In this document: piece by piece, positions 1 through 64,000 of the stretch
Numbering within the stretch: the stretch's first letter is position 1
Layout: each line of letters begins with the position of its first letter
Assembly (NCBI GenBank): GCA_042408215.1
Contig: JAYFMW010000017.1
Coordinates: forward strand, 740,951 to 804,950
Length of the DNA stretch: 64,000 nucleotides
Reading direction: 5' to 3'
DNA from: Microcoleus sp.
GTDB lineage: Bacteria > Cyanobacteriota > Cyanobacteriia > Cyanobacteriales > Microcoleaceae
Translations under genes and position numbers: made by a program
The notes under the pieces: generated by a model
Database searches by the model: none
Told to the model about the DNA's origin: nothing
What the model saw: only the letters and a program-made list of their open reading frames with translations

Positions 1-175
1 AGACACACATACCCAAGGACACACATAGCTGATACCGATTTGTCGAGCTAATTTTCACGCCAAGGCGATCGTCCCGTTGATGAGAGCAGGATAGCGATCG
101 CCCCCCTCTAGTCCAGCTTGCTGCAAGCATTCGCAGTCTCAACACCCAACTATAAATACAGGAGGATTCAGGGTT

Positions 176-979
176 ATGACTACATCTACCTTAGTCAAAA
201 AAACATCGTTCACAGTCGCCAGCTTAGTAACCACAATTTTGCTAGGCATCAGCGCACCCGCTCGAGCTTTTATGTTTGGGACGAGCGGCATCCAGTTCGA
301 TCGAGACACAATTGTCGATTTTACGTTCGATCAATCTCACGGATCGTACCAGTCCAGCTTGTGGGTAGCCCAAGGCCAGTCGGGAAACACTGGCTACAGC
401 AACATATCCCGCCTATTTTACGAGGTCAAACCCTCAGATAACGGCTCGGAAAATGACTCCAAGGGAACCTTTGGCAACGCAGTCACCTCCAACAATGGCT
501 CCATCGACCAAACTTTCAGATTTTTGAAGGATCAAGTTTACGCCCTCCTGCTGTGGAGCGACAGCGGCAGCGGCAGACAATTCGAGCAGTATGCCTCCTC
601 AAGTACCTTCATGAACAGCCCCGAATGGTGGGCAGCCACCAGCCAATTCCGCAGAAGTGAGTGTCTGGTGGCTGGTTGTCAGCAAGCCGTGTTTGGCGAC
701 TTTACCCTCGACTACAAGTCCGACTTGTCATTTACAACCCTCAACGGCGGTAAGGGCTCACAGCAATTTTCATCGGTGACAATGGACCAACTGCTTCAGG
801 GCACAAAAATCTCCTTCGACGATGGCGGCGGAGCAGTAAATGACGATGACTTTCAAGACTTTAGCGTCACGGCTCAGGCAGTCCCCGAACCAATCTCAGT
901 GTTGGGTACTATCCTGGGGATCGGGGCTTTGGGCGCGGCGCGATCGCAAAAAAAGCGACACCAGCAACAGCCAAAATAA
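176..979 (+). CDS. PEP-CTERM sorting domain protein
   Basis: N-terminal signal peptide ending APARA; acidic DDDFQD motif; C-terminal VPEP + hydrophobic helix + basic tail. Confidence 0.85.
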   Translation: MTTSTLVKKTSFTVASLVTTILLGISAPARAFMFGTSGIQFDRDTIVDFTFDQSHGSYQSSLWVAQGQSGNTGYSNISRLFYEVKPSDNGSENDSKGTFGNAVTSNNGSIDQTFRFLKDQVYALLLWSDSGSGRQFEQYASSSTFMNSPEWWAATSQFRRSECLVAGCQQAVFGDFTLDYKSDLSFTTLNGGKGSQQFSSVTMDQLLQGTKISFDDGGGAVNDDDFQDFSVTAQAVPEPISVLGTILGIGALGAARSQKKRHQQQPK

Positions 980-1056
980 CAAATTAGCAGCCCATACAAA
1001 TCTAAATAGTGAGTCTGTTCAGTGGTACTCTGAGAAATAGCATTTCTAAATGTTAA

Positions 1057-2859
<1,803 letters not shown>

Positions 2860-2868
2860 GGACAATTT

Positions 2869-3277
2869 ATGACATTATCTGTGCGCGTAGTTGCCCCCAG
2901 ACAAAACTGTTTGGGATTCTAATGCTGAAGAAGTAATTCTGCCGAGCACTACAGGCCAATTGGGTATCTTGACCGGTCACGCTCCGATGTTGACGGCTTT
3001 GGATACGGGAGTGATGCGCGTCCGTCCCGGTAAGGAATGGGTGTCTATTGCTCTGATGGGCGGCTTTGCAGAAATCGAAGCAAACCAAGTTACTATTCTT
3101 GTCAACGGTGCCGAAAAAGGCGAAACAATTGACAAAGAAGCCGCTCGCACTGCCTACACCGAAGCAGAAGCTCGTTTGGAAAAGGCCGCTAGCGGTACTC
3201 TCCAAGAGCAAATTCAAGCTAAGCAAGCAATCAAACGCGCGAGAGCTCGTTTCCAAGCAGCCGGCGGCACGCTCTAG
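2869..3277 (+). CDS. atpC: F1 ATP synthase epsilon subunit (apparent +1 frameshift in C run near 2894-2898)
   Basis: ATG 2869 gives [10 protein letters not shown], continuing as DKTVWDS...[11 protein letters not shown] in the +1 frame; follows atpD. Confidence 0.93.
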
Positions 3278-3299
3278 CCCTCAGCCTAGGGACGGGAGT

Positions 3300-3401
3300 G
3301 GGACACAACAATGTTGTATCCCTACAGATCCAATGTAGGGACACAACATTGTTGTATCCCTACAGATCCAATGTAGGGACACAACATTGTTGTGTCCCTA
3401 C
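3300..3401. repeat. 38-bp tandem palindromic repeat (GGGACACAACA-TGTTGTRTCCC), about 2.7 copies
   Basis: Units start at 3300, 3338 and 3376 with identical linkers; related to GTAGGGACACGGCA repeats elsewhere. Confidence 0.85.
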
Positions 3402-3408
3402 TGTTTTG

Positions 3409-3720
3409 TTAAACCCCAACTTCCAACAATAGAGACTGCATGGTTTCCCAAGATAGCCCTTGCTCAATATAGCGAGGGCTATCTGGATTGTAGGGGCTGT
3501 TTACTCGATCGATACTGACAATTTTTGCTCCCACAGGTAAAACAGGAACGTCAGGATCGAAAGCAGTCGATCGCACCAAAGAGCTAGAAAAGCCTTTAAA
3601 AATTGCAATTTCGTCAGGTTCGCCCTCAACTTGGGCCTTCACGATTAAAACTTCCTGGGGACGTTTGATCGTGTATTGTTCCAAGCGCCCAGCAATAGAA
3701 TCAGTCATCATAGATATCAC
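3409..3720 (-). CDS. conserved cyanobacterial/plastid hypothetical protein
   Basis: IFKGFSSSL...TAFDPDVPVLP...IDR...PYNP motif recognised from green-lineage proteins. Confidence 0.75.
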   Translation of the reverse strand: MISMMTDSIAGRLEQYTIKRPQEVLIVKAQVEGEPDEIAIFKGFSSSLVRSTAFDPDVPVLPVGAKIVSIDRVNSPYNPDSPRYIEQGLSWETMQSLLLEVGV

Positions 3721-3804
3721 TTTACTAAAAATAGTTTACAATACTTAAGAGTGGTGCAGCTTTGATTTGAACATAAACCGATGATTTCAAGCTAAATTAC
3801 TACT

Positions 3805-6800
3805 ATGTCAACTCCCTCTCTCAAACATTTAGCAGCCAAAATTTCTGGAAAACTTACCCTGCGGACTGTTCTGATAGTTCCCTTCGTCCTGCAAGTATTT
3901 GCCGCCGTGGGAATTGTGGGATATTTATCATTTAAGAACAGTCAAAGAGCCGTTAATGACCTTGCCGGTCAGTTGATGAGTGAAGTCAGCAATCGCATCG
4001 AACAGAACCTCCGCTCTTATTTAGACACTCCGCACCAGAGCAATCAAAGCAAGCTGGATTCTGTGAATCTGGGTTTTGTGAACATGAAAGACTTGTCAGC
4101 TTGGGAAAAATATCTGTGGCGACAAGTGCAATTATATCCCTCCATAAATTTTACCTCAATTGGCAATAAGGATGGAGAATATCGCACCGGAGAAAAGACA
4201 TCAAATGGCAATTTATTGATGAACGCATCCGGCCCGTCAACTGGCTTCGATTTCTATTCTTACAATACTAATGATACAGGCGATCGCACTACAGTAGCGG
4301 CACAGGTCAAAAACTTTGACATCCGCCAACACCCTTCCTACACCTATGCCGCCCTCGAAGGAAAACCAACTTGGAGCTCAGTTTATATCTCATTCCTCGA
4401 ACCCACATTAATAATCAGCGCTCTCCAACCCGTTTACGACACCCAAAAACAGCTAGAAGGAGTGTTAGTTTCTGCCCTGCGTCTCGATCATCTAGGTCAA
4501 TTTTTAAATAGCCTCAAAATTGGCAAATCGGGACAGACATTTATTGTTGAAAGAAATGGCACACTCTTAGCAACTTCATCGCCTGAGAAACCGTTTCGTA
4601 CCCAAAATAATCAAAAAGAACTGTTTAAAATTACAGAGAGCAGCGATGCAGTAACTCAAGCAACAGCTAAATATTTAACAACTCAATTTCAAGACTTGCA
4701 CAACATTAAAAAAACTGAGCAAATCAATTTTGAAATCAACGGTAAACAGCAATATTTAAAAATTCTGCCATTTAAAGACGGCAAAGGTTTAGACTGGTTG
4801 ATTGTCGTCGTCGTTCCCGAAGCCGACTTTATGGAACAAATTGATGCCAATACCCGCACTACAGTGCTGCTGTGTATAGCCGCTTTGGGAATGGCAACAG
4901 TTGTGGGCATCTTCACTTCCCGCTGGATTATCAAACCTATTCTCGAACTGAAAGACGCAGCAACAGCTTTGTCTGAAGGACAATTTGACCGAACTGTAAA
5001 ACTCAATAGAACCGACGAATTAGGCATACTTGCCAAAGCTTTTAACAGCATGGCGGCACAACTGCAAGCATCTTTTACCGCCTTAGAAACTAAAAATAGC
5101 GAATTGCAGCGGCTGGACAAACTCAAAGACGAATTTCTCGCCAATACCTCCCACGAACTCCGCACTCCCCTCAACGGGATTATTGGTATTGCAGAATCTT
5201 TAATAGACGGCGCTACCGGACAACTGCCAGAAAAAACAAATATGAACTTAGCTTTGATTTCATCGTCTGGCAAAAGACTGTCGTCTTTAATTAACGACAT
5301 CCTGGATTTTTCCCAACTCAAACATAAAACTCTAGAACTGCAAATTAAACCCGTCGGAATCCGAGAAATAGTCTACATAATTCTGACTTTATCTCAGCCA
5401 TTAGTAGGCAAAAAAAAACTTGCAGTTGCTCAATTCAATTAGTCCAGAATTGCCGCCAGTAGCAGCCGATGAAAATCGTTTGGAACAAATACTTTACAAT
5501 TTAATCGGTAATGCGATTAAATTTACCGAAAGCGGTACTGTTGAAATTTCAGCAGAATTGTTAATGGACAACGAAAAATCATCAATGCCTAGTTCCCAAT
5601 TAGCCATTACTGTATCAGACACTGGCCTTGGCATCGCCGCAGACAAATTAGAGCGAATTTTTGAATCCTTTGAACAAGCTGACGGTTCCACTGCTAGGGA
5701 ATTCGGCGGCACGGGTTTAGGTTTGGCGGTGGCTAAGCAATTAGTTGAATTGCACGGAGGTCAAATTCGGGTATCTTCAACTGTAGGAGTTGGTTCTCAA
5801 TTTACCTTTACTTTGCCAGTATCTGAAAGTCCACCAGAAGTTAATGGTAAGTATCCACTTGTAGCTGAGGGCGATCGCAATTTTAGCAGTCATCAAGTTA
5901 CAGCCCAATTGCCTATTATACATTCTCAGTCACCAGCCAATCAAGAACTACTGCAAACTGACAAAATTAAAATCTTGATCGTCGATGATGAACCCATTAA
6001 TATTCAGGTGTTAGTTAACAGTCTTTCGATCGAAAATTACGTCATAACTCAAGCAAGCAATGGCTTGGAAGCATTAACTTTGATTGAAGAGGGATTTAAG
6101 CCAGACTTAATGTTACTCGATGTCATGATGCCCAGGATGACTGGTTATGAAGTGTGTCGAGAAGTTCGCAAAAAATACTCGCCTTTAGAATTACCGATTT
6201 TGATGCTGACTGCCAAAAATCAAACCTCGGATTTGGTAGAAGCTTTTAACTTAGAAGCAAATGATTATGTAACTAAACCTTTTGTCAAAAAGGAATTGTT
6301 GGCAAGAATTAATACGCAAATTCGTCTGGCAAAACTGAATGCAGCCTACGGCAGATTTGTCCCGCATGATTTTTTAAATTTACTTGAAAAGCCTAGTATT
6401 ATTGAAGTAAAATTAGGCGAACATCAAGAAAAAAACATGACGGTATTGTTTGCTGATATTCGCTCCTTTACGGCACTTTCAGAAAAAATGACACCGCCAG
6501 AAAATTTTGCTTTTATTAATAATTATTTGGGGAGAGTGAGTCCTGTAATTAGAAAAAACAACGGCTTTATTGACAAATACATTGGGGATGCAGTAATGGC
6601 ACTGTTTCCTAGTTGTCCTGATGATGGGGTTCGAGCAGCAATTGATATGCAGAAAGAAGTAAATGTTTACAACCAACAGCGACAAGAAAATGCCTTGGTT
6701 CCTATTGCGATCGGCATTGGTTTACACGCGGGTAATTTAATGTTGGGTACAATTGGCGAGCGAGAACGGATGGAAAGTACAGTGATTGCTGATGCTGTGA

Positions 6801-7204
6801 ATCTCGCCTCTCGTTTGGAAGGGTTGACTAAGGTTTACGGTTCGGGAATTCTAGTTAGTGATGCCATTATGGCTCGTCTGGACGATCGCGAAAATTATAA
6901 GTACAGATTTGTCGATCTAGTGACAGTGAAAGGAAAAACAACTGCTGTGTCGGTATTTGAAATTTACGATACAGAAACAGAGGATAGCATTCAGCTCAAA
7001 CAGCAAACTGCGGAGGTTTTTCAAGTAGGTCTAGATTTTTACTACCAGCAAAAATTTGTTGCTGCACAAAAAGTTTTTCAGAATATTTTACACATTAATC
7101 CTGAAGATAAGGTAGCAATGCTGTATTTCAAACGCTCTCGCAAGTATCGAATGTATGGAGCACCGGATGGGTGGTCGGGGGTGGAAATTTCGACGGAGAA
7201 ATAG
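3805..7204 (+). CDS. membrane hybrid sensor: Cache-HAMP-HisKA-HATPase-REC-adenylate/guanylate cyclase (split by +1 frameshift at A9 run 5410-5418)
   Basis: TM-periplasmic-TM, HAMP (DELGILAKAFN), FLANTSHELRTPL, GGTGLGL, LLDVMMP, LFADIRSFT/DKYIGDAVM/VNLASRLEG; removing one A joins 3805..5442 to 5420..7204. Confidence 0.9.
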
Positions 7205-7298
7205 GGTGGGCAGGATGCCCCACAATCAAATTTATTTTTTGTGGAACAGGCATCCTGCCTGTTATCAAGAATGGTGCAAGATATAAGTTGTACAAACT

Positions 7299-7571
7299 TT
7301 AAAATACGGTTGTACAAACCCCGAATTGCCTCCAAGTTTGAGGGCCGACAATGCCGTCAGCTTCGATGCGTTTACTCCTTTGAAACTCGATCGCTGCTTG
7401 TTCGGTTTTCGGGCCGAACGATCCATCGGTAGCTAGGGAATACCCGTTGGCATTCAAGAGTCTCTGGAGGTAGCGCACGTCCTCATTTTGGGTAACGTCG
7501 TCATTACGTTTCAGTAGGGGAAAATAACGGCAGGAAGGTAATTCAGTGCGAGTTACAGTTGTGGTTTGCAT
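7299..7571 (-). CDS. small peptidoglycan-binding domain protein
   Basis: DVRYLQRLL..DGSFGPKTEQA..FQR..DGIVGPQTW pattern. Confidence 0.88.
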   Translation of the reverse strand: MQTTTVTRTELPSCRYFPLLKRNDDVTQNEDVRYLQRLLNANGYSLATDGSFGPKTEQAAIEFQRSKRIEADGIVGPQTWRQFGVCTTVF

Positions 7572-7642
7572 GATTTTATTTTCGATGAGTTGTTTGCAAG
7601 TTGTTGGAAGTACAGAAGTGGGGAAAAGATGTTAACTTTGAT

Positions 7643-7915
7643 TTAACCCCCGAAGGTACAAGCTCCCAATCGCTCCCAAGTTTGAGGGCCGACAATACCA
7701 TCAATAGCGATGCGTTTACTCCTTTGAAAATTGATAACTGCTTGTTCGGTTTTGCCACCGAATATTCCATCAATAGTTACCGGATATCCCTTCTGAGTCA
7801 ATTTTTGTTGGAGATATCGAACATCCTGATTGGGAGCGGCCTGATCGTTGCGTCTTAGTGTCGGTAATGAAGAGCACAAAGGTAATTGAGTATGGGTGGC
7901 ATTTGTAGTTTCCAT
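7643..7915 (-). CDS. small peptidoglycan-binding domain protein (tandem paralog)
   Basis: Same motifs; ATG 7915 gives 90 aa, the same length as the neighbour. Confidence 0.88.
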   Translation of the reverse strand: METTNATHTQLPLCSSLPTLRRNDQAAPNQDVRYLQQKLTQKGYPVTIDGIFGGKTEQAVINFQRSKRIAIDGIVGPQTWERLGACTFGG

Positions 7916-8197
7916 GGTTTGATTCTCGATTATTTTTTTTGGTTGCAAGTTGTTTTAACCTGCTATTCCCTAGTTGTAGCTGCGGGGGAAAGTGCTTTAA
8001 CAGTCGCTTTTTATAGTGACACTTATCTGAGGTAGCTCAGATGAGTGACACTCGAAGGTAGAAGGTAAGTTGTTGAGCATTAAAATTAAAGCTTTCGGGC
8101 GGGATCTCCAGCCCACCCCACAATAGTTGCATCAAACTTGACTGTAAAATTTAGATCTGCCTCAGCTTACAGCTTCTGGGAGGCGCGAGGCATTTAT

Positions 8198-9542
8198 CAG
8201 AAAATTGGGTTGAAAACCCCGTCCTAAAAGGACGGCTTTAATTGTAAACCTTTGTTACAATACCAGCTAATCTTGTACTGAAAGATCTAGCATAAGGCAG
8301 GAGGTAGAACAATGCTAGTTTTTGAGTTCAAAGCTTAGGTCAAATCCAGTCAGATTGCAGCAGTAAATGAAGCGATTCGTACAGCACAATTTGTCCGCAA
8401 TAGCTGTTTACGCTATTGGATGGACAACAAAAAAATAGATAAATATGATTTAAACAAATATTGTGCTGTATTGGCTCATAACTTCTCGTTTGCCGACGAA
8501 CTTAACTCTCAAGCTAGACAAGCTAGTGCTGAACGAGCCTGGTCTGCTATCTCCCGATTTTACGAGAACTGCAAAAAGTCAATTCCAGGTAAAAAAGGAT
8601 ATCCACAATTCCAGAAAGACTGTCGCTCAGTTGAGTATAAATCAACTGGCTGGAAACTTGCGGATGACAGGAAGTCGATCAAATTCACCGACAAAAAAGG
8701 AATTGGTAAACTCAAATTAAAGGGAACACGCGATCTGCATTTCTACCAAATCAGCCAAATAAAACGGGTGACATTGGTAAAACGCGCAGACGGCGTGTAT
8801 GTCCAATTATGTGTCGATGTCGATCGAAAGGAAAACATAGAACCCTCTGGTAACACCATTGGGTTAGATGTTGGCTTAAAGGAATACTACACCGATTCAA
8901 ACGGAGTGACGGTTGAAAATCCGAGATTTCTACGTCAAGGTGAAACAGTTCTTAAGCGCTCTCAACGTCGTGTATCTAGGAAGGTAAAAGGTTCAAAAAA
9001 TAGAGGCAAAGCTAGACAGATTTTAGGAAAACGCCATCTCAAAATAAGTCGGCAACGCAAAGACCATGCAATAAAACTTGCAAGGTGCGTAGAGAGCGTC
9101 AAACGACTTGATAGCTTAGGTCGATTTGAGGATGAAAAATATGGTGAAAAATCATTGTTTAGCTAAGTCTATTAACGATGCTTCTTGGTATCAGTTTCGG
9201 CTCTGGATTGAATACTTCGCGAAAGTATTTGAGAAAGTAACGGTTGCGGTAAATCCGCAATATACCAGCCAAGAATGCTCTAGCTGCGGTGAAATTGTGA
9301 AGAAAACGCTATCCACTAGAACCCATGTTTGTAAGTGCGGTTGTGTAATGGATAGAGATTTTAACGCAGCTAAAAATATCCTTAGTCGAGGATTGGGTAC
9401 GGTAGGGCATACCGGAACCTTTGCACTTGATGCAAGCAACGCTTTAGGAGAATCGACCTCTACTCTGGCTGGAGAAATCCAGCCTCAGCAAGTTGGCTCG
9501 TAGATTAAAGAATCCCCACGCCTTTAGGCTGGGGAGTGTCAA
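8198..9542 (+). mobile_element. IS200/IS605-family (TnpB-only) element
   Basis: TTAT target, left-end hairpin CCGTCCTAAAAGGACGG, right-end CCCCACGCCTTTAGGCTGGGG...TCAA. Confidence 0.9.
8312..9503 (+). pseudogene. tnpB: tnpB pseudogene
   Basis: MLVFEFKA start, GLDVGL, YTSQECSSCG, DRDFNAA; stops at 8336 and 9117 plus a frameshift near 9095. Confidence 0.9.
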
Positions 9543-9566
9543 CTAATGATATTATTCTGGGTCAGA

Positions 9567-10991
9567 TTAGCGACTTTCAAGGCGTTCCTGAAAACTGGTG
9601 TGGGGTTTGGACTTTAACTCAGAAGTGATACCGTAGTAGCGCATGATCGTAGTTTTGCGGCTGTCAAACAACTTGATAATTGAATCAATAACTATTTCTG
9701 TGACGATCGGGTTAAAGTCGGTAATAAAGTCGTCGGGGTCAATATTTTGTTTGAAAAACTCCTTAGCCCGATCGCACTGATAGCGCATTTCGTCAAAGCC
9801 AACACTTTTCACCATAAACGTTGTTAGTGGCGAGTTTTCCAAATCGGTATAGGTACTGCTTTTAGCCCGCCCATTTTCTAACAAATTCAATACTTCTGCT
9901 TCCAGGGCTGTTTTGGGTTCTAATGGTTGTTTAATTTCGGGGAAAAAGCTTTCCAAGCGTACGCCGCCACTAACTCGATCGGGAAGTTCGCCCATCACCA
10001 TTGCCAGAGAAACATCTAGTCCAAAACCCGAAGAAAGCGCCTCAATCATGGCGATTCCAGCCAGTTTGCAGCCCAAATAAAGCCTCGCGAGCTCAAGATT
10101 GTTCCGAGCAGTATTTTCCCACCGCTGATAGGTACTGTCATCTGGATATCCGTCAAATTGCCGAAAAATTAGCTCAGGATTGAGATAATTCATAAAGCCT
10201 TCCATTTTCAGCAAAGCAACTCGGTAGTCACGAACCGTGTAAAAACCGTAGGTGAGAGTATGATTTGTTTCCGGCAATAAGTTCCAGGTATTTGCCAAAA
10301 AAAGTGCCGCACTTTCGTAAGCAAAACTCATCACATCGCGGTTGGCAATTCCGACAGCTTTTTTGATTGTTTGCCGCATTTTATCCTCAGTCAAACTGAG
10401 GTTAAACTGCATATTTATTGATGGCAAACGATCGTACAGTCGCTGGCTGACGGTGACTCCCCATTCGATCGCCCGAAACGGAATGGTTGCTTCTATGCAG
10501 GCTGCGATTTCCAGTAAATGCTCGCGTTTGAGAAATGGTTCTAGAGCTTTGGCTGCTACCAGAGCACTGAGAAATTCGTTTAGTCCGGCGAAAGGATTTA
10601 GCACTTCCCCCGGCACAAAACCAAATACTACCATTACCATCTCGAAGATGGCATCTGCCGTTAACTCAGATTTCTCCCGAATTTGTAGCTGTTTGTTAAC
10701 CTCTTTTATAACAGGAGTAATGTAGTGGCTAACGTTCAAACTAATGCTGCGATCGACTTGTACGTAGACAATATCGTGAAATAAAGCAGCCAAAACTTCG
10801 ATCGCATCTTCATTTCCCCCCACATCAAAAATATGTTCGGGAGTGTGAAAAAATCGCCACTGGCCCATCATCGGCTGAACTATCAGTTCGGCAATCCGAG
10901 CGAGTTGAGTTGGTTCGACTTCTACATCCAGCCTCGCCGTCGCCCAAATCAGCTTTTCTAAACACTGTAAGTATGGTTTGCTATCCATCAC
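9567..10991 (-). CDS. HD-superfamily metal-dependent phosphohydrolase-like protein
   Basis: RFFHTPEH and LAALFHDIVY motifs. Confidence 0.65.
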   Translation of the reverse strand: MMDSKPYLQCLEKLIWATARLDVEVEPTQLARIAELIVQPMMGQWRFFHTPEHIFDVGGNEDAIEVLAALFHDIVYVQVDRSISLNVSHYITPVIKEVNKQLQIREKSELTADAIFEMVMVVFGFVPGEVLNPFAGLNEFLSALVAAKALEPFLKREHLLEIAACIEATIPFRAIEWGVTVSQRLYDRLPSINMQFNLSLTEDKMRQTIKKAVGIANRDVMSFAYESAALFLANTWNLLPETNHTLTYGFYTVRDYRVALLKMEGFMNYLNPELIFRQFDGYPDDSTYQRWENTARNNLELARLYLGCKLAGIAMIEALSSGFGLDVSLAMVMGELPDRVSGGVRLESFFPEIKQPLEPKTALEAEVLNLLENGRAKSSTYTDLENSPLTTFMVKSVGFDEMRYQCDRAKEFFKQNIDPDDFITDFNPIVTEIVIDSIIKLFDSRKTTIMRYYGITSELKSKPHTSFQERLESR

Positions 10992-11165
10992 AGTCTTTTC
11001 CTATAACATTACTGTCACGTCAGCCAGACTCAGTTTAATTTTTGTTTTCCAGATGCACCTCGGATTTTTTTATTTTTTATTTTTGAGATTGCTGCGCAAC
11101 GCAGGGTCGTACAGTTGAAGACTGGAGCGGGGAATTGAGGATGCAAGTCTTTACTTAAAATCAAT

Positions 11166-11786
11166 TTACTGTCCGGTAGCCGATCGCCCTTGTTTTCCCA
11201 GTCTAATTAGCACAAAATAGGATAAGTAAGCTACATAAATCAGTAAACCTAATAGACCTAAAAAGCCTAAAAATTGAGGGTTGGTGGTAGCGTGAAACAT
11301 CTGTTTGTAGAACCAAGGTGGGTCTAGCCAAACGCGACAAAAAGGTTCGTCGATGACCTGATTTTGAGATTTGAAGGCACAAGTTAAGAAGGGAATTTGA
11401 GCGATCGCACCCAAACCGCTGTAAACAGTAATCGCCCACCGCCAAGCAGTAAAAGCCAGCTTTAAAGGCGATTGGGGTCGATCGGCAATTTCTTCATTCA
11501 AATCTGTCCAAAACCATAGACAAGCAGGAATCAAGGCCCTCCCCATCACCGACGATACAAAGCTGACAGGCACCGCAGCCATCATCAGGTAAAGTGTAAT
11601 TGCCAGCAAACTAGCCACTCGCCAATAAATAATCGACAAGCGGACGATCGCCTCAGCTTTCTCAACAACAGCCCAAATCAGCACTACCAGCGGGATCGAA
11701 ACCGTTAATAACACAGACAACCGATAATCCATCCAGACTAGGGGTTGAAACCAAGGCCCGGTAGCTGCCAATAAAAGACTCAACAT
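11166..11786 (-). CDS. DUF3177-like membrane protein
   Basis: LVWMDYRL, YWRVASLL, RLGKQGRSA C-terminus; multiple TM segments. Confidence 0.8.
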   Translation of the reverse strand: MLSLLLAATGPWFQPLVWMDYRLSVLLTVSIPLVVLIWAVVEKAEAIVRLSIIYWRVASLLAITLYLMMAAVPVSFVSSVMGRALIPACLWFWTDLNEEIADRPQSPLKLAFTAWRWAITVYSGLGAIAQIPFLTCAFKSQNQVIDEPFCRVWLDPPWFYKQMFHATTNPQFLGFLGLLGLLIYVAYLSYFVLIRLGKQGRSATGQ

Positions 11787-11985
11787 CTTTGGGAAAATAT
11801 ACTCACTTATTTGTGGAAAATCTTACTACAAAAAAGCCAAAAAATCAGCAACTGGGACATCTCTTCATGTTCCAGTTGCTGCTGCACTTTTACCAGATGT
11901 AGGTTAGAGAGTTTCAAAGGTAAATGACGAAGGTATTACGGCAAATCTCGCCCTCACCTTTCGCCTCCACCTTTAAGTTGCCGCT

Positions 11986-12222
11986 TTATTCGTCGTAGAT
12001 GCGGCACTCAGCAGCGTCAGGGTTGTCATCGCAATATTTTTCAAAGGAATTCTTAGGTTTGACCTGCTTTTGGTGGGAAGCTTCTGCTTGCAGTTCTTCA
12101 ACTGCGTCCCACGCCGCCGCACACTCGCCAGACGTGCTGCCACTGATGTCGCAGACGGTACGAGCGTTTTCGAGTTCTTCTTCAATTTTTTCTTGGATGT
12201 TGCCAGGGGGTGTTGTTGTCAT
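11986..12222 (-). CDS. cp12: Calvin cycle protein CP12
   Basis: CAAAWDAVEEL core and YCDDNPDAAECRIYDE; start at 12222 because the longer ORF runs into an IS end. Confidence 0.95.
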   Translation of the reverse strand: MTTTPPGNIQEKIEEELENARTVCDISGSTSGECAAAWDAVEELQAEASHQKQVKPKNSFEKYCDDNPDAAECRIYDE

Positions 12223-12256
12223 AAAAAAAAATTTCGGGAGTGTGCTACTGCTACTG

Positions 12257-12540
12257 CTGCTATACAAAACTTGGCTAAACTTATCAAATCGCTTCACCAT
12301 TCAACTAGAACTAATTTCTAGAGGGTCTGCTTCCTGCTTCCACCAAGGGAGTCGGCTCTCAACTTGTCCACAGGCGTAAATTCGGGTGTAGCCCACCCTA
12401 CTGTTTATGCAAACATTACACTTGACACTGATACTTTTAATTGGGACAATCTCCGACAATCTGAGACAATCCCCATATAGCCTTCCTATTGCTAGGAAAG
12501 GTGGTATCCCACAAAGCTATTGCCGTGAGACAATAGCGCT
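12257..12540 (-). mobile_element. non-coding IS607-type element with TnpB omega-RNA-like right end (element E)
   Basis: Minus strand: ATTGTC direct repeats, GGGTGGGCTACACCCGAATTTACGCCTGTGGAC...GAAGCAGGAAG, terminus AAGTTTTGTATAGCAG; left boundary approximate. Confidence 0.65.
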
Positions 12541-12548
12541 TTTTCATG

Positions 12549-12797
12549 TCAAAGACACCTGCAAACATTCAGGACTACGCCTATAAATAGGTACGCCTGT
12601 ATTTGCTGGTAGCTGAACAAGCTTTCGCGGTTAGTGACTTTCGTAGTCCCAAGTTGCTGATGTCCTTTAAGCCGAACCATTGGTTTCTGACTTATCTAAG
12701 TTTATCAGAGCAGCGCGATTTTTTGGGAAAGTATTTGTTAAACACAATTACTGACATTGTTGGGCTTATTACGGGAAAGTCTTGGAAATAGTCGTCC
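12549..12797 (-). mobile_element. non-coding structured element, probably IS607-derived (element B)
   Basis: TTTCC repeats at the 5' end; long imperfect stem AAAGGACATC..GGGACTACG / CGTAGTCC..GGTGTCTTT. Confidence 0.4.
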
Positions 12798-12928
12798 TAG
12801 TAACTGCTCCTCGACCTTTAGGTACGAGGATGCTTGAGCTAATCACTGCCCTTTGGGGTTGCCCCTACTTAGGTCTTACAGGATTATGTCTAGTCCGAGC
12901 CTACTAGAATATCACCTGATATCTAGAA

Positions 12929-13243
12929 CCGCTTCTAAAAATCTACAGAAATCTGTAGGTCAAACTTAGCGGTTTATGTTTAGCCCTTATCGGATGCTCT
13001 AAGCTTCCCGATTGCTCAGGTTGGCCTGATCTTCCCAGTTAGAGACTGCCTTGATTTAGCAGAGGACTTAAAATATTTGGTTTTTTGATGATTAGTTTGA
13101 GCAAGAGTGTTTCTGTGGTTTTCACACCAAGTAAGCTTTAACATCCCGCACTAATCAAGCGTTTCTCAAGTTTATCACGATTGTTGTGAAAGTCGTCAAG
13201 GTCTGAAAAAATCTAGGTAAATCTAGGTATTTTGGCTACTGCC
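12929..13243 (-). mobile_element. non-coding IS607-type element (element C)
   Basis: GG dinucleotide at both ends, TACCTAGAT direct repeats at left end, right end GTAGATTTTTAGAAGCGG. Confidence 0.6.
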
Positions 13244-13284
13244 ACTACCCCTTTTAATGGACTACTCGCCAAGCGTTTACCCAT

Positions 13285-13795
13285 TTGACACTCCCCAGCT
13301 ATCAAGGCGTGGGGATTCTTGGTTCTAGCGACACACCTTAAAACTAGCTATCCTTGCGGCAATACTTAAACCAAATATCCGTTCAAAGGAACCAAAGATC
13401 GAGCCTAATTTAGTTAGTCCCAGAGGGTTTGATCTCCCCAAGCGTTCGAGAATTACTTCTCATGTTACCGGATGCCCTACGGTACGTTTTAACTTCCCAA
13501 AATTTACTTTTCTGATTTTGGCTTACATGAGTCAGCCTAGCTAGGTTTTTCGTGGTTTTCGCCACCCACTAACCATTATTGTTTTCCGACCCGTCGTTTG
13601 AGCTTAGTGTCTCATGTGTATCGGCGGTTATTCTACCTGTGGCCTAAGTATTATTCTACTCTATTTTAAAGAGAATGCAAGGAAATTTGAAAAATAGATA
13701 TTAAATGCTTGAATGCTTATCAGGTAGACCCTTAATTAAAGCCGTCCTATAAGGACGGGGCCCCGGCCTCCCGCTACGCTCCGCCCAATTTTGTG
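13285..13795 (-). mobile_element. non-coding IS605-type element carrying a TnpB omega-RNA scaffold (element A)
   Basis: TTAC target, CCGTCCTTATAGGACGG left hairpin, ACCGTAGGGCATCCGG..AACGCTTGGGGAGA scaffold, right end nearly identical to 9508-9542. Confidence 0.85.
13653..13680 (-). promoter_or_regulatory. putative sigma70 promoter inside element A
   Basis: TTGCAT-16 nt-TAGAAT upstream of the omega-RNA scaffold. Confidence 0.4.
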
Positions 13796-13885
13796 GTAAG
13801 GGTACGTTCCCTTGTGCCCCGTTGTGAGCGAAGCGAAGCAATCTGCGGATTACTACGAATTTTTGCTTGTATCATTCAGATACAT

Positions 13886-15574
13886 TTAATCCGGTAAATC
13901 CCGGACTAAGCCAGGAATAACCGTGTATGGCAAGACAGAGAAAGCAACAAGCTCTCCTGTCAAGGAGGTATCTCTCAAAGCTTTCAACAAAATATTGAAA
14001 GCGCCATTTTGATCTCTATCTAGAATGTGTCCGCATTCTGGACATTTAAAAACTTTAGACCCGCTCAATTTAGTATGGATCTGCCCACATTTTGAGCAAG
14101 TTTTCGATGTGTACTCTTCTGTTACGTCTACTACAACACCACCGTGTTTGGTGGCTTGATGCTTCAACATTTGTTGAAAACGATAATGACTCAAAGTGAC
14201 CATCGCTCTAGCGGTTTTAGTTGCCAACCTGCGCTTACCTTTCTTGACCATTTGTTGTGTCTCAAAGGTTGGCAAGAAAATTAACTTGTACTTACCTGTC
14301 AAATATTTTGCAGCTTTTTTGTGCAATTCATTGACTAAGTTTTTGATTTTGATTCTGATTTTTGCTGCGGATTTTCGCAAGCAATACCTCAGTCGCTTGA
14401 ATGGCCTTCCTTTACTTACCCCAATTCGCGACATTAATTTATCGAGATGTCTTGCTAGCCGATAGATGCGGCCAATATCGTTTTTCCCTATTTCGATGAA
14501 ACCACTGCCGTCAAAACCAGTAAGGAAAGTTCTAACACCCGGAGCTAACGCGATCGCCAAATCGCTATTGATTGGCTTCATACCTCGTGCATCAATCGCA
14601 TAGCAGATAAACCACTGCCTGTTAATCAAGCTGAGTGTTGGTTCGTGTTGCATTACCTCAACGATTGGTTCTGATGTTTTAAAGCTTAGCCCCTTGGTAG
14701 AAGTTGGGTAAAAAGTACCTAACTTCCAGTTAGATGTTTGGAACCGGATAGTCTCAGATGTGTCGAAACGGCTTCTAAACTTTGCCGTTCCCTTGACTTT
14801 CTTAGCAGCTTTGTGCGCTTCAAAAGCTTGAAATACTGCCATTTGTCGCGGATTGTAAGGCTGCTCGGATACCCACTTAGGAGCCGAGTCCATTACTTTC
14901 TTTCTTAAATCGTACTTGCCAATTTTTGCGTTTTTAAGAATAGCAATTGCTTGGTTGTAACACCACCTACTTGCTGAGAGCCAAGTCCTCCATTTCGCTG
15001 CTAGCTTGGTTTCCGGGTAAACTCGAATCTTCTTTGATAGCAGATTTGTATTTTCGCAGACCGTAGAGTCGGCAACTAAAGACGTGGATGATGGCAAGGA
15101 TATCTTCAACCATTTCTCGTTCTGGAGACAACTCATTTCTACTGAGAACCATGAGTTGGCAATTGTTTTGCTCGCAGATCCATTTGATGAGATCGCCACC
15201 GAACCTTGCGAGTCTGTCTTGGTGTCCGACCACAACTGCCGAGATATCTCCTGACATGACTTGTCCCAGAAGGGCAAGCAGCGCTTTTCTTTTAAAGTTG
15301 AGTCCGCCTCCGATGTCTTTGAAGACTTTAGCTTGCGGATAGAGACTTTGGAGGTAGCTGACTTGTCTGTCGAGGTCTTCTCGCTGTTTGTAGCTACTGA
15401 CCCTGGCGTAGATGGCTGTAATTCGGTCGTGTCCGGTTCCAAGAACGCTGTCGATGTCGTAGCGTCGCTGGTTGGATGGGGTTCTGATGGCTGATATTTT
15501 GTCGGCAAGTTCCCAGTTTCTAAGGGTTTTATCTGAGACTTGCAGGATTTTGCAAGCTTCTCGCGGTGTGACAT
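13886..15574 (-). CDS. tnpB: IS607 TnpB of the Fanzor-related clade, RuvC-I Asp replaced by Ala (start uncertain)
   Basis: KKIRVYP, SRWCYNQA, IALAPGVRTF, VTEEYTSKTCSKCG..CPECG, DRDQNGAFNI. Confidence 0.88.
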   Translation of the reverse strand: MSHREKLAKSCKSQIKPLETGNLPTKYQPSEPHPTSDATTSTAFLEPDTTELQPSTPGSVATNSEKTSTDKSATSKVSIRKLKSSKTSEADSTLKEKRCLPFWDKSCQEISRQLWSDTKTDSQGSVAISSNGSASKTIANSWFSVEMSCLQNEKWLKISLPSSTSLVADSTVCENTNLLSKKIRVYPETKLAAKWRTWLSASRWCYNQAIAILKNAKIGKYDLRKKVMDSAPKWVSEQPYNPRQMAVFQAFEAHKAAKKVKGTAKFRSRFDTSETIRFQTSNWKLGTFYPTSTKGLSFKTSEPIVEVMQHEPTLSLINRQWFICYAIDARGMKPINSDLAIALAPGVRTFLTGFDGSGFIEIGKNDIGRIYRLARHLDKLMSRIGVSKGRPFKRLRYCLRKSAAKIRIKIKNLVNELHKKAAKYLTGKYKLIFLPTFETQQMVKKGKRRLATKTARAMVTLSHYRFQQMLKHQATKHGGVVVDVTEEYTSKTCSKCGQIHTKLSGSKVFKCPECGHILDRDQNGAFNILLKALRDTSLTGELVAFSVLPYTVIPGLVRDLPD

Positions 15575-15584
15575 ATCTGGTCAT
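14967..15584 (-). CDS. tnpA: IS607 serine recombinase TnpA
   Basis: MerR-like HTH (VSDKTLRNW), IYARVSS..Q catalytic motif, DRLARFG. Confidence 0.95.
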   Translation of the reverse strand: MTRYVTPREACKILQVSDKTLRNWELADKISAIRTPSNQRRYDIDSVLGTGHDRITAIYARVSSYKQREDLDRQVSYLQSLYPQAKVFKDIGGGLNFKRKALLALLGQVMSGDISAVVVGHQDRLARFGGDLIKWICEQNNCQLMVLSRNELSPEREMVEDILAIIHVFSCRLYGLRKYKSAIKEDSSLPGNQASSEMEDLALSK

Positions 15585-16074
15585 CGCTAGATGGTATTTT
15601 TGTTCTCAATACATAGTACCAGATTTTACAGGGATTTACCAAAACTTTCTAGGAAATCATTTACTTTGTGTCATTCAGTCTTGATGATAGACTTACTGCA
15701 CTGTTTAACGAGTTATCGTTGCTCGTGGTCTTTTCTATTTCCCAAGCTGTCCTGTGGCACTGTTTGGGCCATATTTGTCGGGCCGGTCTGGGCGGATTAT
15801 AACCTGAAACCAACTAGATTGTAGCATTTAAAGTCCCCCTAGAAGGGGGAGGCTTTAAACCCAATTTTTCGGTAATTAGCGTGTAGAACTGTATTTAGCT
15901 GGATCTTTTAAGATTTAGCTCACAATAAATCTCGTTAACACTAAACGGATTGATTGGCTGCATATGTTAACTTATATTAACACAAAAACGGCTGTCTCAC
16001 CGAATCGATCGCCAAGAAAGTAGCGTCATGGGGGAGACCGATGCAGGTTAGCCTAGTGTACAAGATAGTTTTAT

Positions 16075-16384
16075 CAGAAAATTGGGTAGAAAACCCCGTC
16101 CTTATAGGACGGCTTTTTCTACGACTCGTGCTCAGTCAGAAATCCGCATGGAGTTGGGTAGACATATCCACGCACCCACCTGTGTGTGGTAGAGTAAATG
16201 CATCAGACAAGATTTAAAAACCTACCCCTGGACTGGGGGAAAGTATACGCCCAAAACACTTTTGAGGAGATCTGACTACACACATTTTTGTGCAAACGTG
16301 GTCAGCGAAAGGAACCCTAGAAATAGGGATATTAAGACTGAAATGTCTTAAGAATCCTCGGGCCTGTATGCCGAGGAGTGTCAA
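16075..16384 (+). mobile_element. non-coding IS605-type element (310 bp)
   Basis: TTAT target, left end like 8198, right end AAGAATCCTCGGGCCTGTATGCCGAGGAGTGTCAA; no ORF. Confidence 0.85.
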
Positions 16385-16399
16385 AGAGAATTTTGTCAT

Positions 16400-17650
16400 A
16401 TGTATGCTCAAAACCAAATGCAATGGGTCAGCGCTTTATCAACCCGTCCCTCTTTAGAATCAGCCCTCAAAGAAGTTGTAGAACAAGCTGAGCGATCGCT
16501 AGAAGGCCCCGCAGATTTAGGTCTGATCTTTATCTCGTCTGCCTTTGCTTCGGAGTATTCTCGGCTGATGCCTTTACTCGCAGAATTACTGCCGATTCCG
16601 GCTCTGATTGGCTGCGGGGCGATCGGGATCGTTGGTACCAATCAGGGCGGCGTTACCGAAGAAGTAGAGGGTTCTCCAGCCGTCAGCTTGACTCTGGCGC
16701 GCTTGCCGGGAGTGAATGTCAGAACTTTTCACGTCGGTGGCGAACAACTGCCGGATTTAGACAGTCCCCCAGATACTTGGGTGGATCTCTTGGGTGTCCC
16801 GGCAGAGGAAGAACCGCAGTTCATCATCTTAGCCGATCCCTTTTCGTCAAAAATTAACGACCTGCTGCAAGGGCTAGATTATGCCTATCCGGGCGCGCCG
16901 AAGGTAGGGGGACTGGCGGGCGGGGACGGTAGCAGGGGTACGGCGCTGTTCTGCAACTATCAGCTTTACCGAGAAGGGACGGTTGGGGTGGCTTTGAGCG
17001 GCAATATTGTTTTGGAGACGATCGTTGCTCAAGGTTGTAGACCGATCGGGCGTCCCTATCGGGTGACGGAAGGAGAGCGCAATATTTTGCTCAAACTCGA
17101 AGAACAAACCGACGATTCAGGGTTCGGGGGGACTGGGCGATCGCCCTTAGAATCCCTGCGAGAGTTGGTGCAAACTTTGAGCGAAAAAGACCGAGAATTA
17201 GCCCAGCACTCGCTATTTGTAGGCTTAGTGAGCGATGAATTCAAGGTTCTATTAGAGCCTGGAGATTTTTTAATCCGAAATCTGTTGGGGGTAGATCCGA
17301 AAGTGGGAGCCATTGCGATCGGCGATCGAGTCCGTCCTGGACAGCGGATTCAATTTCACCTCCGGGACGCCCGCACCTCCGCAGAAGACCTAGAAATGCT
17401 GCTAGAACGCTATCAGCGATCGGGCGAATACAGGGGTAAATCCAGTGCCGGTGCCTTGATGTTCTCTTGTCTAGGGCGTGGCGAAGGGCTTTACGGCGAG
17501 CCCAACTTTGACTCGCGGCTTTTTAGTCGATACCTCAACAACATCCCCCTGAGTGGCTTTTTCTGCAACGGCGAAATCGGCCCCGTCAGCGGAAACACCT
17601 TTCTGCACGGCTACACCTCCGTATTTGGGATTTGCCGCCAAAATTCATAA
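16400..17650 (+). CDS. FIST N/C domain protein
   Basis: VGGLAGG, VAQGCRPIG, MFSCLGRG, GFFCNGEIGP. Confidence 0.92.
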   Translation: MYAQNQMQWVSALSTRPSLESALKEVVEQAERSLEGPADLGLIFISSAFASEYSRLMPLLAELLPIPALIGCGAIGIVGTNQGGVTEEVEGSPAVSLTLARLPGVNVRTFHVGGEQLPDLDSPPDTWVDLLGVPAEEEPQFIILADPFSSKINDLLQGLDYAYPGAPKVGGLAGGDGSRGTALFCNYQLYREGTVGVALSGNIVLETIVAQGCRPIGRPYRVTEGERNILLKLEEQTDDSGFGGTGRSPLESLRELVQTLSEKDRELAQHSLFVGLVSDEFKVLLEPGDFLIRNLLGVDPKVGAIAIGDRVRPGQRIQFHLRDARTSAEDLEMLLERYQRSGEYRGKSSAGALMFSCLGRGEGLYGEPNFDSRLFSRYLNNIPLSGFFCNGEIGPVSGNTFLHGYTSVFGICRQNS

Positions 17651-17653
17651 TTT

Positions 17654-18058
17654 GTTGACTGATGACTAATGACTGTTGACTGATGACTGATGACTGATGA
17701 CTGATGACTGTTGACTGATGACTGATGACTGATGACTGATGACTGATGACTGATGACTGATGACTGATGACTGATGACTGTTGACTCTTGACTGTTGACT
17801 GATGACTGTTGACTGATGACTGTTGACTGATGACTCTTGACTAATGACTCTTGACTGTTGACTGATGACTCTTGACTCTTGACTGTTGACTGATGACTGT
17901 TGACTAATGACTGTTGACTAATGACTGTTGACTAATGACTGTTGACTAATGACTGTTGACTAATGACTGTTGACTAATGACTAATGACTGTTGACTAATG
18001 ACTGTTGACTAATGACTAATGACTGTTGACTAATGACTAATTACTAATTACTAATGAC
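17654..18058. repeat. ~400-bp STRR heptamer array (TGACTGA/TGACTGT/TGACTAA/TGACTCT)
   Basis: Directly visible tandem 7-mers. Confidence 0.95.
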
Positions 18059-18060
18059 CA

Positions 18061-18098
18061 AAAAGTAAAAGCGGCAGTCGCCTGCCGCTTTTACTTTT
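18061..18098. terminator. bidirectional intrinsic terminator
   Basis: AAAAGTAAAAGCGGCAG-TCGC-CTGCCGCTTTTACTTTT between convergent genes. Confidence 0.85.
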
Positions 18099-18117
18099 AA
18101 CTAGATATCGGGAAACC

Positions 18118-20220
18118 TTAGAAACTAAAGGTTGTCCGCAGGACTCCGACCCAGATATCCTCGTTTTTGTTGTTGTGTTCGGGATTCAGAATCACATAAA
18201 CGCCCGGTGTCACGGAAATAAAGTCATTGACTTGGAAGCGATAGAAACCCTCTAGGTGATAAGAGGTGTCTTGATCTTTCTGCCGGCTACCATTCGCTGC
18301 TCTGAAAGTGCTGTCGGTAACTTTCGGCGGCACACCAAACACGAAACCTAGCAGATTACCACTCTTGCCAAAATCTGGGAAAGCCAAATTCACAGCATAG
18401 TTGATGACGGTAGCTTCTCGGTTTCTGTTAAGAACACCGACGCTGTGGTCATTTTCTTGTTCAGCCTTTGTGTAACCGATCCAACCGCCAAGCTGAAAGC
18501 GACTGCTTGGTTTGATGTTAGCTTGCAGACCAAAGTTATTGGATGCGGTGGCTGATTGACCGAAGGGCCGGTTAGCCAAGGAACTGCCGGTGCTACCTGT
18601 CAGGCCAACATTACCGGATCGATCGTATTTGCGGTTGTAACTCAGACCAAGGTCAAATGCTTTGCCCACAGACAGGTTGAGCTGACCGATCGCGCTGAAA
18701 GAACCGTCAAAAACGCCCCGACCGTTTGCGGGGTTGGGAGCATCGCCGTCGGAAGCAAGATAGCCTACTGTGGCTGTCAGAGCCTTGCCCAAGCTGTAAT
18801 TCACAGCAGCACCTGCTCCTTCGGGGCCGCGGAAGATGGCTGGGTTGTAACGTCCAAACCTGGAGATAGAACCGTTACCACCATCTCCAAAGGGAGTAGT
18901 CAGAGGAGCAACATCATCCAGATTCAATCCTTTGGGCCCTAACCAGACTGTAGCGTTGCCTACTGGGAAGCGATATAACACCTTATCGAGTGTGAACGAG
19001 TTGTTATCATTTTGGCCGTCAACGCCGAGGCGAGCCATGTTGGTGCCAGTGGCAGTGGCGGCACCGTAGTTGGGGATGTTGATAGCTTGCAAGCGGGTTC
19101 TGAGCAAGTCCTTGCCGGTGAAGCTGGTGTCGAAGTTCAACCGCACTCGGTAGCCGAAGGTGGTAGAGGTTTTGTCGTCTTTAAGGCCTACACCATCTCC
19201 AAAGGTGTCGCTAGCCAGAAAGATTACTTCTCCTTTCAACTTGGTGGTGGTGGAGAACTGATTGGCTTCGAGTTCTGCGGTGCGGGCTTCTAGGCCGTCT
19301 ACTCGTCCGCGCAGGGTAGCGAGTTCGACTGCAAATTCTTCTTGCAGGCGTTGCAGAACTGCTAAGTCGTCTTTGGTGACGAAGTTACCTGTTGACGAGC
19401 CGATTAGCTTAGTTACTTGGTCTAAGCAAGCGTTAACGCCGGCGGCAAATTCGTAGCGGGTGAGGGCGCGGTTGCCGCGGTAGGTGCCGTCGGGATAGCC
19501 TACGATACAACCGTAGCGCTCGACTAGGGATTGTAGGGCTTGGAATGCCCAGTCTGTCGGCTTCACGTCGGAGAGCTGGGAAACTGATGTCACTTGGGAC
19601 ATGGCTCCCGACTGTTGAGTCTGCTGTCCTTGGGGAGCGGCGGGGACGATCGGGCCGCCCATGCCGGCCGGGGAAGTCTGAGCCAGTTCGACCTTCGCAG
19701 CAGTGGTGCTGGCGACTGTTGGCAGTTGACTGTTCTGGGAAGCTTGAGTCTGGCTGCTTTCTACCGCCAAGTCTGATGCTTGGGGCAAGGGTGCAGCGGC
19801 TGTCGCTGTGTTGGCGGGAGCGCTTTCTACGGCTGACTGGATGACGCTGTTTGTAGCTGGCAGTGCCGGGGCGCTGGTGTCTGGTTCGATCGAGGCCAGT
19901 TTTTCAGCTTCGGCTGGTTTAGCGTCTAATGCTGGGGCGATCGCTGCTGGTTCTGAAGTTGGCACCGCTTCGATCGACTCGGAGAGCTCATCGCTACTGT
20001 TTAGCGCCTGGGTATCCGAAGTAGCAGGCGATGCTGCAATGGTTTCTGCAACTGATGCTGCAATTGTTGACTCAGATGGCCCAGCTGCGGCTAGCTGGCT
20101 GGCCTCAGACGTTGCTGGGGCTTCTACAGCGATTGCTGCTGCACAAGCGACTGACGATAATCCCAGAATAGCTGGGGAAGCTAGCAGTAAATTCAAAAAA
20201 GTTTTGTTCATTTTCCTCAC
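18118..20220 (-). CDS. SLH-domain OprB-type outer-membrane porin (SomA / iron-uptake porin family)
   Basis: QVTSVSQLSDVKPTDWAFQALQSLVERYGC, QFSTTTKL, terminal LRTTFSF. Confidence 0.95.
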   Translation of the reverse strand: MRKMNKTFLNLLLASPAILGLSSVACAAAIAVEAPATSEASQLAAAGPSESTIAASVAETIAASPATSDTQALNSSDELSESIEAVPTSEPAAIAPALDAKPAEAEKLASIEPDTSAPALPATNSVIQSAVESAPANTATAAAPLPQASDLAVESSQTQASQNSQLPTVASTTAAKVELAQTSPAGMGGPIVPAAPQGQQTQQSGAMSQVTSVSQLSDVKPTDWAFQALQSLVERYGCIVGYPDGTYRGNRALTRYEFAAGVNACLDQVTKLIGSSTGNFVTKDDLAVLQRLQEEFAVELATLRGRVDGLEARTAELEANQFSTTTKLKGEVIFLASDTFGDGVGLKDDKTSTTFGYRVRLNFDTSFTGKDLLRTRLQAINIPNYGAATATGTNMARLGVDGQNDNNSFTLDKVLYRFPVGNATVWLGPKGLNLDDVAPLTTPFGDGGNGSISRFGRYNPAIFRGPEGAGAAVNYSLGKALTATVGYLASDGDAPNPANGRGVFDGSFSAIGQLNLSVGKAFDLGLSYNRKYDRSGNVGLTGSTGSSLANRPFGQSATASNNFGLQANIKPSSRFQLGGWIGYTKAEQENDHSVGVLNRNREATVINYAVNLAFPDFGKSGNLLGFVFGVPPKVTDSTFRAANGSRQKDQDTSYHLEGFYRFQVNDFISVTPGVYVILNPEHNNKNEDIWVGVLRTTFSF

Positions 20221-21737
20221 ACCGTCACACTCTACTCGACTTGAGCAGCAAGTCCCAACTGCTATTTTTTGTAGTTGCCTGCCCGTTCACAATAACTTCT
20301 ACAGCTTGCGAGCCAATTCTGTCAAGCTTTTTAACCTGATTTTAAAGCTCACTGCCCTACGGGAGGGGATTTTCCCGGATTGGTTTTCCCGCATTGCTGG
20401 GGAACCGAGGATTTAAGGCTGGCTGGTAGATGTACGCTGAACCTGTCAAATTTCCGGCTTGACAACTTGATGATTTTCTGATCCCCCCAGCAGTCGGGAC
20501 TTGTCGGCGCGATCGCCAATTTTTAAACTGCTGGGAGTGAGTTTACTTGCAGGCTATTTTAACACAATTTTTGATATTTTCTGGAAGTCGCAGCAGACTG
20601 AATGTCTGTTAGCTGAAACTAGACTTTTGCCCCCTTCCTATGTAGTCTGTTTTGACCCGTTAATTTTTGGGGGCCGTGGTCGGTTCTGGGTTCTGGTTTC
20701 CCCTGTCATCGATTCAGCTACCAAAGTAGCAATTGATTCTCCATTTTGTCAAGGCCATAAGTAATCGCAACAGGTGCGTTCGGCTAGGATAAAATTGTAT
20801 ATTTGGACCAAGGCAATCGACCTTTGTATGCCATGCTACATTTAGGTGTGGCATCTATCAATTTTTATCGAAAATCAAGGGCAGTTTTTCCGAGTAGTAA
20901 GGTGGCTACTAGGATGGTTTTTTCGCTTCGTTAATGGGGATTTTACGGGATCGCGACAATTCTGGGATTTTATACTCAGTTAACGGGTGGAGTTTTGTCC
21001 GGTGCTGTCAGTTCTGAAGCCGAGATTTGGTGGAATCCAGGAATGGGGCAGAGAAAATCCTGCCATTGCTCGCAGTATCAATCTGGCAGCAAAACCCCTG
21101 GTTGTCAGTGTTTTATCGGAAGTTACTCTAGGAAATGTACGATCGATGAGTCATTTGTTCGCATCGAAAGTGCGGCTGGAATTGTTCCTAAATCCACAAT
21201 TGCAGAGTGAGATTATATTGGTTTACAAGTCAACTATATCTCAGATTAATAATCATTTTAGTGAGGTTTGTGTCTAGGTGAGGTAAGGCTTTTAGCGTTA
21301 AAATAGCCAATATCCAGAAGTCAAAAATAGAACTGGTGGCGCGGAGTAAAAACAGCACTTTTGGGCTGGAAAAGTTAGTAGAAAAGTGATGATTTATGGA
21401 AGATTTATGCCTAATTGTGACCTGCTGTGATTAAGATTATTTATTTGCTAAGGGTTGCTGCGCTAGCATCAGGTATTTCCTGGGAGATGTGCCGATTTGT
21501 CTGTTGATTGATGGCCAGTTTTATGTCAGTGATTTGGAAAAGTCTTACGGGGTACGAGCGATCGCACCTTAGTTTCTGAGGAGGTTCTCAGAAAAAGAAG
21601 TTTTGGTTGGGGCCAAACTAAGATGATTGCTTTCGGGGAAAGTCCTTGGTCAATTTTTTTGAGGTTGGATGCGGATGAGTAAATCTACTTAATTAAACCT
21701 AAGATACAGGTGGCTAAAAAGCTTGCTGTATGAGCAT

Positions 21738-21837
21738 TCTTCCTTCTTCCTTCTTCCTTCCCGGCGTTAAATCCGTTAAATCCGTTAAATCCGTTAAATC
21801 CGTTACAGAATCCGTTGCCGAACTTCCTTCTTCCTTC
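21738..21837. repeat. TTCTTCC / AAATCCGTT composite repeat
   Basis: Tandem 7-mers and 9-mers; 35-bp inverted copy at 53369-53403. Confidence 0.8.
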
Positions 21838-21843
21838 TACTTA

Positions 21844-22512
21844 CAATCGTCTGGGGTGATGTTCTCAAATTGGCTAATTTTCGGGAATTTGATTTTATTG
21901 TAGATCGGGCTTGTTACGATTACTCGGATGCAGAGGTTTCGGAGTTTTTCTTTGATATTCATGGTGTTGAGCAGCATTTACCCGATTTTCGCTGGTCGGA
22001 ATCTCGATCGAATTATTTCTGTACTGGTACTTTTTTTGCGAAGCGGGGTGTTTTTAGCTGAGAGGAATATGTAGAAATTTTAGATTTTACGGCGGGAAAT
22101 CCGGGAATATTTAAGTACGGAGAAATGGGATCTTTAAACTTTATTTAAACTTGATGATTTTTCGGGCGGCTCAGGAAAATAGGCTGCGGGTGCAAAATGT
22201 GATATGCAGTTGTTGGTGCTGGATTTTGACTAAGATTTGCCGATCGAGCGGTTTCCGGTTGAGTCAAGTGGGCCTGGGGGCGATCGCGATCGAGCGACTG
22301 TGATTCACTGGTGCGGGCCGAAACCGACTTTATCTACATCTAAAGTTTACTCCGAACCGATAAATTTTTGTCGCCGGAAGTGTCAGGAGGATGTTTGGGG
22401 CCGTACTGGTGTGGCTGCTTCAATGCAGTTGCATATTGAGGATTGGCTGCGATCGATCTATGTGTATAAGAATAAGTTTAAGAAGAAGTTTCGACAGTTG
22501 GCGGGGAAGTAG
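21844..22512 (+). pseudogene. degraded glycosyltransferase-like gene (GT8-like)
   Basis: Fragments TIVWGD..YFCTGTFF..EMGSLN..VIHWCGPKP interrupted by stops and frameshifts. Confidence 0.5.
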
Positions 22513-22570
22513 AATTTTGCAACCGCCGATTTAAGCGGATGAACGGGGATGCACGCGGATTAATTTCAGG

Positions 22571-24613
22571 TCAACCATTCAGGGGTAAAGTTGGGCCGGC
22601 TGGGGGTAAAACTTGGCGGTGAACAGTTACTTTGTGGCTTTCCCGCTGAGTTTGCATTTCGACGGCGATCGCCTCAAATTCGACTTCCATGCAGCCGTAG
22701 GGGATTTCTAATTCGACTGTGGCTTGGATCTTACCCAGCCCGTTAGGTTTAAATTCGGTGATCCAGTGCGGCCCGTCGATAATTAGGTAGGTTTGGCGAT
22801 CGTACACCCAAATTTTGACGTAAATTCGGGGCATGAATTCTGGTAGTTGTACTCGCACTTTTACTAGACGCCCTGCGAGTATTTCGTTGCGGGGAAGTTC
22901 TAGAACTGGCATGGGTACTAAGTCGTCTTCTGGCAAAATGTAGGGGGTTAGGGCTGTTGTTTCTGCTTCGGTAGTTGTGGCTTTGGTACTAACTTGTGGC
23001 GGTGGTGGCGAGGATTCCTCGAAGATGACAAATTCTTGGGCTTCGGTGCTAGTGGATTTTGGATCGGGGATGATAATTTCTTGGACTTCGCTGGTTTCGG
23101 CTGGCTGTTCTGTTGGGCTGCTAATGTCGGGGACGGCAATTTCGTCGCTGCTATTTTCGTCGTCTTGTTGAGTTGGCGATAGTGCGGTTGCTGTTAGCCA
23201 TTCGGGGGATTCGCTGTTGCTGGCTAAGGAACTCAGTCGCGACCAAAATCTATTTTGGACGTTTAAGGTTTGAAATGCCTGTTTTGTAGGTGCTGGCTGG
23301 GTTTCTGGTGCTGCTGTTTCTGGTTGGGGCCTATTTTCTAGTTTTGGCTCGATGGGTGCTGTTTCGGCTGTTTGAAGGGGATTTGGGAAGTCGGTCGGTG
23401 GTTGGTGAGCGTAGTCGAACCGGGTTTGGGAGTCGATCGCTCTGGTCTCTGTTTGAGAGGTATTGGAGACTTCTGAGAGCAATTTGTCTCGGTTGCTGTC
23501 AGGCGGTTTGTGGCCGAATGCGGGCAGTTCTAGTTGATGGGTACTGCGATCGACCTCATACAGCGGACTGAGTTGAGGGGGTAAGGGTTCTGTTGTGGTA
23601 GATGTAGGGGGGGATGGATTGTCTAAGGATTTTTCGACTAGCTTGAGGAATGATAAATTTGGTGGACTAGCAGGCTGTTTTGGCGCTGTTGGGGAGGGTT
23701 TTGTTTGGGGCTTTGGTTCGCCGAAATTGTCTTCTATTACATCTAGAATCTGCTCTAAACGGGCTGTAATTGTGAAAAATTGGGTGGCTAGGGGGACACT
23801 GCCACTGCTGAGAATTGCTTCTCCTAAAATTAGGCGGCTTTTACACTCGGCTGGTATGTAGGTGACGCAAGCAAAGAGACAAGGGGGAAGTTGTTCTGGC
23901 ATCTGCTGTTGGATGGCTGCTAGAACTTGTGAGGTTTGGGGCTCGCGCAGGTAGATTTGCAGTTGTGCTGAACCGATGAGTTTTTTGAGTTCTTCGGTTT
24001 GGGAGTCGAGAATGGGGGTTGGGGGTTGGGGAAGGTCGATTTTGCCGGAAATGATTAGGGGGCGACCGAGTTGGGCTACGAAGGTTTCTCGATCGAGCAC
24101 GAGTTGCAGCTTGTCTGGGGATTTGGGCTGGGGGGTTTGGGGACTGGGGAATTCGGAGATTTTGGGGCGATGCGATTCTGGTTTGGCTTGGTTTTGGGAA
24201 AACCGATCGCCGGGAGTAGCGAGGGATCCCTCATCTAGGGGTGGCTGGGGTGCTGCGGTTTCGGATTCTAGGGACAATACTTCTAATTGAACGCCGTGCT
24301 GCCAGGGTTTGGCTGGTTTGGATTGGGGATCGGGTAAGCAGGATAGTTGCCACATTCCGGGTTTGAGTCTGGTGTAGGGAATGATGACGACTAATCCTTC
24401 TGGGTTGGTGCGGGCCGATCGACTTTGGGCTTGTCGCTGGGGGGATACTTCGTGGAAGGAAGTGTAGAAGACGCGAATTTCGATGTCGGCGTTGGGATGC
24501 GGAATGCGGCCGACGACGCGGTATCTACCTTCTAGAATTTCCACTGAGGGGGTTTCTAGGGGCAACCAGGCGCGATCGCCTTCTTTCTGTAGCAAAAATT
24601 CTAATTTTTTCAT
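22571..24613 (-). CDS. conserved cyanobacterial protein with long Pro-rich linker
   Basis: EFLLQKEGDRAWLPLE N-terminus, globular C-terminus; start MKKLEF chosen. Confidence 0.75.
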   Translation of the reverse strand: MKKLEFLLQKEGDRAWLPLETPSVEILEGRYRVVGRIPHPNADIEIRVFYTSFHEVSPQRQAQSRSARTNPEGLVVIIPYTRLKPGMWQLSCLPDPQSKPAKPWQHGVQLEVLSLESETAAPQPPLDEGSLATPGDRFSQNQAKPESHRPKISEFPSPQTPQPKSPDKLQLVLDRETFVAQLGRPLIISGKIDLPQPPTPILDSQTEELKKLIGSAQLQIYLREPQTSQVLAAIQQQMPEQLPPCLFACVTYIPAECKSRLILGEAILSSGSVPLATQFFTITARLEQILDVIEDNFGEPKPQTKPSPTAPKQPASPPNLSFLKLVEKSLDNPSPPTSTTTEPLPPQLSPLYEVDRSTHQLELPAFGHKPPDSNRDKLLSEVSNTSQTETRAIDSQTRFDYAHQPPTDFPNPLQTAETAPIEPKLENRPQPETAAPETQPAPTKQAFQTLNVQNRFWSRLSSLASNSESPEWLTATALSPTQQDDENSSDEIAVPDISSPTEQPAETSEVQEIIIPDPKSTSTEAQEFVIFEESSPPPPQVSTKATTTEAETTALTPYILPEDDLVPMPVLELPRNEILAGRLVKVRVQLPEFMPRIYVKIWVYDRQTYLIIDGPHWITEFKPNGLGKIQATVELEIPYGCMEVEFEAIAVEMQTQRESHKVTVHRQVLPPAGPTLPLNG

Positions 24614-24967
24614 CTTTTGTTTCCCCTTGAAGACCTCCGCTCTGTTAGTTAAAGGTTGGCGGTGGGTGGTTTTTCGGCAGCTACAGGCCGTCAATTATTT
24701 GATCTTTTACAGTTTATCACCTCGATCGGTCAAGTGTTGTCAGTTGTCAGTTGGCAGTTGTCAGTTGGTTATTTCGGTCCTGGACGCAGCTATTGTGTCT
24801 GTCATTCTGAGCTGCGCGACTAATGAAAGAATTACGTTGAAATGCCTAAGTCCTGTATTTGTTACCAATAACCTTCCAGGCTCTGCCTCCAATGCCCAAT
24901 GCCCAATGCCCAATACCCAATGCCCAATGCTATAAGGCCCAATTCCTCAACTCAAAACTATTCTACA

Positions 24968-26389
24968 TTACCAAGGACTACCGATGATGCTAAAAGCTGC
25001 CCAATAATATGGATGGGATAAGTTTTTGCCCTCCAGTTTGGGAATCGAAGGCGGCAGGAAGGTTTCGCCTCTAGAAGTTCGCAGTTTACCGTTTTCGATG
25101 TTGACTTTGCCTTCGATCGCAGCTATTTGTGCGAGGCGCATGGCTTCGGCTTTAATCATTGGGGGGTCTTTTGGTTGACTGACTTTTAAGTATTGGTAAA
25201 ACTCGGTCATCAGGGCTAGGGTGCCGGCGTCGCTGACGTACCACAGGCTGGCGATCGCCGATTTGGCTCCTGATTGGAGTGCTAAACCTGCAAATCCTAG
25301 TTCTGCTTCTTTGTCTCCGATCGCTGTTCTACAAGCACTTAATACTAACAGTTCTAAGGGCGGATTGTTCCATTTTAAATCTCTCATTTGATCGAGTCCG
25401 AGCTGGGTGTCCCAAAATTGGATGTAGGAGTTATTTGGGGCTCCGGGTCGAAATTCTGCGTGGGTAGCAAGGTGGATGATGCCGTATCTTTGTTGCAGCC
25501 GCTGGGATTGCAAGTTTACGATGGTGAAGTCTTCGTCGATCAATGATTGACCGGGCCATTGTTGGGCGATCGCACTTAGTTCTAACGGAACTGCTGGTAA
25601 TGGTTGTTGGTTGGATGTTTCTGCAAAAATTGATGCCCCCATTGCTAGCACTTTGGCGTTTCTAAGATCGGCGTAATTAATGTCTGTTAGTTTGAAAGCG
25701 GGGATGCGGGCTAGGCTATATTTTTGGATCAGAAATTGCAGTCCGTCGTGCATGGCGGCTAAGGGTAAGGTTCGCAAACCTGTACCAACGCAGAATAGTA
25801 GAGTGTCAATTTTTGCTATTTGCAAGTCTGTTTCTAGGGGGGCTATTATCCATTTGTAAAGTGTTTGAGCTGGTTCTAGATAGCTGGTGGTGTTGATTTT
25901 TATGGGGTTGGTGATTTCGCTAGTGAATTCTTTGGCTACTAACAGCAGTTTCTGTTGTTTGGCTTCGGGGATGCTGCGGTGAATTGGAGGTCGATCGGGC
26001 AATATTAAGATGAGTTCTAGTTGGTCATTGCGCGGTAGGGCGTAGATTAAAGCTGGTTTTTTCTTGGTTTGAACTGCTAAGCGGGATAGGGTTTTGGCGA
26101 TTGCTGTGGCGTTTTTCGATCGCCCCGAAAAATTTTGGGCAAAATATTTCTGAAAGTCTTCTTCCCAGTCTTCCTCGATTCTAGTTACGGCTGCGGTGAG
26201 ATCGCCGCGATCGAGAATTTGTCTCATTTCGGAGCCGTTGAGTCCTTCTGTTTGGTTGTTTTGGGCAATTGTAGCGAGATTGCCGGTACTCCAGCACAAA
26301 AAGATGACTGTCAAACAGTAGAAAATCGCTGTTTTAATTTTTTTCTGAATTGTATTTTTGGCGCGGTGCTGCTGGGATTGATAGTGCAT
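24968..26389 (-). CDS. CHAT (caspase/HetF-like) domain protein, probably exported
   Basis: IHLATHAEF, LVLSACRTA, ASLWYVSD, HPYYWAAF; hydrophobic N-terminus. Confidence 0.93.
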   Translation of the reverse strand: MHYQSQQHRAKNTIQKKIKTAIFYCLTVIFLCWSTGNLATIAQNNQTEGLNGSEMRQILDRGDLTAAVTRIEEDWEEDFQKYFAQNFSGRSKNATAIAKTLSRLAVQTKKKPALIYALPRNDQLELILILPDRPPIHRSIPEAKQQKLLLVAKEFTSEITNPIKINTTSYLEPAQTLYKWIIAPLETDLQIAKIDTLLFCVGTGLRTLPLAAMHDGLQFLIQKYSLARIPAFKLTDINYADLRNAKVLAMGASIFAETSNQQPLPAVPLELSAIAQQWPGQSLIDEDFTIVNLQSQRLQQRYGIIHLATHAEFRPGAPNNSYIQFWDTQLGLDQMRDLKWNNPPLELLVLSACRTAIGDKEAELGFAGLALQSGAKSAIASLWYVSDAGTLALMTEFYQYLKVSQPKDPPMIKAEAMRLAQIAAIEGKVNIENGKLRTSRGETFLPPSIPKLEGKNLSHPYYWAAFSIIGSPW

Positions 26390-26816
26390 TGTTTTGTTGC
26401 TGACTGTACGGTTGAGGGTGCGGTTGGTGGCAGCAGTGGGAACAGATTTTAATAGTGTGGGTGGCTATATGCCGATCGTCGCCCGATTATAGCACTAAGC
26501 CTCAGCAGCTCTTCCTCTGTGGGGTGGGCACTCTGAGCCCGCCCGATCGTTAATCTTTGTATCCGTGCCGAAACCCGTCTCGTAGATTTACCGAGTTTTT
26601 GTAAAGTTTTGTAAAGTTTTTTGAGTTTTGCATAAAAATACCCGATCGCGACAGAGAAAGAAATAGAGGGGAATACACAGGGAGGCGGCTTTAAGGAGGG
26701 GCTGAACCGGGAAAACGCACTCAATCTGTGAGAATTACAGCAGATTCCACATTTATGAAGGATACCGCGCGATCGATCTATCCCCACCGTAGGGACAAAG
26801 GCTTTCGCCCTTCTTC

Positions 26817-27006
26817 GTGTCAACTTAACGTCAAACCCTGTCACAGACTGCTGTTTGACTATTAACGCAAGATCCCCCCTAGCCCCCCTTAAGAAGGGGG
26901 GGACAAGAGTCTTTTCAAAGTCCCCCTTCTTAAGGGGGATTTAGGGGGATCTAGACTTAGGGTAAAACCCAGATTTATCAAGGGTTTCAGCCTGGTTGTT
27001 GACACC
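26817..27006. mobile_element. MITE with GTGTCAAC terminal inverted repeats
   Basis: GTGTCAAC...GTTGACAC ends and CCCCCTTAAGAAGGGGG palindromes; same family as 40948-41144. Confidence 0.65.
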
Positions 27007-27120
27007 TATGGGCACGCTTGAGTGTCCCTACTTCATAAACTTGGAATACGCTGTTACCTAAATCGGGCGGCTGCTACAGCAGTCTGAGACAATTTTTCTC
27101 AGTACACTTGGATCTCAAAC

Positions 27121-27795
27121 ATGAGCACAAACAGTGAAATTGACGAGCAATTGGAGCGACTGGCGATGGAAGCTCAACACCACAAACCTAAAAGTTTACA
27201 GCGACGAACAGCTTTGAGCAAGCTGTATGCAGCGATCGAGCAATTCCAGATAGTTGGTATGCCGCGATCGCAAGATTTTTCCCGCGAGACTTACGAGGCA
27301 ATTTATACAGAGGCAAAACAGGATTTAATGCTGTGCATATTCAGAGAAATTGACAAGTACAACCCCAGCAGAGGTACTGTCAGACAGTGGGTAAATTTCC
27401 TGATGAATAAACGCTGTATTAATGAAGCTATTCCTAAAGTTTTAGGACCGAAGGGATTTACAACTTTATACTACGGAGATATGGATGTGATTTTGAATAA
27501 TTTGAAACGAAAGGATCGCTTTTTTAATAAATTGCTGCTTGGTGAAGAAGATGAATCCGATCGATCGGCATCAGCACTCAGAGAGATGATTGCAACCGAT
27601 CCGGGGGATGTTTTCAAAAGCGCAGCGATCAAAAAACACCCGCAAATCAATTTTCAAATGTTACTTTTGAAGAGAGGGGATCAAGTAAGTTGGCAGCAAA
27701 TTTCGGAAGAGTTCGGAGTAAAGGTTCCGACTTTGAGCTGTTTTTATAGGAGATGCTTGCAGAAATTCACAGCCCGATTCAGAGAATACTTGTAG
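27121..27795 (+). CDS. sigma70-like / HTH regulatory protein
   Basis: IDKYNPSRGTVRQWVNFLM resembles sigma region 2; C-terminal HTH SWQQISEEFGVKVPTLS. Confidence 0.7.
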   Translation: MSTNSEIDEQLERLAMEAQHHKPKSLQRRTALSKLYAAIEQFQIVGMPRSQDFSRETYEAIYTEAKQDLMLCIFREIDKYNPSRGTVRQWVNFLMNKRCINEAIPKVLGPKGFTTLYYGDMDVILNNLKRKDRFFNKLLLGEEDESDRSASALREMIATDPGDVFKSAAIKKHPQINFQMLLLKRGDQVSWQQISEEFGVKVPTLSCFYRRCLQKFTARFREYL

Positions 27796-27825
27796 AACAT
27801 TAAATCAGTCAGGAATAGATAAATC

Positions 27826-28755
27826 ATGAATAACACAGCAGTTGATTTTGTTTTGACAATTCCCATCGGCTCTTCGGCCCACCGCAGCGCTCAAGAGCTT
27901 TGTCAGCAACAAACTAATCCCGAAACAGCCAAACAGGTTTACCTGAATGCTTTGGCCGTACACGCCGTCAATTTTTACTTTCAGTGTTTGGAAATAGAGA
28001 CGGATTTGGCGGCGAGCGATATTTGGAATCCGGCGGTGCAGAGATTTATGGATGTTGCGGATTTGGATGTCAAAAATATTGGCAAGTTGGAGTGCCGGTG
28101 GGTAGCGCCCGGTCAAGATTTTGTCTCGATTCCCGCAGAAGTGCGATCGGACAGAATTGGTTATGTGGTGGTAGAGATGAGTGAATCGCTAAAAGAGGCA
28201 AAGTTGCTGGGATTTCTGGAAAAAGCAGACAGAGAACAAGTAGCAGTCAGCGAGTTGAAATCGATCGACAACCTGCTAGAATATTTAGATGCATTCAAAC
28301 CAGTCAATCTCAGTCAGTGGTTCGACAATGTTGTCGAGCCAGCCTGGGAAACACTGGAAACCCTGTTTGATTCAGGGCCAAAACTACAGTGGGCGTTCAG
28401 AAGTCCTCAACTTTTGGAAACCCCAGCTTCAAAATCAGCAACTCTGCCGCCAAAAAGAGGTAAAATACTCAACTTAGAGCGGGGGGAAGAGCGAGTAGCT
28501 TTAGTTGTGGGATTGAGCAAAACTGACGAATCGGAGATAGATATTTCCGTAGAGGTTTATCCCGCAAACAATCAAAAAAATCTGCCCCATGACTTAAAGT
28601 TGATGATACTGGATGAGGAAGGAGAAACTTTGATGCAGGCTAGAGCCAATAAAACGGACAATCTGCTATTTGAGTTTAACGGAGAACCAGGAGAAAAATT
28701 TAGCGTCAAAGTGGTTTTGGGCGATTTCAGCGTGACTGAAAATTTTTTAATATAA
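27826..28755 (+). CDS. DUF1822 family protein
   Basis: KQVYLNALAVHAV, GKLECR, DRIGYVVV, VNLSQWF, GEKFSVKV. Confidence 0.88.
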   Translation: MNNTAVDFVLTIPIGSSAHRSAQELCQQQTNPETAKQVYLNALAVHAVNFYFQCLEIETDLAASDIWNPAVQRFMDVADLDVKNIGKLECRWVAPGQDFVSIPAEVRSDRIGYVVVEMSESLKEAKLLGFLEKADREQVAVSELKSIDNLLEYLDAFKPVNLSQWFDNVVEPAWETLETLFDSGPKLQWAFRSPQLLETPASKSATLPPKRGKILNLERGEERVALVVGLSKTDESEIDISVEVYPANNQKNLPHDLKLMILDEEGETLMQARANKTDNLLFEFNGEPGEKFSVKVVLGDFSVTENFLI

Positions 28756-28783
28756 TCGTCAAATATCAATGGGGGGGTGAGGA

Positions 28784-31246
28784 ATGGATAAGTTAGTTGC
28801 GATCAAATTAGACGGCAATTTGAAAACGCAGGATTTCCGAATTAGTTTAAAAATAGGGGAAAACAATCAGTTGTTTTGGATTGACATTACCGAACCCGCA
28901 AAATTGCCTGCAAATCCAGAATTAGCAGCTTTTGAAGAAGAACATTGGGCGAAAAAATATCGAGTTTTGGGAGAGCGTTACCGCCGCCAGTCACAAAAAT
29001 ATCTGCGTTTAATTTATCCATTGCTGCACCAAAATCCCAAACACAATATCACTTTTCGCTCTGCTGGTAAAGGATTGTCTTTTCGGATTAAACCTAAAGT
29101 CGTTAAGCTCAAATCTTTGCATAAGGAATGTATAGAATCTGGTGAACAACTGGCACTGATGCTGAATGATTGGTTGCAGTGTCCAGAGTTTCGGAATGTA
29201 GAAAGGCTGATTAGAGATAATTTAAATATTAACGAAGAAGCAAGGGTGCTGATTTGTACGGAAGATAAGCACTTGCAAAAGCTGCCTTGGCATCGGTGGG
29301 ATTTATTTAAAAGCTTCCCTAAAGTTGAACCGTCGCTGAGTAAATTAAACTATATAGAATCGGAAATTCCGCGCCAACCAGTCCGCAAATCTCAGGTGAG
29401 AATTTTAGCAATTTTCGGTCACAGTGAAGGGATTGATGTCACAGAAGATCTCAAAATTTTGAATGATTTATCTCCCTTTGCTGAAGTAATTTTTTTAGTA
29501 AAACCCACACGTCAGGAAATTAACGATCGCCTTTGGGAAGAATCTTGGGATATTATATTTTTTGCCGGACATGGCGAAACTAAAGATGATGAAGGTGTAA
29601 TTTATATCAATCCAAATGATAGTTTAACTATAGATGAATTGTGGTACGGCTTGAGAAAGGCGGTGGATAGGGGTTTGCAATTGGCAATTTTTAACTGCTG
29701 CGATGGGTTGGGTTTGGCGAGGCAATTAGATGATTTTCAGATGATTCCGCAAATGATTTTAATGCGGGAGTTGGTGCCGGATTTTGTAGCTCAAGAATTT
29801 TTGAAATATTTTCTGACGGAGTTTGTAAAGGGCAAGTCTTTGTATACAGCAGCGAGGGAGGCGCGACAGCGATTGGAGGGTTTGGAGGATCGGTTTCCTT
29901 GTGCTAGTTGGCTACCTGTAATTTGGCAGCATCCGGGGGCTATTCCGCCTGTTTGGAATGATTTTTTGATTGAGCCTGATTCGCCGGCAGGTGCGATCGA
30001 CCTTCCGGCTCTCCATCCTCCCGCAAAAAGGCCACCAGTTCAGGTTTTTTCGCGCTTGGCGGCGGTTGTATTGGCGAGTGCAGGGTGTACCCTGGGGGTG
30101 ATGGTAGCGCGTTATTTTGGGTTGATGCAGCCGTGGGAATTGGCAGCGTTCGATCGGCTAATGAGCCAGCGGCAAGCTGAACTCATTGACTCGCGGCTGT
30201 TGGTTGTAGAGGTGACAGACAGCGATACTGGCAAATACGAATATCCTCAAAATGATGGTATTGTAGCGAGGGCGATCGCCAAAATAGAGCATTTTCAACC
30301 TTTAGCGATCGGCTTGAATATGCACCGCTATCAAGCCAGACCTCCAGGGCGTAAAGATTTAATTGCTCTTTTTGCAAAAAATCCAAATCTGATTACTGTA
30401 TGTAGTTACAATTATTTCAAAATCCACGAGCCACCACCGGAATTTTCTCAGGCTCAATTAAACAAACAAGTTGGTTTCAGCAATTTAATCAAGGAGGAAA
30501 AACCTAACGAAAAAGGTGAGAGCGTTCGCATTCAACCTTTATCCTACGAGCCCAATCTTTCCGATTATACTGACAATTGTAAAACTCCCAACAGCTTCAG
30601 TTGGCTGATGGCTTTGCAGTTCTTAAAAAATCAAGGTATAGAAATTAATATAACTCACAACCAAGAATTTGAAGTTGGTGATGTCACATTCAAAAGACTA
30701 GCTGCTCGTACAGGAGGTTATCAAAATTTAGATGCGCGAATTAATCAAATATTGCTCAACTATCGAGCTTACCCAAAACCGGCTTTAAAAGTAACGCTTC
30801 AACAAGTCTTGGAGGGTCAAATAAACTCCGATTTAGTCAAAGGTAAAATTGTCCTGATCGGCCACACTTCGCAAGCTTCTAGGGAGGATTCTGATACTCC
30901 TTACGGCAAAATGTCGGGAGTGTGGATTCAGGCTCACATGATTAGTCAAATCCTCAGTGCTGTAATTGATAAAAGACCGCTATTGCGGGTTTTACCTGAA
31001 TGGCAAGGATTGCAGTGGGGAGATGCTGTTTTTGTTTGGTTGGCGAGTTTGACTGGCGGGTTGCTAGCTTGGCGCGGGCGATCGCTTTTAGTGTTCGGAA
31101 TCGCTTCTGGGGCTGCAATTTTTGTCTTGTATCAAGGTTGTATTGTCATGTTGACTTTTGGCGGTTGGATGCCGTTAATTCCTTCAGTTGTGGCTTTGGT
31201 TTGTACGGGTTGTATTGTGTTTATATACGACTCGATCCCCCCTTAG
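28784..31246 (+). CDS. CHAT + CHASE2 membrane protein
   Basis: FFAGHG and AIFNCCDG dyad motifs, TM, ELAAFDRLM..KIVLIG..GVWIQAH CHASE2, three C-terminal TMs. Confidence 0.9.
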   Translation: MDKLVAIKLDGNLKTQDFRISLKIGENNQLFWIDITEPAKLPANPELAAFEEEHWAKKYRVLGERYRRQSQKYLRLIYPLLHQNPKHNITFRSAGKGLSFRIKPKVVKLKSLHKECIESGEQLALMLNDWLQCPEFRNVERLIRDNLNINEEARVLICTEDKHLQKLPWHRWDLFKSFPKVEPSLSKLNYIESEIPRQPVRKSQVRILAIFGHSEGIDVTEDLKILNDLSPFAEVIFLVKPTRQEINDRLWEESWDIIFFAGHGETKDDEGVIYINPNDSLTIDELWYGLRKAVDRGLQLAIFNCCDGLGLARQLDDFQMIPQMILMRELVPDFVAQEFLKYFLTEFVKGKSLYTAAREARQRLEGLEDRFPCASWLPVIWQHPGAIPPVWNDFLIEPDSPAGAIDLPALHPPAKRPPVQVFSRLAAVVLASAGCTLGVMVARYFGLMQPWELAAFDRLMSQRQAELIDSRLLVVEVTDSDTGKYEYPQNDGIVARAIAKIEHFQPLAIGLNMHRYQARPPGRKDLIALFAKNPNLITVCSYNYFKIHEPPPEFSQAQLNKQVGFSNLIKEEKPNEKGESVRIQPLSYEPNLSDYTDNCKTPNSFSWLMALQFLKNQGIEINITHNQEFEVGDVTFKRLAARTGGYQNLDARINQILLNYRAYPKPALKVTLQQVLEGQINSDLVKGKIVLIGHTSQASREDSDTPYGKMSGVWIQAHMISQILSAVIDKRPLLRVLPEWQGLQWGDAVFVWLASLTGGLLAWRGRSLLVFGIASGAAIFVLYQGCIVMLTFGGWMPLIPSVVALVCTGCIVFIYDSIPP

Positions 31247-31510
31247 CTTGCCCCCTACTCAACCCCTACTCCCCTTAAGAAGCAGGGCTGTTTCATTCTC
31301 GGAAAAACCGCGATTTTGTAGGGGTAGTGCGACCCCTACTCCCCGTGCCTACCCCCCCACCAACCATCAAATCAGCGTTTCAGACCTCTGGGCGGGCACG
31401 GGGGCACCGCCCCTACAAAGAATGAAACAGCCCTGCCTTAAGAAGGGGAGTAGGGGGTGGGACAAGAACACTCAAAGTCCCCTTCTTAAGGGACAAGAAC
31501 ACTCAAAGTC

Positions 31511-31719
31511 CCCCTTCTTAAGGGGGATTTAGGGGGATCTAGACTTCGATACAAGCGAGGGTTTCTGTGCATTCAAAGTCAACCCCTACTCCCCTTCTTA
31601 AGGGGGATTTAGGGGGATCTAGACTTCGATACAAGCGAGGGTTTCTGTGCATTCAAAGTCAACCCCTACTCCCCTTCTTAAGGGGGATTTAGGGGGATCT
31701 AGACTTCGATACAAGCGAG
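31511..31719. repeat. 80-bp tandem repeat (about 2.6 copies) containing the CCCCTTCTTAAGGGGG palindrome
   Basis: Units begin at 31511, 31591 and 31671. Confidence 0.9.
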
Positions 31720-31724
31720 ATATT

Positions 31725-32423
31725 ATGATGAAAATACCGTTACAAATACTGTTGGTTTCAATTTGGGCGATCGGCTTTGCATCAGCGATCGCCAATTCTG
31801 CTATTTCCGCAACACCTAAAACACCTCCCCCTCCTAATACTAAGCCAGGGGGAGGACTCGACCCCTCCAACTCGTTTTGCAAAAAAACAAACCAGCGACT
31901 TACTGCTCTGATTCCTCCCAAAACTCCAGGCTACACTACTGCTAGCAATCCTAGTTTTTGGTTTTACATTCCCCATGCTCCTGAAGATCTAAAAAAAGGA
32001 GAATTTGTGCTGCTGAGTCAAGACGAAAAGACTGTGATTTACGAAACAGATTTTCAGCTACCTAAAACTTCAGGGATTGTTAGCATTAGTTTGCCATTGT
32101 CTCCAGAGAATGCTTTGAAAGAAGGGAACTATTACCATTGGTATTTGAGAATATACTGCAAAAATAGTACGCGCTCCCGTGCAGATTTGGTGGTGGATGG
32201 ATGGGTGAATCGGGTAGCGGTAACTGCTGAAACTGAGCGTTTGATTAATGCGGCGGCACCTGATATTTGGTACGATTCGCTGACTCGTTTGGGCAATTTG
32301 CTGTTGGCTTCACCACAAGATGAAAAATTGAAAAGAGACTGGTATAAATTGTTAGAGTTTATTGGGGAAAAAGAGTTAGCGAAAGAACCGTTAGCGGGGC
32401 CAGTTTTGGTGAATCAGGACTAA
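31725..32423 (+). CDS. DUF928 domain protein with signal peptide
   Basis: LTALIP, PSFWFYIP, YHWYL, IWYDSL. Confidence 0.88.
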   Translation: MMKIPLQILLVSIWAIGFASAIANSAISATPKTPPPPNTKPGGGLDPSNSFCKKTNQRLTALIPPKTPGYTTASNPSFWFYIPHAPEDLKKGEFVLLSQDEKTVIYETDFQLPKTSGIVSISLPLSPENALKEGNYYHWYLRIYCKNSTRSRADLVVDGWVNRVAVTAETERLINAAAPDIWYDSLTRLGNLLLASPQDEKLKRDWYKLLEFIGEKELAKEPLAGPVLVNQD

Positions 32424-32511
32424 AGTCCTTACTACAAACAAATTTAATTCTGAACGTAGGTTTGTCGTGAGGACTTTAGTCCTCTGCTGTGGTGATAGGA
32501 ATCCTAATAAT

Positions 32512-34884
32512 TTAAAGCCAATTTCCAACTAGAATATATGTCCCCCAAATGTTAGCCGCAGGATATTTTTCAAACAGCGATTGTTGGGCAATATGTAACG
32601 CTTTTGCCCTCGTTGTTCCCGGTTTTGATAGTTCCTCATAAAACTTTAACATCAGTTCCGTATTCGGTGCATCCTGCGCTTCCCACAAAGTTGATAAAGT
32701 GCTGCGAGCTCCCGCACGCACGGCAATTCCCGCAAGTCCTAAAACGGCTCGGTTGTCTCCTGATGCTGTTTCACAAGCACTCAAAACTAGCAATTCAATG
32801 TTGTTTGATTGCTGAGTTTCTGTTTCGATTAAGTTGGCGATATCTTGACCTTTGAGGAGTTGTTTGTAAGCGACAATATATGTTTCGTCGGGATCTGAAC
32901 TGAATTCGCCGTGAGTCTTTAGGTGTACTGCTGAAAAGTTGCCTGTTTGCAGTTGATTTTGAATGTTGGCTTTGGTAAAGTTTGTATCGAGTAGGGGTTG
33001 ACTGGCGGGTACTTTTTTGCTGATTCCCTCTAGTTCTTCTCTTAATTTATGAATGATTTCAAAGTTTTTACCGTCAATGTTTTGCGCTTCACCTATGCCG
33101 CCGACAAAGACTTTTAATTTTTTTGATAATGGTTGAGGTGCAAAAAGGGTGAGTTGCGGAGAAATGCCGATCGCATATTTATTTTCTACTAAAAACTTGG
33201 CGGTTTTCTGATTATAAAGTGCTGCAATCGGGATATTTCGCAACTCACCATCTAATACAAACACTAAGGTTTCAATTTGAGTGTTTTTTGCGAGTTCGGC
33301 CTCCAGCGGCTCGATTAACCATTGGTAGACTTTCTGCGATTCAGCTATTACTTGGGGGGTTTTTCCCGGTTCCCTCAAGTTCGATCGCAGTTTTCGCAAA
33401 GTAGTTTCTACTATTTGTTGATCTACAGGAGTTTGATAATATACCAGCGGTTTTCCTGCAACTTGAAAAATAATTGCTATTCTATCTTTTAAGATAATTG
33501 GATAAATCAGCGCGGCTCCATCGTCTGGTATGCGATCGATTGCTACGGAAGCAGACAAATTGCACCGCAGAAAGTTTTGGATTTCTGCCAGTTGCAGTGC
33601 GTCTATTTGTTGAATTGCTTGTTTGAGATTATCGGGATTTGGTTGAGAATTGCCATCTGTTGTTAACAGTAAATCTACGAGTTCGCGGTAAACTGGTTCG
33701 GCGTTGTCTCGGAAGGAAAACTGCACGTCTGGATTGACTGCAATTAAATCTTTCCGCAAAGATTGCAAAGTTTGAACGGATGCTTGATAAGCTGCGATCG
33801 CGCTTTTGCGATCCCCGCCATCCTTCACAGTCAATCTGCCCAATTGCCACTGCCACCGATAGGCAATATCCACCGCTTGTACGGATTGTGCAATACCTAA
33901 AGCCTCATTGGTTAATTGTTTCGCATCCGGTATTTGTCCGGTTATTTCATACAATTCGCCGAGACTACCTTTCCCATAGGATTCGGCTCGCAAATCTCCG
34001 ATTTTCTTAGCATCATTTGCTGCGGTTGCCAAGAGTTTCGCAATATAAATTAATGCGGGTTTTTCTACATTTTGATGCTGGGATTTGAAAGCACAGTGTT
34101 TGACGGCGGGCGGGAAAGGCAATAAGATTTTATCAATGTGCGATCGCTCCATTGTTTGCACTCTCAAGCAAATCAGACTTTCGGCAAAGTCGATGCGAGC
34201 GTAAATAGATTCACTATTAACGGGCAAATTGTCAACTATGGGCTGGATTTCTTGCCACAAATTGCCAAGATTTGACTCTGGCTTATTTTCCACAAGTAAG
34301 CTCAGTTTATTTAATTTAGCTTGTAAATGTTCGGTTTGAGAGGATGTGGCGATCGCCCTTTCGTAAAAATCCAAAGCCTTGTCATAATGAGCCACAGCAT
34401 CCTTCTTAATATCTGCTTGCCGCTTGCCAAAAGCTCGCTGGGTATTCCCCAAACTGAGATAAACAGCACTGATAGCTGAATCTAACTGCAAGTTTTGAGC
34501 TATTGCCAAACTGCGGTTTAACATAATTTCCGAAACTTTCAAAGCACCAGTTAGGCGCAACACATCACCTAAACTTCTCAACCCAGACAGCGCGACTTCG
34601 CTGTTAGGCAAATTTTCAATAATAGCTTGCTCTGTGAGAGATATTTTGTTATCAATTAAGTTTTCACAGTCGAGGTTAGTCACCTCCAAAACAGACAGCA
34701 AACTATTGCAAGCTTGACGGTACAATCCCGCTGACTGGAGATTTTGAGCAGCGACAAGTTGGCGGCGGACAATCTCAGTTTTGCTACCAGCTTGAATGCT
34801 AGCAGAAACAGGTACTTGCAAACAACACAAAAAAGCCGTCAATCCTGCCAATAAACACCAAATTTTCCACCTGCTCATATTCAT
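32512..34884 (-). CDS. TPR + CHAT domain protein, probably exported
   Basis: AYRWQWQLGR, FSFRDNAEPVY, VHLKTHGEF, LVLSACETA; N-terminal signal-like segment. Confidence 0.93.
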   Translation of the reverse strand: MNMSRWKIWCLLAGLTAFLCCLQVPVSASIQAGSKTEIVRRQLVAAQNLQSAGLYRQACNSLLSVLEVTNLDCENLIDNKISLTEQAIIENLPNSEVALSGLRSLGDVLRLTGALKVSEIMLNRSLAIAQNLQLDSAISAVYLSLGNTQRAFGKRQADIKKDAVAHYDKALDFYERAIATSSQTEHLQAKLNKLSLLVENKPESNLGNLWQEIQPIVDNLPVNSESIYARIDFAESLICLRVQTMERSHIDKILLPFPPAVKHCAFKSQHQNVEKPALIYIAKLLATAANDAKKIGDLRAESYGKGSLGELYEITGQIPDAKQLTNEALGIAQSVQAVDIAYRWQWQLGRLTVKDGGDRKSAIAAYQASVQTLQSLRKDLIAVNPDVQFSFRDNAEPVYRELVDLLLTTDGNSQPNPDNLKQAIQQIDALQLAEIQNFLRCNLSASVAIDRIPDDGAALIYPIILKDRIAIIFQVAGKPLVYYQTPVDQQIVETTLRKLRSNLREPGKTPQVIAESQKVYQWLIEPLEAELAKNTQIETLVFVLDGELRNIPIAALYNQKTAKFLVENKYAIGISPQLTLFAPQPLSKKLKVFVGGIGEAQNIDGKNFEIIHKLREELEGISKKVPASQPLLDTNFTKANIQNQLQTGNFSAVHLKTHGEFSSDPDETYIVAYKQLLKGQDIANLIETETQQSNNIELLVLSACETASGDNRAVLGLAGIAVRAGARSTLSTLWEAQDAPNTELMLKFYEELSKPGTTRAKALHIAQQSLFEKYPAANIWGTYILVGNWL

Positions 34885-35155
34885 CTGTGTCTATCTGCGT
34901 CTATCTGCGGTTAAAAAATCCAAATTTATCGATCGCACTTCGCCGGAAATTGCCAATATCCAGGCTACACATAACTTTAGATCTGCCTCAGAAGATATCA
35001 TACCTTAGATAGATTATGGGCGATCGAACAACTCCTGCGATCCAAATGGGTGATGTGTCTTATTATTTCTTCACATATCATGTTTTAAGCTCTATGATAT
35101 ATGCCTGATGGCCTAGGCCCCATTTATTTTGACCCCTCGTTACTGTGTACCGCCG

Positions 35156-37108
35156 ATGAGTGAATCAACCAATTCTTCGCTACCTCAACCAGTTTCGCGA
35201 CGAACCGCCCTCAAATTCCTCGGAGTTGGTGCCGCCGGCGGGCTCCTCGGCTACTCTCGATTTTCCAAGCCAGAGCCCACCATTTTTCAGCAAAACACCC
35301 TCGACTTACCGCGACTGCTAAACAGCCCCAAAACTGTTGTAGTTGTCGGGGCTGGCTTGGCTGGGCTCGCCTGCGCCTACGAACTTAGTCAGCGAGGTTT
35401 CGCCGTGACGCTGTTGGAGAAATCGCCCCAACTCGGCGGCAAAATTGCTAGTTGGCCGATTCAAGTGGGGAACGAAACCTTTATGATGGAACACGGTTTC
35501 CACGGTTTTTTCCCACAATACTACAACCTAAAAAGTGTGGTTCAAGAACTAGAAATTACCGATAACTTTGTATCTTTAGAATCCTACGCCGTGATCTTTC
35601 GAGATGGCCAATACAAACCCGAAGTTTTCCGCCCCAATCATTCAGCTTTTCCCTGGAATATAGTTGACTTGGGAATCTCTTCTCCCAACCGGCTCAAGTG
35701 GGGAATCAATCTGACTCAACCCGCGCACTGGCAAGTTTTTCGGGAAATCGGCGGTTTTCAAACTCAAAAAAGTTTCGCTAGACTCGACAACATATCAGTT
35801 GCAGACTGGGTAAAAGGTGAATTTCCGCGAGGGCTTTACGACTTGTATTTTTTGCCTTTTGCTAAGTCTAGCCTCAACGCTCCCGATGAATTGAGTGTGG
35901 GAGAATTAATGCAGTTTTTCCACTTTTATTTTTTCGGAAATCCCGAAGGTTTAGCCTTTAATGGTACGCGACAAGATATGGGAACCAGTTTGGTGCAACC
36001 CATTGCTAAATTCATTGAAAGTAAAGGCGGAAAAGTATTGACAGATGTCGCAGTTAGTGGCATTCATTGGGAAAACGGCAAGATTGATTCTCTGAGTTAC
36101 CAGTCGGGAAATGTGCAAAGTAAAGTACCTTTTTGGGTCAAGCAAAACTCGCTGTTAAATGACAGTAAATCTACGGAATATTTCGGTGCGGGAGATAGCG
36201 TATATGTCACATTACCGGGAGGACAAGAGGCGATTTCTCTGAGTTGTACTCACCAAGGCTGCACAGTTCAAAAACAGAATGATGGTCAATTTCATTGTCC
36301 TTGTCACGGGGCAGTTTTTGATGGTTCAGGGCGAGTTGTCAGCGGGCCAGCACAACGGGATTTGCCCAGATTTAAGGTGGTTGCTAAACAAGAAGATGAG
36401 GTACAATTGGTAGCAGCCATTGACAATTACAAACCTCAAAATTTGGGGGAAACATTGCAGGCTGATTACTATGTTTTGGCGGCCGATGTTCCGGGGATGC
36501 AGCATTTGTTTAGTTTGGCTAGCGGTGAGGTGAATCCGCAAGTGCAGAGTCGGATTGAGAGTTTGAAAATAGCCGATCCGTTTGCGGTTGGTCGTTTTTG
36601 GTTCGATCGCGATTTTGCATGGGAACACAGCAATTTTAGTTCGCTTTCCGGCTACAAACTGACTGACAGCATTACGCTTTACCACCGGATTCAAGATCAA
36701 TTCATAGTGTGGAACAAAGAAACTGGCGGTAGCGTAGTGGAGTTACACGCCTATTGTTACAAGGAAAAGGAATTTCCGAATCAACAAGTTTTGCTCGCTA
36801 CTTTTGAGCAAGAATTGTACGAAATTGTGCCAGAATTAAAAGAGGCAAATATGCTGCATCGGGAATTGGTAAATCAAAAGAATTTCTCTGGATATCCGCC
36901 CGGTAGTTATGCGGAACGCCCGGAGACTTGCTGCGATGTTCCTAATCTTTTGTTTGCGGGAGATTGGGTGAAAATGCCGTTTCCTTGCGGTTTAATGGAA
37001 AGGGCGGTTAGCAGCGGTTTGTTGGCGGCTAATGCTATTTTAGATCGGGAGGGTTTGCAGAGGCGATCGCTCTTGACGGTAAATCCTGAAGGCGTACTGA
37101 AAATCTAA
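35156..37108 (+). CDS. FAD oxidoreductase with inserted Rieske domain, CrtU/CruE-like carotenoid desaturase
   Basis: SRRTALKF leader, VVGAGLAGL, EHGFHGFFPQY, CTHQGC..CPCHG, LMERA. Confidence 0.75.
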   Translation: MSESTNSSLPQPVSRRTALKFLGVGAAGGLLGYSRFSKPEPTIFQQNTLDLPRLLNSPKTVVVVGAGLAGLACAYELSQRGFAVTLLEKSPQLGGKIASWPIQVGNETFMMEHGFHGFFPQYYNLKSVVQELEITDNFVSLESYAVIFRDGQYKPEVFRPNHSAFPWNIVDLGISSPNRLKWGINLTQPAHWQVFREIGGFQTQKSFARLDNISVADWVKGEFPRGLYDLYFLPFAKSSLNAPDELSVGELMQFFHFYFFGNPEGLAFNGTRQDMGTSLVQPIAKFIESKGGKVLTDVAVSGIHWENGKIDSLSYQSGNVQSKVPFWVKQNSLLNDSKSTEYFGAGDSVYVTLPGGQEAISLSCTHQGCTVQKQNDGQFHCPCHGAVFDGSGRVVSGPAQRDLPRFKVVAKQEDEVQLVAAIDNYKPQNLGETLQADYYVLAADVPGMQHLFSLASGEVNPQVQSRIESLKIADPFAVGRFWFDRDFAWEHSNFSSLSGYKLTDSITLYHRIQDQFIVWNKETGGSVVELHAYCYKEKEFPNQQVLLATFEQELYEIVPELKEANMLHRELVNQKNFSGYPPGSYAERPETCCDVPNLLFAGDWVKMPFPCGLMERAVSSGLLAANAILDREGLQRRSLLTVNPEGVLKI

Positions 37109-37221
37109 GGTTTGTAGCCCTTGGGGGCGGGTTTTATAGATTGTTAATTCTTGGCAATTATGGTTGGTGAAACCCGCCCCTACAGGAATGTTAAGCTTGC
37201 TATAATTTGGGAATATTTGTC

Positions 37222-38289
37222 ATGCAAAATAACCGGCTAAAATCTCCATCTCCAAACATAGAAAAAACTCACATTCGCCAGTTGGGGATTAATCTCAATC
37301 AATGGTATACTGTGGCTCGGAGTACAGAGGTACAAACTCAGCCGTTAGCTGTGAAAATCTGGAATCGGGCGATCGTCCTATTTCGCGATAGTGCAGACAA
37401 AATCAACGCTTTAGAAGATAGATGTCCGCACCGACAAGTTAAACTTAGTCACGGTAAAATCAAAGGCGAATTGATAGAATGTGCTTACCACGGATGGCGG
37501 TTTAATGCAATAGGAGAATGTGCAGAAGTCGATTATTTAGCAGCCAATCAAAAGCTACCTAATTGCAAAATTCGCTCCTTCCCAGTTCAGGAAAAATCCG
37601 GTTTTATCTGGATATTTCCCGGCGACGAAACCAAAGCCGAACAGATTGATTTATTAAGTTTACCAGAGTGGGAACATCTGAATTATATTGCCACAGTTGC
37701 AGTTATCGACTGTCAGGCCCACTACTCATTTTTGATTGAAAATTTGATGGATATGTATCACGGACACTTGCACGAAGATTTGCAAGCTTGGGCTAATCCA
37801 GTCTTAGATACTTTAGCAGAAGATGAGCATAAAGTAACGGCTCTCTACCAAGCAGAAAGTTATTACAAAATAGATAAAATTTGGTCAGTTTCTCAGTTAT
37901 TTTTTAAATCTTTGCGACAACTGCACCCGGAACCTTTAGAGGTAAGTTATGTTTACCCGCACTGGGTTTCAACTTTGGGGAATGATTTTAAGATTTACTG
38001 CTTAGTTTGTCCAGTGAGCGAGACAGCAACCCGTGCTTATTTAATTCATTTTACCTCATTAAATGCGTTTTGGCGGCTGCACAAATTGCCTGTTTGGTTT
38101 CGCAGGTTGATCAAAGATAGTTTGTTCGGTGCGGCTCAAAAGTTATTAGATGGTTTGGTGCGGCAGGATGTATTGATGATTGAAGAAGAACAACAGGCTT
38201 TTTTGCAAAATTCAGAAAGAAAAAGTTATGAATTAAATCGAGCTTTAGTCAGCGTGCAAAGGTTGATCAAAAATCAGGCGGAAAAATAG
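37222..38289 (+). CDS. Rieske non-heme iron oxygenase (possibly CruH-like)
   Basis: CPHR..CAYHGW and ENLMDMYHGHLH; co-oriented with the CruE-like gene. Confidence 0.8.
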   Translation: MQNNRLKSPSPNIEKTHIRQLGINLNQWYTVARSTEVQTQPLAVKIWNRAIVLFRDSADKINALEDRCPHRQVKLSHGKIKGELIECAYHGWRFNAIGECAEVDYLAANQKLPNCKIRSFPVQEKSGFIWIFPGDETKAEQIDLLSLPEWEHLNYIATVAVIDCQAHYSFLIENLMDMYHGHLHEDLQAWANPVLDTLAEDEHKVTALYQAESYYKIDKIWSVSQLFFKSLRQLHPEPLEVSYVYPHWVSTLGNDFKIYCLVCPVSETATRAYLIHFTSLNAFWRLHKLPVWFRRLIKDSLFGAAQKLLDGLVRQDVLMIEEEQQAFLQNSERKSYELNRALVSVQRLIKNQAEK

Positions 38290-38451
38290 ATTAGTTGTAT
38301 GGGGGCGGGTTTTACCCACCATTTATGTTAGAAACCAACCATATAATAAACCCGCCCCCGCCCAACTAATTTTCCATTAACTTACAAATTAATCTGCGTT
38401 AATCCGCGTGCATCTGCGGTTAAAAAAATCCAAATTCCACTAACAAGCACT

Positions 38452-38925
38452 TTACTTTTTAGGACGCTGCTTTTGATAAACACTAACAACTTTATCAGCA
38501 TAAGTAGCAGTTTCCCCACTTTTGCAAGCAGCAGATTCACCTGTCATCCACCAACAAGCCGCGCGGCGAATAGCAGCTAATTCATTATTGCTACTAGCTT
38601 TGTATTCATCGCGCAACAAATCGCCCACTATACAAGTCACAATTGACTTGGCTTTTGTCGCGTCAGCCTCAAATTGTTGCGGTGTTAAATCCTGTTTGGT
38701 ACAGAATTTTGCCCAACGGGAAATATTACCCGGTAAAATTTGCCACTGACTGTACATTCCGTCATTTGCACTTTGAGGCGGTGCGGCTTGTCGCAGTGCT
38801 TCTACGAGTGCGGAAACTTGGGCATCGGTGACTGCTTCCGCCGCTGCTGGAAGTGCTTGCAATCCGATGCTAATTATCAGACTGCTCAATAGTAGATTGG
38901 TTTTGGCGATCGATTTTAGATTCAT
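38452..38925 (-). CDS. secreted hypothetical protein
   Basis: Signal peptide ending PAAA; LVEALRQAAP..YSQWQI motif. Confidence 0.7.
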   Translation of the reverse strand: MNLKSIAKTNLLLSSLIISIGLQALPAAAEAVTDAQVSALVEALRQAAPPQSANDGMYSQWQILPGNISRWAKFCTKQDLTPQQFEADATKAKSIVTCIVGDLLRDEYKASSNNELAAIRRAACWWMTGESAACKSGETATYADKVVSVYQKQRPKK

Positions 38926-39087
38926 TTAGCAATTCCTTGTTTGATTTCAACTTTCTTTCCTGCAAAAAAGTATACTACTTTTGCGATCGAATATCTCTGT
39001 CTTAAGTAGGATTGGCTCACTTAATGCAGTGCCGCCCTATTATACAAATTGTCGAGCAAGTACGATAAAATCATAATTGGAGAGATT

Positions 39088-39477
39088 ATGACAAACGTGA
39101 AAGCACCAACGAGTAGGAGTTACCAAGAATTTCTGATTGCATCTCTGAGAAATGCCCAAGAAGCAGCAGGTTATATCGAGGTGACATTAACAGAAGCAAG
39201 CGATGAGCCTAAATTGCTCCAAATGGTACTCAAAGATGTTGTAGATTCTCAGCTAAAGTTCAACAATTTATCAGAGTCAGCTAAACTTCAATGGGAAAAG
39301 CTTGATAAGATGCTGACAGCAAGTGCAGGTTCGGAAATTTACTGTTTTGTAGAATTGCTCGAAGCGTTAGGATTTAAGCTAGAAATTACTGTCGCAGATA
39401 TTGAGTTGTCTGCTGACTCGGAATCAACGCAGATAGAAGAATCACAATTCTCCCCGGAACCAGCTAATTTTGTTTAA
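39088..39477 (+). CDS. addiction-module antidote-like DNA-binding protein
   Basis: SYQEFLIASL..EAAGYI and LLEALGFKL pattern; no toxin adjacent. Confidence 0.6.
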   Translation: MTNVKAPTSRSYQEFLIASLRNAQEAAGYIEVTLTEASDEPKLLQMVLKDVVDSQLKFNNLSESAKLQWEKLDKMLTASAGSEIYCFVELLEALGFKLEITVADIELSADSESTQIEESQFSPEPANFV

Positions 39478-39687
39478 GAGGATTTACGCATAAATACCAA
39501 AGAAACCGGGTTTTTTACCAGTATTAAAGCGTCAAATGCAGTATTTTCGTAAAAAAACCCGGTTTCTGCCGACCGGACTATTTAAGACAGAACTTAACTA
39601 TTAGACATCTCCTAAAAAGCAGGTTTTGAACAGGATGCCTGTTCCACGACAGAACTTAACTATTGATTTTTTTTTGTAGTCAGGAAT

Positions 39688-40890
39688 TCAGTCTTTATTC
39701 ATCACAAAATCAAACAAGCGATGAGCCATTTCTAATTTGCTGCAAGGTGCTATTTCTACTTGCTTTCCTGCGGCATTAATCAAAATTGCCTGATTGGTAT
39801 TGCTGCCGAAACCTGCTCCTATTTTGTCGATCGGATTTGCGGCAATTACATCCAGTTTCTTCGCCCGCAATTTCTCCAAAGCTGGCTTGACAAGATCGCC
39901 AGTTTGTGCTGCAAACCCGATGAGTTTTTGATGGGGCTGTTTCAATTTTCCCAACTCTGCCAAAATATCCGGTACCGGTGTCAACGGTAAAGCATTGGGG
40001 AGCGATCGCTTCGGCAATTTTTCACTGTGGTACTCAGTGGGTTTCACATCCGCCACCGCCGCCGCCATCACCGTCAAATCCGCATCCGGGAAACATTCCA
40101 GCATCTCCTGCCGCATTTCTTGTGCACTGGTAAGGGCGATCGACCTGACACCTCGCAACGGTACTTCACCTGTTATACTATGTACCAGAGTGACGATCGC
40201 CCCACGATGCCATGCCGCCTGCGCCAAAGCAATGCCCATTTTACCCGTGGAAGGATTGCCGATAAACCGCACGGGATCGAGGTGTTCACGGGTTCCTCCC
40301 GCACTGATTAACACCCGTTTTCCAGCTAAATCTCGATCGCCCTTCGTATACAACAACGATTCTATGTGTGACAAAATCTCACTTGGTTCTGCCATCCGCC
40401 CCTGGCCTTCGCGATCGCAAGCCAGCATACCCGCCCCAGGCTCAATAGCATGATATCGCCCATCTGTCAATACTTCCCGCCAATTTCGCTGCACCGCCGG
40501 CTGTTCCCACATATCCGTATTCATCGCCGGTGCCAAAAGAATTGGACACTTAGAAGCAAGTACCGTATTTGTAAGTAAATTATCAGCAAAACCCCCCGCC
40601 AACTTAGCCAAAGTATTCGCCGTCAGAGGAGCGATCGCCAAAACTTCCGCCCATTCTCCCAGTTGAATATGCAGAGGGCGCCCGTGACTTGCTTCCCAGA
40701 AATCTTTGTCAGTAAAAGCACCCTGGCGACAGAGGGTAGCAAAAGTCAAAGGCGTGACAAACTCCCCGGCCGCATCAGTCAGAATCGCCCTCACTTCAAC
40801 TCCCGCCTTGGCTAAAGTTGAAACTACTTCACAAACTTTATAAGCCGCAATCCCACCACTAACGCCAATTAAAACCCGTTTGCCCTTCAT
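39688..40890 (-). CDS. coaBC: phosphopantothenoylcysteine decarboxylase/ligase
   Basis: [35 protein letters not shown]. Confidence 0.97.
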
Positions 40891-40947
40891 TTATTTTCAA
40901 AAAAAAAATAGGAGAAAAGTTAGTTTTTGTAGGGACACGGCACTGCC

Positions 40948-41144
40948 TATTGGTGTCAACTTAAGCCTAAAAGCCTTGATAAATCTCGTTTTTACCTGAG
41001 TCCAGATCCCCCTAAATCCCCCTTAAGAAGGGGGACTTTAAGAATACTCCTGTCCCCCCCTTCTTAAGGGGGGCTAGGGGGGATCTGGCCTTAATAGTCA
41101 AACACCAGTCTATGACTGGGTTTTACCTTAAGTTGACACCAATG
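40948..41144. mobile_element. MITE with 17-bp TIRs and 9-bp target-site duplication
   Basis: ATTGGTGTCAACTTAAG / CTTAAGTTGACACCAAT; GGCACTGCC at 40939-40947 and 41145-41153. Confidence 0.9.
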
Positions 41145-41217
41145 GGCACTGCCGTGTCCCTACGGGGATCATAAATCTTTCTCCTAAAACTTGCTGAAAT
41201 TTTGGCTATTTTTAAGT

Positions 41218-41436
41218 CTACGCTTCGTCGTAGGCTTCCATGTCCAGAAGGTGAAGATAAGGCTCAACCAACTCCGGGCGCTGAAAAGCGAGCGATCGCA
41301 ATAAATGCCAATCATTCAATCCCTCAAAAGGATCTGCGTAATCGTCCACTTCTAAACGATCGGCCAATTCTGCCACATCCTCCGAAGTAAGTAGAGCAAA
41401 ATCGCGCGATGCTGATGCTTTGGTTAAAGTTTTCAT
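41218..41436 (-). CDS. DUF2555-like small protein
   Basis: LADRLEVDDY..FEGLNDWHLLR..EPYLHLLD; typical coaBC neighbour. Confidence 0.85.
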   Translation of the reverse strand: MKTLTKASASRDFALLTSEDVAELADRLEVDDYADPFEGLNDWHLLRSLAFQRPELVEPYLHLLDMEAYDEA

Positions 41437-41791
41437 CAGAAAATTGGGTTTGAAACCCCGTCCTTTTAGGACGGCTTTGCTTGATTGGATAAATTAGTTG
41501 CCTACCTCTTGCGAGGTGGAGGGGTATGGTTGCCCCTCCCTTGGAGATCTGGTTGTCTCCCGCCCCTTTCGGGTGATGTTAGCTTCGCCAATGTTTTAAA
41601 AGCTTGTTAGACCTGCAACACTGTTTCAGTGACCTTAAAACTGTTTAATTGCAGATGACAGAGCGGAAAACTAGCTTCGCATTCTCCGGTGTCGTGACTC
41701 AAAAAACGTAGTCAATTAAGACTTAGGCTGGTCAGTACGGCTCGCTTGATTACTCTTACAAGCCCAGTCCCTTTAGGGCTGGGTTACTGAC
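41437..41791 (+). mobile_element. non-autonomous IS200/IS605 element carrying a HEARO RNA
   Basis: TCAT target, shared left-end hairpin, right end CCCAGTCCCTTTAGGGCTGGG..TGAC. Confidence 0.88.
41560..41791 (-). ncRNA. HEARO / IscB-type omega RNA scaffold
   Basis: GTCAGTAACCC..TGACCAGCCTAAG..GACTACGTT..ACACC..AATGC..CTCTG..TTAAACAG..CATTGGCGAAG hallmarks; 3' end approximate. Confidence 0.85.
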
Positions 41792-41836
41792 CTTTATTCC
41801 GTCCCCTAGACTTCCGCCATACTATATCCTAAAGCT

Positions 41837-42466
41837 TTAATCAGATTTCGACACAGTTTTTACAACAAAACTTCGCATTACATCGACAACTTCCGGTTGA
41901 ATCTCGTGCCCCATATTAAATTCTTGATACTGCACCGACGCTCCCCAAGCTGTGAAACTATCGCGCGATCGCACCGCCGCACTCACCGGGACAATATTAT
42001 CTTGAGTGCCGTGTACGATTAAAACTGGCGGCAAAGCACTACCAGCAACAGGCGACATCGAATGCAAATAACCGCTCAGACAAATCAAACCTCCCAGGGG
42101 CAAAGTTAATCCCACATCCAGAGTCATCGCTCCACCTTGGGAAAATCCGCCTAAAATCGTGTCAGACAAAGGCACACCCGTGCTGCTTTCTAGAGACAAC
42201 AAAAATTCCTTCAGCAATTGCCGACTTTCTACCAATCCCTTCGAGTCATTACCTTGAAGGTCATACCACATTTTGCCCCCCGGTACTTGGGGATGAGGAA
42301 ACGGAGCATCGGGAAACACAAACTGATAATCTGGCAAATTGAAGGCGAGCGCTAGGGATGTCAAATCGCGAGCATTGGCACCCCATCCGTGCAAAACGAC
42401 AATCAAAGCGACTGGTTGGCGATCGGTTGTTGCTGGAATCTTAATAGATTGTAAATACATCGTCAT
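41837..42466 (-). CDS. alpha/beta hydrolase (phospholipase/carboxylesterase)
   Basis: LHGWG, GFSQGG, HGTQD, MGHEI. Confidence 0.93.
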   Translation of the reverse strand: MTMYLQSIKIPATTDRQPVALIVVLHGWGANARDLTSLALAFNLPDYQFVFPDAPFPHPQVPGGKMWYDLQGNDSKGLVESRQLLKEFLLSLESSTGVPLSDTILGGFSQGGAMTLDVGLTLPLGGLICLSGYLHSMSPVAGSALPPVLIVHGTQDNIVPVSAAVRSRDSFTAWGASVQYQEFNMGHEIQPEVVDVMRSFVVKTVSKSD

Positions 42467-42762
42467 CAGTAATTGCTAAGCGGGCATTGCAGTAATTATA
42501 AGCAGCATAGCAGAGCCTAGTCGCGAAAAAAACTGCCGAAACCAACTACAAAACAGTCCCTAATTCCTGCAAGTAAACCCGTGTAAACGGTTCCCCATCA
42601 CCCAAGGTATACTGTTCGATCGATCCTGGATGCCGAAATTGCATCAATCCTTCATCCCACAAATAAAATGCGGGAATGCCTTTTTGGGAGATGCCTATTG
42701 CATCCGACTACCTACCCCTGGGGGAGTTATGAGTTAAATTTATAACTCATAACTTCTGATTT

Positions 42763-43017
42763 TTAAGCAGTTTTCTGTTCCCCGAAATCGGACTGCTGCC
42801 CCTCACTCGCTACTAAATTCCACCCTTGAGTTATGAGCTTCTGAAATGTTGCCCACCCTTTAGAACCACCCGGTTCTGGGTAATCGAATGCAGCGTACTG
42901 TGGAAAAGCTGTATAAGGTCGCCACGGTTGGCGGGGGTCCGTGCGTAAGTGCAAGATCTTTTCTCCATTGCTTCCTAATCGGGGCAACCAACACATTTGT
43001 TTTAGCATCTCTAACAC
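42763..43017 (-). CDS. small conserved hypothetical protein
   Basis: LHLR...WRPY...SKGWATFQKL..GW; true start may be MCWL. Confidence 0.6.
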   Translation of the reverse strand: MLEMLKQMCWLPRLGSNGEKILHLRTDPRQPWRPYTAFPQYAAFDYPEPGGSKGWATFQKLITQGWNLVASEGQQSDFGEQKTA

Positions 43018-43662
43018 TCCATTGTTTTGCAGTAAAGGTAATTAGCAAACATCCCAAATTCAACTTTTAGACTCCTCTAATCGCTGCTCGGAATATCTAA
43101 TCGGTAACAGGGACGAATGAGATTTTCACCAATTACCAATTACTGAAGTAGCAGCAGTCGTTAAAGCTGATTTGGGTTAGGCACTGATTTCTCGTTTTTG
43201 ACGACAAAAAAAGTGCCGCCAAGGCATAAGCAAAAGTAATTGGCGCTCTCCTCGGCTCAAACTTGACTCAAAGTCGATCGCGGAAAAATCCAGTTGAATA
43301 AAACATTCACTTTTCTGGTTTCCCTTGCCTTATAACTACCAGATCATCCTCCCTGTTTCCGCCTAAAAAAACATCTTTCTACGATATTGGCTCTGTCAGC
43401 CCAAAAATGTTACTTAAGTTACGATTTTTAAATTTTTATCACAATTAATTTAATTATTAAAACTTAAATTAATTTTCATAAAGAGTACCTAAATCATGTT
43501 TAGTTAATTTGACTACATTTTTATTTATACCACTTCAGGGTTAGGTAACGATATCGCGCTCTCTGATCCCCGAATTCTTTAAGAAGTCGGGGATCAGGGT
43601 ATTAGAGTCAGCACCTAAAAGTCGCTGGACGCAAGAGTCTAGAACTCAACAACAAACGGATG

Positions 43663-44097
43663 CTAATTGAGATGGCGGCGGACAATTATTTCTAACTCAT
43701 CAATGTTAAAAGGTTTGGAAAGGTAGTCAAGACAGCCAGCATTGAGAATACGATCGCGGTCTTCGGTTTTTGCTAGTGCTGTCACAGCAACGATCGGAAT
43801 ATTGACGAGTTTGGAGTTTTGTTTGATCCGGTTCACCAGTTCTAGGCCGTCTATATCGGGCAGGCAAATGTCGAGCACAATTAGGTCAGGAGGCCGATCG
43901 ATCGCTGCTGAAAGAGCAGAGGTGCCATCCACCGCTCCCACGAACTCACAGCCAAATAAATTGAGTATTTGGGCTAGCAGCTCTAAGTTGTCGTCATTGT
44001 CGTCTACGCCCAAAACTAAGGGACGCTTGTCAACCAGGAGTTGACCGCTATTACAAGCAGAATACTCCAAATCCTTACTCCAGCTTGGGTAACTCAT
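43663..44097 (-). CDS. single-domain response regulator
   Basis: VDDN, LDICLP, VTA, KPF. Confidence 0.92.
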   Translation of the reverse strand: MSYPSWSKDLEYSACNSGQLLVDKRPLVLGVDDNDDNLELLAQILNLFGCEFVGAVDGTSALSAAIDRPPDLIVLDICLPDIDGLELVNRIKQNSKLVNIPIVAVTALAKTEDRDRILNAGCLDYLSKPFNIDELEIIVRRHLN

Positions 44098-44627
44098 AAA
44101 TGCTCATCGCCTTTGACTAAAAATTTTTTTTTTACGACGCCTTCGTCCAATGGCGTTCCGACACTGAATACAGAGTGGCTCGTATATATACTTATCGGGT
44201 TGACCGTCTTTGTTCAAGTGGATCTGTAAGATACTACTGCCAGTTGAGGAAAAGACGGTGTAAGCCGATCGAGATAGGTGATATGTAATTGTACCGATCA
44301 TCTCACAAATTATTAACTTATGGTTGTAGCACCCAATTGCTGGGTCAATTGTATTACCTCCACCAGCAGACATCTGGAAAGATACCAATCCCCTAGTAGG
44401 ATTACTGAGTCGGTACGTCACGGGTACGAACCCGCACCTTTTGTGATAGATTCCGACTTGTTTGCATAGTCTGACAACCACCAATAAACCGGGTTTATGA
44501 ACAAACATTCTGGCTTTGAATTCAGAAGCTTGTCTGAGCAACCCGGTTTTTGAGATCTCTATGTCGAAAGTGTTGTATTCTATAATACAGAGCGAGTTAA
44601 GGTAGTAGCTCGCAAAAATGCTGTTAT

Positions 44628-44668
44628 TTGGAAATTGGGTCTAAAACCCCGTCCTTCTAGGACGGCTT
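44628..44668 (+). mobile_element. orphan IS605 left end
   Basis: TTAT + AAATTGGGTCTAAAACCCCGTCCTTCTAGGACGG; no right end seen downstream. Confidence 0.7.
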
Positions 44669-44689
44669 CAATTAATCTAGACGTTTTAC

Positions 44690-45120
44690 CAGCCCGTCAG
44701 TTTCTACAAGCTAGCACAGTCAAGACGATCGCTAAAATTTTGGCATAAACCGGGCTTGCTCCCGATGCTCTAGAAATAGAAATTACCGAAAGTATTGCCA
44801 TGACAGATGTCAATTTTACGGTGTCAATATTGCAGCAGTTACAGAAAATGGGAATTCAGATTTCTCTAGACGATTTTGGCACTGGTTATTCTTCGCTGTG
44901 GTCTCTCAAAAGCTGGCCGCTAAACAATTTAAAAATAGACCGATCGTTCGTGTCAGATTTGATGGAGGGCAGCAACGGTGCTATTGTTAAAGTAGCGATC
45001 GCCTTGGGACAGGGCATGAATTTACGGGTGATTGCTGAGGGAGTCGAAACAATAGAACAGTTAGAATTTTTGCAGTCGCTCAAGTGCGATATGGCTCAGG
45101 GTTACTTGTTTAGTTCGGCA
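44690..45120 (+). pseudogene. C-terminal EAL phosphodiesterase fragment
   Basis: ARQF..(stop)..EITES, LDDFGTGYSS, LKIDRSFV, AEGVE, QGYLFS; N-terminal half missing. Confidence 0.85.
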
Positions 45121-45198
45121 GAGGACACGGCAGTGCCGTGTCCCTACGCCAGATTGATTGTAGGGACACGGCACTGCCGTGTCCCAGCCGTGTCCTAA
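45121..45198. repeat. GGACACGGCA(G/C)TGCCGTGTCC palindromic repeat pair
   Basis: Two palindromes; family also at 40929 and 52788. Confidence 0.8.
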
Positions 45199-45237
45199 CT
45201 GTGGGTAATATGAATTCCGATGCTACCGGATTTGATA

Positions 45238-46890
45238 TTACTGCCAAACAAACACTTTCGCTTCGGATTCTGGCAAGTCAATCAAAATATTGTCATCGCC
45301 AGATTCAAGATCATAATTTCCCGTCCATTCGTGCCAAGTTCCGTTAGCCGGGAAGTGCGGAACGCTGTAGCCAGCCAGATAATTTTCCGACCAATTCACC
45401 ACAACTACAACTCTCGAACCTTCATCATTCCAACGAGTGTAAGCAAAAACTTTTGATTCGAGGTCTTCGTGGAAAAAATCGATGTTTTCCGTGTAAAGTG
45501 CCTGGTTATTTTCTCGTAGGTTAATCAAGCCTTTATAGTATTCCCACAAACCTTTATTCAAGTCATTTCCTAACAGCGTCCAGTCGATTTTAGCTGGCTC
45601 AATTGTTTTAGATTTGTACTCGCCAAATTCATCACCCATCCAAATCAGAGGCACACCAACTGCTGTCATTAACAGCACCGCTCCTAACTTCGCCCGCTTG
45701 AATGCTGCTTCCCCAAAAATCTCTCGCTGGCCCAATTCTGCCAGCACATGATTGTGGTCGTGATTGCTCAGATAATTCACTACATTCGTAGCACCCAAAA
45801 AACCTTGGCGCTTGCAGTCAATCACATCTTTGAGCCGTTCTAAATCAAAAGTTTCGCCGCAGAGTTGTGGAATCACGCAGTGATAGAAACTGTCGTGCCA
45901 GCAGCCGTCCATCGGCCCTTCTAGATTCGTGATGCTAGTATCTTCGGGGACGTATTCGGCAACGGTATAAAACGGTTTCGGGCCGGCGACATTTTTGGCT
46001 TCTTGAACTATCCAGTGCATGAAATCGTAGTTGCCAATTTGTCGTGCTGCGTCGAATCGAATGCCGTCTAGATGGTATTCTTGAACCCAAAAGCGCACTG
46101 TATCGCCGATAAATTTGCGCGCGGGATAGGTTTCTAATTTTTCGTCGTAGAATTCGTAGTTAAATTCTGGGCCCCAATTGTTGTCGGGATCGCGGGGTGC
46201 GTGGTGATACCAGTAATCGCGATCGATTTGAGTCAGGGGGCTCGACGCTTCTGAGTGGTTGTAAATCCCGTCAATGATGATGCGAATCCCGCGCCCGTGA
46301 CACTCGTCAATCAGGTTTTTGAGATCTTCTGTGGTGCCGTAGCTGGACTCTGTAGCGAAGAAGTAGCGGGGGTTGTAGCCCCAACTGTAGTCGCCCGGGT
46401 ATTCTTTGAGTGGCATGAGTTCGATCGCGTTGACGCCGAGTTCGACTAAGTAATCTAGTTTTTCGACAACGTTTTTATACTTACCCCGGGCGAGGGGATC
46501 GGCTTCGCCGCCGGAAAAGTCGGCAACGTGCATTTCGTAGATCGCTAATTCTCGATCGGTCCGTAGCGGTGTGTCGTCGTGTCGCCACACGTAGGTATCG
46601 ACAATGCGATCGCCGTCTTTGATCCGGATCAGGCCGTTTTGAGTAGGATCGTCGATATCAGTGGCGTAAGGATCGACTAATTCTACCCATTGATCTGGTT
46701 CGAGAAACCAGCTTTTCGATCGCACTCGAAATTTATATTGATAAACGCCATCCTCTAACTCAACTTGCGTGCGAAAATAACCGTCTTCCTTTTTTTGCAT
46801 GGGGATCTCTTCCCAATTAGAAAAACACCCCATCAAGCTAGCTTCTTGATTGTAGGGAGCAAATAACTTAAATTCTATTTCGGCGGCCAT
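45238..46890 (-). CDS. GH13 alpha-amylase family with N-terminal CBM48-like domain
   Basis: WGYNP, DGIYNH, DGIRFDA, VAE, SNHD. Confidence 0.92.
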   Translation of the reverse strand: MAAEIEFKLFAPYNQEASLMGCFSNWEEIPMQKKEDGYFRTQVELEDGVYQYKFRVRSKSWFLEPDQWVELVDPYATDIDDPTQNGLIRIKDGDRIVDTYVWRHDDTPLRTDRELAIYEMHVADFSGGEADPLARGKYKNVVEKLDYLVELGVNAIELMPLKEYPGDYSWGYNPRYFFATESSYGTTEDLKNLIDECHGRGIRIIIDGIYNHSEASSPLTQIDRDYWYHHAPRDPDNNWGPEFNYEFYDEKLETYPARKFIGDTVRFWVQEYHLDGIRFDAARQIGNYDFMHWIVQEAKNVAGPKPFYTVAEYVPEDTSITNLEGPMDGCWHDSFYHCVIPQLCGETFDLERLKDVIDCKRQGFLGATNVVNYLSNHDHNHVLAELGQREIFGEAAFKRAKLGAVLLMTAVGVPLIWMGDEFGEYKSKTIEPAKIDWTLLGNDLNKGLWEYYKGLINLRENNQALYTENIDFFHEDLESKVFAYTRWNDEGSRVVVVVNWSENYLAGYSVPHFPANGTWHEWTGNYDLESGDDNILIDLPESEAKVFVWQ

Positions 46891-47257
46891 AATACCTCTT
46901 TGTAAAAAATCTCAGTAGCAGTTGATACTTTTAATCTCGCAAATTTAAGCAAACTCAGGCATCACCCCAGAGAGATAATTTTGCTCTTTGGCTTGACTAT
47001 TTCTGCAAGTATGTTTTTTTGGCTAGGTGGCGGCAATTGGTGAATTGACTTCACAGAAAATTGGCATTGCGATCGGAATTTATTTAACTTGCTCTTGCGA
47101 GGCGCTAACTTTTTTAAAATGAGAGATTATTTGACATCTATCTCAAGACATATTTAGTAGTAGGATTGTTAATTTAAATTTATTCACTTGGATAGATGCG
47201 AACTTACATATTGTTTTTTTACTTAGGAGTAAGGTGCGCGCAGCGCACCCTACATTT

Positions 47258-47337
47258 GACTAATGACTGCTGACTAATGACTGCTGACTAATGACTGCTG
47301 ACTAATGACTAATGACTGCTGACTAATGACTACTAAC
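47258..47337. repeat. STRR heptamer array (TGACTAA/TGACTGC)
   Basis: Directly visible. Confidence 0.9.
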
Positions 47338-47340
47338 TCT

Positions 47341-48063
47341 TCATCCAACCAAGCCAGAACGGAGGGCGAGAACAGCCGCCTGAGTGCGGTCATCAGCGCA
47401 CAATTTGTTCAAAATATTGCGGACGTGAGTCTTGACAGTACCGACAGTAATGTAGAGCTTTTCTGCAATTGCAGCATTGCTATACCCCTGCACTATTAGC
47501 TCCAAAACCTCTAATTCTCGCCCGGTTAAAGGGTAAGTTTCAATGATGTGACTAAACTCGGGTTCAGCAGCATTAATTGTGACTTTCTTGCCCTCAGTCT
47601 TCGGCGCTTCTGGCGCAGAATCCTTTTTCTTAGCTTGTTTCAGGACAATGCGGGCGATAGCGGGGTCGATCCAAGAGTTACCTTCGTAAGTTACTTTTAC
47701 CACGTCCACTAACTGATCGAAGCTGATATCTTTCATGCAGTAAGAGTCGGCTCCGGCGGCAAAAGCGGCCAACACTTCCTCTTCATTATCCTGAAAAGTT
47801 AGGATCAACACTTTGGTGTCGGGATCGGAATTGGGGACGATGGATTTTTTAAACTTTTGTGTCAATTCAATTCCGTCAAAATCCGGTAAACCAATGTCTA
47901 CAATGGCCACGTCAGGTTTTGAAGACTGAAGCAGTTTCAATCCCTCTGTAGCATTAGCCGCATCCCCGACAACTTCTATAGTGTCACGCTGTTGTAAAGC
48001 TGTACGGATGCCGACTCTAGTCAGATCATGGTCTTCTATCAAAGCAACGCGAATTTTACTCAT
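47341..48063 (-). CDS. NarL/LuxR family response regulator
   Basis: IEDH, VDIGLP, LTGRELEVL..TVKTHVRNIL. Confidence 0.95.
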   Translation of the reverse strand: MSKIRVALIEDHDLTRVGIRTALQQRDTIEVVGDAANATEGLKLLQSSKPDVAIVDIGLPDFDGIELTQKFKKSIVPNSDPDTKVLILTFQDNEEEVLAAFAAGADSYCMKDISFDQLVDVVKVTYEGNSWIDPAIARIVLKQAKKKDSAPEAPKTEGKKVTINAAEPEFSHIIETYPLTGRELEVLELIVQGYSNAAIAEKLYITVGTVKTHVRNILNKLCADDRTQAAVLALRSGLVG

Positions 48064-48466
48064 TTTGAAAATAGCCAGCTAAATTTTGAAAATATCTCTA
48101 ACCAACTCAGCTTAACTGAGTAGATTTGAGAATGTATCCTGATTTTTGGTTTGACAGGTCGCACATCTTTTTCTAGCATACTCATGTAAGGGCGCTATTG
48201 CAACGTAAAGTTTGAATTTATTTGGCAGCGCCAGAAGAACCCGATCGCGATCGGTGCGTTCTCAATGTTTTAACTGTTTAACCGCATTATCTCCTTATCC
48301 ACCCCTTGATAGAGGTAAAGATACTACTACCTCGATACATTTAGAGTATAAAAACTTTTGATGCACTCTGACCGTCAACATCAATAAAGCTACAGCACCC
48401 CTATTTAGCGGGTGGTAGCTCAAATTTTGGACGCTTTCTCTTTGATAACATACTAAAAATGTAGTT

Positions 48467-50341
48467 ATGACTGACTATTATGGCAACCATTTCTCTTCGA
48501 TCGCATCCCGATCGAACTTTGCGGAGGCTCAAACATCACAGGATGCAGCGGAAATAACAGATCCGCCAAGGGGAGTGTGCGATGGCGAGCGGCAGTACGA
48601 TCGCCTGTTGGATGCAATTCCTGACATAGTTTGGACAGCCAATACAGGAGGTAGTGCGACTTATTTTAGCCAGCGGTGGGAGGATTACACCGGCATACCA
48701 GTAGCAGCAGCCTTGGATTTCGGCTATTTGGCCCGCGTCCACCCAGACGATCGCGATCGCCTCCTGGCGCGATCGCAGTTAATTGTCAGCCAGCAGCCAA
48801 GTTACGAAATAGAATTTCGTCTCCAGGCGCGATCGGGTATTTACCGCTGGAACCTAGCCAGAGCATCCCTAGTAAACACAGACAGTGAGGGAGTTTTAGA
48901 GTGGGTGGGAACCTATACAGATATAGACGGGTTTAAACAAACTCAAGACAGACTGGAAGCAGAAACAGACTTGTTGCATGGGTTGGCGCGATCGTCCGCG
49001 AGGGAGAAAGCCGAAAGCTTGCGCGCTGCTAGGACGGTGAAGGAGGCGCAGCAGCAGCATTTACAGGCTGTAGAGAGGTTGACAAATCTTTTGAACCCGC
49101 GCGGGCAAAACTTCAGCGAACTGTTGTCAGCGCTGGCGGACGCGACTATTGAGATGATTGCAGGCGCTCAATTTTGCCTGGTTGCTCTCACCGAATGCGA
49201 TCGCAGCCGCCTCAAATTTAGTGCTGTCAGAGGGCTGGAAAACTTCGGCGCGGGCAAAACGCTGTACGTGCAAGACAAGCTGCTGTCAGAGGCGTTTGTG
49301 ACGGGTTCGTCTCAATTGTCGCGGCCCTACTCGGATGGCGGTGTGCCGGCGGTGGCTTGTGCAGTCGCGATCGAGTCGCCCCAGACAGGGCGTTTGGGGG
49401 TGCTAGCGATCGGCAATTGGCAAGACAGCAAAGCCATTGACGCGGAAACTCTACCACTGCTGGCGGTGATAGCAAGACAAGCTGCGATCGCGATCGACAG
49501 CGTGCGGGCGATCGAAACTGTCAAAAAGCAGGAACAGCTTTTAGACTTACAAAAAGACCTCTTACTACGCCAGCAGGAAGAACTACAAAATCAACGTTGC
49601 CGTCTGCAACAGCAAAACTTGCAACTGCTAGAAGCAGCACAGTTAAAATCGCAATTTTTGGGTACGATTTCCCACGAATTGCGAACACCGATGAATGCGA
49701 TTATCGGCTTTTCGGAATTGTTGCTGCGCCAGCACCAACAACTGCTGACTACCCAGCAAAAAGACCTGGTGGGACGCATTTTTCAGAACGGCAAAAACCT
49801 GCTATTGCTAATCAACGATATCCTCGACTTCTCCAAAATCGAGAGTGGTTGCACAGAATTAGAGATTGAAGAATTTGATTTAGCGCATTTAGTAATAGAT
49901 GTCGCTCTCGAATTTGGCAATCAAGTTACAGAAAAGAATTTAGCAATGTCTGTCAGCGTGCATTTGCAGCATCAGTTTATAGTTAATGACAAGTCGCGCC
50001 TCCGGCAAATCTTGGTCAACCTCATTTCCAATGCGGTTAAATTCACCCACGAAGGAAGCATTTGCATTGAGGTGAGAGAACTAAGGAGCGATCGGCTAAC
50101 TATCATAGTTCAGGATACAGGAATTGGCATCTCCGAAACCGATCTCCCACACATTTTTGACAAGTTCCGGCAAGCAGACCAAACTACAAGTCGCAAATAT
50201 CCCGGCACCGGTTTAGGACTAGCTATTAGTGAATCTTTAGTCAAAATGATGAACTGCACAATCAGCGCCGAAAGTCAACTAGAAAAAGGTTCAACATTTC
50301 GGCTCGAACTGCCTCGACAAATTCAACAAATTATAGCATAA
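48467..50341 (+). CDS. PAS-GAF sensor histidine kinase
   Basis: VHPDDR PAS, GAF-like segment, SHELRTPMN, NAVKF, GTGLGL. Confidence 0.93.
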   Translation: MTDYYGNHFSSIASRSNFAEAQTSQDAAEITDPPRGVCDGERQYDRLLDAIPDIVWTANTGGSATYFSQRWEDYTGIPVAAALDFGYLARVHPDDRDRLLARSQLIVSQQPSYEIEFRLQARSGIYRWNLARASLVNTDSEGVLEWVGTYTDIDGFKQTQDRLEAETDLLHGLARSSAREKAESLRAARTVKEAQQQHLQAVERLTNLLNPRGQNFSELLSALADATIEMIAGAQFCLVALTECDRSRLKFSAVRGLENFGAGKTLYVQDKLLSEAFVTGSSQLSRPYSDGGVPAVACAVAIESPQTGRLGVLAIGNWQDSKAIDAETLPLLAVIARQAAIAIDSVRAIETVKKQEQLLDLQKDLLLRQQEELQNQRCRLQQQNLQLLEAAQLKSQFLGTISHELRTPMNAIIGFSELLLRQHQQLLTTQQKDLVGRIFQNGKNLLLLINDILDFSKIESGCTELEIEEFDLAHLVIDVALEFGNQVTEKNLAMSVSVHLQHQFIVNDKSRLRQILVNLISNAVKFTHEGSICIEVRELRSDRLTIIVQDTGIGISETDLPHIFDKFRQADQTTSRKYPGTGLGLAISESLVKMMNCTISAESQLEKGSTFRLELPRQIQQIIA

Positions 50342-50475
50342 GTCTGAAGTCTGAAGTCTGAAGTCTGAAGTCTGAAGGGAAATGCCAGAAAATCAAGGGA
50401 TAAAACGTAAAACGCGATCGCTGTTATATCCCCGTAGCACTTAAAGAATTCGGGGATCTAAAGCGCGAGATCGTT

Positions 50476-51603
50476 TTAAGTTCTTCCTTTTGCATGAATT
50501 TTCCCGATCGCCCGATCGCTCTCAATTTCAATTACTAAATCTACCCGATCGCCATGCTCAACCATCGACTTAATAAATAACTCTGGATGCAGCGCTTTCT
50601 GGAAATATTCCACAAACTGATTAATCTCTAACTCTGTCATTCCCGACTTGCCGGTTGCCATCATTTCCCGTTCCGCTTGATTGCGCCACACTCCAGAAAT
50701 ACGATAATCTTTGGGATACAAAACTATCAACTTATCTAAGCGCTGCCAGAGGGGTAAATAGTCGTGCAGCTTAGCATTCATATCGCGAGCAAACTGCCGA
50801 TCGCCCTCTGTTAAAATTGGAAATGGTGAAGCGGCCAAAAACTCGTTTAATTGCCGATCGCCGATCGGATATACTCCGACAAACCAACCCTCAAACAGTA
50901 CAATATCCACACCTGCAATGATTTCAGGCTGAGTTCTATCTCCTGCACCTCCCCAGGCAGATTTGTCAAATCGGGGAATTTCTATATTTTCAATTTTACC
51001 AGTTTCGGGAAAATCCGATTGAGAATTGTCAACGAATTTTAATTGATGATTTTGAGCAGATCGTAACCGGTCTAAAACTGCTATTCCCAATTCTAGATCG
51101 TGAGTACCGGGCGGGCCGCGCCAAATTAAACGCGGGTCTGCTTTTTGGAGCTGTTGGCGATCGGCATAAGTCTTGTAAAGGTCGTCTAAAGAAAGGCTAA
51201 CAGTAGAATATCCCAATTTCGCCAAAATCAGCGTCAAAATCTTAGCTAAAGTAGTTTTTCCCGTTCCTTGTCCTCCGACAATTCCTTGAATTAAAGGACG
51301 TTTTAAACTTTGTTTTTGGGCCGATAATTGCATTGCTAGCGGCAACCAAAAGTTCCACAAATTTTCGATAAAAGTAGTTGACTTTAGGGGGAAATTGTGC
51401 AGTCGATCGATCAGAGAAAAGAATAAATCGGCTTTGCTGCGAACAACATCGGCTGCATTGTCGGAAGTAATACCAAAAGCGCGCGCGCGACAATTGCTAG
51501 CCAGTTCCCAAAGGGCTAACTGCTCGAATTCAGGAGCGATCGGATAATTGCCGGCTATCCATCCTTCTAAAATTGCAACAGGGGTTAAATTCGATGGCGA
51601 CAT
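50476..51603 (-). CDS. D-glycerate 3-kinase (GLYK type)
   Basis: GGQGTGKT, SLDDLY, RGPPGTHD, PRFDKS, FEGWF. Confidence 0.88.
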   Translation of the reverse strand: MSPSNLTPVAILEGWIAGNYPIAPEFEQLALWELASNCRARAFGITSDNAADVVRSKADLFFSLIDRLHNFPLKSTTFIENLWNFWLPLAMQLSAQKQSLKRPLIQGIVGGQGTGKTTLAKILTLILAKLGYSTVSLSLDDLYKTYADRQQLQKADPRLIWRGPPGTHDLELGIAVLDRLRSAQNHQLKFVDNSQSDFPETGKIENIEIPRFDKSAWGGAGDRTQPEIIAGVDIVLFEGWFVGVYPIGDRQLNEFLAASPFPILTEGDRQFARDMNAKLHDYLPLWQRLDKLIVLYPKDYRISGVWRNQAEREMMATGKSGMTELEINQFVEYFQKALHPELFIKSMVEHGDRVDLVIEIESDRAIGKIHAKGRT

Positions 51604-51624
51604 ATTCTCAAAACTCCTAACTAT

Positions 51625-51957
51625 TCAAGAGCCAAGCTTGAAAGCTTCGACAAATAAACTATAAGTCATGCCAATTTTCAGAGCATTGAGCAGATCCACC
51701 CACAAAAAACGCTGCGCCTGTGGGCTACCGCCGTAAACCAGGCGATTAACCAACTCTGTCAACAGCACCAACAGCCCAGCCACCAGAATATCCCAAGTTG
51801 CGGCTTGTCCGGCGATCGTCGAAATAGCTGTTCCCAAAAAATTGCCGAACAGCAGGCTAATTAGGAGCACCGAAATCCGTCGCCAAGGATTGCTCAGCCA
51901 GCCTCGGAATTGCTCGCCGAGAATGTCAATAAATCGGTTAATTCGGGTATTCTGCAT
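51625..51957 (-). CDS. ycf20: Ycf20 / DUF565 membrane protein
   Basis: MQNTR, NPWRR, FVEAFKLGS. Confidence 0.9.
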   Translation of the reverse strand: MQNTRINRFIDILGEQFRGWLSNPWRRISVLLISLLFGNFLGTAISTIAGQAATWDILVAGLLVLLTELVNRLVYGGSPQAQRFLWVDLLNALKIGMTYSLFVEAFKLGS

Positions 51958-52168
51958 AGAATTGGAAATGGGGAATTGGGAATAGGTAATTGAGAATTGG
52001 TAATTGGGAATCGGGAATTGGTAATTTTTTCTTCTGGTTTCAGCCTTCAGCCTTCAGCCTTCGGAGGTGCAGGTTGATGTTGTGGCACAATAGCCCCTGG
52101 TTGTGCGTACATTAAAGATGGTTATTACTAATTCGGGGTGTGCATTCTATCCTTTAAGCATAAACTTT

Positions 52169-52773
52169 ATGAAGCTTCAAACTTACCAGATAATAATAGC
52201 GGTGTCGATCGTCCTAGTTGCAGGACTATTCCTGAGACGGTTTGAAATTACCATCTCGAACGGTTCAAATTTGCCAGGGGATTTGCCTCAGCCAGCAACC
52301 GTACTCCCCCCAATACCCCCGTTTCTCCAACCGCCACCAGGGCCGCAGACCTCGCAAAAGGGCCCAAATCCCAGCCAATACCAACCCCCCCAGAACCAGA
52401 CGGGGAATTGATTTCCCCAACAGACACAGAGGAACTTGCAGCAAATACATTAGCAAATGCCAAAGCCGTCGGTACTCTGCGCGTCAGCAACCGCAGCGAA
52501 CACCCCGTGCGAGTGGCGCTGCTGACGAAGCGACAAGCCGAGAAATCCTACGGTAAACCTGCTCACTAGGATTTTGCGCCCGGAGAAGGCAGTGGGAAGG
52601 GACTGATGCTATCGCTGCCTGAAGGCGAGCTAAAAGTCAAACAGGGAGACATTCTGGTTGTCTTCGCTCAGGATGGCTCTCGCCGCTACTGGGGGCCTTA
52701 CGTGACTGGGGAGACAGCCTCACCGGCTTGGAATACCAAAGCTGGAGAATGGCAATTAGTCGTGCAGCCGTGA
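52169..52773 (+). pseudogene. conserved hypothetical protein with frameshift and internal TAG
   Basis: TM + Pro-rich N-part; downstream frame GTLRVSNR..PAH*DFAP..AQDGSRRYWGPY. Confidence 0.6.
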
Positions 52774-52995
52774 ACGCTTAACTATGGGTAGGGACACGGC
52801 TTGACGATTAGGACTGTTTTATTGACCCGGAGATCCTCTTAATCCTCACCCCCCGGCCCCCCCAAAAGGGAAAAAAGGGGGACGGCAGTCTTTCGTCCCC
52901 GTATTTGATCTAATTTCGAGTCTTGAGAAGGCGAATCTTTCGATAGACTTTAGAGCGGGCTAAAATTTCAAATCTCAAATCGCAGGAAGTTTCGG

Positions 52996-54897
52996 GTGAA
53001 GGAAGTTATTAAAAATTTGTCAGAGTATGCCAGGAAGCGATCGATCGCACTTTTGCTGTTATCCCTATTATGGCTGTGCGCGATCGCCTCGCTGGCTTTC
53101 CTGTGGAATCTGGGCAATATTGGTTTAGTTGACGAAACCGAACCGTTGTTTGCCGAAGCCGCTCGCCAAATGACGGTGACTGGGGATTTCGTCACGCCCT
53201 ATTTCAACGGCGACACCAGGTTTGACAAGCCGCCGTTGGTTTACTGGTTGATGGCTGTGGCTTATCGGGCGATCGGGGTTAATGAATGGGCTGTGCGTCT
53301 TCCGTCGGCTTTATCGGCGATCGCCCTTACTTGCCTCGGATTCTATACCCTATCGAAGCAAGAAGGATGTTCGGCAACGGATTCTGTAACGGATTTAACG
53401 GATGTCAGGAAGAAAGAAGAAGGAAAAAGGAATGAGGAAGCAGAAAAATTCCCCCACTCCCCCAATCTTCCCCTCTTTCTTTCTGCACCTTGGATTGGTG
53501 CCGCCTTAATCGCATTAAATCCTCAAACTATTGCCTGGGGAAGGACTGGCGTTTCAGATATGCTATTAGTCGGCTGTATGTGTTCGGCACTATTAGCATT
53601 TTTCCTCGGTTATGCCCTAGAAGAAGAGAGGGAAAAAGCAGGATTTTCTACTGTTTCTAGTTCCCGATTTCCCAATCAGTGGTATCTGACTTTTTATGTA
53701 CTAATTGCCTTAGCAATTCTGACTAAGGGGCCTGTGGGAATTGTCTTACCAGCGCTGATTGTTGGCTCCTTCAGCCTTTACTTGGGCAATTTCCGACAAC
53801 TTTGGCGTGAAATGCGTCCGGTGTCTGGAATCTTGATTATTCTGGCGATCGCGCTACCTTGGTTTATTCTGGTTATTTTAGCTAACGGTCAAACCTATAT
53901 TGACAGCTTTTTTGGGTATCACAATTTCCAGCGGTTTACTCAAGTAGTTAATCGGCACTCGGCGCCTTGGTATTTTTACTTTTTTGTTGTGTTAGTGGGT
54001 TTTGCGCCTTGGTCGATTTATTTGCCAGTGGCGATCGCCCGCACCCGTTTTTGGCAGCGTAGTTACTGGCGTCGTCAACCTCGATCGGCTCAATTAAGTT
54101 TATTCGCCCTATTTTGGTTCGGCTGTATCTTTGGGTTTTTCACAATCTCCGTGACAAAGTTGCCCAGTTATGTATTGCCTTTGATGCCAGCCGCTGCGAT
54201 TTTGGTAACGTTGCTGTGGGGCGATATTGTTGCAGGTAAAGAAGAGGAAGTAAGGCCAGGGCGATCGGCAAAACAACCGAATTCTCTACCGCAGTCGCTG
54301 TTAGTTACATTCATCTTCAATGTAGTATTTTTATTGATTCTAGCGGGAGCAATTTTCTATTGCTACCACTGGCTGGGAGACGATCCAGCGATGCCAAATT
54401 TTCCCCAAGCAATTCAACAGTCAGGATTGTTGATTTTGGGCGGTGGGATTTGGATAATTACGGCGGGGGCGATCGCGCTTTTACTCTGGAAACGTCAGCA
54501 ACGCTGGATTTTGGTTGCCAACTTCATCGGATTAGTAGTATTTATCATCTTTGGTCTGACTCCTGCCTACAATTTAGTTGATCTCAATCGCCAGTTACCT
54601 CTGCGACAACTAGCACAGATTGCCGTTCAACAAAAACTGCCAGGGGAAGAGTTTATGATGATTGGTTTTGCGAAACCTAGTGTAGTTTTCTATTCCCAAT
54701 TACCGGTGACTTACTACCGAATTGCCAGAATTGCGATCGACCACATTGAAGCATCAAAAAATCCAAGTTCTCCGTCTATTTTGGTGTTAGGATATCCAAA
54801 TAAATTTGTGGAATTTGGATTGCAGCCAAATGAATATCAACTGCTGGATAGTCGTGGCCCTTACCAACTCGCAAGGGTTCCGAGAACAGCGTTTTGA
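52996..54897 (+). CDS. ArnT/PMT-like GT-C glycosyltransferase (family 39/83)
   Basis: DETEPLFAEAARQM, RFDKPPL, LTKGP, TKLPSY; many TMs. Confidence 0.9.
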   Translation: MKEVIKNLSEYARKRSIALLLLSLLWLCAIASLAFLWNLGNIGLVDETEPLFAEAARQMTVTGDFVTPYFNGDTRFDKPPLVYWLMAVAYRAIGVNEWAVRLPSALSAIALTCLGFYTLSKQEGCSATDSVTDLTDVRKKEEGKRNEEAEKFPHSPNLPLFLSAPWIGAALIALNPQTIAWGRTGVSDMLLVGCMCSALLAFFLGYALEEEREKAGFSTVSSSRFPNQWYLTFYVLIALAILTKGPVGIVLPALIVGSFSLYLGNFRQLWREMRPVSGILIILAIALPWFILVILANGQTYIDSFFGYHNFQRFTQVVNRHSAPWYFYFFVVLVGFAPWSIYLPVAIARTRFWQRSYWRRQPRSAQLSLFALFWFGCIFGFFTISVTKLPSYVLPLMPAAAILVTLLWGDIVAGKEEEVRPGRSAKQPNSLPQSLLVTFIFNVVFLLILAGAIFYCYHWLGDDPAMPNFPQAIQQSGLLILGGGIWIITAGAIALLLWKRQQRWILVANFIGLVVFIIFGLTPAYNLVDLNRQLPLRQLAQIAVQQKLPGEEFMMIGFAKPSVVFYSQLPVTYYRIARIAIDHIEASKNPSSPSILVLGYPNKFVEFGLQPNEYQLLDSRGPYQLARVPRTAF

Positions 54898-55405
54898 TAG
54901 TGTATTGTACAGTCCTGGACGCAGAGCAGACCTATATGGTGTTTTGTAGGAGCAATCCCCCCGTGGTTGCCGGTGAATCGGTCGATGATGCATCCAGGAC
55001 TGTAAAAGCTATAATCTAGTCACTACCTAAAACCCGAAGCTCGGAGCCTACAATGGTTTCAATTCTCAACAAACCCTCCTCGTTAATCCATGAGATTTGC
55101 ATTGAAAAAGTCGATCGGTGGAAGTTGTTCAAATTTAGTGAATCGCTCCAACAGCGCCACAATTGTTAGAGAAGAAAAAGGCAGATCAACTAATGGCAGA
55201 AGAGGTAGCGGAATCTGCGAGAACAAATTGAGAGATTGAATATTCAGGTGCATCCCGACACACAGAAACAAATAGAAAGTCTTGACATAACCTTAAAATA
55301 AAATGGAGATAGAAGTCAGTAAGGGGAACGATCGCTCATAATTAAGAAAGTGTCTACAGCCAGCCAATATCAACTAGAAAAGCGTATTTAGACAGGTGGA
55401 AGATT

Positions 55406-55645
55406 ATGATCCCAATCAAGGAAGCTCAACAGCAGTTACAGCAGTCGATCGATGCCATGAGTCAGTCGCATCAACCGATCGCGATCGCAGAACAGACTAG
55501 CAATGCAGTATTATTATCTGAAGCTGACTGGGCATCGGTTGCCCGTGAAACACTGTATCTTCTCTCAGTGCCGGGGATGCGGGAATCAATTCGCGAAGGA
55601 ATGGCAACGCCGATTGAAGAGTGCGCTAGGGAGTTGCAGTGGTGA
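55406..55645 (+). CDS. Phd/YefM antitoxin
   Basis: NAVLLSEADW..ETLYLLSVPGMRESIREG. Confidence 0.88.
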   Translation: MIPIKEAQQQLQQSIDAMSQSHQPIAIAEQTSNAVLLSEADWASVARETLYLLSVPGMRESIREGMATPIEECARELQW

Positions 55646-55755
55646 GTTGGAATCTAGTCTACACCAAACAGGCAGAGAAAGATGCCAAAAAGCTGGCTTC
55701 TAGCAATTTACGAGACAAACTGCAAAGTTCAGGTGCTACTATGGGTATTAGTTAA
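55642..55755 (+). pseudogene. truncated Txe/YoeB toxin
   Basis: GTGA overlap; MSWNLVYTKQAEKDAKKL start, then unrelated tail and stop at 37 aa. Confidence 0.75.
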
Positions 55756-55808
55756 AGAGAAGACCATACCACGATATATATTTACTCTAGATCAAGTGAT
55801 AACACATA

Positions 55809-58800
55809 ATGCAAAAGCAAACAGACGATCTTAATCAGCAGTTAGAATCACCTCGTTCCAAAATTATTAATTCCTACCTGACAACTATTGAAGATAGCTT
55901 CCGAGAAAACCGTCCCCAACTAAAACTAATCAATTATGGTACGGGTTCAGGAAAAACTCACCAATTGTTTGAAGCAATTTATCAAACCATAGAAGAAAAT
56001 AAAGATATTCAAATAATCGGTATATATGTTGCCCCATTGAGAGAACACTTATCTGTTCCTACTTCAGTTAAGAGGCAATACCCAAATATTCCCGTCTATA
56101 AAATCAATTCCTTAGAAATGAAAACGACGGATGAGTATCTCAAATTATACCAAAAATGGATATCTTCAATTCTCAAAAATAAAAATCTTTGGAAGATTGA
56201 TCGAAAAGTCTGTCCTGATGAAAAGGTTCAGGAAAATCGAGGAAAACTTGAGACAGTCCCAAACGTGATTAAACGCCTTGAATATGTAAAAAACACAAGT
56301 TTTGGAGATGAGGCTTTTAAGAAACATGAGATTGAGAAAGCAATACTGGACCTGAATAGTTTAATTGAAAGCTTTTTAGAATTTTTCATCAAGTGTGAAT
56401 TAGATCAAAAAAATTGTCCTGATGAATGTTTAGAGTTAATTAAAATATTTTTGCCCCTTCATCTTCTGCAAAAAAAATCTGGAATTTTGATGCTCACCTA
56501 TGATAAATTTGAAACGGCTATTCCGTACTTTATCCACAACGGTAAAACATGGGTGAAGAAAAGCAGTCATCTCGATCAATACGTTATTCACCATACAGAC
56601 AACTCTCGAAAGTTTATCCTGGCCTTGGACGAGCAGGAAGATGGCTATCAAATTATGCTAGAGAAGAAGATTGATATCATCTCTCCTGAAAAACTGGCAA
56701 TCAATAATGCGCTGTCATCTATGAATAGAGAATTTTCTATGCTGTTTTCAACTAAAAACAATGAAAACAGAGATTTTTTAAATTTTGTAGATAAGAATAA
56801 GGGAGCTTTTTACGAATTTCAAGAACACTTTGAAAAAGACAAGACTTTAGAAGAAAAACTGCAAAGATTCGCCACCATCTATCAAAGATTGACTGTTGAG
56901 GAGGGAAATTCGATCATTTTTTTAGAAAAGATAGTACGAATCAAAAATGGTCTTGACGAATCTATGGAGGAAATTGTTAGTATTATCAAGAATTATGACG
57001 ATATAAATCTCGTTAGATTGGATTTTGAAATGTTATCCAGAGTTATTTCAAAATTCGAGAATAATAGAAGTTTGTTGATTCCTCAAAAGCTTTACAATAA
57101 AATCTGTGATGATTTAATGAACATTTTTGCATACAACAACTTATACATTTATAACCTCGAACCTCTGCAAAAATTATTTTTAACCAGACCTTCTGGGGGG
57201 CACGTCCAAATCACAGAGGAAAAAGTTGCAGATAATACCTCTGTCGCAGAGTTAATTTATGCTATTCTCGCTGTTCGATCTCAAATCAAAACCATCAAAG
57301 ATTTTCTAGCTAACGTCTTAGATGCTGAAGATTCTCAATCCCATTCTTTAGACATTTGGTCGCAACAAATAGCTAAAGTTCAAAAGGCAAGTGAAGAAAG
57401 CCCCTCGCAAAATCAACTGCTCAAATACTTAAATATTGCCTATGTCTATGAAAGTTATAAGTCGATCGTAAATATTAAAGAAATTTCTCGTTATCAAAAT
57501 CCTAAAAATAATCTGCTCCATCGCGCCCTTAGAGAAGTTTCTATTGGTAGTACGGCTATATTGACTTCGCCTGAATTCAAGATAAATTCCATGTTATCCA
57601 ATAATAGTAATGCGATCTTTTTGATTTCAGCAACAGGAGGAATTTTAGGAGATTTAAGCACGAGTTATGATATGCAGTATTTCAAAGATAAATTGCGGAA
57701 TGCTAGTGAATCCGGTGAAAGTTCCTTTAAGGAAATGAGCGAGGAAGAAGTATCGCTTTGCGAAAACATCAGAGAGAGTCGTGAGGCAAAGCGACAGATT
57801 GCAGTAAAGTTTTTCGGTGAGGATTTATTGTCTTTCCCAAATAACGAAACTCAAAAAGTTGTGGAACGATTTGAAGAAACTATTTTAAAAAGTTTTATCG
57901 ACGCTCTCAAACAGGATGGGAATTGGCTGGGTATTTACAAAATCCAAGAACTTCAAAAGTTTATTCGTTTCTTGTTTTACCTGTTTGAAGATGACTCAAT
58001 TCAAGAAACAATTGCTTTTACTCAAACTCTACGCTGGATTAAAAAATTAATTCAACATTGCGAGCTACTCAAGCAGGCTAACTTTAAATTTAAAAAATCA
58101 ACCGAACATCCAAATATATATTATCTGCAAGTAAAGCATAAGGAATATCAGAGTAATATTCAGATTAAAATAATTTTGTATGACGCCTCATTCAACAGTC
58201 TTTACTGCGACAAAAAAGCTCATAACACGTATTTGAATGAACTGGTAGAAAAAGCAGGGGAGAAAATTTTCTTTATATCGGCTTATCAGTCAGCTTCCAA
58301 AGGGTTTAATGCTATTATCAAAACCCACAACGGCGAGGAAAAGGATTTCGATTCTTTAGCTTTGTTAATGGACAGTTACTATACAGTAATGGGTCCATCA
58401 CTTAACAAATCAAAAGATTCTGGACTTTCTATTACGCGTTACCATTTTGCCTTAATGAAAAGTATTGTAAACTTGGGAGAGTCTAATCTTGAAATCAAAG
58501 ATTTCAACCAATACCTCAGTCAACCAGAAGCGGGAGCATTTCGAGAGCAGCAACACCAGATTTTATTAGGGAAACAAGTTTTGCAGGCGATCGGGCGATC
58601 GGAGAGACGCGATTTTCCCAACCAAGTGGCAAAAATATTTGTTAATGAAGAAACCAGAAAAAATTTAGTTAATTTTTACAGATACCTGGAAGGGAAAGAA
58701 AAGGAGGAAATTCGGAAATTTTCCGTTAACAACCACAAAGTTTACTTAAGCGTTCGAGAAGAAGAGAAAAAACGAGCAATTAAGGATTATGACGATCATG

Positions 58801-59765
58801 TTATTGATGAGATTGATGCCACTCTGGCTTTTCAAGAATTTAGAACAGAAATGTTGGAGGAAATAGATCTGTTTCATCTTAAAAAAAATACTTTTGACAT
58901 CACAAAAGCGTGGAATGCGTTGCGCGACTCAATTGTTTTCAAAGACCCAGCCAAGTATCTCGAAAAGTTGCGAGATTCAGGGCTATTTCCTGCTGATTTT
59001 ATTGAGTCATTATTCTATCACAAACCAGAACAAGTTGAATTTACTCCCTATTTAGCTTCCGAGGAAGAAAGAGGCCAAAAATTCTGGATTATCAGCGATA
59101 GCATCAATGGGGAAAAAATCTATCCTTACCAGAACCGGTTATATCCTGACTCTCTAAAAATCAGCGATCGAGGCTATGACTTAGAAGGTAATGAAATTAG
59201 CTCCCTAGATCCTTCGACTGATTCAATCTACAGACTGTACAACAAGTTGATGCCACAACCTGAAGTTTTTAATACTTATATTCCGCGTCGGAATTTCTTT
59301 TACGATGTGTTGTATCCCTCACTGGCTGAAAATTTTGTGGAACGCTGGATTAAAGATGAAGTTTTAAAAGAAGGTAAAGACTGGAAAGCCATAAAATCCA
59401 TCTATCGTTTTGAGGAATTGCGAGATTTCAAAAAATATTGTAAACTATACGAGCTGTTTGATTTGTACTATGTCAAGGAGAATACGCTATTTTGTATTGA
59501 TGTTAAAGCTTGGAGCGAGGCTTCGGGAAATCGCCTGTCCAAAAAGACGCTGGATAAAACCGAAAACAAGCTGAAGGCGATTGTTTCAGACTATCCAGAA
59601 TTTAGCACCGCAAGGGGGCTACTTCTTAATTTGCACGCCACCAAAGAAAAAAATCAACAATACTCACCCACGCTATTTTCGGGAAATTTGATTTTCTTTG
59701 ACGATCGCAATTGTCCAGTTGAATCCAATATCCTCACAGACTTTTTGTTTCACAAGGAGAAATAA
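55809..59765 (+). CDS. SF2 helicase fused to C-terminal PD-(D/E)xK nuclease, DdmD-like
   Basis: GTGSGKT (K49), YVAPLR, DEQE (274-277), SAT (607), SASKGFN, QAIGRSER (926), D1218..DVK (1231-1233). Confidence 0.8.
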   Translation: MQKQTDDLNQQLESPRSKIINSYLTTIEDSFRENRPQLKLINYGTGSGKTHQLFEAIYQTIEENKDIQIIGIYVAPLREHLSVPTSVKRQYPNIPVYKINSLEMKTTDEYLKLYQKWISSILKNKNLWKIDRKVCPDEKVQENRGKLETVPNVIKRLEYVKNTSFGDEAFKKHEIEKAILDLNSLIESFLEFFIKCELDQKNCPDECLELIKIFLPLHLLQKKSGILMLTYDKFETAIPYFIHNGKTWVKKSSHLDQYVIHHTDNSRKFILALDEQEDGYQIMLEKKIDIISPEKLAINNALSSMNREFSMLFSTKNNENRDFLNFVDKNKGAFYEFQEHFEKDKTLEEKLQRFATIYQRLTVEEGNSIIFLEKIVRIKNGLDESMEEIVSIIKNYDDINLVRLDFEMLSRVISKFENNRSLLIPQKLYNKICDDLMNIFAYNNLYIYNLEPLQKLFLTRPSGGHVQITEEKVADNTSVAELIYAILAVRSQIKTIKDFLANVLDAEDSQSHSLDIWSQQIAKVQKASEESPSQNQLLKYLNIAYVYESYKSIVNIKEISRYQNPKNNLLHRALREVSIGSTAILTSPEFKINSMLSNNSNAIFLISATGGILGDLSTSYDMQYFKDKLRNASESGESSFKEMSEEEVSLCENIRESREAKRQIAVKFFGEDLLSFPNNETQKVVERFEETILKSFIDALKQDGNWLGIYKIQELQKFIRFLFYLFEDDSIQETIAFTQTLRWIKKLIQHCELLKQANFKFKKSTEHPNIYYLQVKHKEYQSNIQIKIILYDASFNSLYCDKKAHNTYLNELVEKAGEKIFFISAYQSASKGFNAIIKTHNGEEKDFDSLALLMDSYYTVMGPSLNKSKDSGLSITRYHFALMKSIVNLGESNLEIKDFNQYLSQPEAGAFREQQHQILLGKQVLQAIGRSERRDFPNQVAKIFVNEETRKNLVNFYRYLEGKEKEEIRKFSVNNHKVYLSVREEEKKRAIKDYDDHVIDEIDATLAFQEFRTEMLEEIDLFHLKKNTFDITKAWNALRDSIVFKDPAKYLEKLRDSGLFPADFIESLFYHKPEQVEFTPYLASEEERGQKFWIISDSINGEKIYPYQNRLYPDSLKISDRGYDLEGNEISSLDPSTDSIYRLYNKLMPQPEVFNTYIPRRNFFYDVLYPSLAENFVERWIKDEVLKEGKDWKAIKSIYRFEELRDFKKYCKLYELFDLYYVKENTLFCIDVKAWSEASGNRLSKKTLDKTENKLKAIVSDYPEFSTARGLLLNLHATKEKNQQYSPTLFSGNLIFFDDRNCPVESNILTDFLFHKEK

Positions 59766-59766
59766 A

Positions 59767-62086
59767 GTGAAAAATAAAACAGCAGCCTTGTCAGATATAT
59801 CGCGAACCAACCAACTAAAAATAGAAGAAAAAAATCTCAAAGATGTTGCCGAAAAACTGCGTCAGTATCTATTTAAAATGGGACAAGGGATAGAACATTT
59901 TATTCTTAAATATCCGCTTGCTGAAAATAAAGATTCTGAGAATGAGGATTCACGGCCTACCTTTTATAAAGAGCGGCATAAATACATTAAAGCTCAAGTC
60001 CAAGAAAGGCTTGCTGCACATGGGGAGAAACGGGAAAAATCAGAAATTCAATACTTCCTTTCATATACTGGCGGCCAAAAATATGTGTTCTTTTTATCCC
60101 CTAATAAAAATCATTCTGGATGGCAAAAGTTATTTACCGATAATTCTAGCGTTCGAGAAAGAATTTTCAACCTCATTTTCAAGTTTTATATTCTTTCCCA
60201 AGGCTTATACTTTGAGACAGTGAATGGTTTTGAAGAATTACTGTTACTCCATTCCATGAAGCCGCAAATCGAATGATGCTCTTTTTGTGTGGGGACAAAA
60301 CTTGTTAATCAAATACAATCAACATGACGTACTTACATTAACCTTGTCTCGAAAACACCGACTCTTCTTACCAAAAGATAGCTACAGTACCATAGATGGT
60401 GATGATTTAGGAGAGTTGGTGGTCTACGAGAATAAGAACTACTACTTCGATCGCGACCTAGATGCTAGGAAAAAAAATAAAATAAATTTTATGCAATTTG
60501 ATAGCGATCCCAAAAATTATGACAAGTTCAAAGAGACTCAGCTTTATCATTACCAAAACCTCATGACAAAACTTGAGGAGTTTTTAAGAGAGTGCAAGAT
60601 AGATTTTAAATCTCTTGATTTTCAGGCCGATCACTACTTAGAAAACCCTTTCATCAAAAACATAGAATCTGTAGAATCCTTAGAGATTATTAACAATACT
60701 GGAGTCGATCTGACTGAATCTGACCAACAATTTATGCAACAATTTCTGAAACATCAAGGGGTATCGACGATCGCATTTAACTCTCAGGGAAAAACTGTTA
60801 GTACCTATGAAAAAGTAGAAGTTGAAGGTGAGGAAAAGGTTTGCTGGAGAATTACGGAATCTATTAAATGGTCAGATATTCAACTCGAACCGGAAACAAA
60901 CTATTTGGTTTTTAATAAACTTTTAGAGGAAGACGCGGGTTCAATGGCGTACCAGAGAAAAGACGCTCTCTGGTGTCCATCAAGAAAATTAGATCATAAA
61001 TCGCCAGTAGATTTTTATTCGCAGTTAAAGAAAAGATTTAACTATTTAGAGACAGGAGTTTTTGTTAGTATGCAGGGGATAGATATACCTGAATTTACTG
61101 CTGTCGCCAAGAATAAATCTGCTTGGGCGGTTCTTAATTATACAGATAAAATTGATCGAGATAGTCTCCACGGGGATACGAAAGCTTTTACCGAGGGGAA
61201 ATTATTGGATGTAGAGGGTTATATTTCCTGCTATCTAATAGGACAAGAAGATAGCAAACAATGGGATACTTTCCGCGATAAACACAAGATAAAGATTTTA
61301 CCTGAATTTGAGAAAGTATTGATTGAGTTAAGAATTAAGAACTGGATCGCGCAGAGTTTTTCAAATCCGAACTTGGGCTTGCCTATTACTCCGCCTAAAT
61401 CATTTCCTGAAAAACAATTTTTTAGTATTTATGTACGCAGCCCCAGAAACGAGGACGCTAAAGCGGTCGCGGTAGAATTTATTTACAAAGATGGTTGCAT
61501 ATATATAAAAAATGTCATCCGAGATATGAAAAAAATCGAACGGCAATTTCCATTTTTCAGAAGGCGAAACAATGAATCAGAAAAATTAATTGACGCTCAA
61601 GAATATTTGGTAGATGAATCAGAGAAGCTGTATATTCGTTTTTATACAAATGATTTCTATACGCCAACATTAATTGGACGTTTTGGTATTATTGAAGATA
61701 TGGAAAGGGGAGAATTAAAAATAGACCGCACAATTCAAGGTCAAAATAGTAGTAAATTGTTACCTGTGGTATCCTATTACAACAGCGAGATTAAACCGAT
61801 TAACCAAATTAAAAATATGATATGTTTGGATTTGAAGAATAAAGAATTTATTCAGTATTATGTTCCTCCGGCTCAAAATATGAGAGGCTCTATTCAGAAA
61901 GGGTTTAGAGTCTATCATTTGATTGGAAACAGATATTCCAAAGAGTCTATTCCCACATCTGACCTGATCGATCATCCCATCACAGCTTTACATTTTAGTA
62001 CGCTCACTCAAGATGTTTTAAAATTAGGGGAAAACAGTCAATCGTCATTGTTACAAAAAGTAGCCAAAGTATTAATTGAAAATTAA
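59767..62086 (+). CDS. ~772-aa partner protein, putative DdmE-like divergent Argonaute (+1 frameshift at 60257-60276)
   Basis: AAGGAG RBS and GTG 1 nt after the helicase stop; two ORFs join by removing one base; family call rests on size, context and C-terminus (SSLLQKVAKVLIEN). Confidence 0.55.
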
Positions 62087-62617
62087 AAAAAGGCTGAATT
62101 GAAATGCTGATTCCAGAAAACATCCAGATATTTCAGCGATCCCAGAAGAGCATCGGATACACTCACATCTGGTATGATGCCGGAGAAAAGTATCAACGTC
62201 AGCTAGAAGCAAACCTGCTACTTAGGGCCGATCGCAATCCTCGATCCTCTTCGAGGGCTTCGCTAACGCCATTTGGACTGGTAAATTAGCTAACTATACG
62301 TGCCATAATCAGCCATATTATTTGAAGTGCGATCGCCCGAACCTATGGATGCGCTAATCGGCAAAACTTTACAGGGTGGAAAATATACCCTCGAACAAGA
62401 ATTGGGAAGAGGCGGCTTTGGGATTACCTTCAGAGCAACTCACCGCTATTTAGGACAATTTGTAGTCATAAAAACCCTCAACGAATCTCTGCGACAGCAA
62501 CCCAATTTTGCCGAGTTCGATCGCAAATTTCAAGACGAAGCCAGACGTTTAGCTTCCTGCGTTCATCCCAATATAGTCCGAGTCAGCGATTTCTTTGTGG
62601 AAGACGATCGCCCTTAC

Positions 62618-63972
62618 CAAGACAATGGGTCTAAAGCCCCGTCCTTCTAGGACGGCTTTAATTTCTATAAAGTGTAAATAATTATTAAACCTACGCACTT
62701 TTTAAACACAGTGATTTGTAAAAATGATAGAATAATGGCATGATTGTACTAGAGTTTAAATTAAAAGGCAAATCGCAGCAATACCGGATGATCGACGAAA
62801 TGATCCGCACAGCTCAATTTGTCCGAAACAAAACTCTTAGATATTGGATTGATAATCAAGGAGTTAAGTTGGTCGATCTATACAAACAATGCGCCATCAT
62901 GGCCAAAGAGTTTGAATGGGCGGGTAAGCTTAACTCAACGGCACGTCAAGCTTCGGCGGAACGTACCATTTTTGCTATCCAACGTTTTTTCTCAAATTGC
63001 CAAGCTAAGAAGCCAGGGAAAAAAGGATACCCGCAGTTCAAGAAACATACTCGTTCCGTAGAGTACAAACAGTCAGGTTGGGCGCTTTCTAACGACAAAA
63101 GATGTTTGACGTTTAAAGACGGCTTCGCTGCTGGAAAATTCAAGTTACTCGGTAGTCGAGACTTGCACTTTTATGCGCCTGGTGAAATCAAACGAATCAG
63201 AGTAATCCGTCGTGCCGACGGCTATTACGCTCAGTTTTGTATCAACGTAGAACGGACAGAGGCATCTATTACTACTGGCAAAGCTATTGGAATAGATGTA
63301 GGTTTAAACCATTTCTACACCGATAGTACCGGGGCAACAGTTCCAAATCCTCGACATCTCCGTAAAAGTGAAAAAGCTTTAAAACGAACACAGAAACGAG
63401 TTTCTCGGAAAAAGAAAGGTTCTAGTAATCGTAAAAAAGCTATCAACAGGTTGGGAAGAAAACACCTGAAGGTCAGTCGGCAGCGCAAAGACTTCGCCAT
63501 TAAGACGGCGTTGTGCGTAGTGAAATCTAGCGATTTCGTAGCTTACGAAAATCTGCCAGTGAGAAATATGGTGAAAAACCATAAGCTTGCTAAATCAATT
63601 AGTGATGCAGCATGGTCACAGTTTGCCCAATGGCTGCAATATTTTGGGAAAGTGTACGGTAAAACAGTGGTTGCTGTTGCCCCTCAGTACACTTCCCAAG
63701 ATTGTTCAAGTTGTGGCAATACTGTTAAAAAATCGCTATCTGTCAGGACTCATATTTGCCTGTGCGGTACAGTATTAGACCGCGACCACAATGCAGCTTT
63801 GAATATTCTGGCGAAGGGATTAAGGCAAGCAGGAATTAATTTAAATACGGTGGGGCACACCGAAATTAACGCTTGGGGACAGACCGACCTCTACTCGTTG
63901 GTGGTGACATCAACGGGCAAGCCGACTGACTGAACCAAGAATCAAGAGTGCCTGATAGCCGAGGAGTGTCAA
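62618..63972 (+). mobile_element. IS200/IS605-family TnpB-only element
   Basis: TTAC target, left hairpin CCGTCCTTCTAGGACGG, right end GAGTGTCAA; no target duplication. Confidence 0.93.
62740..63933 (+). CDS. tnpB: RNA-guided endonuclease TnpB, catalytic triad intact
   Basis: GIDVGL, AYENL, YTSQDCSSCG, DRDHNAA. Confidence 0.95.
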   Translation: MIVLEFKLKGKSQQYRMIDEMIRTAQFVRNKTLRYWIDNQGVKLVDLYKQCAIMAKEFEWAGKLNSTARQASAERTIFAIQRFFSNCQAKKPGKKGYPQFKKHTRSVEYKQSGWALSNDKRCLTFKDGFAAGKFKLLGSRDLHFYAPGEIKRIRVIRRADGYYAQFCINVERTEASITTGKAIGIDVGLNHFYTDSTGATVPNPRHLRKSEKALKRTQKRVSRKKKGSSNRKKAINRLGRKHLKVSRQRKDFAIKTALCVVKSSDFVAYENLPVRNMVKNHKLAKSISDAAWSQFAQWLQYFGKVYGKTVVAVAPQYTSQDCSSCGNTVKKSLSVRTHICLCGTVLDRDHNAALNILAKGLRQAGINLNTVGHTEINAWGQTDLYSLVVTSTGKPTD

Positions 63973-64000
63973 ATGGTAATGGACTATATTCCCGGTCAGA

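What the first reader, a model, noticed from the sequence alone, without database searches (positions are those of the whole stretch)
12257..15871. Nested stack of about six co-oriented omega-RNA transposons upstream of cp12
Seen: the apparently empty 1.6 kb plus the IS607 parse into nested units. Excising element A (13285-13795) at TTAC restores GGGGCACAAGGGAACG-TACCC TTACAT GGGTA-AACGCTTGG, the same scaffold-hairpin-AACGCTT layout seen in the TnpB right end at 9400-9450. Excising C (12929-13243) at its GG cores and the IS607 rebuilds one outer IS605 element (D). Elements B and E lie in tandem after it, all on the minus strand. Inference: TnpB guides come from the sequence flanking the right end, so the inner elements' guides point at uninterrupted copies of the outer element family. 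The locus could be a transposon-versus-transposon guide stack or polycistronic guide array rather than debris.
Basis: partly seen in the sequence, partly recalled or inferred. Interest (0 to 1): 0.8.

Follow-up and report, generated by a model that had tools for sequence, protein, structure and literature searches.

The report
Transposon pile-up upstream of cp12
The 3.6 kb in front of the cp12 gene of this Microcoleus-type cyanobacterium is one old gene-less jumping element that four other jumping elements later landed in; it is a clean but ordinary example of transposons piling into each other, not a new guide-RNA system.

Summary
Window 12422-15871 (minus strand) is one roughly 440-bp TnpB-less IS200/IS605-type element (D) with an omega-RNA scaffold, inserted after a TTAC.

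Four elements sit directly inside D:
- an IS607 (13877-15675);
- a 511-bp omega-RNA-only element, A (13285-13795, at a TTAC in a D hairpin loop);
- a 321-bp element, C (12929-13249, GG cores);
- a 381-bp repeat, B (12428-12808).

Dispersed copies fix each boundary. Relatives in other genera carry uninterrupted D-like elements that span all the junctions. Related genomes show the empty cp12 site.

- B is nested in D's right end, not in tandem after it.
- E (12257-12400) is an older truncated relic outside D.
- The IS607 core is TG, not GG.

The "guide stack" reading is not supported:
- D is single-copy in this genome.
- None of the eight junction guides has a second site at two or fewer mismatches.
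- The IS607 TnpB has lost its RuvC-I aspartate.

The guides are the default empty-site guides that any such insertion creates. RNA evidence is only a weak hint.

Earlier notes of this scan describe comparable nested guide-only elements on other DNA (e1-5568881, e1-7776912).

The parts
11986..12222 (-). cp12 gene. The likely start is ATG 12222-12220; the listed ORF runs on to 12300.
   Evidence: Pfam CP12, E 1.2e-32. Homology to relatives stops at 12223-12245.
12257..12400 (-). E: truncated 3' part of a roughly 410-bp dispersed repeat family, ending ...GTATAGCAG. It is older than D and lies outside it.
   Evidence: About 11 matches in the own genome at 75-92%. Alignments; long form. A diverged counterpart sits at the same site in L091 and L099.
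12401..12421 (.). Ancestral spacer shared with relatives (TTTATGCAAACATTAC...).
   Evidence: Read in L091, L092 and L099.
12422..15871 (-). D as a whole: a TnpB-less IS200/IS605-type element of about 440 bp of its own sequence. Its left end starts CGAAAAATTGGG at 15871 and its right end finishes TGTCAA at 12422. It carries four nested insertions.
   Evidence: Own pieces are unique in the genome. Uninterrupted relatives L081, L082, L085, L086 and L087 align across the junctions. A profile hit on 12807-12930 covers model positions 110-234 of 240.
12422..12427 (-). Tip of D's right end (TGTCAA), cut off from the rest by B.
   Evidence: Relatives' right ends read ...GAGGGAGTGTCAA. The window reads ...CGAGGAG[B]TGTCAAG.
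12428..12808 (.). B: a repeat of about 381 bp (boundaries plus or minus 2), nested in D's right end, with AG on both sides. Its transposition mechanism and parent element are unresolved.
   Evidence: Two other copies at 96.1 and 95.3% with unrelated flanks. Full-length copies elsewhere only in G041; its last 55-90 nt are widespread.
12809..12928 (-). D piece 3: the 3' part of D's omega-RNA scaffold.
   Evidence: 77-90% identical to relatives in other genera. nhmmer E 3e-24.
12929..13249 (-). C: a 321-bp non-autonomous element with GG at both junctions, ending ...GAAGCGG. It derives from elements that encode a roughly 500-aa TnpB-related protein.
   Evidence: Four other full copies in the genome. 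Found in 29 of 79 genomes of the genus. A 1.65-kb element with C-like ends and a 503-aa ORF is at L136.
13250..13284 (-). D piece 1 (ATGGGTAAACGCTTGGCGAG...). This is also the guide position of A.
   Evidence: Aligns with the AACGCTTGGAGAG module of the relatives.
13285..13795 (-). A: a 511-bp TnpB-less IS200/IS605-type element. The left-end hairpin is CCGTCCTTATAGGACGG; the omega-RNA scaffold is about 13520-13285; the right end is ...GGGGAGTGTCAA.
   Evidence: Three close copies with other flanks. Scaffold alignment and covariation. nhmmer E 9.4e-37. Only a 51-aa ORF inside.
13796..13876 (-). D piece 2, containing the TTAC (13799-13796) used by A. This is also the guide position of the IS607.
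13877..15675 (-). IS607-family element. tnpA (serine recombinase) is 14967-15584 and tnpB is 13886-about 15040. The right end reads ...ATGTATCTG, and CTG also precedes the left end (15678-15676). The RuvC-I Asp of tnpB is replaced by Ala (codon 14545-14543).
   Evidence: Pfam Resolvase plus MerR, and Cas12f1-like_TNB. Homology stops at 13876/13877 in 37 of 76 loci and at 15666-15684 in 18. Asp is present in 14 of 14 relatives.
15676..15871 (-). D piece 5: the left end with hairpin AAAGCCTCCCCC...GGGGGACTTT and internal sequence.
   Evidence: Aligns with the left ends of L085, L086 and L087. Left-end hairpin family hits.
15872..15875 (-). TTAC target/TAM next to D's left end.
   Evidence: Relatives read AATTCACC / TGGAATTG here with no element.
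16075..16384 (+). F: a 310-bp omega-RNA-only element on the opposite strand, outside the stated range, inserted after TTAT. Its guide position covers the start codon (16400) of the FIST-domain gene.
   Evidence: Four to five copies at 95-97%. Absent in 21 of 29 syntenic loci, where 16074/83 abuts 16377. nhmmer E 4e-22.

Best explanation
The locus is a passive insertion pile.

Step 1, shown by empty sites: a gene-less IS200/IS605-type element with a TnpB guide-RNA (omega-RNA) scaffold, D, inserted after a TTAC about 170 nt upstream of cp12, next to an older repeat relic, E.

Step 2, shown by copy boundaries and by uninterrupted D relatives: D was then hit four separate times.
- A inserted at a TTAC in the loop of a D scaffold hairpin, as expected for a Y1-transposase single-strand insertion.
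- The IS607 inserted at a (C)TG.
- C inserted at a GG.
- B inserted at an AG. Matching dinucleotides at both junctions fit serine-recombinase insertion. This is inferred for C and weakly inferred for B.

All four sit directly in D; none sits inside another.

Step 3, inferred from published TnpB biology: the guide of a TnpB omega-RNA is whatever lies beyond the right end. Each inner element's guide therefore spells its own pre-insertion site inside D. That is the normal arrangement by which TnpB cuts an emptied site and restores the element. It does not point to competition between transposons.

D's own scaffold is destroyed. The stack accumulated because D is old, dead and neutral DNA in a tolerant intergenic region.
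For: - Unit boundaries come from independent copies. They also come from contigs of four public runs that diverge exactly at 12256, 12400, 12427, 12926/8, 13242, 13284/7, 13799, 13877, 15673 and 16384/5.
- Uninterrupted D relatives: of 11 loci, 11 span the C junction, 6 the A junction and 5 the IS607 junction.
- Empty site: none of 29 syntenic loci has D-specific DNA. In 26 of 29 the 15874/87-16074 block lies 50-600 nt from cp12.
- The scaffold is shared with a tnpB-linked right end, and 13 of 26 predicted pairs show compensatory changes.
- Inner elements are younger than D. A is 97% identical to its nearest copy, C 94-96%, B 96% and the IS607 98.8%; D is at most 90% identical to anything found.
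- The genome is heavily colonised. The profile gives 115 hits. A regular expression gives 160 right-end-like motifs, of which 121 have no tnpB coding sequence upstream. There are 20 Y1 transposase matches, at least 11 of them full length without stops.
- No second target exists for any of the 8 junction guides at two or fewer mismatches.
Against: - Four hits in one 440-bp element is striking. In the profile scan D's piece is the only 1 of 115 hits that stops before the model's 3' end. That test is crude and did not even detect D's own short pieces.
- One exact 608-nt contig (12706-13313) in an RNA library bridges B, D, C, D and A at word depth 36, against 5-8 over the IS607. The nested part may therefore be transcribed as one RNA.
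- High-depth RNA-library contigs cover just the A-family scaffold: 13291-13568 at depth 365 in X15 and 13292-13430 at depth 194 in X14. DNA runs are flat across this stretch. The tool warns that contig depth is a poor measure of expression and that DNA can be present in RNA libraries.
- An apparently intact 371-aa TnpB elsewhere (C30:561-562.4 kb) carries a terminal hairpin identical to A's. Use of A's RNA in trans is therefore possible.
Confidence: 0.8

Rival explanations
1. The stack is an active self-retaining nest. The minus-strand units are co-transcribed. Their omega-RNAs are processed and loaded onto TnpB proteins made elsewhere in the genome. Each complex then cuts the empty site of its own element, or a D copy lacking it arriving by gene transfer. 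Repair from the filled allele keeps the inner elements in D or copies them into it.
For: - Published passages state that gene-less PATE-like elements often encode omega-RNAs that must be used in trans, and that TnpB cuts donor joints to restore the element (PMC10055086, passages read; 10.1101/2023.11.20.567912, passages read).
- A's scaffold is intact and shows covariation.
- A possible partner TnpB has an identical terminal hairpin.
- Y1 transposases are present.
- There are RNA-library contig hints.
Against: - No empty-site or D-only allele was seen: there were no joints in four runs, and D is unique in the genome.
- All 15 or more A-type long scaffolds lack tnpB. The tnpB-linked elements share only the last 41 nt with A, so loading is unproven.
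- The IS607 TnpB lacks its RuvC-I Asp.
- Neither strand nor processing can be read from contigs.
Confidence: 0.15
2. The stack is transposon-versus-transposon warfare or a polycistronic guide array. On this view the inner elements' guides are selected to attack uninterrupted copies of the outer family.
For: Only the geometry: the guide positions of A, C and the IS607 read D sequence.
Against: - There is no uninterrupted D in this genome.
- No near-match targets exist.
- D relatives have TTGA rather than TTAC, and different TAM-proximal bases, at A's site.
- The units are unrelated families with no repeated architecture.
- The geometry is automatic for any nested insertion.
Confidence: 0.03
3. 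The stack has been domesticated to regulate cp12. It would supply promoters or read-through transcription for the co-oriented cp12 gene. Alternatively, the nuclease-dead IS607 TnpB would act as an RNA-guided repressor.
For: - The insertions moved the ancestral upstream block (15874-16083) 3.6 kb away from cp12.
- All typed units are co-oriented with cp12.
- The TnpB carries an Asp-to-Ala change.
Against: - The Asp-to-Ala change is private to this lineage. All 14 relatives keep Asp, and the two RNA-library contigs covering the site (X14, X15) read the Asp codon.
- The guide of the IS607 matches only its own flank.
- The promoter-like scan is not above chance: 4 found against 6.2 +/- 2.9 expected.
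- D is absent from all 29 syntenic loci.
Confidence: 0.04
4. The nested structure is an assembly artefact made by collapsing repeats.
For: The region consists of repeats, and the genome is a 30-contig draft.
Against: Independent contigs from public runs bridge the junctions. X2 covers 12723-12957 and 13732-13904 with no other letters, and 15640-16118 with one; X13 covers 13732-13858 with none; X14 covers 12706-13313 with none. The best DNA holder may be the source sample, but several studies hold the junctions.
Confidence: 0.01

Closest known systems
PATE-like gene-less IS200/IS605 elements carrying omega-RNAs (Geobacillus stearothermophilus; Meers et al. 2023 preprint, PMC10055086, passages read)
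   Same: A, D and F have no protein gene. They share left- and right-end hairpins with tnpB-bearing elements, insert after a TTAC/TTAT motif without duplication, and keep a right-end scaffold homologous to a tnpB-linked one.
   Different: The A/D scaffold is about 90 nt longer in the middle than that of the tnpB-linked copies in this genome. Here one such element carries four other elements inside it. No RNA or activity data exist.
IS607-family transposons with TnpA serine recombinase and TnpB (10.1101/2023.11.20.567912, passages read)
   Same: tnpA (MerR-type HTH plus resolvase domain) overlaps tnpB. The same short motif stands at the left flank and at the right end. The guide position is directly beyond the right end.
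   Different: The core here is (C)TG rather than the GG/TGGG reported for the Clostridium element. No group I intron was detected (Rfam scan). The RuvC-I Asp is replaced by Ala in this copy.
Nested IS/MITE clusters in cyanobacterial genomes
   Same: Small non-autonomous elements accumulate in intergenic DNA and inside each other. The same genome has other dense clusters at C17:197-209 kb and C20:546-547 kb.
   Different: That such clusters are common in cyanobacteria is my recollection. The three literature searches listed genome papers on cyanobacterial MITEs, but I read none of them for nesting.
TnpB-related proteins of the TIGR01766 / SSO2105_N type
   Same: The 503-aa protein inside the full-length relative of C matches NF040570 (E 1.1e-9, 38 bits, below the cut-off of 100) and TIGR01766 (E 3.4e-7). 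Its nearest Atlas clusters carry that name. The aligned D, E and D positions are kept.
   Different: It has no Zn-finger (TNB) module and no Pfam hit. Its link to C rests on similar ends in one locus of another genome.

Membership tests
Non-autonomous IS200/IS605 (PATE-like) element with omega-RNA: A and D | Insertion directly 3' of a short target/TAM motif, with no target duplication | tested here: met
   A has TTAC before the left end in the window and in 2 of 3 other copies; the third copy has a diverged left-end tip. Flanks are not duplicated. D has TTAC at 15875-15872, and the empty site is seen in relatives.
Non-autonomous IS200/IS605 (PATE-like) element with omega-RNA: A and D | Subterminal hairpins at the left and right ends, asymmetric ends, no inverted terminal repeats | tested here: met
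   The left-end hairpins are CCGTCCTTATAGGACGG in A and CCTCCCCC...GGGGGA in D. The right-end hairpin is CCCCACGCC...GCTGGGG, followed by AGTGTCAA.
Non-autonomous IS200/IS605 (PATE-like) element with omega-RNA: A and D | No transposase or nuclease gene inside | tested here: met
   Only a 51-aa ORF lies within A. D's own 440 bp have no ORF of 50 aa or more.
Non-autonomous IS200/IS605 (PATE-like) element with omega-RNA: A and D | Right-end scaffold homologous to the omega-RNA region of a tnpB-bearing element, with a conserved structure | tested here: met
   Alignment with 9306-9545, next to a frameshifted tnpB. Compensatory changes in 13 of 26 pairs. Profile hits.
Non-autonomous IS200/IS605 (PATE-like) element with omega-RNA: A and D | RNA is made, processed and bound by a TnpB; the element is mobilised by a Y1 TnpA in trans | not testable with these tools
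   Only the components are present: Y1 genes, a candidate TnpB, and RNA-library contigs as a weak hint.
IS607 family (13877-15675) | Serine-recombinase TnpA with an N-terminal MerR-type HTH, followed by tnpB | tested here: met
   Resolvase E 2.2e-17, MerR E 9.2e-10, Cas12f1-like_TNB E 2.1e-23.
IS607 family (13877-15675) | Identical core nucleotides at the left flank and the right end | tested here: met
   CTG at 15678-15676 and at 13879-13877. The same holds in the 12 aligned left ends and 14 aligned right ends of other copies.
IS607 family (13877-15675) | TnpB with a complete RuvC D-E-D triad (an active nuclease) | tested here: not met
   The window reads IALAPGVRTF where 14 of 14 relatives read ALDPGVRTF. 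The codon is GCT at 14545-14543.
IS607-type non-autonomous element: C | GG core at both junctions and a scaffold ending in ..CGG | tested here: met
   The sequence reads AAAA-GG|GGTAGTGG...GAAGC-GG|TT. The other 4 copies start GGG and end GCGG. This fits the GG core and UCGG end in the passages.
IS607-type non-autonomous element: C | A cognate serine recombinase element with the same ends | tested here: not met
   No C-like sequence lies downstream of 13 IS607-like tnpB genes of the genome. The only long relative found carries a TnpB-related ORF and no recombinase.
CRISPR-like or tandem guide array | A repeated identical scaffold alternating with variable guides, in tandem | tested here: not met
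   The units belong to different families and are nested, not tandem.
Domesticated nuclease-dead TnpB regulator (TldR-like) | The dead nuclease is conserved across relatives, with a guide matching a host promoter | tested here: not met
   The change is private to this lineage. The guide has no other site.

The most novel reading that the evidence does not exclude
The pile is a hyperparasitic, self-retaining nest. Guide-only elements (A, and perhaps C) use TnpB proteins made elsewhere to cut any D copy that lacks them, so they home into another transposon and ride on it. The whole minus-strand stack is made as one long RNA that yields several guides and reads on into cp12.
Probability: 0.07. 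Interest if true: 0.6.

Novelty: new member of a known kind. Interest (0 to 1): 0.3.

Why it matters
As it stands, this is a well-resolved natural example of three things:
- TnpB-less omega-RNA elements and IS607-type elements accumulating inside a dead relative.
- Two transposase chemistries leaving readable junction signatures in one 440-bp target: Y1 insertion at TTAC, and serine-recombinase insertion at matching dinucleotides.
- A guide position coming to read another element's scaffold.

It is useful for annotating Microcoleus/Tychonema genomes, where such "empty" intergenic DNA is common. It is also a ready-made test case for trans use of orphan omega-RNAs. It opens no new question unless the RNAs prove to be processed and loaded.

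Tried and rejected
- The Rfam scan of 7500-17500 gave only a chance-level mir-628 hit (28 bits against a gathering score of 75).
I used an nhmmer profile of the same alignment instead.
- The search for split scaffolds elsewhere found no pairs, but the test is insensitive and missed D's own short pieces.
- A search for an IS607 parent of C found no C-like DNA downstream of 13 tnpB genes.
- The 503-aa ORF in C's long relative has no Pfam hit and no PDB sequence hit.
- B's parent is unresolved. There is a weak, non-significant resemblance of its ends to the 500-aa-ORF elements. No such ORF lies next to B-like right ends in 4 loci.
- The long form of E gave no match in the 29 syntenic loci.
- The C family shows too little variation to test structure: 1 of 47 pairs has a compensatory change (which also held a stray 2-nt row by my slip).
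- The promoter scan is not above chance: 4 found against 6.2 +/- 2.9 expected.
- Read laying showed no joints, so no empty-site or excised forms. Some bins had no cover in some runs (13469-13891 in X14, 15725-16006 in X14, X15 and X13). This says nothing, because all the runs are contigs.
- Earlier notes of this scan near this place: none.
- Literature searches listed no paper on nested omega-RNA-only elements in Microcoleus. I read only passages of two preprints.

Full report
SETTING

The window is contig C17:740951-804950 of a 7.36-Mb, 30-contig genome. The titles of the closest loci name Microcoleus and Tychonema.

The genes around the finding are as follows:
- cp12 at 11986-12222 on the minus strand (Pfam CP12, E 1.2e-32).
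- A DUF3177 gene at 11166-11786.
- A FIST-domain gene starting at 16400.
- A frameshifted tnpB at 8420-9503.
- An IS607-type pair: tnpA at 14967-15584 (Resolvase plus MerR) and tnpB at 13886-about 15040 (Cas12f1-like TNB).

Rfam finds nothing meaningful in 7500-17500.

THE UNITS ARE REAL

BLAST of 12200-16400 against the own genome gave 174 rows, including the self match. It resolves the "empty" DNA into blocks with sharp edges:
- 12257-12400 (E), about 11 matches.
- 12427-12810 (B), 2 other copies.
- 12928-13241 (C), 4 other full copies.
- 13284-13799 (A), 3 close copies and many distant ones.
- 16070-16385 (F), 4-5 copies.

Alignments with flanks show that homology stops at the unit ends and that the flanks are unrelated. 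Contigs of four public runs independently diverge at the same places: 12256, 12400, 12427, 12926/8, 13242, 13284/7, 13799, 13877, 15673 and 16384/5.

ELEMENT A

A is 13795 down to 13285 on the minus strand, 511 bp. TTAC (13799-13796) is followed by CACAAAATTGGG, then the hairpin CCGTCCTTATAGGACGG, and the element ends ...GGGGAGTGTCAA. There is no duplication of the flank.

THE IS607

Of 76 loci in other genomes that encode relatives of its TnpB, the DNA match stops at 13876/13877 in 37. It starts between 15666 and 15684 in 18. The aligned ends read flank-CTG|TTGACACAAAGTAAA... and ...TAAATGTATCTG|flank.

A roughly 330-bp derivative keeps the left end and the last 130 nt of tnpB. It occurs 5 times in this genome and ends at the same CTG.

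ELEMENT D

D's own pieces are unique in this genome. Beyond 13877 the sequence is not IS607. I removed A, C and the IS607 in a script and compared the result with relatives, which I found by searching with 12790-12927. At E <= 0.001, 43 of 144 genomes of the family matched, most of them only over the terminal hairpin; 11 loci were fetched.
- 11 of 11 loci align across the C junction.
- 6 of 11 align across the A junction.
- 5 of 11 align across the IS607 junction.
- L085, L086, L082, L087 and L081 align from near the left end (TTAT|CGAAAATTTTGGG...) to the right end (...GGGAGTGTCAA).

At A's site the relatives have a stem-loop (for example TTGG-TTGAAATA-CCAA) followed by AACGCTTGGAGAG. In the window the stem is TACCC/GGGTA, with TTAC in the loop.

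D's left end starts at 15871, after TTAC at 15875-15872.

B IS NESTED, NOT IN TANDEM

Relatives' right ends read ...CGAGGGAGTGTCAA. The window reads ...CGAGGAG, then B, then TGTCAAG. The closest relative's empty site continues directly with the sequence found after that TGTCAAG. B therefore splits D seven bases from its end. It has AG on both sides, and D ends at 12422.

B has 2 other copies here and full-length copies in only one other genome of the genus. Its last 55-90 nt are widespread. Its parent element is unresolved.

ELEMENT C

C is 13249 down to 12929, with GG at both junctions. Family members occur in 29 of 79 genomes of the genus. One locus in another genome (L136) has C-like ends 1.65 kb apart, around a 503-aa ORF. 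That ORF has no Pfam hit. It matches the NCBIfam TnpB families only weakly (NF040570, E 1.1e-9, 38 bits against a cut-off of 100). Its nearest Atlas clusters are named TnpB-related. Three full homologues lie in this genome. C is therefore a gene-less derivative of a TnpB-related-protein element. That it still encodes a guide RNA is plausible but untested, because the family varies too little.

E IS OLDER

E is the last 145 bp of a roughly 410-bp family. Two relatives that lack D (L091, L099) have a diverged counterpart at the same spot.

THE EMPTY SITE

77 of 79 genomes of the genus matched cp12, and I compared the 29 loci that were fetched.
- 0 of 29 contain D-specific DNA.
- 26 of 29 carry the block homologous to 15874/87-16074/83 only 50-600 nt from cp12.
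- In 21 of 29 that block abuts 16377, so F is also an insertion.

The closest relative reads ...TTTATGCAAACATTACAGGTGAATTAGCGTG... where the window has ...CATTACACTTGACA[B...D]GGTAATTAGCGTG.

THE SCAFFOLD IS AN OMEGA-RNA SCAFFOLD

D relatives, A, F and the tnpB-linked right end at 9306-9545 align over two modules. One is GTAGGGTAGGGCATACC...hairpin...AACGCTTGGAGAG. The other is AAGAATCCCC...GGGAGTGTCAA. RNAalifold predicts 26 pairs, of which 13 show compensatory changes.

An nhmmer profile of this alignment finds 115 hits in the genome. In the window it finds A, F, the 9358-9542 end and D's piece 12807-12930. That last hit covers model positions 110-234 of 240, as expected if C and B cut it. 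The 115 hits divide into 29 full, 35 3' parts reaching the end, 50 terminal hairpins only, and 1 internal fragment, which is D.

A simple right-end motif occurs 160 times, 121 of them without tnpB coding sequence just upstream. There are 20 Y1 transposase matches, at least 11 of them full length without stops.

TESTING THE FUNCTIONAL READING

I took the 20 nt beyond each of 8 right ends (A, IS607, C, D, B, E, F and the 9545 end). None has a second site in the genome at two or fewer mismatches. The best other sites have 3-4 mismatches and no matching TAM. D is single-copy. Relatives' D differ from A's TAM and TAM-proximal bases.

The IS607 TnpB reads IALAPGVRTF where 14 of 14 relatives read ALDPGVRTF. 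The RuvC-I aspartate is therefore lost, with codon GCT at 14545-14543. At 14544 the two RNA-library contigs (X14, X15) read the Asp codon, while the DNA runs X2 and X13 carry the window's base.

All 15 or more long A-type scaffolds lack tnpB. The tnpB-linked copies share only the last 41 nt with A. One of them, at C30:561-562.4 kb, has an apparently intact 371-aa TnpB and a terminal hairpin identical to A's.

No joints, and so no empty-site or excised forms, were seen in four runs.

RNA EVIDENCE

All the runs are contigs, so strand, ends and level cannot be read.

One exact 608-nt contig in an RNA library (X14, 12706-13313, no mismatches, depth 36) bridges B, D, C, D and A, while the IS607 stands at depth 5-8 in the same library. 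High-depth RNA-library contigs coincide with the A-family scaffold: X15 at 13291-13568, depth 365, with 6 mismatches, so from another copy; X14 at 13292-13430, depth 194. The DNA runs are flat across this stretch. I count this as a weak hint that A-type omega-RNAs are expressed and that the nested part is transcribed, and no more than that.

COMPARISON WITH THE LITERATURE

- Passages of Meers et al. (PMC10055086) describe gene-less PATE-like IS200/IS605 elements that "often encode" omega-RNAs needing TnpB in trans. They also describe TnpB cutting emptied donor sites.
- Passages of the IStron preprint (10.1101/2023.11.20.567912) describe IS607 core dinucleotides, a matching TAM, and a scaffold that ends at the core.

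A, D, F, the IS607 and C fit these descriptions, with the differences listed under Closest known systems. That Y1 elements prefer single-stranded targets, and that nested MITE clusters are common in cyanobacteria, is my recollection and not from a call. Earlier notes of this scan describe nested guide-only elements in other genomes. I did not test them.

VERDICT

The anatomy needs four corrections: B is nested, E is older and lies outside D, the IS607 core is TG, and C's left edge is about 13249.

The best explanation is neutral accumulation of four insertions in an old, dead omega-RNA element, with default empty-site guides (confidence 0.8). A working self-retaining nest remains possible (about 0.15). 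The warfare or guide-array reading is disfavoured.

Noticed in passing
window 14543-14545 (minus-strand codon GCT): The IS607 TnpB has Ala where 14 of 14 relatives have the RuvC-I catalytic Asp. The two RNA-library contigs over the site (X14, X15) read the Asp codon, while the DNA runs X2 and X13 carry the window's base.
   Followed up: yes
window 16075-16384 (+): F is a 310-bp omega-RNA-only element inserted after TTAT, 15 nt before the FIST-domain gene. Its guide position (16385-16404) covers that gene's start codon. It is absent in 21 of 29 syntenic loci.
   Followed up: partly
L136:146-1657 (another genome); own genome C17:671099-672556(-), C6:850040-851494, C20:253139-254641: A roughly 500-aa TnpB-related protein family with no Pfam hit and no Zn-finger module. 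The aligned D-E-D positions are kept. It is carried by 1.65-kb elements whose ends resemble element C.
   Followed up: partly
own genome C8:83400-83824, C20:98300-98717, C17:200800-201211, C30:496000-496407, C6:996237-996650: A roughly 330-bp IS607-derived mini-element keeps the left end and the last 130 nt of tnpB, which is the presumed omega-RNA region. It ends at the same ...ATGTATCTG as the full IS607.
   Followed up: partly
window 8420-9545 (+): A frameshifted tnpB (ORFs 8420-9166 and 9126-9503) with its omega-RNA region at 9358-9542 and a left-end hairpin near 8190-8243.
   Followed up: partly
own genome C17:197000-209000 (L001) and C20:546000-547200: Other dense clusters of the same repeat families (copies of B, E, F, A and left ends). 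Pile-ups are therefore not unique to the cp12 locus.
   Followed up: partly
own genome C20:546012-546439, C6:786757-787187, C27:24246-24696: Some long-form E copies carry an extra palindromic insert of about 26-30 bp (GGGACACGGCAGTGCCGTGTCC-like) at one or two positions. This looks like a tiny hairpin repeat nested in a repeat.
   Followed up: no
window 9567-10991 (-): A 474-aa ORF with no Pfam family at E <= 0.01.
   Followed up: no
window 12223-12256 and syntenic loci L091-L119: DNA similarity to relatives stops 1-23 nt upstream of the cp12 start codon. The spacer between cp12 and the conserved 15874-16083 block varies from about 50 to 600 nt among relatives. The cp12 upstream region therefore changes repeatedly in this genus.
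   Followed up: partly
G090:C85:25281-26090, G064 and G086: In three other genomes a C-family copy is itself split at about position 150 by roughly 500 bp of other DNA, so nesting also affects C elsewhere.
   Followed up: no
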